Part shown: piece after piece, positions 1 through 11,855 of the stretch
Numbering within the stretch: position 1 is the first letter of the stretch
How the letters are laid out: each line of letters opens with the position of its first letter
Program-made: the position numbers and the translations under genes
Source: a virus
Taxonomy: Duplodnaviria; Heunggongvirae; Uroviricota; Caudoviricetes
IMG/VR virus record: IMGVR_UViG_3300010259_000016
Coordinates: 1 to 11,855 of that record
DNA: 11,855 nt
Strand: one strand, 5' to 3'
The notes under the pieces: generated by a model
What the model was told of the DNA's origin: nothing
The model's input: the letters and a program-made list of their open reading frames with translations, nothing else
Databases searched by the model: none

Positions 1-118
1 ACTTAGTGCCACTGATTTTGTCCTCAAAAATCCGCTCACATCCCGCGCAGTTCAGTGCATTACGTTGCAAATCGGTGTTCTGGTCATTTGTTGACACGCG
101 TACATAGCCAATAAGCAT
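1..118 (-). CDS. Serine DNA invertase (Gin/Pin/Cin/Hin family), N-terminal 39 codons only; gene continues beyond the left edge
   Basis: Reverse complement of 1..118 translates from the ATG at 118..116 as MLIGYVRVSTNDQNTDLQRNALNCAGCERIFEDKISGTK. This is the conserved N-terminus of small serine invertases, including the YVRVSTNDQ motif with the catalytic serine at position 9. Too short and edge-truncated to appear in the ORF track. Confidence 0.9.
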   Translation of the reverse strand, partial: MLIGYVRVSTNDQNTDLQRNALNCAGCERIFEDKISGTK

Positions 119-173
119 GATCAATCCCCTGAATAAAAACCGGGGATGATGCCAGTTAGTCGTAATCGCTGCA

Positions 174-199
174 TTTTCTTAAACGTTGGTTTGGGAGAA
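174..199. other. Invertase crossover site 1 (gix/hix-like, 26 bp)
   Basis: TTTTCTTAAACG-TT-GGTTTGGGAGAA: two 12-bp half-sites around a central TT dinucleotide, fitting the remembered gix/hix half-site pattern TTnTCnnAAACC. The inner half-site (188..199) is the exact reverse complement of 2107..2118. Lies 56 bp upstream of the invertase start. Confidence 0.8.
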
Positions 200-646
200 G
201 GTTCAGCATTACCCGTTGGCGTGCCTGTTCCGTGGCCTTCCGCCACTCCGCCAACAGGCTGGCTGAAATGCAACGGTGCGGCTTTTTCTGCTGAAGAATA
301 CCCGGAACTGGCAAAGGCTTACCCGACAAATAAATTGCCTGATTTACGTGGTGAGTTCATTCGTGGCTGGGATGACGGAAGAGGAATAGATACTAACCGT
401 AGCTTGCTTTCGTCACAGGGAGATGCCATTCGAAATATAATTGGTGCATTAGTGGATGTCAGGTTTAATACCTACCCTTCTGATTCTGGCGTTTTTACAA
501 CCAGCGTCATCGGAGATGCTTCATCTGATTCAATTAAAGGTGGTTATGCAAAGCGAGTAACATTCGATGCTTCCAGAGTTGTTCCAACTGCAAACGAAAA
601 CCGACCTCGTAACATTGCCTTTAATTATATCGTGAGGGCTGCCTGA
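187..646 (+). CDS. Alternative tail-fibre variable C-terminal segment, silent in this orientation; has no start of its own and would be fused to the constant fibre region after inversion
   Basis: ORF 146..646 contains GLGEGSALPVGVPVPWPSATPPTGWLKCNGAAFSAEEYPELAKAYP, a tail-fibre C-terminal receptor-binding motif. The frame is continuous with the constant part of the fibre gene across the crossover site. The first 14 residues of the track ORF (MMPVSRNRCIFLNV) are outside the segment and probably not translated. Confidence 0.8.
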
Positions 647-1248
647 TGAATAAAGCCGTATTAAATAACGAACTCATTGCCATAAAAGCGGGAGACATTA
701 CCATTTATAATTATGATGGTGAAACGCGGGAATATATTTCCACATCAACTGAATATCTTGCGGTTGGCGTCGGTATCCCGGCATGTTCTTGTTTAGATGC
801 ACCAGTTACACATAAAGCTGGTTATGCAATCTGCCGTTCTGCAGATTTTAACTCATGGGAATATGTGCCAGACCATCGCGGTGAAATCATCTATAGCACT
901 GAAACAGGAGAATCGAAAGAAATCACAGCTCCGGGTGATTACCCTGAAAATACAACCACTATCGCCCCGTTAACGCCATATGATAAATGGGATGGTGAGA
1001 AATGGGTGACGGATACTGAGGCACAGCATAGTGCCGCAGTAGACGCAGCAGAAGCACAGCGCCAGTCACTGATTGATGCAGCAATGGCTTCCATTAGTCT
1101 GATTCAGCTGAAATTACAGGCCGGACGGAAACTGACGCAGGCAGAAACAACCCGACTTAACGCCGTGCTGGATTACATTGACGCGGTGACGGCAACAGAT
1201 ACCAGCACAGCGCCGGACGTCATCTGGCCTGAACTGCCGGAGGCGTAG
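646..1248 (+). CDS. Tail-fibre assembly protein (Tfa chaperone) paired with the alternative fibre end
   Basis: 200 aa. Start overlaps the stop of the preceding fibre segment (TGATG). C-terminus DYIDAVTATDTSTAPDVIWPELPEA is a Tfa-type tail. Sits directly downstream of a fibre C-terminal module. Confidence 0.85.
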   Translation: MNKAVLNNELIAIKAGDITIYNYDGETREYISTSTEYLAVGVGIPACSCLDAPVTHKAGYAICRSADFNSWEYVPDHRGEIIYSTETGESKEITAPGDYPENTTTIAPLTPYDKWDGEKWVTDTEAQHSAAVDAAEAQRQSLIDAAMASISLIQLKLQAGRKLTQAETTRLNAVLDYIDAVTATDTSTAPDVIWPELPEA

Positions 1249-1663
1249 GCCATTCAATATCTGGAGCACTGGAGGGATCAACCAGTTCCAGTGCGTCCAG
1301 ATAATCCAGCCATAAATTATATTGCTCCAGCTCGTTACCTTTCAGACGACCAATAGCAGCTTTGCCAGGCCACTGATGGGTATTGATGTAAGTATTGGCT
1401 TCTGAAACCAAAGATATTTTTTTCATTTCAGCCATCAACACCTCATCCTCTTTTGAAGGCGGTGGGGAATTAATCCATATTGGCCGTCCTGAACTGTCAG
1501 CGCCAATTTCTTTCCCTTCTGGATGCAGCCCAAGAAATTGCTCATATGTTTCTCGGGTAATTTCAATAACATCATCTGGAAGCGTTCCCGCATCCTCATA
1601 TTCTGGAAACAATTCTTGTAGATAAAAACTTTTACTTCCGGGTGAAAAGAATACTGAGTTCAT
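1220..1663 (-). CDS. Tail-fibre assembly protein (Tfa chaperone) paired with the currently expressed fibre end
   Basis: 147 aa. ATG lies 2 nt after the fibre stop codon. C-terminus DYLDALELVDPSSAPDIEWPTPPAVQAR is a Tfa-type tail. Its 3' end overlaps the opposite-strand tfa by 29 bp. Confidence 0.85.
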   Translation of the reverse strand: MNSVFFSPGSKSFYLQELFPEYEDAGTLPDDVIEITRETYEQFLGLHPEGKEIGADSSGRPIWINSPPPSKEDEVLMAEMKKISLVSEANTYINTHQWPGKAAIGRLKGNELEQYNLWLDYLDALELVDPSSAPDIEWPTPPAVQAR

Positions 1664-1665
1664 TA

Positions 1666-3168
1666 TTACCGTCCAATGATTAACGCTGAGACGCTGGTAT
1701 CTGAAGGAAAGGCTGCATTCAGTGGTTTGTCGACTTTGAATACAATCGTATTATTCCCCCGGACAGCGGCAAAAGAACAAACCGCCGTCGCGTATGAACC
1801 TGTAATATTACTGGATACACCACCATAGGCTGTTGTTGATACCAGAGGGATAACGCCCAGCACCTTATTAGGAAATACAAAGGGCAATGTGGCTGTGGCA
1901 ATATAAGACTTATTAGAACCTGTAATGGCATAAGCATTATCAGTCATTCCATTCATCGCCACTGGACCGCTTATACTTACAGTAACCATCTGAGTGATTA
2001 GCCCGTCAGGTTGACGAATCACAAAATTTCCATTGCCACCAGTAACCGTCCAGAAAGACATATCAGGGATTTGGTTTTCCCCGTTGCCCACATTCCGTTT
2101 TGCCGCTTCTCCCAAACCAAGGTATGCGAGAAGACCAGCTACATCCTTTCCACTCAAATTGGTAAGCGTATTGTCCAGCGGTTGTTTACCTGCCAGCGCA
2201 TTAAGCATTGTCGTGGCAAAGTTCGGATCATTCCCCAGTGCCGCCGCCAGTTCGTTCAGTGTATCCAGTGCCGCAGGTGCAGAACCCACCATTGCTGCAA
2301 TCGCTGATTTCACAAAAGCTGTAGTGGCAATCTGTGTATTGTTGACCGACTGTGCCGCAGTAGGTGCTGTTGGCGTTCCGGTGAGTGCCGGACTCGACAG
2401 CGGTGCTTTTAGTGCCAGCGTATTGTTAATGGTGGTACTGAATTTCGGGTCATTGTTAATGGCTGCGGCAATTTCTTTCAGTGTGTCCAGCGTGGCTGGC
2501 GCACCGTTAATCAGAGCAGTAATAGCGGCCTGAACAAACTCAGTGGTCGCAATCCGCGTGGTGTTATTTCCTGCTGCAGGCGTCGGCGCTTTTGGTTCTC
2601 CGGTAAATGTCGGATTATGTTTCTGCGCATACTGGGTATGAGGATCTTGTGCGGCAATGTGGTTTCTCATCTGGTCATCCACATACAGCTTTAATTCCAG
2701 GACTTCATCATCCACATATTTACGGGTTGCCAGCACTACAGCAGGGTCGATTTTCAGGGTGATTTTGTCCGTACTGCTGGTAATCAGCACCATGCGCACG
2801 GTCTGGGTGCGCCCGCTGCCTTCAGCCAGTTGCGGCTTATAGCTTTCCGGGCAGTTGCCCACGGCAATCAATGCCCCGGACTCATCAAACAGGCCCACTT
2901 CACGTATCCACCAACCGCCCTCGTTTTCAGGGATCACCTGTTCAGCAATAATCTGGCTGCTGTTCTGCGGGTCGATATAAAGCATATTCAGCGCAGCCCG
3001 GCGTTTCTCATTTACCAGTGCCGTCTGCTTTGCGTCCGGCGTTGGCAATACTCCGCCGCCATCGCCCACCGCCATATGGGTAATTTTTAGCGGCACACCG
3101 AGCGCGGCGGCGCTGGCAAGTTTCGCCGCGCCAATATCCGTCAGCAGGGTATAAAATTTTGTGCTCAT
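1666..3168 (-). CDS. H: Tail fibre protein (P2 gpH-like): constant N-terminal part 2120..3168, currently fused to the variable C-terminal part 1666..2119
   Basis: 500 aa. N-terminus MSTKFYTLLTDIGAAKLASAAALGVPLKITHMAVGDGGG...ESYKPQLAEGSGRTQTVRMV matches the P2 gpH N-terminal anchor as I remember it. Internal tandem repeats are present. The crossover site falls in codons 350..354 (LGLGE). Confidence 0.9.
   Translation of the reverse strand: MSTKFYTLLTDIGAAKLASAAALGVPLKITHMAVGDGGGVLPTPDAKQTALVNEKRRAALNMLYIDPQNSSQIIAEQVIPENEGGWWIREVGLFDESGALIAVGNCPESYKPQLAEGSGRTQTVRMVLITSSTDKITLKIDPAVVLATRKYVDDEVLELKLYVDDQMRNHIAAQDPHTQYAQKHNPTFTGEPKAPTPAAGNNTTRIATTEFVQAAITALINGAPATLDTLKEIAAAINNDPKFSTTINNTLALKAPLSSPALTGTPTAPTAAQSVNNTQIATTAFVKSAIAAMVGSAPAALDTLNELAAALGNDPNFATTMLNALAGKQPLDNTLTNLSGKDVAGLLAYLGLGEAAKRNVGNGENQIPDMSFWTVTGGNGNFVIRQPDGLITQMVTVSISGPVAMNGMTDNAYAITGSNKSYIATATLPFVFPNKVLGVIPLVSTTAYGGVSSNITGSYATAVCSFAAVRGNNTIVFKVDKPLNAAFPSDTSVSALIIGR
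2107..2132. other. Invertase crossover site 2 (gix/hix-like, 26 bp), inside the tail-fibre coding sequence
   Basis: TTCTCCCAAACC-AA-GGTATGCGAGAA. The inner half-site and central dinucleotide are the exact reverse complement of site 1 (188..199 plus TT at 186..187). Confidence 0.8.
2179..2583 (-). repeat. Internal tandem duplication within the tail-fibre gene (two copies of about 60-70 codons)
   Basis: Protein repeats TTRIATTEFVQAAITALINGAPATLDTLKEIAAAINNDPKFSTTINNTLALKAP and NTQIATTAFVKSAIAAMVGSAPAALDTLNELAAALGNDPNFATTMLNALAGKQP. The corresponding DNA is visibly similar (for example gtggcaatctgtgtattgttgac versus ggtcgcaatccgcgtggtgttatt). Confidence 0.7.
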
Positions 3169-3770
3169 GGATTCACTCTCATTGTGTCAATAACATGGAC
3201 CGCCCCGCCTTCATGCGCGGTGCCACCGGAAATAATCGTTTCGTTGATATACGGATAGATCGTGATTTCTTCGCCAAGATAGCTGGCGGCTCCCACCCAA
3301 TGCGGGCCGCTGGTCTGCAGATTGATGGACATGCCGATCATGTGGCGGCTACATGGTTTGGCATCGCTTATCAGTCGCTCAAGTTCCAGATAGGTATCTT
3401 CAGTGATGCCCTGGTCCTGCACGCCGATATCCAGGCGAAACGTGCCCGGTGCCTCTCCGGTCTGCCACCACTCAATAATGCGGATCAGAAAGCCGAACGG
3501 CTCCACCACCCGCCGCACGGCACTGGTGGTCCCTTTATGCTGATGAATATAAAAAGCATCCTTCACCACCTGGCGCTTGACGCTTTCTGTCCAGCCCTCG
3601 TCCCAGCGATCCACAGAGAACGCCCAGGCGAGATAAGGCAGGAAACTGACCGGACAGGTTGCCGGATTCCACAAGTCACGAAGCGGCACCTGCAGATCAG
3701 AAATCCCGCTGCAGGTTTGCGCCAGTCGGCGCTCCAGTGGTGTTGAACCCGGTGGCAGCAGACTATTCAT
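3165..3770 (-). CDS. I: Baseplate/tail protein I (P2 gpI-like)
   Basis: 201 aa. Position between the baseplate J gene and the tail fibre gene, overlapping the fibre start by 4 nt (ATGA). Sequence MNSLLPPGSTPLERRLAQT...FLPYLAWAFSVDRWDEGW is typical of P2 gpI-family proteins. Confidence 0.8.
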   Translation of the reverse strand: MNSLLPPGSTPLERRLAQTCSGISDLQVPLRDLWNPATCPVSFLPYLAWAFSVDRWDEGWTESVKRQVVKDAFYIHQHKGTTSAVRRVVEPFGFLIRIIEWWQTGEAPGTFRLDIGVQDQGITEDTYLELERLISDAKPCSRHMIGMSINLQTSGPHWVGAASYLGEEITIYPYINETIISGGTAHEGGAVHVIDTMRVNP

Positions 3771-4671
3771 CCGTTCCTCCGTTGGTTACGCTCCACTGCG
3801 TACATGATGCCGCCTGTGTTTTGTTCAGGACCACATCCGCCAGAGGAGAAGCCAGCTCCACACGCTGCACACCCTCAACATGCAGGGAGGCAAAGATGGC
3901 GCTACGGCGAATATCCCGACCAAGACGCGTCTGACTGGCGATGTACTTCTGCAGGCTGGCTTTTGCCGCTGCCATTACCGGCTCTGCTTCCGGTCCAGGA
4001 TAGAGAAAAATGGTGGCTTCCACGCGATACGGGATGATTTCTGCGCTGCGAACCGTAAGACGGTCAGCCACCGGGCGGACGTTCTCACTGTTCAGAGCTT
4101 TTTCCACCACGTCCAGCAGGTCTTTTTCTGCGGTTCCATCGCCTTCGCGGCTAAGGACAGTCAGCACCACCTCTGCAGGTGCCGGGCTGGTTGCACTGAC
4201 ATCCGCCACCCGACCGTCGGCGCTTCGGGCATGAAATTCATAAGCTGCAGTTGGCCCCGCAACTGAAAGCCCTTCAAAGGCTGCAGGCACACGCAGGCGT
4301 AACGCTTCATCGCTTTCCATCACAGCTGCAACGGGCGGCACAGCGTCATTATCAGCAGGCGTCACCGTCAGGCGTTTCACGTTGTAGTTGGCAGCGAGCT
4401 GGTCAAGATCGCTGCCCATCGCGTAAGCCACCATCACAGCCTGCGCGGCTTCGTTAATGCGCTGGCGCAGAAGCAACTCACGGTAAGCGTTCTCCTGCAG
4501 CAATTTGGTGACGGGTTCAGATTCCAGTTCCAGCGTACGGATCACTGCTTCCTGCTCATCTTTCGGATGAAGCGCCACAAATTCGGCCTTGCGTTCGGCA
4601 AGCAGCGTCTCAAAGTCCGGCACATCCACAATCTGCGGCGCAGGCAACTGCGAAAGGTCAATCACTGCCAT
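3763..4671 (-). CDS. J: Baseplate wedge protein J (P2 gpJ-like)
   Basis: Track ORF 3763..4710. The likely start is the internal Met at 4671 (MAVIDLSQLPAPQIVDVPDFETLLAERKA...), preceded by an AGGAG Shine-Dalgarno; this matches the remembered P2 gpJ N-terminus. C-terminus ...RVELASPLADVVLNKTQAASCTQWSVTNGGTDE. Confidence 0.9.
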   Translation of the reverse strand: MAVIDLSQLPAPQIVDVPDFETLLAERKAEFVALHPKDEQEAVIRTLELESEPVTKLLQENAYRELLLRQRINEAAQAVMVAYAMGSDLDQLAANYNVKRLTVTPADNDAVPPVAAVMESDEALRLRVPAAFEGLSVAGPTAAYEFHARSADGRVADVSATSPAPAEVVLTVLSREGDGTAEKDLLDVVEKALNSENVRPVADRLTVRSAEIIPYRVEATIFLYPGPEAEPVMAAAKASLQKYIASQTRLGRDIRRSAIFASLHVEGVQRVELASPLADVVLNKTQAASCTQWSVTNGGTDE

Positions 4672-5017
4672 TCTCTGCTCCTGTTGATACGGAAAGGGAA
4701 ACGGGCACACCGTTATTACGCCGCCCGCTCAGCGCCACCACCATTGAACCGTCAAAATTGCTGTTGATGGTGATGGAATCCAGCGTCATCCGTGGCTCCC
4801 AGCGACTCAGCGCCACATACACTGCCGACATGACCTGCAGGCGTAATGCCGGATTTTGTGGCTGGTCTATTAGCGACGACAGCAGGGAACCATATTCACG
4901 ACGAGCAATGCGGCTACCCTGCGGCGTCAGCAGAATGTCCCGCACCGACTGGCGCAGATGGTCAATATCAGTAATGACTTTGCCGCTGGTATTGTTCATC
5001 CCGCTATAAAGCGTCAT
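4658..5017 (-). CDS. W: Baseplate assembly protein W (gpW / gp25-like)
   Basis: 119 aa. Lies between V and J with overlapping start and stop codons. Size and sequence (...ILLTPQGSRIARREYGSLLSSLID...) fit the GPW/gp25 family. Confidence 0.85.
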   Translation of the reverse strand: MTLYSGMNNTSGKVITDIDHLRQSVRDILLTPQGSRIARREYGSLLSSLIDQPQNPALRLQVMSAVYVALSRWEPRMTLDSITINSNFDGSMVVALSGRRNNGVPVSLSVSTGAENGSD

Positions 5018-5592
5018 ACCGGGCCTCCGGTTGTATCGCCGCCTTTCAGGACGCCAGTATGCTGATGCGCATCAACCACGATCCCGTTAGAACTCATCGC
5101 TCCGCCTCCCTGGGTAACGCCACCATTGATCACCACTTCGCTGTTAATGCGCGTGCGGTCAGCCTCCAGTACAAACTCACTGGTTTTCATGGTGATGTTG
5201 TCAGCGGCCTCAATGACCATTGATTTGATGCCCCTGACATACCAGCGCCCGGTGGCGGGTTCGTATTCAAACCAGCCACCGTCAGGATGTTCTGTCACGC
5301 AGGCGTCCGCCGACGTCGACGGTGGCGCGAACTGATTCGAATAGATGGCGGGTAACGCAAAGGCGGTTTCCAGATTGCCGCCCAGACTCAGCAGCACCAC
5401 CTGCTCACCTTCCGATGGTCGCCACCATGTGCGGGCATTCCCGGCACGCAGCGTCAGCCAGCTGATCCAGTTGGTTTCAAGCTCGCCCGTTTTCACCCGG
5501 CAAAGCCAGTTTTCCCTGTCCACTTCGGTGACTACCCCTGTGCGGATCAGGTTGGTGATAAGGCGCATGATTTCGGTTAATTGTGCGTTCAT
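5014..5592 (-). CDS. V: Baseplate assembly/spike protein V (P2 gpV-like)
   Basis: 192 aa. MNAQLTEIMRLITNLIRTGVVTEVDRENWLCRVKTGELETNWISWLTLRAGNARTWWRPSEGEQV resembles the P2 gpV N-terminus. C-terminal ...HQHTGVLKGGDTTGGPV. Confidence 0.85.
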   Translation of the reverse strand: MNAQLTEIMRLITNLIRTGVVTEVDRENWLCRVKTGELETNWISWLTLRAGNARTWWRPSEGEQVVLLSLGGNLETAFALPAIYSNQFAPPSTSADACVTEHPDGGWFEYEPATGRWYVRGIKSMVIEAADNITMKTSEFVLEADRTRINSEVVINGGVTQGGGAMSSNGIVVDAHQHTGVLKGGDTTGGPV

Positions 5593-5637
5593 AGGGAAAG
5601 GTTGCCATCAGGGGAAGAAAGGCGGCAGTGCTGCAAC

Positions 5638-5655
5638 TTGTATCAGTGCTGATAC
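5638..5655. promoter_or_regulatory. TGT-N12-ACA dyad in the S-V intergenic gap; candidate Ogr/Delta-type late-promoter activator site (P_V-like) for the V-W-J-I-H operon
   Basis: TGTATCAGTGCTGATACA is a near-perfect palindrome matching the P2 late-promoter activator motif, located in the only gap (5593..5660) between S and V. Confidence 0.5.
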
Positions 5656-5660
5656 AAAGA

Positions 5661-6107
5661 TCACCCCGCCAGCCATTGCAGAATCATGTCGCGGGTCATT
5701 GCCTCAACATCATCATTTACACCCAGCAGGCGGCGCTCTGCGTAACGGACCTCCGGTCCTTTGCGACTGACGCGATCACGCAGGCCGTAATGGTGAACAC
5801 GGGCAATACGCTGCACCTTGCCTTCAAACTGTACGCTGGCAGAGTCGGCGCTGGCGGCAGTTTTCAGGTATTTTGTGGTGCGCAGCTTTGCAAACATCTG
5901 ACGTTTGATGCGCCCCTTCTTGCTGCGTGCTGTTACCCTGCGCGGTTCATAACTGCTGCCATCTGGATTGCGCTGCATCCTGATATTCTGCTGCTGTGTC
6001 CGGCGCAGTTCCTGCGCCAGCTGGCGCATCATGCGGCTTCTCGTGTCTGGTTCCAGATTCGCCAGCAAGGCACTCAGCCAGTCGTCCACCTTCTGCAGTT
6101 CAGCCAC
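5661..6107 (-). CDS. S: Tail completion protein S (P2 gpS-like virion morphogenesis protein)
   Basis: 148 aa. Position after R and before V. Sequence MAELQKVDDWLSALLANLEPDTRSRMMRQLAQELRR... is typical of the phage virion morphogenesis family. Confidence 0.8.
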   Translation of the reverse strand: MAELQKVDDWLSALLANLEPDTRSRMMRQLAQELRRTQQQNIRMQRNPDGSSYEPRRVTARSKKGRIKRQMFAKLRTTKYLKTAASADSASVQFEGKVQRIARVHHYGLRDRVSRKGPEVRYAERRLLGVNDDVEAMTRDMILQWLAG

Positions 6108-6552
6108 GTTTCACCGTCCACATTTCTTCAGGTTCATCGGGTTCTGCTACAGCTTCAACGCTCGACACACTGCCGTCAGTGCTGACCAGCACACGTTCCG
6201 TCAGTTGCAGGTTAAGGCTGATATCACAGACATCGTTGCGCAAAATATCCACATCAAAGGTGAATAGCTTTTCCCGTAACGCCGGGTTATTGATGGCATC
6301 GGGCTGGTTATCCCGAAGCCACAGTAAAACCGGGGCCATCAGCAGATTCTGGTCGCCGCTGAAATCCTCTATCACCACGTTCAGGGTATAGCGGTACTCC
6401 CATGACATGGAGCTGGCCCCCGTGGCAACCAGCGAACCGTTATCCACAAACAGATGCAGTTTGTCCGGGTTATTGCGGACATAAGGCACCGCTTTATTGA
6501 GGGCGTGGCGAAGGGATTGTGGTTTGTTCACTGTTTCGCTCCTGACACGCAA
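6100..6552 (-). CDS. R: Tail completion protein R (P2 gpR-like)
   Basis: 150 aa. Motif LFVDNGSLVATGASSMSWEYRYTLNVVIEDFSGD...LLWLRDNQPD matches gpR-family proteins. Overlaps the S start by 8 nt. Confidence 0.8.
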   Translation of the reverse strand: MRVRSETVNKPQSLRHALNKAVPYVRNNPDKLHLFVDNGSLVATGASSMSWEYRYTLNVVIEDFSGDQNLLMAPVLLWLRDNQPDAINNPALREKLFTFDVDILRNDVCDISLNLQLTERVLVSTDGSVSSVEAVAEPDEPEEMWTVKRG

Positions 6553-6784
6553 TAATCATGTCCACTTTGTCTGCACAGACCGCCCAGGCGGCCTCCGTTT
6601 CATCCAGCAACGCGTTCAGGTCACCGTTAGTGCGCGGCGCTGCCTGCCCCAGCCGACACGGCGTCACTCGCGGACAACCACTGACGGTAAGCTGCACCTC
6701 CGGTGAGTGTGGGGCGTTCCCGCAGCCGGATAATGTCAGCAGGCAAAGGAGTATCAGCCCAGCGGCGTAAATCCTCGTTCTCAC
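6494..6784 (-). CDS. lysC: Outer-membrane spanin lipoprotein (LysC / Rz1-like), nested in another frame within lysB and running into R
   Basis: 96 aa. MRTRIYAAGLILLCLLTLSGCGN... has a signal peptide followed by an LSGC lipobox. Proline-rich. Embedded out of frame in the i-spanin gene as in P2 lysB/lysC. Confidence 0.7.
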   Translation of the reverse strand: MRTRIYAAGLILLCLLTLSGCGNAPHSPEVQLTVSGCPRVTPCRLGQAAPRTNGDLNALLDETEAAWAVCADKVDMIIACQERNSEQTTIPSPRPQ

Positions 6785-7055
6785 GTTTCAGTTCCTCAAT
6801 CCGGTGTTGTCGTTGTCTCAGTAGTGCGCTGGTCTGTTCTGCGTCGGCATAGAGTAGCGCCTGCTCCCGGTTGTTGGTTTCTGTCAGAATGGACAGGCTG
6901 ATAAGCTGGCTGTTGCTCTTTGCCAGTGCCTGGCTTTTGCTCCGAAGCTCGTCTGCCTGCGTGCTGATGGTCTGGCTGGCATCAGCCAGCCGCCACGTCT
7001 GCCAGCCCAGCGCCGCCAGTAATAACGCCAGCACAACCAGCAGCAACCGGTTCAT
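6627..7055 (-). CDS. lysB: Inner-membrane spanin (LysB / Rz-like)
   Basis: 142 aa. N-terminal transmembrane helix MNRLLLVVLALLLAALGW followed by a charged, coiled-coil-like periplasmic region (ELRSKSQALAKSNSQL...RQRQHRIEELKRENEDLRRW). Confidence 0.75.
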   Translation of the reverse strand: MNRLLLVVLALLLAALGWQTWRLADASQTISTQADELRSKSQALAKSNSQLISLSILTETNNREQALLYADAEQTSALLRQRQHRIEELKRENEDLRRWADTPLPADIIRLRERPTLTGGAAYRQWLSASDAVSAGAGSAAH

Positions 7056-7429
7056 GCTGCTACCTGTTGCGCCATCTGATTACGGGTGATCCAGAAGGCA
7101 ATAACGGTCAGTAGATAAAAGACCAGGGTAATAGCCCACCCCGTCCAGGCGAGACTGACGACAATCAGCAATCGCATCATCCAGCTGATAAATACGTTTT
7201 CTTTTCGGGTAATTGTCTTCAGCAAAGATGCCCTCAACTCCTGCCAGAGCGGGCCATTCTTAATTAACGCAGCCAGTGCTACCGGAATTACCGCCCATGT
7301 CAGCAAACAGGCTACCCAAACGCCGGACGCTGCCAGTACCGGAAAAATCCCCTGCGGATACACCATTGCGGCGATTAACAGCGCCATCCATAACATCAGA
7401 AACAGCCCGCTGATTAATTTCTTTTTCAT
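7052..7429 (-). CDS. lysA: LysA-like multi-pass membrane protein (lysis timing accessory)
   Basis: Track ORF 7052..7501. The likely start is MKKKLISGLFLMLWMALLIAAM at 7429, preceded by a GGGAG Shine-Dalgarno. About four hydrophobic helices. Sits between endolysin and spanins as P2 lysA does. Confidence 0.6.
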   Translation of the reverse strand: MKKKLISGLFLMLWMALLIAAMVYPQGIFPVLAASGVWVACLLTWAVIPVALAALIKNGPLWQELRASLLKTITRKENVFISWMMRLLIVVSLAWTGWAITLVFYLLTVIAFWITRNQMAQQVAA

Positions 7430-7430
7430 T

Positions 7431-7943
7431 TCAGTTTGCTCCCTGTAAACACCAGGCCATCTCCCGCGCACGGCGGTTATCCAGCCCCTGATTAAACACA
7501 CCTTTTACATAAACCCAGCGCGGCAACTGTCGGCACGCATCCGCCCAGCGCCGCTGATTGAGTAATTTCACCAGCGTGGAACTGCAGGCATTGCCCGTAC
7601 CCACGTTGAAGGCAAACGACACCGCAGCGTCATACACCTTCTGCGGCGGCTGTTGCTTCACACACCTTTCCAGCGCCCGCTCCACACGCAGCACGTTGGA
7701 GATCAGCCCTTCCGCTGCCTGTCGTTCCGTAATGGTTTTGCCTGGAATGACGCCAGATGTATTACCAATGCCGTCGGTCCAGACACCCGCGCTGCACTGA
7801 TACGGCTGCAGACGACAGCCTTCGTAATCGGCAATCAGTTTCAGTCCCTCCACGGAGGTGTGAAGCTGCTGAAAACCCGGCAGCGTGGCAGCAATAGCCA
7901 GCACGGCCCCGACAAGGCAGCGTTTAACGATTGATGGATTCAT
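7431..7943 (-). CDS. SAR endolysin (lysozyme, P1 Lyz / phage 21 R-like)
   Basis: 170 aa. N-terminal Gly/Ala-rich weakly hydrophobic helix KRCLVGAVLAIAATLPGF (signal-arrest-release type), then EGCRLQPYQCSAGVWTDGIGNTSGV, which closely resembles the P1 Lyz catalytic region as I remember it. Confidence 0.85.
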   Translation of the reverse strand: MNPSIVKRCLVGAVLAIAATLPGFQQLHTSVEGLKLIADYEGCRLQPYQCSAGVWTDGIGNTSGVIPGKTITERQAAEGLISNVLRVERALERCVKQQPPQKVYDAAVSFAFNVGTGNACSSTLVKLLNQRRWADACRQLPRWVYVKGVFNQGLDNRRAREMAWCLQGAN

Positions 7944-8139
7944 AGTCCTCCCGCGAGATCTGCCCGTCGCGCAGAAGCTGGTAGGCTTTGTGTTTGTAGT
8001 ACCAGTTGATAGCCAGCATCAGCACACCAATCATCAGGCCGCCCAGCGTTGAGGCATCCTTGATGGACAAATCGCCCAGCCAGGCCAGCACAACGGCGAT
8101 GCAGTACGTGATAAAGGCGCTGATTCGCTCAAGCGTCAT
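7924..8139 (-). CDS. Small two-helix holin (class II-like, possibly a pinholin partner of the SAR endolysin)
   Basis: 71 aa. Two hydrophobic helices (ISAFITYCIAVVLAWLG and LGGLMIGVLMLAINWYY) and a charged C-terminal tail KHKAYQLLRDGQISREDYESINR. Immediately upstream of and overlapping the endolysin gene. Confidence 0.65.
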   Translation of the reverse strand: MTLERISAFITYCIAVVLAWLGDLSIKDASTLGGLMIGVLMLAINWYYKHKAYQLLRDGQISREDYESINR

Positions 8140-8142
8140 AAT

Positions 8143-8346
8143 TCAGTCCCATAGCTGGACGGTCTGCACGGTGGTGGTGGGCGGAATGTCCGGCAGCTCC
8201 ACCGGCAGCCCGTGAGGTAAAAAGGGGCCATATTCGGCAAGCCCCGGATTTGCCTTCAGTACCTGCTCCGTGACCCCCTGCGTGCGCCCGTAATGACGCC
8301 AGCAAAGCGCGTCCACCGTGTCATACTGATGCGCACGCACTTTCAT
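8143..8346 (-). CDS. X: Tail protein X (P2 gpX-like)
   Basis: 67 aa. MKVRAHQYDTVDALCWRHYGRTQGVTEQVLKANPGLAEYGPFLPHGLPVELPD matches the remembered P2 gpX sequence pattern and its length. Confidence 0.8.
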   Translation of the reverse strand: MKVRAHQYDTVDALCWRHYGRTQGVTEQVLKANPGLAEYGPFLPHGLPVELPDIPPTTTVQTVQLWD

Positions 8347-8810
8347 CAGATAAGCTCCACTGTGCAGTGCGGCGCATCCTGCACCCGGCTGATGGCCCAG
8401 CGGGCGTCACGCCACAAATCACCGCTGGATTCCGCCAGTTCCTCGCCTCGCTTCACACCGGATGCCGTGGCGTCATAGTCCTGGTATCGTTCGTTGAGCA
8501 TGGCGCGTGCCCAGCAGTAAACTGCGTTGAAATAGTGCTGAATGCGCTCACTTTTGCCGTCCAGCTGTTCCGCCGGAACCTCAGCCAGCGACGCATACCC
8601 CAGCATCTGCTGACGTCTGCGAAACTCATACAGCTCTGCGTTGACCTCCGAAATTGCCGACAGCGCAACCTGCTTTAAACGCGGCTGCGTCACCGTGCCG
8701 TCAGTGCGCATGACACTGCGAAACTCCGACAGGTCCACATCAGGCCAGAACGGCGTATTTCTGATGATTTCCGCCTGTTCCGGTGCCTGTTCTGGCGCAA
8801 CAAACTTCAT
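8346..8810 (-). CDS. L: Head completion/stabilisation protein L (P2 gpL-like)
   Basis: Track ORF 8346..8873. Start chosen at MKFVAPEQ (8810) because AGGAGA lies 7 nt upstream, whereas the ATG at 8873 has no evident ribosome-binding site. Position between M and X. Confidence 0.7.
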   Translation of the reverse strand: MKFVAPEQAPEQAEIIRNTPFWPDVDLSEFRSVMRTDGTVTQPRLKQVALSAISEVNAELYEFRRRQQMLGYASLAEVPAEQLDGKSERIQHYFNAVYCWARAMLNERYQDYDATASGVKRGEELAESSGDLWRDARWAISRVQDAPHCTVELI

Positions 8811-8905
8811 GCTGCTTTCTCCTGAAATAGAGGGCGGTGGACGGGGTTTTGATGTGGCAGTGCCTTTCGCCACCCCGTGCCGCCCGTGCGCGGGGGCACG
8901 TTCTG

Positions 8906-9556
8906 TCAGCGGCTGTCATTGCGCAGTCTGCGCTCCAGCTGCTGTTTGTCTTTTTTCACGCCACAGCGGGGATCGAGCTGTAACGCATGGTTGAGATGAT
9001 TAAGGGCGGAAGCCGGGTTGCTTTCACTCAGGACAGCGCCAATCGCTTTATGCAGACGCGCCCGTGACTGGTCCGGCATATCCATACCGTCTGTCAGCTC
9101 CAGGGTCTGCAGCAACAGATCGGCATCAAAGCCGGTGGCGGCAAGCATTGCGCTCTGGGCTGCATCTGCCATTTCCTCTGCCAGCACGGTCTGCACGTTG
9201 CGGTTACCTAACGGCATCACCCAGCCATGACGCAGGGCGTGACGCCCGATCTCCAGCGCCCCGGCATAATCTCCGGCATCAATGCGCCACAGCATCACGT
9301 ACATCAGCACGTCATCCTGCTGTGCGCCTCCGGCAGTCAGGACACCCTCTGCCCAGGCGGCGTACTTCGGCAGCAGTTCCACCTTAATCTCCGCTTTTTT
9401 GACCGTGGACTGAACGCCCTTGAGACGGCGGCGGTCTTCCGCCAGTTGCAGCAGCATCAGGTCATAGCCCGACGCGTGGCGAACGCTGCCGCCCTCACGG
9501 GCGGCCTGTTCAGCCTGAACGCGCAGGCGATGCTGCCGTGCGGGACTCAGGCTCAT
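8906..9556 (-). CDS. M: Terminase small (endonuclease) subunit M (P2 gpM-like)
   Basis: 216 aa. ...LPKYAAWAEGVLTAGGAQQDDVLMYVMLWRIDAGDYAGALEIGRHALRHGWVMP... matches the gpM family. Directly downstream of the major capsid gene. Confidence 0.85.
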   Translation of the reverse strand: MSLSPARQHRLRVQAEQAAREGGSVRHASGYDLMLLQLAEDRRRLKGVQSTVKKAEIKVELLPKYAAWAEGVLTAGGAQQDDVLMYVMLWRIDAGDYAGALEIGRHALRHGWVMPLGNRNVQTVLAEEMADAAQSAMLAATGFDADLLLQTLELTDGMDMPDQSRARLHKAIGAVLSESNPASALNHLNHALQLDPRCGVKKDKQQLERRLRNDSR

Positions 9557-9559
9557 GGG

Positions 9560-10618
9560 TTACGCTCCGGCTTCTGCTGCAGCGGCGCTGAAATCGCCAA
9601 TCTGGATGTTTTCCACCAGTGCGGCGCAGCGGTAGTCCTCAACCACATAGGCTTCGTTAACGGATTCAAAGTTTTCAATCCGGTCACGTTTCGGGTTGTC
9701 GATAACTGAACGGCGGCGGGTGTCTTCCTGCCAGTAGATGGACAGGTTATCCAGACGGGTGATCAGCAGCGCATTCGGCGGGAAGAACGGCGCACGCACG
9801 GCCTGCAGGCCACCCATGCGTTTCTGGCTGATGATCATATCGGCAGCCAGTTTTTCACTGTTTTCCTGCTCTTTGTTGACCAGCGGGAAATACTTGTCAG
9901 ACAGCAGTTCACGACCGCAAATCACCACCAGATCGTCATCGTCCTGGTAGACCACGTCGATAAGCTCATTGACGGCATCCATCACCACTGCGTCCAGGTT
10001 GGCATATTCGCCACCTTTACCGACTTTCACCGCACCCGGTGTGGTTTCACCGCCCGTGGTGGTGCTGCCCATGACGTGATCCGGTGCATCCTCACGGATT
10101 TTCTGCAGCCAGCCTTTGTTCACATCCTGCAGTAGCGGGTTTTCACTACGGTTGGAGGTTTTCGCACGCTTCACGCCGTTAAAGCCGATCATGATGCGGT
10201 CCAGTGCCTGACGTTTCACGATGGCGTCACGGATACGCACCTGGAAATCCTGAAACTTCGCCCACAGGTCCAGCTTCGCGTAGGTCAGCACCGTGTCAAA
10301 GTTGGTCTGCTCGCATTTATATTCCACATCGACCATCAGCGTCGGATCGACAGGTTCACGCTCTTTCGCGGTGGTGTCAGTGGTTCCGGCAATGGTGCTG
10401 CCAACACCCAGCCCCAGCAGCTGACCGGACTGCTCAGTCACTGGCGTGACGTTAATCAGCGTCAGGAAAGCGGCGGACTGCTGGATCTGGTCTTCCAGCG
10501 TCTGCTGTACAGACGGCTCCACGGTGAACTTGCTGGACAGTTCTTCAACTGCCACACCGTTCAGACGCGCCAGCTGCTGCAGGTAAGCGTTAAAAGCAAA
10601 GCGGGTATTCTTCTTCAT
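9560..10618 (-). CDS. N: Major capsid protein N (P2 gpN-like)
   Basis: 352 aa. Position between scaffold and small terminase. Sequence and length fit the P2 major capsid family. Confidence 0.9.
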   Translation of the reverse strand: MKKNTRFAFNAYLQQLARLNGVAVEELSSKFTVEPSVQQTLEDQIQQSAAFLTLINVTPVTEQSGQLLGLGVGSTIAGTTDTTAKEREPVDPTLMVDVEYKCEQTNFDTVLTYAKLDLWAKFQDFQVRIRDAIVKRQALDRIMIGFNGVKRAKTSNRSENPLLQDVNKGWLQKIREDAPDHVMGSTTTGGETTPGAVKVGKGGEYANLDAVVMDAVNELIDVVYQDDDDLVVICGRELLSDKYFPLVNKEQENSEKLAADMIISQKRMGGLQAVRAPFFPPNALLITRLDNLSIYWQEDTRRRSVIDNPKRDRIENFESVNEAYVVEDYRCAALVENIQIGDFSAAAAEAGA

Positions 10619-10634
10619 CAGGTTTTGTGCTCCA

Positions 10635-11468
10635 TCAGCAATTGGTCAGAGTGTCAGCGGGGGCGTTACCGCCTGTTGCACGCTGGCGGTAGTCCTGGCG
10701 GCTGTCTTCATGGCTCAGCTTGTCCACCAGTTCGTTAAAGGCGGTCTGCTGTGCCTGCAGGGCAGTCTCCAGCTCAGACAGGCGTTCTTCCTGCTCAGAC
10801 AGGGATTTTTCGGTGCGCGCACTCAGGTTCTGCTGCTCAGTGGCGACCAGTTCCACGGCCTTATGCACATCAGAGAACCGGGCGTCATCGGACTGCTCTT
10901 TTTTGGTGAACAGCGCCGTGACACGGGCAAACAGGGACGGTTTGTCATCCTGGATTTCTTCCAGTTCGATCACCGTTTCCTCTGCAGCGGTAAAGAGATT
11001 GGCAGGATTCTGCTTCCGGTTTGCCAGCGGGTTATGGGCCGCACTGGCGCTGAATGTCAGCATTTCAGTGCCCAGACTGGCAGGGTCATCAGTGGCAGCC
11101 AGGCCGACCAGGTAGGCTTTGCCCGTATCAGCAAACTTCGGGCTGACTTCCATAGAGGTGAATAATTTCTGGCCTTTTTTCACCAGTTCCACCAGGGACT
11201 CCGTTGGCTCAACGTCGGCATACAGCGCCATCTTGCCTGCCAGCGGACCTTCCGTGATTTCTTCAGCAAACAGCGCAGTCACCTTGCCGTAGCGGTTAAA
11301 GGTGCTGTCCGGCAGATAAGACTTGATGTGCTCAAGGTTAATCAGCGCGGTATACACCGCCGGGTTGTAGCTGGCTGCCATCTGTTCCAGCCATTCACGC
11401 TGGATTTCGCGTCCGTCGGTGGTGGCACCTTCCACCCCGATGCGAAAACGCTTTGCTTTCACTGTCAT
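10635..11468 (-). CDS. O: Capsid scaffolding protein O (P2 gpO-like)
   Basis: 277 aa. Acidic, coiled-coil-rich C-terminal half (ELEEIQDDK...SEQEERLSELETALQAQQTAFNELVDKL) and position directly upstream of the capsid gene. Confidence 0.85.
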   Translation of the reverse strand: MTVKAKRFRIGVEGATTDGREIQREWLEQMAASYNPAVYTALINLEHIKSYLPDSTFNRYGKVTALFAEEITEGPLAGKMALYADVEPTESLVELVKKGQKLFTSMEVSPKFADTGKAYLVGLAATDDPASLGTEMLTFSASAAHNPLANRKQNPANLFTAAEETVIELEEIQDDKPSLFARVTALFTKKEQSDDARFSDVHKAVELVATEQQNLSARTEKSLSEQEERLSELETALQAQQTAFNELVDKLSHEDSRQDYRQRATGGNAPADTLTNC

Positions 11469-11547
11469 GAGCCGTGCTCCGTTAGAAAAAACTTACTGGA
11501 GCCTTATGGTTGCGGTGATGGGGGCAGTGAAACAATGCGCGGTATTT

Positions 11548-11565
11548 GTACCGACAACCACACAA
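11548..11565. promoter_or_regulatory. TGT-N12-ACA dyad in the O-P divergent intergenic region; candidate late-promoter activator site
   Basis: TGTACCGACAACCACACA lies in the 142-bp gap between the divergent O and P starts. If centred at about -55 it would serve a leftward promoter with a roughly 33-nt leader before O. Confidence 0.45.
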
Positions 11566-11610
11566 ACCGCAGGCGGGGAAAGCCTTCATTCAAGGCTGTA
11601 GGTTTGTGCC

Positions 11611-11855
11611 ATGAACACCACACTGACACCCGCAGATCTCGATCCCCGTCGGCAGGCCATGCTGCTGTACTTTCAGGGATACCGCGTCGCCCGCATTGCT
11701 GAAATGCTGGGCGAGAAAGTTGCAACCGTTCACAGCTGGAAAAAACGCGACAAGTGGGGTGACTATGGGCCGCTGGATCAGATGCAGCTCACCACCGCCG
11801 CACGCTACTGCCAGCTCATTATGAAGGAGCACAAAGAAGGGAAAGATTTCAAAGA
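11611..11855 (+). CDS. P: Terminase large (ATPase) subunit P, N-terminal 81 codons; continues beyond the right edge
   Basis: Open frame from the ATG at 11611 to the window end: MNTTLTPADLDPRRQAMLLYFQGYRVARIAEMLGEKVATVHSWKKRDKWGDYGPLDQMQ.... Divergent from O as in P2 gene order (Q-P then O-N-M-L). Not in the ORF track because no stop codon is reached. Confidence 0.6.
   Translation, partial: MNTTLTPADLDPRRQAMLLYFQGYRVARIAEMLGEKVATVHSWKKRDKWGDYGPLDQMQLTTAARYCQLIMKEHKEGKDFK

Follow-up and report, generated by a model that had tools for sequence, protein, structure and literature searches.

Within the window (the whole stretch of DNA analysed, 11,855 nt), the following genes and sites were identified:

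1..118, minus strand: first 39 codons of a serine DNA invertase of the Pin/Gin/Cin/Hin family, cut by the window edge (PF00239 Resolvase, E=2e-9)
29..100, no strand assigned: putative Fis-dependent recombinational enhancer inside the 5' coding region of the invertase, placed by position only
146..646, plus strand: open reading frame of the silent alternative fibre tip B, cassette proper 200-646 (148 aa; PF07484 Collar, E=1e-15; StfE-like)
174..199, no strand assigned: invertase-proximal crossover site (pix-type), 26 bp, TTTTCTTAAACG TT GGTTTGGGAGAA, core dinucleotide at 186-187
187..2119, no strand assigned: invertible segment of about 1.93 kb between both core dinucleotides
646..1248, plus strand: TfaE-like assembly chaperone for tip B, 200 aa (PF02413, E=2e-32)
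1220..1663, minus strand: TfaP-like assembly chaperone for tip A, 147 aa, expressed with H in this orientation (PF02413 Caudo_TAP, E=4e-27)
1666..3168, minus strand: H, P2 H-type tail fibre, 500 aa (PF12571 Phage_tail_fib at the N-terminus, E=1e-64)
1666..2106, minus strand: tip A, the variable fibre tip expressed in this orientation, H residues 355-500 plus stop, delimited by the end of the prefix common to H and H'
2107..2132, no strand assigned: crossover site inside the fibre gene, 26 bp, TTCTCCCAAACC AA GGTATGCGAGAA, core at 2119-2120, encoding AYLGLGE
2107..3168, minus strand: constant N-terminal part of H, residues 1-354, outside the invertible segment (PF12571)
3165..11468, minus strand: P2-type late genes in P2 order, namely I, J, W, V, S, R, spanins, lysozyme, holin, X, L, M, N, and O (assigned from Pfam, the MS1665 annotation, and the P2 and Fels-2 maps)

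The five elements proposed by the first-pass annotation, i.e., the fibre gene, two assembly genes, an opposed tip module, and the 5' end of an invertase gene, were all recovered where it had placed them, with support from Pfam. The late region encodes the families Tail_P2_I, Baseplate_J, GPW_gp25, Phage_base_V, Phage_tail_S, P2_Phage_GpR, Phage_tail_X, and Phage_GPL, and is collinear with P2 and Fels-2, which is the gene order expected of Peduoviridae. A reading as a tailocin was rejected on account of the capsid, scaffold, terminase, and lysis genes. An Rfam scan of the whole window returned no matches. The cassettes and invertase sit in a variable slot that has the fibre-assembly gene on one side and the sheath gene on the other; in relatives, the sheath gene comes after the invertase.

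The constant part of H is 54% identical to P2 H over 338 aa, and residues 184-340 are 78% identical to residues 256-412 of P1 S. Tip A matched phrog_12714 (E=8e-48) and, more weakly, other tail-fibre PHROGs, but contained no Pfam domain, gave nothing at E<=1 in a sequence search of the PDB, and had no match among the fibres of Mu, P1, e14, or P2. Its chaperone is 56% identical to e14 TfaP. Tip B, which is unrelated to tip A in sequence, is 60% identical to e14 StfE, belongs to phrog_523 (tail collar fibre), and has relatives in the PDB among the collar regions of T4 gp12/gp37-type fibres. The chaperone of tip B is 93% identical to e14 TfaE and starts at an ATG that overlaps the stop of the tip B frame. 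In either inversion state, both chaperone start codons abut the fibre stop of their own tip.

The tip B cassette is preceded by the site-encoded residues GLGE and, further upstream, by an 18-aa in-frame leader that begins at ATGATG (146-151). The opposed module had been described as start-less, which is not strictly so given this in-frame ATGATG, which sits just outside the invertible segment. The ATGATG is kept in all relatives examined, and automatic annotation of relatives calls the ORF that starts there as a 165-aa gene. The leader between the MMP start and the crossover site is variable, while the MMP start itself is kept from e14 to pro483. The sole Shine-Dalgarno-like purine run, GGGG at 142-145, directly abuts the ATG at 146. 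Scans of positions 1-3400 for sigma-70 promoters and terminators found six promoter-like matches against 5.4 expected, which is chance level, and neither the invertase nor the silent cassette has one positioned to drive it.

The 39 invertase codons in the window translate to MLIGYVRVSTNDQNTDLQRNALNCAGCERIFEDKISGTK. The N-terminus MLIGYVRVSTNDQ (118..80, minus strand) fits the pattern GYxRVSTxxQ with the Ser9 nucleophile position present, and its identity over these 39 aa is 97% with PinE, 87% with Gin, and 82% with Cin. Since the window holds only this part of the gene, its integrity in this molecule is judged from the near-identical contig L010 (one mismatch against the window in 7168 bp), which encodes an intact 188-aa invertase with Resolvase and HTH_7 domains, in line with the 185-195 aa or so and the C-terminal helix-turn-helix of this family. 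A truncated or frameshifted invertase, which the first-pass annotation had named as one outcome that would speak against a switch, is therefore not what this near-identical contig carries. The full-length protein of L010 is 86% identical to PinE, 78% to Cin, and 74% to Gin, and matches the Gin structures 3UJ3/4M6F over its entire length (E=2e-92). The position of the putative enhancer is taken from the P1 record, where the Cin enhancer is annotated at nt 19-90 of cin; the corresponding stretch is identical at 56/72 positions to cin, 52/72 to gin, and 63/72 to pinE. In 13/15 pairs, synonymous third positions show higher conservation in this stretch than elsewhere in the gene, although the pairs are few and non-independent and the signal is inseparable from coding constraint.

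The two crossover sites, which the first-pass annotation had left unnamed, lie in inverted orientation and have an exact 15-nt core, TTGGTTTGGGAGAAG, in common. They fit the layout typical of this invertase family, in which imperfect 12-bp half-sites flank a 2-bp core. The pair forms the top inverted repeat of the region (174-200 / 2106-2132), and the 14-mer TTCTCCCAAACCAA occurs in exactly two copies in the window, again in inverted orientation. Both sites read TTCTCCCAAACC-AA-... when aligned with pix, cix, and gix, and the AA core dinucleotide is common with pix and cix. The invertase-proximal site has one mismatch against the pinE-proximal site of e14, and the 16-nt repeat described in print for e14 P (PMC12529663), which contains the 15-nt core, matches 16/16 nt at this site and 15/16 nt at the site in H. 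The site in H is identical in phage pro483 and MS1665, and the homology of several Klebsiella phage genomes begins precisely at 2107. No additional, shufflon-like crossover sites were found in the window at up to 3 mismatches in 14 nt or 9 in 26 nt, so that the window holds two sites, whereas a multiple-inversion system, such as p15B Min or the four-state P2-like locus of EPEC, has at least three sites and more than two arrangements.

In-silico inversion of 187..2119 joins the 354-aa constant part in frame to the 148-aa tip B, giving a 502-aa protein, H', which has residues 1-354 in common with H, ending in AYLGLGE. The second chaperone gene is then directly 3' of the new stop codon. The proposal that inversion swaps the fibre end together with its matching chaperone is borne out by this in-frame fusion and by a near-identical prophage in E. 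coli MS1665, which carries precisely this segment flipped. We regard the locus as very likely a Pin-type invertible tail-fibre switch with two states, carried in the late region of an E. coli prophage of the P2-like group (Peduoviridae).

In the mechanism that we propose, the 188-aa serine invertase would bind the two inverted 26-bp sites, one at codons ~346-354 of the fibre gene and the other adjoining the invertase gene, and would be assisted, by analogy with Gin/Cin/Hin, by an enhancer in the 5' end of its gene to which Fis binds. The invertase would cut the central AA/TT dinucleotide, its subunits would rotate, and religation would leave about 1.93 kb flipped. In the orientation of the window, the late operon would yield the constant part (Hc, 1-354) with tip A and the TfaP-like chaperone; in the other, Hc with the tail-collar, StfE-like tip B and the TfaE-like chaperone. 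As each orientation would make a different tip and chaperone, a lysogen population would release virions of two receptor specificities. The dissimilarity of tips A and B, together with the precedent of Mu and P1, suggests that they bind different receptors. We infer both the dependence on Fis and the enhancer, which is modelled on related systems, and the current rate of switching.

Among known systems, the nearest relative of the switch is the P segment and PinE of e14, a cryptic prophage of E. coli K-12. Both have an AA crossover dinucleotide, an invertase outside the segment that is transcribed away from it, and two chaperone genes that converge with a 29-nt overlap. However, e14 is a defective lambdoid remnant with an unrelated constant part (StfP), whereas here a P2 H-type fibre lies in a complete P2-type late region, and e14 has no counterpart of the tip A found here. 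In Mu G/Gin, as here, the N-terminus of the fibre is constant and encoded outside the segment, the segment holds two opposed cassettes, each of a tip with its chaperone, and gin is adjacent and transcribed away from the segment, but the gix sites of Mu (TTCCTGTAAACC GA GGTTTTGGATAA) have a GA rather than an AA core and its segment is about 3 kb compared to 1.9 kb. P1 C/Cin has an AA core and similar half-sites, but cin is transcribed towards the segment with cixL overlapping its 3' end, and the 4.2-kb C segment carries Mu-like tips, unlike the segment here. The proposed likeness to Mu G, P1 C, and e14 P is thus sound for the architecture, but the closest relationship is to e14 P/PinE and not to Mu G/Gin. 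The invertase matches those of all three; tip B and both chaperones match e14, while neither tip and neither chaperone is similar at E<=1e-3 to Mu S/S'/U/U', P1 S/U/U', or the P2 H tip and G, and a Mu-like label therefore fits the architecture only.

The first-pass annotation had also described the switch as grafted onto a P2-type operon and absent from canonical P2. The latter is correct, as the P2 record reads H, G, fun(Z), FI without an invertase. The former is true but not unusual, since in Fels-2, pro483, and other Peduoviridae the slot between G and FI is filled in the same way. Fels-2 (STM2702-2706), pro483, Cartapus, 500465-1, and two P2-like prophages of EPEC E2348/69 carry an invertase there, and the order J, I, H, TAP / TAP', H' fragment / DNA invertase / FI is that of the present locus. 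In pro483, the invertase-proximal site is also near-identical to the one here, but these relatives differ in their combination of tips. An invertase has been noted in the Z/fun hotspot of P2-like phages (bioRxiv 10.1101/2024.10.15.618418), and phase variation by inversion was shown in 2014 by sequencing in P2-like prophages of EPEC, with PCR for one complex locus (PMC4272514). One such EPEC locus has three repeats and four states (PMC4272514), compared to two sites and two states here. The architecture is already known: annotations of many P2-like phages include it, and experiments have demonstrated it in some P2-like prophages.

The resemblance to e14 raises the question of whether a role in the lysogen is chiefly what has been selected. 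The ORF starting at ATGATG (146) would then make a tip-only protein that, with its chaperone, blocks a surface receptor against other phages, and orientation would decide which tip is made, as has been reported of StfE2 in e14 following PinQ/PinE inversion. The modules and sites of the segment are e14-like, the in-frame MMP start outside the segment has persisted from e14 to pro483, and the e14 inversion product StfE2 is reported to block T2 adsorption (PMC12529663). Against this, the virion module that holds the element is of P2 type and complete, and the constant part of the fibre is intact, so that host-range switching fully explains the structure. Moreover, the GGGG directly abuts the ATG with no plus-strand promoter-like site upstream, the ATGATG may instead belong to a divergent control region of the invertase, and the stretch leading from MMP to the site varies. 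A chiefly lysogenic role is therefore considered highly improbable. By analogy with e14 StfE2 (PMC12529663), the "silent" cassette may still be expressed as a tip-only ORF of ~165 aa plus chaperone in either orientation, acting as an orientation-dependent receptor blocker in the lysogen, which we consider unlikely. If so, the switch would serve both virion host range and lysogen defense, and host Pin-family invertases could flip it in trans.

Naturally occurring orientation variants support switching. The MS1665 prophage is collinear with the window and 100% identical over 1-200 and 99.5% over 2106-11855, whereas 186-2123 aligns at 99.7% identity in reverse orientation. The breakpoints lie inside both sites, the one on the invertase side within 186-200, and the 502-aa form of the fibre is present as a gene in the MS1665 annotation. 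The pig isolates 1604D011 and 1504D004 have chromosomes of equal length and 100% identical flanks but opposite orientations of the segment. The tip A/tip B pair, counted at >=80% coverage, occurs in about 60 of 5426 complete E. coli genomes, 24 in the orientation of the window and 36 in the other. Comparison between genomes thus places the segment in both orientations across near-identical prophages, and the region is a genuine, probably active DNA-inversion switch that gives a P2-like E. coli prophage two alternative fibre tips.

It could be argued that the switch is a frozen relic, inherited from an ancestor but no longer inverting, with the fibre effectively fixed as Hc plus tip A. The window and three public contigs encoding an identical H protein all show a single orientation, the scan of 1-3400 revealed no recognisable invertase promoter, and the tape-measure gene of MS1665 is annotated as a pseudogene, so some members of the lineage are decaying. 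However, the window and MS1665 are 99.5-100% identical yet opposite in orientation, so a flip is very recent, and the two pig isolates likewise differ in orientation between identical flanks. The invertase ORF is intact, both sites retain matching cores, and Pin-family invertases of the host are able to use the same site core in trans (PMC12529663). A frozen state is accordingly very unlikely. Assembly artefacts or general (RecA) recombination between the inverted repeats are an exceedingly unlikely source of the orientation differences: short-read contigs do break beside the segment (L011 at window-equivalent 207, L012 at 1296) and L004 and L005 differ by 16 substitutions inside it, possibly through assembly or polishing problems, but the breakpoints fall precisely in canonical 26-bp invertase sites, the 15 nt of common identity are too short for efficient RecA recombination, the opposite orientations (24 versus 36) come from complete genome records of independent strains, and PCR has verified inversion at homologous loci (PMC4272514, PMC12529663).

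The significance of the switch extends little beyond correct annotation. In this element, the 165-aa "phage tail protein" or "hypothetical protein" beside the invertase is not a gene in its own right but the alternative fibre end, which is unexpressed, and the orientation that happened to be assembled determines which fibre protein is predicted. Host-range prediction and engineering of P2-like phages and tailocins should consider both tips. The crossover site is, in addition, a boundary at which phages exchange receptor-binding modules.

The window is the late region of a P2-like prophage; it lies on the minus strand and, by Pfam assignment, comprises O (scaffold), N (capsid), M (terminase), L, X, holin, lysozyme, spanins, R, S, V, W, J, and I, followed by the fibre region. 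The gene order is collinear with P2, Fels-2, and the annotated prophage of Escherichia coli strain MS1665. The fibre region contains the following features:

1666-3168, minus strand: tail-fibre gene H, 500 aa, with a P2 H-type N-terminal domain (PF12571, E = 1e-64)
1220-1663, minus strand: assembly gene (Caudo_TAP), 147 aa
646-1248, plus strand: second assembly gene (Caudo_TAP), 200 aa
146-646, plus strand: ORF with a tail-collar fibre C-terminal module (Pfam)
1-118, minus strand: first 39 codons of a resolvase-family gene, reading MLIGYVRVSTNDQ...

The five elements named by the first-pass annotation (the fibre gene, its assembly gene, the opposed assembly gene and fibre module, and the 5′ end of an invertase gene) are thus all in place. 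The two assembly (chaperone) genes are convergent and their 3′ ends overlap by 29 nt (1220-1248), exactly as in tfaP/tfaE of e14. An inverted repeat (1167-1184 and 1293-1310) corresponds to a shared LDYID/LDYLD motif encoded on opposite strands.

The top inverted repeat within 1-3400 pairs 174-200 with 2106-2132. Written as 26-bp invertase sites, 174-199 (reverse strand) is TTCTCCCAAACC-AA-CGTTTAAGAAAA and 2107-2132, inside H, is TTCTCCCAAACC-AA-GGTATGCGAGAA. The 14-mer TTCTCCCAAACCAA is present only at these two sites, and a search at up to 3 mismatches identified no further copies. The same scan retrieved known sites in the reference loci of e14 (pix; TTCTCCCAAACC-AA-CGTTTATGAAAA and ...-AA-GGTTTTCGAGAG), P1 (cixL and cixR, where annotated), and Mu (gix, with a GA core). 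The crossover sites of the window are therefore of the pix type. TTGGTTTGGGAGAAGG, which has been reported as the 16-nt repeat of the P segment in e14 (PMC12529663), matches exactly at 186-201 and at 15 of 16 nt at the site inside H.

Read in the fibre frame, each site gives G-L-G-E. Inversion of 187-2119 in silico yields an ORF of 502 aa, whose residues 1-354 are those of H (the constant part, ending ...AYLGLGE) and which continues into the collar-domain tip, or tip B (GSALPVGVPVPWPS...RAA). At 646, the stop codon of tip B overlaps the start codon (ATG) of the 200-aa chaperone gene, and that of the current tip (tip A) lies 2 nt from the ATG (1663) of the 147-aa chaperone gene. Each orientation of the segment therefore expresses, through the P2 late operon, a single tip together with the chaperone that belongs to it.

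Against complete E. coli genomes, the window as given has a best full-length match of 94.3%, and the window inverted in silico matches strain MS1665 at 99.8% in a single piece. In direct alignment to MS1665, 1-200 (100%) and 2106-11855 (99.5%) are collinear while 186-2123 (99.7%) aligns in reverse orientation, and the breakpoints therefore lie inside the two sites. The pig isolates 1604D011 and 1504D004 have chromosomes of equal length with 100% identical flanks and carry the segment in opposite orientations. This cassette pair occurs in complete E. coli genomes in the orientation of the window (n = 24) and in the opposite one (n = 36). At the junction in H, the constant part is fused to tip A in 25 genomes and to tip B in 431; tip B is thus a common module with many partners.

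Several further features of these genomes were observed. Besides the inversion, the two pig isolates differ by 16 substitutions (window-equivalent 1149-2034), all of them on the tip A/TfaP-like side of the segment, with the tip B half unchanged, which could reflect gene conversion from a second prophage copy (two places per genome) or an artefact of polishing with mixed-orientation reads. The circular E. coli chromosome NZ_OU342919.1 carries the fibre region twice, once per orientation (7759-11094 and 4891545-4894880, ~19 kb apart across the record origin), and the pair may represent tandem P2-like prophages or an assembly duplication. Two public contigs encoding an identical H, from an NCBI draft and a Logan assembly, end at window-equivalent 207, adjoining the invertase-proximal site, and at 1296, within the segment; such ends would result from a population of mixed orientation or from the repeat itself. 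The MS1665 prophage, the closest relative, carries the fibre segment inverted with respect to the window and yet may be defective: the annotation gives its tape-measure gene (3164-6228 of the prophage sequence) a frameshift and an internal stop. Of the 52 mismatches that separate the window from MS1665, 37 cluster in the capsid/scaffold genes (10133-11277), which points to recombination confined to this patch, the two prophages being ~99.9% identical elsewhere.

Looking up the 500-aa H protein by exact match led to contig AAXEVE010000018.1 (GCA_015339925.1), which has 1 mismatch to the window in 7168 bp and the same orientation. Its invertase gene is intact (188 aa, Resolvase and HTH_7 domains), with the sheath and tube genes coming after it, and encodes a protein identical to that of MS1665. 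Truncation beyond the window edge, which the first-pass annotation had held would count against a switch, is therefore not seen. The protein is 86% identical to PinE, 78% to Cin, and 74% to Gin (local blastp), and matches Gin crystal structures over its full length (E = 2e-92). The Cin enhancer is annotated at nt 19-90 of cin in the P1 record. The corresponding part of the window (29-100) is conserved, and in 13 of 15 pairwise comparisons its synonymous positions vary less than those elsewhere in the gene, although this is a weak test. Dependence on Fis would be expected from the invertase family.

Local blastp against proteins from the annotated Mu, P1, e14, and P2 records related the 200-aa chaperone to TfaE (93% identity), tip B to StfE (60%), and the 147-aa chaperone to TfaP (56%), all of e14, and the fibre constant part to P2 H (54%). 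No part showed similarity to Mu S/S′/U/U′. The constant part is a mosaic: residues 184-340 (window 2149-2617) are 78% identical to residues 256-412 of P1 S and contain two tandem ~55-aa repeats (NNT.IATT.FV...DTL.E.A.A..NDP.F) resembling the repeat elements that the annotation of P1 S lists. With its invertase gene placed outside the segment and reading away from it, the locus is like Mu and e14 and unlike P1. The switch proposed by the first-pass annotation is supported, but its closest kin is e14 P/PinE rather than Mu G/Gin.

Canonical P2 (H, G, fun(Z), FI) lacks a switch, as had been noted, but systems of this kind have been described before, in P2-like phages too. Fels-2 of Salmonella LT2 and phage pro483 are both annotated with the identical arrangement (I, H, TAP / TAP′, H′ fragment / DNA invertase / FI), and the site in H of pro483 is identical to that of the window. 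Cartapus, 500465-1, and Klebsiella phage KP12 also match the window, with the same gene set under the match (two tail-fibre, two assembly, and one DNA-invertase gene). In EPEC E2348/69, inversion phase variation was detected in two P2-like prophages; one has two states and the other four, and PCR validated all four variants (Goldberg et al., 2014; PMC4272514). A 2024 preprint (bioRxiv 10.1101/2024.10.15.618418) notes that the Z/fun hotspot of P2-like phages can hold DNA invertases whose neighbouring genes are inverted, and a systematic survey found programmed inversions enriched for tail-fibre, tail-fibre-assembly, and ‘phage tail protein I’ genes (PMC9881135).

The silent cassette ORF starts at an in-frame ATGATG (146; MMP...) just outside the invertible segment. 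Every relative examined, e14 and pro483 among them, keeps this start, but the residues that link it to the site are variable, and automatic annotation calls the resulting 163-165 aa ORF a gene in both orientations. In e14, StfE2, the homologous product of inversion, is reported to prevent adsorption of T2, and the e14 segment to be flipped in trans by PinQ of a different prophage (2025 paper, PMC12529663). Because of these reports, a lysogen-side role and flipping in trans are conceivable for the switch of the window, albeit improbable. Against such a role, the sole Shine-Dalgarno-like run (GGGG, 142-145) leaves no spacing before the ATG, no promoter-like site was found upstream of the ORF, and the conserved ATGATG bases may instead be part of a divergent control region of the invertase.

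The preferred reading remains a switch between two fibre tips. In several Klebsiella phage genomes, homology to the window starts at 2107, precisely where the crossover site begins, which fits the site serving as an exchange boundary for receptor-binding modules between phages.

Follow-up and report, generated by a model that had tools for sequence, protein, structure and literature searches.

An invertible tail-fibre segment of the Pin/pix type in a probable P2-like prophage

We analysed a stretch of DNA of 11,855 nucleotides from the virus record IMGVR_UViG_3300010259_000016, which is called the window in the following, and found that the region at its left end is very probably a site-specific inversion switch of the Pin/pix type that a P2-like prophage carries in its tail-fibre operon. 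The evidence comprises two crossover sites, the reading frames that run through them, the gene content around them and the inversion that is observed in close relatives. The presence of an invertible tail-fibre segment of the Pin/pix type here is well confirmed, and the segment is of a kind already known: invertible tail fibres of this design are on record from the 1980s onwards, in Mu, P1 and e14.

Judged from its genes, the host element appears to be a P2-like (Peduoviridae) prophage of Escherichia or a close relative, in which the switch has the fibre genes on one side and the tail-sheath gene on the other. Beyond the switch, the window consists of the late region of P2, in the order O N M L .. 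K .. R S V W J I. Domains matched in Pfam are those of GPO, the P2 capsid, the small terminase, GPL, lysozyme, GpR, tail S, V, W, J and I, together with that of the tail-collar fibre. In relatives the invertase is followed by the tail-sheath gene. The features of the switch are collected in Table 1, where Sc denotes the constant part of the fibre, Sv the variable C-terminus that is expressed in the present orientation and Sv' the silent alternative.

Table 1. Features of the inversion region (positions in the window)
Feature	Position	Strand	Basis or content
DNA invertase gene, 5' end, codons 1-39, cut by the window edge	1..118	-	MLIGYVRVS(9)TNDQNTDLQRNALNCAGCERIFEDKISGTK; Pfam Resolvase N-terminal domain, E 2.3e-9
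Spacer from invertase start codon to site 1, 55 nt	119..173	-	spacer comparison
Crossover site 1, invertase-proximal, pixR-like	174-199	+	TTTTCTTAAACG TT GGTTTGGGAGAA
Parts of site 1	core 186-187; inner half 188-199	+	outer half TTTTCTTAAACG, non-coding; core TT; inner half GGTTTGGGAGAA, G-L-G-E of the silent cassette
Silent alternative C-terminus (Sv'), 152 codons and stop	188..646	+	starts GLGEGSALPVGVPVPW; Pfam Collar, E 1e-15; phrog_523 (tail collar fibre), E 1e-74
Tail-fibre assembly chaperone (200 aa), cognate to Sv'	646..1248	+	Pfam Caudo_TAP, E 1.7e-32; phrog_105, E 2.5e-99
Tail-fibre assembly chaperone (147 aa), cognate to Sv	1220..1663	-	Pfam Caudo_TAP, E 3.6e-27; phrog_188, E 1.1e-53
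Expressed variable C-terminus (Sv), residues 351-500	1666..2118	-	GLGEAAKRNVG... to stop; translation; phrog_12714 and tail-fibre families
Crossover site 2, within the fibre gene, pixL-like	2107-2132	-	minus strand TTCTCGCATACC TT GGTTTGGGAGAA
Parts of site 2 (minus strand)	core 2120-2119	-	outer half TTCTCGCATACC, (L)-L-A-Y-(L); core TT; inner half GGTTTGGGAGAA, G-L-G-E
Constant fibre part (Sc), residues 1-350	2119..3168	-	Pfam Phage_tail_fib, E 1.1e-64; P2-type tail-collar fibre N-terminal domain
Baseplate genes resembling P2 gpI and gpJ, immediately upstream of the fibre	3165..4710	-	Pfam Tail_P2_I, Baseplate_J

Results

Crossover sites

The two sites make up the top-ranked inverted repeat in positions 1-3300 (27 nt, 81% complementary, with 1905 nt between the arms), the perfect portion of which is 15 bp long (186-200 against 2106-2120). 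The 14-mer TTCTCCCAAACCAA is present in two copies in the window, compared with 0.10 expected by chance, and two or more copies arose in 0 of 200 shuffles. When the whole window was scanned with a degenerate 26-mer of the Din type, allowing up to 3 mismatches, sites 1 and 2 were the only matches, with 0.04 expected. Both sites (26 bp, imperfectly palindromic and inverted) match the dix consensus with 0-1 mismatches, and no third crossover site of the kind of a shufflon or Min-like system was found in the whole window with 2-3 mismatches tolerated.

The earlier note on this DNA had claimed that the two sites have in common a perfect 12-bp inner half-site and a matching TT/AA core, and sequence comparison verified both, with the same core dinucleotide at both sites. 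The sites also align, as that note had proposed, to the published sites of the Din family (PMC3241671, Table 3): the inner half together with the core, TTCTCCCAAACC AA, is identical to that of both pixL and pixR of e14, the outer half of site 1 differs from that of pixR at 1 of the 12 positions and the outer half of site 2 differs from that of pixL at 3 of the 12. With respect to the consensus, the outer half of site 2 has GGTAT instead of GGTTT and that of site 1 has AAACG instead of AAACC, and both deviations are also found in P1 cixR and e14 pixR. It is noted that site 2 carries GGTAT, as P1 cixR does, because the codon there is that of Tyr (TAC) and not that of Asn (AAC). Moreover, the inverted repeat that was published as the inversion point of e14, TTGGTTTGGGAGAAGG, is exactly positions 186-201 of the window (PMC12529663).

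In-frame fusion with two alternative tips

In the present orientation the minus-strand fibre (3168..1666, 500 aa) reads ...A348-Y349-L350-G351-L352-G353-E354-AAKRNVG, with the fibre-side site spanning codons 347-354. Residue L350 is C(2121)T(2120)T(2119), and therefore its final two bases are the core dinucleotide. Because the inner half-sites are the same 12 bp in the same phase, Sc is joined in frame via L-G-L-G-E to either tip. That the fusion would be in frame in both orientations, as had been claimed from a first reading of the DNA, was borne out by inverting 187..2119 in silico and translating the product, which gives a single open frame of 502 aa, ...YLGLGEGSALPVGVPVPW...IVRAA, running without interruption to the stop codon that is numbered 644-646 in the original orientation; inverting 186..2120 or 188..2118 gives the same product. 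The accompanying claim, that the recombination site is at the same time a coding linker shared by both variants, holds true family-wide: the fibre-side site is read in one codon phase at gix of Mu, at cix of P1, at pix of e14 and at 39 additional loci of other Enterobacterales, and the peptide is (N/Y)-L-G-L-x-E or a close variant. Of the 43 site pairs of related loci, 42 have compatible cores, and in these loci the identity is 10.3/12 for the inner halves versus 7.8/12 for the outer halves; one relative has three or more crossover sites.

The silent part Sv' holds a Phage Tail Collar domain and is of the same cassette type as StfE, the silent cassette of e14, whose start is identical. Each variable part is trailed by its own Caudo_TAP chaperone gene. 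The ATG of the 200-aa chaperone overlaps the stop codon of Sv' (TGATG), and the two chaperone genes are convergent, with their 3' ends overlapping by 29 nt, as is the case for tfaP and tfaE of e14. At the other end of the segment, Sc is transcribed together with the upstream baseplate genes. A direct-repeat search found no direct repeats at the DNA level in the constant fibre part, where a repeat is visible at the protein level only.

Invertase gene and its surroundings

The gene of the invertase, a serine DNA invertase, adjoins the segment and reads away from it. Within the 39 visible codons it is identical to PinE at 38 of 39 residues, to Gin at 34 and to Cin at 32, and the catalytic Ser9 is present within VRVST. 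The spacer to site 1 is nearly the same in length as in e14 and Mu (54 nt each) and falls within the 53-66 nt of most loci; it carries a conserved TGGCATCAT motif, the complement of which is the source of a spurious ATG at position 146. Positions 29-100 of the window, corresponding to nucleotides 19-90 of the invertase gene, are identical at 56 of 72 nt to the annotated recombinational enhancer of P1 cin, in a stretch that is protein-coding; the identity to the P1 enhancer is 55/72 for gin and 57/72 for pinE. A scan for the Fis motif (G-N13-C with an AT-rich centre), which is a simple motif, gave a placement that is not consistent among cin, gin, pinE and the window. In a promoter and terminator scan of positions 1-3400, promoter-like sites were no more numerous than in shuffles, and no convincing invertase promoter was found.

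Inversion in close relatives

Inversion at these sites has occurred in the closest relatives. In E. coli 2020N21-246 and 2020N21-246-1 (loci L003 and L086), which are two assemblies of one E. coli lineage with Sc 99.9% identical to that of the window, the flanks are identical and a 3080-nt block, bounded by both sites, is the exact reverse complement. A second pair, NZ_CP149553 and NZ_CP149565 (loci L001 and L002), is inverted at the same sites, with a block that is not a clean reverse complement and has 16 unexplained substitutions within one cassette. The junction obtained by inverting the window in silico is present in 372 complete E. coli genomes, in one of them at 100% identity, versus 24 for the native junction, and at least 13 draft contigs end within the invertase-proximal site. 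In addition, inversion of the tail-fibre locus of P2-like prophages has been measured in EPEC cultures (PMC4272514).

These data bear on the possibility that the switch is a frozen relic, in which the sites and the cassettes are intact and no inversion takes place, the invertase beyond the window being defective or silent and the fibre being fixed with the AAKRNVG tip. The visible invertase ends after 39 codons, which is compatible with such a relic, and the lower count of the native orientation among complete genomes would fit occasional fixation. We nevertheless consider it quite unlikely, since both sites are perfect where it matters, both cassettes and both chaperone genes are open, and the closest relatives (L001 and L003) encode intact, full-length 188-aa invertases and have inverted. 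Pin-type enzymes, moreover, act in trans on pix sites (PMC12529663).

The open reading frame 146-646

The open reading frame 146-646 starts 41 nt outside the segment, and its 14th codon, GTT (185-187), straddles the crossover. The earlier note had taken its 5' end to be an artefact, and this is supported by the comparison of the 43 loci, among which no start of its own is conserved. As a conserved independent start the ATG at 146 was rejected: it is present in e14 and Mu, but the leader frame closes within 1-6 codons in many of the 43 loci, and because the out-of-segment frame is so often closed the silent cassette is left with no conserved start. GGGG directly abuts the ATG at 146, a spacing that is poor for a Shine-Dalgarno sequence, and the scan showed no promoter-like site directed towards this ATG. 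As a caveat, a 2025 paper claims that the equivalent start in e14 gives a functional chimeric protein, StfE2 (PMC12529663).

From that claim a different purpose of the inversion could be derived, namely that it mainly benefits the host and not the phage: the flip would put a cassette behind the short out-of-segment start at 146 and yield a free receptor-binding fragment that blocks the adsorption of other phages, as claimed for StfE2. The chimeric e14 frame that starts outside the segment was reported to give resistance to T2 (PMC12529663), and an in-frame ATG about 28 nt outside the segment is common to the window, e14 and Mu. If this proposal were true for the window, it would sit badly with the leader frame that is not conserved and with the weak start signals described above. 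The window also contains a complete P2 late region, which is consistent with a working phage that needs its fibre. A benefit to the host by this route appears very unlikely here.

Finally, two further readings of the repeat were weighed: that ordinary homologous recombination drives the inversion, or that the repeat is nothing more than a coding motif common to both cassettes and plays no part in recombination. In their favour, the same peptide is encoded in both cassettes, and coding conservation alone could hold 12 bp identical. Their probability is nevertheless practically negligible. A perfect repeat of just 15 bp is too short for RecA to exchange efficiently, and site 1 matches the 26-bp invertase consensus in its non-coding outer half as well (1 nt from pixR). 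The invertase gene is 55 nt away, and the natural inversion in relatives ends exactly at the sites.

Discussion

Proposed mechanism of the switch

For the inversion switch of the Pin/pix type we infer the catalytic steps, the Fis dependence and the host-range outcome from a mechanism modelled on the established Hin/Gin system. Dimers of the invertase would bind both 26-bp sites, the synapsis of which would be aided by Fis bound to the putative enhancer that the invertase gene carries in its 5' part, and each of the four strands would then be cleaved at the identical TT/AA cores, the cuts being staggered by 2 bp. An identical 2-bp core at both sites is required for religation after the 180-degree rotation. 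With the segment in its current orientation the reading frame gives the AAKRNVG... tip (500 aa), and with the segment flipped it gives the GSALPVG..., Tail Collar tip (502 aa). Whichever tip is in use, the chaperone gene cognate to it comes next in the operon. The result would be a mixed phage population with two receptor specificities.

Comparison with known systems

The P segment of e14 (PinE, pixL/pixR), a cryptic lambdoid prophage of E. coli K-12, has a layout in common with the window, Sc / Sv-tfa >< tfa'-Sv' / pin. It differs in that e14 is a decayed lambdoid element whereas the window has a P2-like myovirus late operon, in that the constant part of StfP has about 93 codons rather than 350 aa with a P2 tail-collar N-terminal domain, and in the segment length of 1.8 kb versus 1.93 kb in the window. 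The residue before the motif is N (AAC) in e14 and Y (TAC) in the window, which gives the GGTAT in the fibre-side outer half of the latter.

The G segment of Mu (Gin/gix) has the gene order of the window, baseplate - fibre Sc / Sv U >< U' Sv' / invertase, and its site is in the same codon phase, reading N-L-G-L-Q-E. ORF callers give the silent cassette of Mu the same kind of spurious start outside the segment (Mup52). By contrast, both half-sites of Mu are identical (34-bp inverted repeats), the core is TC/GA, and the segment is 3 kb long, with larger cassettes, in a transposable myovirus. The C segment of P1 (Cin/cix) has the TT/AA core of the window and a fibre-side site reading I-Q-Y-L-G-L-R-E, in which the same Tyr codon gives GGTAT in the outer half, and its annotated enhancer falls in the first 90 nt of the invertase gene; however, cin borders the segment, which is 4.2 kb long, with its 3' end rather than its 5' end. 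The Min system of p15B has six sites, compared with two in the window. The Hin/hix flagellar switch of Salmonella resembles the window in that its recombinase is of the same subfamily and its 26-bp sites are built alike, with a 2-bp core, but Hin flips a promoter, sits inside its own segment and makes no alternative coding fusions.

The same type of element at the same locus, likened here by description, is found in the fibre loci of P2-like prophages of E. coli such as those of EPEC E2348/69, where two-repeat and three-repeat versions are present (Goldberg et al. 2014, PMC4272514). In the RefSeq annotation the same gene set is present in hundreds of E. coli genomes, and the cassette combination of the window, AAKRNVG with GSALPVG, is one among many mosaics.

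Wider readings and meaning

A wider reading would be that the L-G-L-G-E/pix junction is a common in-frame docking point at which cassettes are flipped or exchanged across prophages, and that the silent cassette is perhaps translated from the out-of-segment ATG as an StfE2-like block to superinfection. A common docking point can be considered because P2-like, lambdoid (e14) and other prophage fibres share 14 bp of this junction, read in one codon phase. If it is true, an invertase that belongs to one prophage could flip cassettes in a second prophage of the same cell, or swap cassettes between the two. Homology to other phages does break exactly at the sites, with the matches to Klebsiella phage beginning at 2107 and those to some E. 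coli sequences at 180-181, and PinQ has been published to act in trans on e14 (PMC12529663). Neither point is a novelty in principle, and the decoy idea is without support from conservation. We regard this wider reading as rather unlikely.

The finding matters mainly for annotation and as a textbook case, and the current understanding of serine invertases and of tail-fibre switching is unchanged by it. The frame 146-646 is a promoterless alternative fibre C-terminus, copies of which in relatives are labelled "tail fiber protein" or "hypothetical protein" in RefSeq, and it is legitimate for assemblies of such prophages to show opposite orientations or to be interrupted at these sites. For host-range work, it would be expected that a lysogen with this prophage should release two particle types, the tips of which belong to the two commonest cassette families in this analysis, AAKRNVG and GSALPVG/Tail Collar.

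Crossover sites and reading frame

The window holds two invertase-type sites with identical cores, which give in-frame fusions in both orientations; the start of a Pin-like invertase adjoins site 1 at 55 nt, a distance typical of the family, a cognate chaperone gene lies behind each fibre tip, and inversion bounded by these sites is seen in close relatives. The features are listed in the table.

Features of the fibre switch in the window
Feature	Position	Strand	Description
DNA invertase start	118..2	-	Encodes MLIGYVRVSTNDQNTDLQRNALNCAGCERIFEDKISGTK; Resolvase N-terminal domain, E 2.3e-9
Site 1	174-199		TTTTCTTAAACG TT GGTTTGGGAGAA; complement TTCTCCCAAACC AA CGTTTAAGAAAA
Fibre C-terminus, promoterless	188-646	+	Tail Collar domain
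Chaperone gene	646-1248	+	200 aa; Caudo_TAP
Chaperone gene	1220-1663	-	147 aa; Caudo_TAP; convergent with the 646-1248 gene
Present fibre C-terminus		-	Fourth unit, between the 1220-1663 chaperone gene and the constant fibre part; end of the fibre gene
Site 2	2107-2132		Minus strand TTCTCGCATACC TT GGTTTGGGAGAA; plus strand TTCTCCCAAACC AA GGTATGCGAGAA
Fibre gene	3168..1666	-	500 aa; residues 1-150, P2 tail-collar fibre N-terminal domain, Pfam E 1.1e-64

Among the inverted repeats of the region, the two sites rank first, their arms lying 1905 nt apart, and both carry TT GGTTTGGGAGAA, so that the inner half-sites and core dinucleotides match as the earlier note had claimed. Inner half and core together form a 14-mer that is present at exactly two places in 11.9 kb (0.10 expected), and a degenerate pattern for 26-bp invertase sites matches only at these sites even when as many as 3 mismatches are allowed (0.04 expected). 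Across site 2 the fibre reads A348-Y349-L350-G351-L352-G353-E354-AAKRNVG, the core dinucleotide being bases 2-3 of the Leu350 codon. The predicted in-frame fusion was also borne out: inversion of 187..2119 in silico yields a single open frame of 502 aa (...YLGLGEGSALPVGVPVPW...) ending at the original stop, 644-646. The limits 186..2120 or 188..2118 give the same inverted sequence, because both cores are identical.

When the half-sites are aligned with the published sites pixL (TTCTCCCAAACC AA GGTTTTCGAGAG) and pixR (TTCTCCCAAACC AA CGTTTATGAAAA) of the e14 switch (Table 3, PMC3241671), the inner half and core of both window sites are identical to pix, while the outer half is 1 nt from pixR on the invertase side and 3 nt from pixL on the fibre side. 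Comparison sites were taken from the annotated records of Mu, P1 (annotated cix crossover points) and e14 in MG1655, and a consensus scan found all of them again. The fibre genes of Mu, P1, e14 and the window read through the site in identical phase, site position 1 being codon position 2, with the peptides F-I-Q-N-L-G-L-Q-E, V-I-Q-Y-L-G-L-R-E, A-L-E-N-L-G-L-G-E and L-L-A-Y-L-G-L-G-E, respectively; the site thus doubles as fibre coding sequence, as had been proposed. GGTAT in the outer half of the window site and P1 cixR is there because of the Tyr codon TAC. Moreover, the silent cassette of e14, StfE, begins GLGEGSALPVGVPVPWPS, the same as that of the window, and the inverted repeat TTGGTTTGGGAGAAGG given as the e14 inversion point in a 2025 study (PMC12529663) is exactly window 186-201.

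The start of ORF 146-646

In ORF 146-646, codons 1-13 and the initial base of codon 14 lie outside the segment. It is of low probability that this out-of-segment start yields a functional protein after inversion, as was claimed in one published dissent for the e14 equivalent, StfE2, said there to block phage T2 (PMC12529663): across 43 loci, the frame outside the segment often stays open for only 1-6 codons, and the Shine-Dalgarno spacing at 146 is poor. In addition, the ATG at 146 arises where a conserved motif of the spacer, TGGCATCAT, is read on the opposite strand; e14 and Mu have this motif too, and ORF callers make the same call in them (stfE and Mup52, respectively). Therefore a 5'-end artefact, the reading of the earlier note, is the better one, and all of that note's factual statements are correct, since sites, reading frame and inversion are as stated.

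Within the 55 nt that separate site 1 from the invertase start, the invertase strand has a terminator-like hairpin followed by a T-run (138-157, minus), which overlaps TGGCATCAT. One possible role is to curb transcription running on from the segment into the invertase gene, but neither e14 nor Mu shows an obviously conserved stem.

Gene content

The window is a P2-like prophage late region by its Pfam matches (scaffold GPO, P2 capsid protein, small terminase, GPL, lysozyme, GpR, tail proteins S, V, W, J and I), on the minus strand for the most part, and the fibre gene comes after these. The invertase gene is incomplete, continuing past the left edge; its start is identical at 38/39 positions to PinE of e14, 34/39 to Gin and 32/39 to Cin, with catalytic Ser9 present. 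Four units sit between it and the fibre.

The convergent chaperone genes overlap at their 3' ends by 29 nt (1220-1248), exactly as tfaP/tfaE do in e14, and likewise in L001, a locus of the pair NZ_CP149553 and NZ_CP149565. An imperfect 18-nt inverted repeat on either side (1167-1184 / 1293-1310) probably reflects a C-terminal chaperone domain common to both genes. The constant fibre part has two consecutive protein-level repeats of ~68 aa (2133-2590, residues ~192-335; BLOSUM62 local score 194; pattern ...IATTEFVQAAITAL..APATLDTLKEIAAA..NDP.F.TT...), which were not found as DNA direct repeats. Lying between the lysozyme gene and gpR, a 142-aa ORF (6627-7055, minus) of the lysis region has no Pfam match; its position makes it probable that this is a spanin gene of the P2 lysB type or a lysis accessory gene.

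Inversion in relatives

The cleanest evidence of flipping is a pair of one lineage, E. coli 2020N21-246 and 2020N21-246-1, with flanks identical over 1206 + 2695 nt and a 3080-nt block that is the exact reverse complement, with zero mismatches, between TTTTCATAAACG TT GGTTTGGGAGAA and TTCTCCCAAACC AA GGTATGCGAGAA. Window 2106-3400 and the constant fibre part of this pair share 99.9% identity. In a second pair, NZ_CP149553 and NZ_CP149565 (5,198,112 bp each), the 1905 nt lying between those sites are inverted. At a coverage threshold of 80% or more, the in-silico inverted fibre junction (600 bp) is found in 372 complete E. coli genomes, one at 100% identity, and the native junction in 24. Published work at read level found e14, and two tail-fibre loci of P2-like prophages in EPEC, to be phase-variable (PMC4272514).

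In the 2020N21-246 pair, IS1203 (IS3 family) lies 1 nt inside the inner half-site of one crossover site (L003 1207-1240 and L086, the loci of the pair: GGTTTGGGAGAA-G-TGAACCGCCCC...), destroying one cassette, so that the fibre is a pseudogene in one orientation and intact in the other. The segment inverted cleanly with IS1203 included, so at most ~13 bp inside the core are needed on that side. In the second pair, pig E. coli chromosomes of equal length, L001 1962-2847 and L002 2839-3724 differ by 16 unexplained substitutions, all within the AAKRNVG cassette and its chaperone gene; either polishing errors caused by mixed reads or gene conversion with a second prophage as donor could account for them.

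Among draft genomes of other Enterobacterales species, at least 13 contigs end inside the invertase-proximal 26-bp site, 64-131 nt upstream of the invertase start (loci with the end in the first bases: L007, L015, L018, L021, L027, L030, L033, L036, L038, L039, L061, L069, L070). Such ends are a signature of assembly broken by mixed orientations in reads or by repeated cassettes.

Spread in Enterobacterales

With the full-length invertase of a close relative as query and one genome per species scanned, 79 loci were found in many Enterobacterales. Among 43 site pairs analysed, including Mu, e14, the window and one close relative, 42 have compatible cores and the remaining one contains an N; mean identity within pairs is 10.3/12 for inner and 7.8/12 for outer halves. 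On the fibre side, the site nearly always sits within a long ORF at an unchanged phase (the locus with the N is the exception) and encodes (N/Y)-L-G-L-(G/T/S/Q)-(E/D/N/S), internal substitutions being rare.

The cassette families GLGEAAKR.VG and GLGEGSALPVG recur after constant parts of ~93, 115-126, 204 and 351 codons. Nucleotide homology to other phages stops exactly at the sites, Klebsiella phage matches starting from 2107 and some E. coli ones from 180-181; therefore the site is also a mosaic boundary for cassette exchange, as Sandmeier and Haggård-Ljungquist reportedly described in the early 1990s. No complete E. coli genome in the collection matches the whole 3.3 kb of window 1-3300 above ~94-96%, and one lineage matches the constant fibre part and silent cassette at 97-100%; this makes the window a mosaic of cassettes without a whole counterpart in the collection. 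Locus L031 (Escherichia sp. MOD1-EC7003) has three AAACCAACGTT site cores (51, 538, 1052; ~500 bp apart) upstream of one invertase, which suggests a multi-site, Min-like arrangement in a relative; the window has only two sites.

Mechanism and conclusion

Based on the established Hin/Gin model (e.g. PMC3575834), invertase dimers would bind each site, synapsis would occur on supercoiled DNA upon activation by Fis and an enhancer, double-strand cleavage would leave a 2-bp stagger and phosphoserine links, and the subunits would rotate by 180 degrees before religation. Invertase nt 19-90 (window 100-29) agrees with the annotated P1 enhancer at 56/72 positions but, being coding as well, counts as a candidate for the enhancer.

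The earlier note's observation is confirmed and its interpretation supported. Hundreds of E. coli genomes carry annotations of this gene set, and the switch, with sites essentially identical to pix, is an ordinary, well-worked-out feature that belongs to a system in the literature since the 1980s. By analogy with Mu and P1, its outcome would be two receptor specificities.

Follow-up and report, generated by a model that had tools for sequence, protein, structure and literature searches.

An antisense overlap of 29 bp joins the convergent tail fibre assembly genes of a predicted invertible cassette in a P2-like prophage

The window (the whole 11,855-nt stretch of viral DNA analyzed here, IMG/VR record IMGVR_UViG_3300010259_000016) opens with the 5' end of a gene for a serine DNA invertase of the Pin/Gin/Hin type (1..118, minus strand; Pfam Resolvase, PF00239, E 2.3e-9), which is cut by the window edge and has 39 codons inside it (translation MLIGYVRVS...); in relatives, full-length genes annotated as "recombinase family protein" or "DNA invertase" are found at the matching position. 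The strongest inverted repeat in positions 1-3300 (I1; 81% complementary, with 15 contiguous identical nucleotides, TTGGTTTGGGAGAAG) is formed by 174..200, with a central TT at 186-187, and 2106..2132, with a central AA at 2119-2120. These are the predicted left and right crossover sites, and they appear to resemble hix/gix-type sites, with 12-bp half-sites around a central AA/TT. The left site is located at the start of a promoterless plus-strand ORF (146..646; Pfam Collar, PF07484, E 1.2e-15), a silent alternative C-terminal segment of the tail fibre of which the part from about 188 would be used after inversion. The right site is located inside the tail fibre gene itself (1666..3168, minus strand; P2 H-like, 500 aa; Phage_tail_fib, PF12571, E 1.1e-64), which consists of a constant part (approximately 2121-3168) and the currently joined variable part (1666-2120). 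Each fibre tip is followed by its own tail fibre assembly (tfa) gene, and the two units are convergent: 146..646 leads into 646..1248 on the plus strand, and 1666..2120 into 1220..1663 on the minus strand. Inversion in silico, with cuts at 186/187 and 2119/2120, yields an in-frame fibre of 502 aa (...LAYLGLGE joined to GSALPVGV... and ending in VRAA) that is followed directly by the plus-strand tfa gene. With the constant fibre part as the reference, relatives carry the tfa junction in either orientation (19 versus 7), and the flipped state is annotated in 'Escherichia phage P2' from O157:H43 T22. Beyond the cassette, the window continues as a P2-type late region that encodes homologues of I, J, W, V, S and R as well as of lysozyme, small terminase, major capsid protein and scaffold. 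As read from the sequence, the locus is a Pin/Gin-type invertible tail fibre host-range switch in a P2-like prophage, and the placement of the convergent tfa pair, with its antisense overlap, inside an invertible segment is borne out.

Two further features of gene arrangement were observed in the window. Same-strand start/stop overlaps (643-646 and 3165-3168; ATGA-type 4-nt and 1-nt overlaps) connect tfa with the fibre tip and the fibre gene with gene I, an arrangement for translational coupling that is usual in P2-type late operons. At 6494-7055 on the minus strand, downstream of the lysozyme gene (7431..7943), an ORF of 142 aa with an N-terminal hydrophobic segment (6627..7055) overlaps, out of frame, an ORF of 96 aa with a lipoprotein-like signal ...LTLSGC (6494..6784), a pair that resembles the Rz/Rz1 (P2 lysB/lysC) spanin arrangement.

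The plus-strand tfa gene (646..1248, 200 aa, TfaE-type) is in the silent orientation here, and the minus-strand gene (1220..1663, 147 aa, TfaP-type) is in the expressed orientation, directly 3' of the fibre gene. Both proteins are intact and exceed the gathering threshold of the Pfam Caudo_TAP family (PF02413; cutoff 22.1 bits), with scores of 112.8 bits (E 1.7e-32) and 95.5 bits (E 3.6e-27), respectively; the TfaE-type protein is 93% identical to homologues from E. coli and Kluyvera, and the TfaP-type protein has 100% matches in IMG/VR contigs. The two genes share 1220..1248, that is, 29 bp read on both strands, as is evident from the ORF listing and from codon-by-codon translation. The TfaE-type protein ends in ...TSTAPDVIWPELPEA before TAG at 1246-1248 (codon by codon, ...APDVIWPELPEA-TAG), and the TfaP-type protein ends in ...SSAPDIEWPTPPAVQAR before TGA at 1222-1220 (...APDIEWPTPPAVQAR-TGA). 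Thus, the overlap, the stop codons and the tails quoted in the preliminary description are all reproduced. Alignment of the two C-termini shows that the proteins are homologous over their last 80 residues (BLASTP, 33% identity, E 3e-10), so that the similarity of the tails reflects paralogy and not chance. The Pfam match of the TfaP-type protein stops at residue 142, leaving a tail of 5 residues, AVQAR, beyond the domain.

At the junction, the motif shared by the two proteins, APDxxWPxxP, is encoded on adjacent stretches of DNA, APDVIWPELP of the plus gene at 1210-1239 and APDIEWPTPP of the minus gene at 1267-1238, with only 2 nt (1238-1239) in common. The last proline codons (CCG) of the two WPxxP motifs interdigitate at CCGG (1237-1240). 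Past its motif, the plus gene continues with E-A-stop, the antisense of the P-T-P of its partner, and the minus gene with A-V-Q-A-R-stop, the antisense of I-W-P-E-L. Around this point, a 28-nt dyad element of the form TGGCCT-n6-CCGG-n6-AGGCCA (1225..1252, TGGCCT-GAACTG-CCGG-AGGCGT-AGGCCA; centre 1238/1239) spans both tryptophan codons, and the arms of this partial palindrome are the Trp-Pro codons of the two genes. In the phase of the overlap, the first codon positions of the two genes face each other and second positions face third positions, and therefore no site is free in both genes. The statement that similar tails are read from the same DNA accordingly stands with respect to the antisense overlap but not to the motifs, which lie side by side as an imperfect inverted repeat. 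The overlap had also been taken for the symmetry centre of the invertible segment; this does not hold, given that the dyad centre is 85 bp off the midpoint of the segment (approximately 1153). Neither the length nor the content is the same in the two halves of the segment.

The same 29-bp overlap is already annotated in E. coli LR-25 (1146..1748 and 1720..2163 of locus L001), in the plasmid-prophage p13P477T-2, in phage pro483, and in the e14 P segment of K-12 MG1655, where tfaP (1208132..1208545, plus strand) and tfaE (1208517..1209119, minus strand) overlap in a sequence identical to 1220-1248 of the window. A search with a 151-nt query centred on the junction, with matches required to cover at least 80% of the query, finds this core in 2,065 of 5,426 complete E. 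coli genomes, in up to 7 places per genome, and in 41 phage records. The overlap is thus the ordinary, already known and annotated middle junction of a common cassette, and has little discovery value as such: as part of the normal make-up of a very widespread prophage element, it is present in more than a third of complete E. coli genomes and annotated in K-12.

In the same 5,426 genomes, the best full-length match of the cassette (1-3300) is approximately 94% identical, and the 151-nt junction alone has a 100% match in E. coli EC9952; with the TfaP-type protein also matched at 100%, the cassette is a mosaic. A separate observation concerns the lambdoid siphovirus HK97 (NC_002167.1; locus L372), which, like HK106, matches the 151-nt junction core over 141 nt (1501-1641 of the HK97 locus). 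The HK97 tfa gene ends at position 1589 of the locus, and about 50 nt past its stop show homology with the 3' end of the TfaP-type gene on the opposite strand; no gene is annotated in that stretch and no invertase nearby. This stretch looks like a fossil of an invertible cassette that would have been the source of the stf-tfa unit.

Relatives were surveyed in 371 loci collected by protein similarity, in one scan of a genome collection and four scans of viral contigs, seeded with the minus-strand tfa of the window, a Citrobacter tfa, Mu U and a Pantoea tfa; Tfa ORFs were identified with an HMM built from the first matches, all convergent pairs were listed and identical pairs were removed. In this sample, whose loci were seeded with the window's own Tfa or a few relatives and are therefore not independent and biased toward Enterobacteriaceae, the non-redundant pairs comprise 117 with a 29-bp overlap, 2 with a 20-bp overlap, 57 with a spacer of 26-31 bp (49 of them at 28 bp), 5 with a spacer of 107-295 bp and 1 degenerate pair. 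The distance from tryptophan codon to tryptophan codon is exactly 28 nt in all 160 of 160 overlap-type pairs versus 67-73 nt in the short-spacer class. With its 29-bp overlap, its 28-nt span and the tails WPELPEA and WPTPPAVQAR, which are common to the 117 pairs, the junction of the window belongs to the overlap type; the spacer of 26-31 bp with a GC-rich hairpin that defines the Mu type is absent. In these 117 pairs, the N-terminal domains joined to one and the same junction fall into at least 10 clusters on the TfaP side and at least 2 major clusters on the TfaE side. The only mildly new result of the survey is that convergent tfa junctions split cleanly into two discrete types, of which the overlap type keeps a fixed 28-nt frame. 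Retention of the overlap in related segments is hence evident from the 117 non-redundant loci and from curated annotation. That the overlap is an artefact of a sequencing error or a miscalled stop was rejected: the stops and the 29-bp geometry recur in these 117 loci, from independent genomes and viromes, RefSeq annotation, K-12 included, contradicts such an error, and a divergent locus (L106) retains the geometry despite other nucleotides and another stop codon.

The rarer 20-bp overlap (L046, 3260-3287, from Citrobacter sp. Awk 4, and L142) is almost perfectly symmetric in the same 28-nt frame, with both genes stopping at a TAG that abuts the AGGCCA (Trp-Pro codons) of the partner. The 29-bp type has CAG in place of this TAG in the minus gene (1231-1229), and three more codons are read. 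Unpaired and spacer-class Tfa proteins mostly end 3-5 residues past the Trp-Pro pair (mode 4, found in 66 of 120 distinct unpaired ORFs), versus 8 residues in the TfaP-type protein here; by this comparison, the long tail would be a derived state. The degenerate pair, from Shigella flexneri SFBU0723 (L032, 4262-4639), has tfa ORFs of 84 and 85 aa in the centre of the cassette with an apparent overlap of 135 bp, and is presumably a decayed prophage remnant.

Nucleotide diversity was calculated as the mean pairwise value per site in an alignment of 70 unique junction sequences of the 29-bp type, which are related and not independent. In this alignment, diversity in the overlap (1220-1248) is 0.015 over all sites and 0.022 or 0.016 at third positions in the plus and minus frame, respectively; the corresponding values are 0.089 and 0.163 where only the plus gene is encoded (980-1219) and 0.091 and 0.178 where only the minus gene is (1249-1369). 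The third-position excess thus vanishes inside the overlap, and this combination, with the low diversity, is consistent with dual coding. Dual coding as the sole cause of the conservation was rejected: the low-diversity block reaches approximately 1264, about 15 nt past the overlap, and of the 362 windows obtained by sliding 29 nt along the core, 17 equal or exceed the overlap in conservation, the least diverse of them starting at 1235, still within the overlap. Only two polymorphisms are common in the overlap, each silent in one gene and changing the tail of the other: 1236 G/A is synonymous for Leu in the plus gene and replaces Ala with Val in the minus gene, and 1244 C/A replaces Ala with Glu in the plus gene and is synonymous for Thr in the minus gene. 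The burden of constraint therefore falls on the short, poorly conserved tails and not on both motifs. The earlier claim that both C-termini are constrained at once is to this extent only partly upheld: the dual-coding signature is present, but it bears mostly on non-conserved tails.

The overlap lies within a conserved core of the cassette (980..1370), the halves of both tfa genes that encode the C-terminal domains, in which diversity is 0.02-0.14 per 30-nt bin as opposed to 0.2-0.4 outside. The Tfa proteins are modular: the 5' parts of the genes have a diversity of 0.2-0.4 and the 3' parts one of 0.02-0.14, and many N-terminal clusters share a single C-terminal core. Identity across the junction stays at 94-97% in relatives whose constant fibre part matches at only 67-82%. 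For Tfa, the part of PMC9608196 that cites North et al. 2019 describes an N-terminal domain that is variable and binds the fibre, and a helical C-terminal domain that is conserved, and the combination of many N-terminal clusters with one junction agrees with the modular picture given there.

With regard to transcription, the overlap type lacks a terminator, whereas in the Mu type a bidirectional terminator hairpin occupies the spacer, which is about 28 bp long. The spacers of Mu, Pantoea, Mixta and Edwardsiella contain a GC-rich hairpin flanked by A and T runs, with fold z-scores from -3.5 to -6 in Mu, Pantoea and Edwardsiella. At the window junction (1205-1272), the predicted fold is no better than that of shuffled sequences on either strand (z -1.1 and -1.65), and there is no T run. 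A scan for consensus terminators finds none that spans the junction and one weak minus-strand match at 1216-1202, in a region where terminator-like matches are loose (9 found versus 3.9 expected). A hairpin or terminator at the junction was rejected on these grounds. Promoter-like matches in the segment are at chance level (6 found versus 5.2 +/- 2.2 expected), and give no support for internal promoters driving the silent tfa. Between the left crossover site and the start codon of the invertase gene (118), the minus strand has a terminator-like hairpin followed by TTTATT (138-157), a weak match to the consensus with 6 pairs, 3 of them GC; a genuine terminator at this place would restrict the passage of late-operon transcription into the invertase gene. 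For K-12, a published list of convergent pairs whose transcripts overlap in 50% or more of 58 RNA-seq data sets includes tfaP-tfaE (PMC12288877), and therefore both strands can be transcribed across the homologous junction.

Taken together, the 29-bp overlap is probably the inherited tail-to-tail junction of the alternative tfa genes in a Pin/Gin-type cassette of a P2-like prophage. According to this model, the serine invertase would recombine 174-200 with 2106-2132, as the inversion in silico suggests, and thereby exchange the fibre tip and cognate tfa that follow the late promoter and the constant fibre part, and only the tfa gene downstream of the fibre gene would be expressed from the late promoter at any time. 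With only one of the two genes in that position at any moment, a regulatory role would not be required of the overlap. In this cassette lineage, the two genes have no spacer between them: the motifs abut, the last proline codons interdigitate at the CCGG dyad, and each gene reads 2 (plus) or 5 (minus) codons and a stop through the antisense of the partner's motif. The visible effects of the overlap are that the two genes share a constraint on sequence and that the bidirectional terminator of the Mu type is missing. The overlap type most likely arose once, from an ancestor with spacer and terminator, by the loss of about 42 nt, corresponding to two residues and the stop on each side plus the hairpin; a deletion stimulated by the hairpin is suspected. 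Judging from the distribution of the two types, loss of the terminator is the most likely direction, as opposed to gain. The overlap junction would subsequently have spread by recombination via the conserved core across many fibre and chaperone specificities.

Under the main alternative explanation, which we regard as unlikely, the junction is an antisense device of the excludon kind: in the absence of a terminator, late transcription would run antisense through the silent tfa and fibre tip and silence the wrong chaperone, and read-through into the co-oriented invertase gene may in addition couple switching to late expression. The lack of a terminator-like structure, which sets this junction apart from Mu-type cassettes, is compatible with such a device, as are the location of the invertase gene on the strand of the late operon, the very strong conservation of the junction, and the inclusion of tfaP-tfaE in the MG1655 'excludome' of overlapping convergent transcripts (PMC12288877). 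However, the promoter signal in the segment does not exceed chance, leaving the silent copy without an evident promoter to repress; Mu-type switches work with a terminator at this place, so that read-through is not required; and the weak terminator-like hairpin at 157-138 of the minus strand is situated just before the invertase start. Somewhat more doubtful still is the proposition that the loss of the terminator was itself functional, such that antisense late transcription would enforce the use of one chaperone, tie the frequency of inversion to late expression and keep the 28-nt dyad.

The overlap could also be maintained because the overlapping residues are functionally needed in both proteins, and it is in the overlap that diversity is lowest and the third-position excess is missing; moreover, WPxxP is kept across the whole family. 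This explanation nevertheless appears improbable, even relative to the preceding ones, given that the motifs overlap each other by just 2 nt and that each of them lies opposite the post-motif tail of the partner. These tails vary by junction type (EA, EV, AQ and AE versus AVQAR, VTQAS and EV), that of the minus gene falls outside the Pfam domain, the common polymorphisms alter tail residues (A to V, A to E), and members of the family normally end 3-5 residues past WP.

Whatever its origin, the overlap implies that the 3' ends of tfaE- and tfaP-type genes are not independently editable, since the 29 shared bases cannot be changed in one gene without changing the DNA of the other. With its approximately 390 bp, the conserved core lends itself naturally as a homology handle for the exchange of fibre and chaperone modules, and the two junction types, overlap without terminator and spacer with terminator, offer a natural contrast on termination inside invertible cassettes.

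Among known systems, the e14 P segment (stfP-tfaP / tfaE-stfE, with pinE), the inversion of which has been documented by experiment (PMC12529663), shares with the window the architecture, the identical 29-bp junction and a TfaE gene of 603 nt. However, the e14 element is defective, its stfE is a truncated pseudogene and its pinE points away from the segment, whereas the window contains a P2-type late region and an intact gene for a fibre of 500 aa; the N-terminal domain of the TfaP-type protein also differs (147 aa in the window versus 137 aa in e14). The P2-like phages pro483 and T22 'Escherichia phage P2' (Peduoviridae) have the same gene order, namely I, fibre, tfa, reversed tfa, reversed fibre tip, invertase and sheath, with the 29-bp overlap annotated as in the window. 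Their constant fibre parts are approximately 82% identical to that of the window, but the fibre tips and the N-terminal domains of Tfa are different. The G segment of Mu (S-U / U'-S', with gin) is likewise a serine-invertase switch with a crossover site within the fibre gene and two central convergent genes for Caudo_TAP chaperones, with C-termini of the form W/F-P-x-x-P-E. In contrast to the window, U and U' do not overlap but are separated by a 28-bp spacer with a GC-rich hairpin and A/T runs (z -3.5 and -4.1), and the Trp-to-Trp span is 70 nt as compared to 28 nt; Mu-U-like pairs on contigs of 95-103 kb have the same 28-bp spacer as Mu. Finally, the tfa pair is similar to excludons in that the genes are arranged tail to tail and their transcripts necessarily overlap if both are made, but the tfa genes are alternative copies switched at the DNA level and not independently regulated neighbours.

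Follow-up and report, generated by a model that had tools for sequence, protein, structure and literature searches.

Genes of the lysis cassette

The window, that is, the whole stretch of 11,855 nt of viral DNA analysed here, carries a lysis cassette on the minus strand at 6494-8139, which consists of genes for a holin, an endolysin, a LysA homologue and a LysB/LysC spanin pair (Table 1). All of the genes that an earlier note on this DNA had described were found where it had placed them, on the minus strand, with family matches far beyond chance. The same note had read the flanking genes as following the order of phage P2, with X upstream and R and S downstream of the cassette, and both the family matches and the identities to P2 proteins agree with this. 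R forms the downstream boundary, and its GTG start at 6531 is in agreement with the N-terminus of P2 R and with the PGAP call. In addition to the values given in Table 1, amino-acid identity to P2 is 49% for M, 40% for L, 42% for V and 55% for W; LysC is 43% identical to its P2 counterpart over residues 1-92 and LysB 38% over 53 aa (E 1.4e-9). On these matches, X, LysA, LysB, LysC, R and S, in and around the cassette, are homologues of the P2 proteins of the same names. In a scan of 5400-9000, promoters and terminators were no more numerous than expected from shuffled sequence, and nothing equivalent to the lysC attenuator of P2 stood out.

Table 1 Genes of the lysis cassette and its neighbours in the window, in order of transcription. 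Coordinates are those of the window. E denotes expectation value; scores in bits are followed by the cut-off of the family model.
Gene	Coordinates	Strand	Length (aa)	Predicted product	Matches
X	8143-8346	-		Tail protein X; upstream cassette boundary, P2 backbone gene	PF05489, E 1e-33; 60% identical to P2 X
Holin	7924-8139	-	71	Class II holin, HP1 holin family	PF16080; phrog_20
Endolysin	7431-7943	-	170	P1 Lyz-type SAR endolysin, GH24 lysozyme	PF00959; 1XJT
LysA	7052-7429	-	125	LysA homologue	NF038378, 123.1 bits (40), E 7.5e-36; phrog_162, E 1.5e-43
LysB	6627-7055	-	142	i-spanin (Rz-like)	TIGR03495, 170.9 bits (92.75), E 1.6e-50; phrog_89, E 3.2e-44
LysC	6494-6784	-	96	o-spanin lipoprotein (Rz1-like)	NF038368, 124.8 bits (27), E 1.2e-36; PF23793, E 3.6e-15
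R	6100-6531	-		Tail completion protein R; P2 backbone gene	PF06891, E 4.9e-47; 54% identical to P2 R
S	5661-6107	-		S, downstream of the cassette	39% identical to P2 S

Holin

The predicted holin scores 36.7 bits on PF16080 (cut-off 28.8) and matches the phrog_20 family 'holin' with E 1.9e-26; in PGAP annotation, an identical protein carries the name 'HP1 family phage holin'. Its ATG lies 3 nt past the stop codon of X, with GGGA upstream. Hydropathy bears out the earlier description of a 71-residue protein with two helices, which are located at residues 6-22 and 31-47 with a predicted N-in/C-in topology. The loop is net-negative (1 K/R, 2 D/E), and the C-terminal tail, led by KHK, is charged (5 K/R, 4 D/E). 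Against solved structures, the holin gave only chance matches to photosystem I helices, with E 0.83 or worse.

The holin had previously been assigned to the P1 or phage 21 type rather than to that of P2. The exclusion of P2 stands: there is no match to PF04550, the model on which P2 Y scores 143.6 bits, and the comparison with gpY itself gave just a weak hydrophobic match (28% over 54 aa). The positive part of the assignment needs correction, since the protein bears no resemblance to the P1 holins LydA, LydC, LydD and LydE and its score on the phage 21 S family (PF04971; 23.2 bits, E 7e-5) does not reach the cut-off of 26. By its family matches, the predicted holin is a member of the HP1 family and not of the P2 gpY family. 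Haemophilus phages HP1 and HP2 carry a holin of the same PF16080 family (82.5 bits for that of HP2) adjacent to a P1 Lyz-like lysozyme with the same cysteine pattern. The HP2 proteins are 22% (holin) and 35% (lysozyme) identical to those of the window, and in HP2 the pair follows the genes for the tail sheath and tube instead of lying between X and R.

Phage 21 resembles the window in combining a small two-helix holin with a signal-arrest-release (SAR) lysozyme, and its R protein is a clear homologue of the window endolysin (3HDE, E 1e-17). However, phage 21 R has Asp in its catalytic triad (PMC3556154) and is not known to use disulfide caging, and phage 21 S, unlike the window holin, has a dual start. 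The window holin might still be a pinholin of the phage 21 type, forming nanometre pores that do not release cytoplasmic endolysin and working as one half of a pinholin/SAR-endolysin pair, and we give this reading a substantial chance, though somewhat below even. SAR endolysins typically adjoin pinholin genes (PMC9025707), the protein is small with two helices, the second of which carries a G34-x3-G38 motif, and the match to the S family of phage 21, although below threshold, points in the same direction. Nevertheless, that match falls below the Pfam cut-off whereas the HP1 match lies above its own, and we found no dual-start motif in the holin, which has a single start codon with M1 as the sole N-terminal Met and M36 as the next. 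Helix 1 looks stable rather than releasable because its Kyte-Doolittle mean is 2.12 and just 35% of its residues are Gly, Ala, Ser or Thr, which is more hydrophobic and poorer in Gly, Ala and Ser than expected of a releasable helix of the phage 21 type, although composition alone is not decisive. Furthermore, the published heptamer model of the identical protein of Klebsiella phage KP12 (KP12.peg.320) is of low confidence, with pLDDT 50.8 (PMC9902359), and the P1 SAR endolysin works with canonical holins (PMC9025707).

LysA and spanins

The LysA homologue has about four transmembrane segments by hydropathy, and P2 LysA obtains a similar score on the same family model (NF038378, 120.9 bits). 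Its ATG lies one base past the stop codon of the endolysin gene (7431-7433); a longer GTG-started reading frame, extending to 7501, is probably not used. Comparison with P1 LydA, LydB, LydC, LydD and LydE gave nothing meaningful. An antiholin role of LysA comes from P2 genetics, and the window homologue is a probable lysis-timing or antiholin protein.

Four-helix proteins of the LysA family occur beside holins of two families that are unrelated to each other. In P2, the neighbour of LysA is gpY with its three helices, and both the LysA of Escherichia phage Midge and the divergent LysA of the window sit with an HP1-family holin and a SAR endolysin. RE-2010, with an HP1-type holin, and PsP3, with a Y-type holin, are both without LysA.

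We also considered that LysA, if it is a lysis timer, acts independently of the holin, or else that the HP1-family holin is a pinholin lacking a dual start and a releasable first helix; taken together, we regard this proposal as unlikely. A holin-independent LysA may act on membrane energisation or on the tether of the SAR endolysin, which would set it apart from an antiholin that works specifically by binding to its cognate holin.

LysB has an N-terminal transmembrane helix at about residues 4-20, and its start codon overlaps the stop of LysA (ATGA). LysC starts with GTG and contains the lipobox LSGC with Cys21; the 3' end of its gene overlaps R by 38 nt. LysC had been described as nested in LysB. 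The two genes have 158 nt in common and 133 nt of LysC lie past the LysB stop, and the pair is therefore overlapped instead, an architecture of two-component spanins defined previously (PMC6139136). Annotation errors recur in genes of these kinds, with LysA being labelled 'endolysin' and the starts of o-spanins being miscalled.

Endolysin

The endolysin matches PF00959 over residues 39-161 with E 4.6e-40. Among solved structures, P1 Lyz (1XJT, E 2e-26) comes closest, followed by phage 21 R, and the alignment with P1 Lyz covers 172 aa at 37% identity (E 1e-33). The earlier description of the enzyme as P1 Lyz-like rather than gpK-like agrees with these matches; against P2 gpK there is no real match (24 aa at E 0.015). 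The gene begins within the 3' end of the holin gene, with an overlap of 20 nt, after a GGGAGGA ribosome-binding site. Residues 41-62 form the motif EGCRLQPYQCSAGVWTDGIGNT, and the catalytic triad E41-C50-T56 has the form Glu-8X-Cys-5X-Thr, with Cys replacing Asp, by which the P1 Lyz class is defined (PMC3556154). The predicted caging partner is Cys43, two residues past the catalytic Glu. In an alignment of the endolysins of the window, RE-2010, Midge, vB_YenM_06.16-2, HP2 (Lys) and P1 (Lyz), residues C9, E41, C43, C50 and T56 are invariant and correspond to C13, E42, C44, C51 and T57 of P1 Lyz. The roles of the SAR-domain Cys and the caging Cys of P1 Lyz in a disulfide isomerisation switch were reportedly established by Xu et al. 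in 2005.

P1 Lyz (1XJT/1XJU) is the prototype of disulfide-regulated SAR endolysins and has the GH24 family, the triad, the SAR-domain Cys and the caging Cys in common with the window enzyme. Its catalytic Cys is kept in a disulfide until activation (PMC3556154). The seven Cys of the window endolysin equal those of P1 Lyz in number and order. The two enzymes also differ: past the FNVG motif, P1 Lyz, like HP2 Lys, carries 12 inserted residues that the window endolysin lacks, and the hydrophobic core of the latter is the shorter one. In P1, lyz is not part of a cassette of the P2 type, and the holins with which it is paired (LydA, LydC and LydD) are unrelated to the window holin.

The N-terminus of the endolysin reads MNPSIVKR, in which K7 and R8 are basic, and continues with an uncharged 16-residue core, CLVGAVLAIAATLPGF (residues 9-24), that contains Cys9 and is 44% Gly+Ala+Ser+Thr. 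The best 17-residue Kyte-Doolittle window is 1.95, compared to 2.24 for P1 Lyz and 2.3-2.5 for the helices of LysA and LysB, relative to which the core is both shorter and less hydrophobic. Hydropathy thus agrees with the N-terminal helix of SAR type that had been proposed, with K7/R8 ahead of a weakly hydrophobic core. The order of basic residues, hydrophobic core and Pro-Gly is also that of signal peptides, but we consider it very unlikely that the segment is a cleavable Sec signal peptide of the ordinary kind, or an anchor that stays in the membrane permanently, rather than a releasable SAR domain. On inspection, neither a lipobox nor, past the core (PGFQQLHTS), a cleavage site of the small-x-small or Ala-x-Ala type is present. 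In the alignment, the segment corresponds to the SAR domain of P1 Lyz, which has been experimentally defined and is uncleaved. It keeps C9, the equivalent of P1 C13, a Cys that is needed only in a domain that is retained at first and released afterwards. Expert annotators, moreover, name the Midge homologue a SAR endolysin (PMC12697156). Because the seven Cys, including the three of the disulfide switch, and the catalytic Glu and Thr match those of P1 Lyz, a P1-type SAR mechanism is, by homology, the best reading for this enzyme.

Our single-sequence AlphaFold2 model of the endolysin is of low confidence (pLDDT 44.5, pTM 0.45). A published model of the KP12 endolysin has a pLDDT of about 94 and a TM-align score of 0.83 to 1XJT, and the purified KP12 enzyme showed lytic properties when spotted on Klebsiella (PMC9902359). 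Catalytic activity of the window endolysin is thereby loosely supported.

Related cassettes and origin of the mosaic

Klebsiella phage KP12 (clone KP12_3, KP12.peg.316-320) has the same gene order as the window, with identities of 71/71 for the holin, 167/170 for the endolysin, 123/125 for LysA and 136/142 for LysB, and the published reading of these genes is that of a P2 cassette whose endolysin is Lyz-like and of the SAR type (PMC9902359). At the DNA level, the cassette is 96.5-97.4% identical to phage records (KP12, Klebsiella phage 4LV2017 and Escherichia phage 500465-1). In the prophage of E. coli MS1665, holin, endolysin and LysA are identical to those of the window and LysB differs by one residue; outside the cassette, the tail-fibre segment of the window has the opposite orientation to that in MS1665. 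The P2-like Escherichia phage Midge (PV287706) has the same order of X, class II holin, SAR endolysin, a LysA-type putative antiholin, i-spanin, o-spanin, R and S, and was published with a class II holin, a SAR endolysin and spanins (PMC12697156). Its endolysin is 62% identical to that of the window with all key residues kept, its holin just 30%, and its LysA 25%, as against 43% to P2 LysA.

The module was found at >=95% identity in 1032 of 5426 complete E. coli genomes, and the P2 Y/K module in 1498 of the same 5426. The cassette DNA matched 41 phage records, all of them either Felsduovirus or phages of Klebsiella, Escherichia, Salmonella or Yersinia. The holin protein has 83 matches, in records of about 18-40 kb, and P2 gene order surrounds the holin in each of the four records inspected (KP12, RE-2010, Midge and vB_YenM_06.16-2). 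The arrangement of the cassette is not new, as it has already been annotated and published for nearly identical phages, and the mosaic, instead of being peculiar to the window, is how the cassette is normally laid out in a large branch of P2-like phages that has been annotated before. In the literature, we found no paper joining signal-arrest-release with Fels-2, and Peduoviridae together with SAR endolysin returned just an unrelated skin-phageome paper.

One could suppose that the cassette is a recent recombinant, its holin and endolysin lately acquired by a P2-type phage either from P1 or from a lambdoid phage similar to phage 21. The replaced module comprises exactly two genes, between the conserved X and LysA, and phages equally distant in their backbone carry either module: Midge, with the SAR module, and P2, with Y/K, are both about 60% (X) and about 50% (R) identical to the window. 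We nonetheless hold a recent event to be highly improbable. The endolysin has just 37% of its residues in common with P1 Lyz, the holin is unlike LydA, LydC, LydD and LydE, and the G+C content lies at 0.55-0.58 across 7251-8250 and at 0.57-0.60 in most of the adjacent intervals. The divergence of the endolysin also tracks that of the backbone, since identities to RE-2010, Midge and vB_YenM_06.16-2 are 92%, 62% and 63% for the endolysin and 91%, 60% and 67% for X. The restriction of the cassette matches to phages of those four genera and Felsduovirus, and the P2 order around the holin in the inspected records, likewise speak against a recent acquisition. From the low identity to P1 Lyz, the lack of a P1-like holin, the G+C content, the parallel divergence of the backbone and the records with P2 order, the mosaicism is seen as old modular variation within Peduoviridae, and the exchange as ancient and family-wide.

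Comparison with P2 lysis and proposed mechanism

The P2 cassette (Y, K, lysA, lysB, lysC) has the same position from X to R, the same LysA, LysB and LysC families and the same overlapped spanin architecture. Its holin and endolysin differ from those of the window: gpY is a three-helix protein of PF04550 as opposed to the two-helix window holin of PF16080, and gpK, which has no hydrophobic segment and no match to PF00959, is similar to the structures 1AM7 and 3D3D of lambda R (E 4e-44). Orthology of the window proteins with gpK and gpY, to which the same position and similar sizes (170 vs 165 aa) might point, is refuted with practical certainty, as the families, the best structures (P1 Lyz for the window enzyme, lambda R for gpK) and the numbers of helices all differ and the endolysin matches gpK over those 24 aa only. 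Neither an endolysin orthologous to gpK nor an absence of the SAR helix was found, the two outcomes that the earlier note had named as contrary to its reading. Its central claim, namely that a P1 Lyz-like SAR module rather than Y/K is set in a P2 frame, is upheld because the holin belongs to PF16080 and not PF04550, the endolysin is like 1XJT and gpK is like lambda R.

The region is very likely the lysis cassette of a Peduoviridae (P2-like) prophage of E. coli or Klebsiella, with an alternative holin-endolysin module in the Y/K slot and lysis of the SAR type. Gene content, family memberships, residue conservation and hydropathy are observed directly, and the mechanism that we propose builds on them by homology. 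Late transcription from the promoter of the O operon would yield all five proteins. The Sec system would place the endolysin in the inner membrane as a type II signal anchor with its catalytic domain in the periplasm, where it would be kept inactive twice over, by the membrane tether and by a Cys43-Cys50 disulfide in which the catalytic Cys50 is tied up. Meanwhile, the class II holin would build up in the membrane, its timing probably modulated by the four-helix LysA homologue, until at the programmed time its holes collapse the membrane potential. Upon depolarisation, the weakly hydrophobic SAR helix would leave the bilayer and the free thiol of Cys9 would attack the caging disulfide, so that Cys50 is freed and the refolded enzyme can cleave the peptidoglycan; the LysB/LysC spanin complex would then disrupt the outer membrane. 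The steps that we infer here are export by Sec, SAR release, isomerisation of the disulfide and the part played by LysA.

P2 needs large holin holes for release of its enzyme because K is soluble and without a membrane segment. The window cassette, unlike P2, should need no large holin holes. Beyond correct annotation, the significance of the finding is small. For the mining of prophages for endolysins, the N-terminal membrane segment and the predicted regulatory disulfide would affect recombinant expression of this enzyme. For the biology of the family, P2-like prophages have two common versions of lysis, both widespread in E. coli: one with a soluble enzyme of the lambda R type, for which large holin holes are required, and one with a membrane-tethered lysozyme of the P1 type, for which depolarisation would suffice.

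Gene order and layout of the cassette

Profile searches matched the five proteins of the lysis cassette to their families far beyond chance, and the genes of interest are all encoded on the minus strand of the window, in P2 late-gene order, with V, W, J, I, H and then a tail-fibre assembly gene beyond S (see the table). The order expected in the earlier note, with X upstream, R and S downstream and LysA, LysB and LysC present, was recovered.

Features of the window, with positions, strands and family matches.
Feature	Position	Strand	Match or remark
P (large terminase), start	11611-11855	plus	Continues past right edge
O	10635-11468	minus	
N	9560-10618	minus	
M	8906-9556	minus	
L	8346-8810	minus	
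X	8143-8346	minus	
Holin, 71 aa	7924-8139	minus	PF16080 (HP1 holin family), 36.7 bits (cut-off 28.8)
Endolysin, 170 aa	7431-7943	minus	PF00959, E 4.6e-40
LysA homologue, 125 aa	7052-7429	minus	LysA family NF038378, E 7.5e-36
LysB	6627-7055	minus	TIGR03495, E 1.6e-50
LysC	6494-6784	minus	NF038368, E 1.2e-36
R	6100-6531	minus	
S	5661-6107	minus	
H C-terminus and assembly gene	1220-1663 (assembly gene)	minus	Inside invertible segment
Assembly gene of alternative C-terminus	646-1248	plus	In invertible segment
Alternative C-terminus	146-646	plus	In invertible segment
Serine DNA invertase, 5' end	1-118	minus	Continues past left edge

Reading the DNA directly shows that the cassette genes, which occupy exactly 6494-8139 from LysC stop to holin start, are tightly translationally coupled. 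The X stop is 3 nt from the holin ATG, the endolysin ATG lies inside the holin 3' end (20-nt overlap) behind a GGGAGGA ribosome-binding site, one base separates the endolysin stop codon from the LysA ATG, and the LysA stop is overlapped by the LysB start (ATGA). LysC is not nested in LysB as had been proposed; the two have 158 nt in common, but LysC continues 133 nt past the LysB stop. P2 is the textbook example of this 'overlapped' spanin architecture (PMC6139136). The S-V gap is only 68 nt (5593-5660), and the window phage lacks the non-essential orf30, which in P2 lies on the opposite strand between these genes. P is divergent from O, and its start matches the gene named 'terminase ATPase subunit' in the Escherichia coli MS1665 prophage; divergent late promoters should be found in the 142-nt O-P gap (11469-11610).

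Comparison with P2

We retrieved the P2 record and compared its proteins gene by gene with those of the window. The backbone proteins are clear P2 homologues (identities: M 49%, L 40%, X 60%, LysC 43%, R 54%, S 39%, V 42%, W 55%; LysB 38% over 53 aa), and both P2 LysA and the 125-aa protein match NF038378 at about 120 bits. The searches against gpY and gpK gave only weak matches, in agreement with a cassette distinct from P2 Y/K: the holin is 28% identical to gpY over 54 hydrophobic residues, and gpY itself belongs to PF04550 (143.6 bits) with three hydrophobic stretches. The endolysin was ruled out as a gpK orthologue, since only 24 residues match (E 0.015) and gpK is lambda R-like (structures 1AM7 and 3D3D, E 4e-44), with no PF00959 match in the profile scan and no hydrophobic segment in the hydropathy scan. 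Since the backbone and LysA, LysB and LysC are homologous to P2 while the holin and endolysin are not, the replaced module is exactly two genes, 7431-8139.

Endolysin and holin

The putative SAR (signal-arrest-release) N-terminus and the catalytic motif described earlier are both present: MNPSIVKR is followed by a 16-residue uncharged core, CLVGAVLAIAATLPGF (44% Gly+Ala+Ser+Thr), and residues 41-62 are the motif EGCRLQPYQCSAGVWTDGIGNT. Likeness to P1 Lyz was borne out by 37% identity over 172 residues (E 1e-33) and by the solved structures, of which P1 Lyz is the best relative (1XJT, 1XJU; E 2e-26), followed by phage 21 R (3HDE, 1e-17). When the window protein was aligned with P1 Lyz, with HP2 Lys and with three endolysins from P2-like phages, the fully conserved positions included C9, E41, C43, C50 and T56 (P1 Lyz C13, E42, C44, C51 and T57), and the window endolysin and P1 Lyz have seven cysteines in matching order. 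Xu et al. reportedly found in 2005 that Cys13 in the SAR domain of P1 Lyz resolves the Cys44-Cys51 bond. The catalytic Cys of P1 Lyz is kept in a disulfide until activation (PMC3556154). Given the P1 Lyz match, the invariant residues and the ordered cysteines, the endolysin belongs to the P1 disulfide-caged class and not to the phage 21 class. Gene content, residues and hydropathy were established directly; Sec export, membrane release, disulfide isomerisation and a LysA role would follow by homology.

The small two-helix holin was likewise as described, with two uncharged hydrophobic stretches (6-22 and 31-47), a net-negative loop between them, a charged tail starting YKHK and a single start codon. 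This layout is the class II N-in/C-in pattern; helix 1 is fairly hydrophobic (Kyte-Doolittle mean 2.12, 35% Gly/Ala/Ser/Thr). The holin had been likened to the P1 or phage 21 type rather than to gpY. Its distance from gpY stands, but the likeness needs correction: pairwise comparison gave no similarity to P1 LydA, LydC, LydD or LydE, the profile search left it below threshold for the phage 21 S family (23.2 bits vs 26), and its family is HP1. It may be either a pinholin or a large-hole holin; as P1 shows, SAR endolysins are able to work with pinholins and large-hole holins alike (PMC9025707).

LysA and annotation

LysA-family proteins adjoin two unrelated holin families, in the window, in Escherichia phage Midge (2709-3137 of the locus compared) and in P2 (2509-2931 of the locus compared). 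Midge LysA has 43% identity to its P2 counterpart, but its neighbours are a holin of HP1 type and a SAR endolysin. This would be odd if LysA were a holin-specific antiholin. Several annotation errors in LysA and LysC are propagating across records. PHROG 162 and the RefSeq P2 record (NC_001895) wrongly label LysA 'endolysin', the KP12 record OM835953 has a truncated o-spanin (174 nt), and PGAP starts lysC at a CTG (6742), where the GTG at 6784 instead gives a P2-like N-terminus (MRTRIYAAG vs MRTKIFAAG in P2).

Invertible tail-fibre segment

A host-range segment at about 186-2123 lies between 27-nt inverted repeats (174-200 and 2106-2132). It matches the MS1665 prophage with 99.7% identity but is turned the other way round, whereas positions 1-200 and 2106-11855 are collinear with that prophage. 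We take the repeats to resemble cix/gix/hix crossover sites. Matches to 4LV2017-type phages begin exactly at 2107, and the invertase fragment (MLIGYVRVSTNDQNTDLQRNAL...) corresponds to the 'recombinase family protein' adjoining the segment in MS1665.

Prevalence and earlier descriptions

Matches to the cassette DNA at 96.4-97.4% identity come from 30 phage records, among them Klebsiella phages KP12 and 4LV2017 and Escherichia phage 500465-1, and the entire window is about 96-97% identical to these records. The holin-endolysin pair is 100% identical in the MS1665 prophage, where PGAP names are 'HP1 family phage holin', 'lysozyme', 'DNZ54_00345 family protein', LysB and LysC. Among 5426 complete E. 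coli genomes, 1032 carry the HP1/SAR module at an identity of at least 95%, and 1498 carry the P2 Y/K module. The holin has 83 phage matches (records of about 18-40 kb), including Felsduovirus RE-2010, Yersinia and Erwinia phages and Midge, with P2 gene order in all four records inspected. For KP12.peg.316-320, P2 lysis-cassette architecture and an endolysin structurally like P1 Lyz with a conserved SAR domain were reported in 2023 (PMC9902359); KP12 and the window share 167/170 endolysin and 71/71 holin residues. The 2025 description of the P2-like phage Midge (PMC12697156) names spanins together with a class II holin and an endolysin of the signal-arrest-release type. With these reports and the near-identical annotated records, the finding of the earlier note is correct but already known: the observation is confirmed and its interpretation supported.

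The record OM835953.1 ('Klebsiella phage KP12 clone KP12_3, partial sequence') contains a P2-like contig of 34.8 kb and is assigned to Vequintavirinae, and for 'KP12' the paper PMC9902359 gives 397 genes and a further lysis cassette, which is T1-like. The deposit seems to combine several elements, and the P2-like contig may come from a host prophage that was induced, and not from the isolated phage.

Mosaicism of the cassette

Comparing divergence, G+C and P1 distance, we found no sign of recent exchange in the window. Endolysin identities to RE-2010, Midge and vB_YenM_06.16-2 are 92%, 62% and 63%, against 91%, 60% and 67% for X, and endolysin divergence thus tracks that of the backbone; module G+C (0.55-0.58) is near that of most surroundings, and the nearest P1 protein has only 37% identity. 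Midge and P2 are about equally far from the window (X 60% each, R 49% and 50%); the SAR module is in Midge and not in P2. PsP3 has Y/K without LysA, RE-2010 the HP1/SAR pair without LysA, P2 Y/K with LysA, and the window and Midge HP1/SAR with LysA. From these combinations, the holin-endolysin and LysA modules have assorted independently, and the cassette is 'mosaic' only in a deep, family-level sense.
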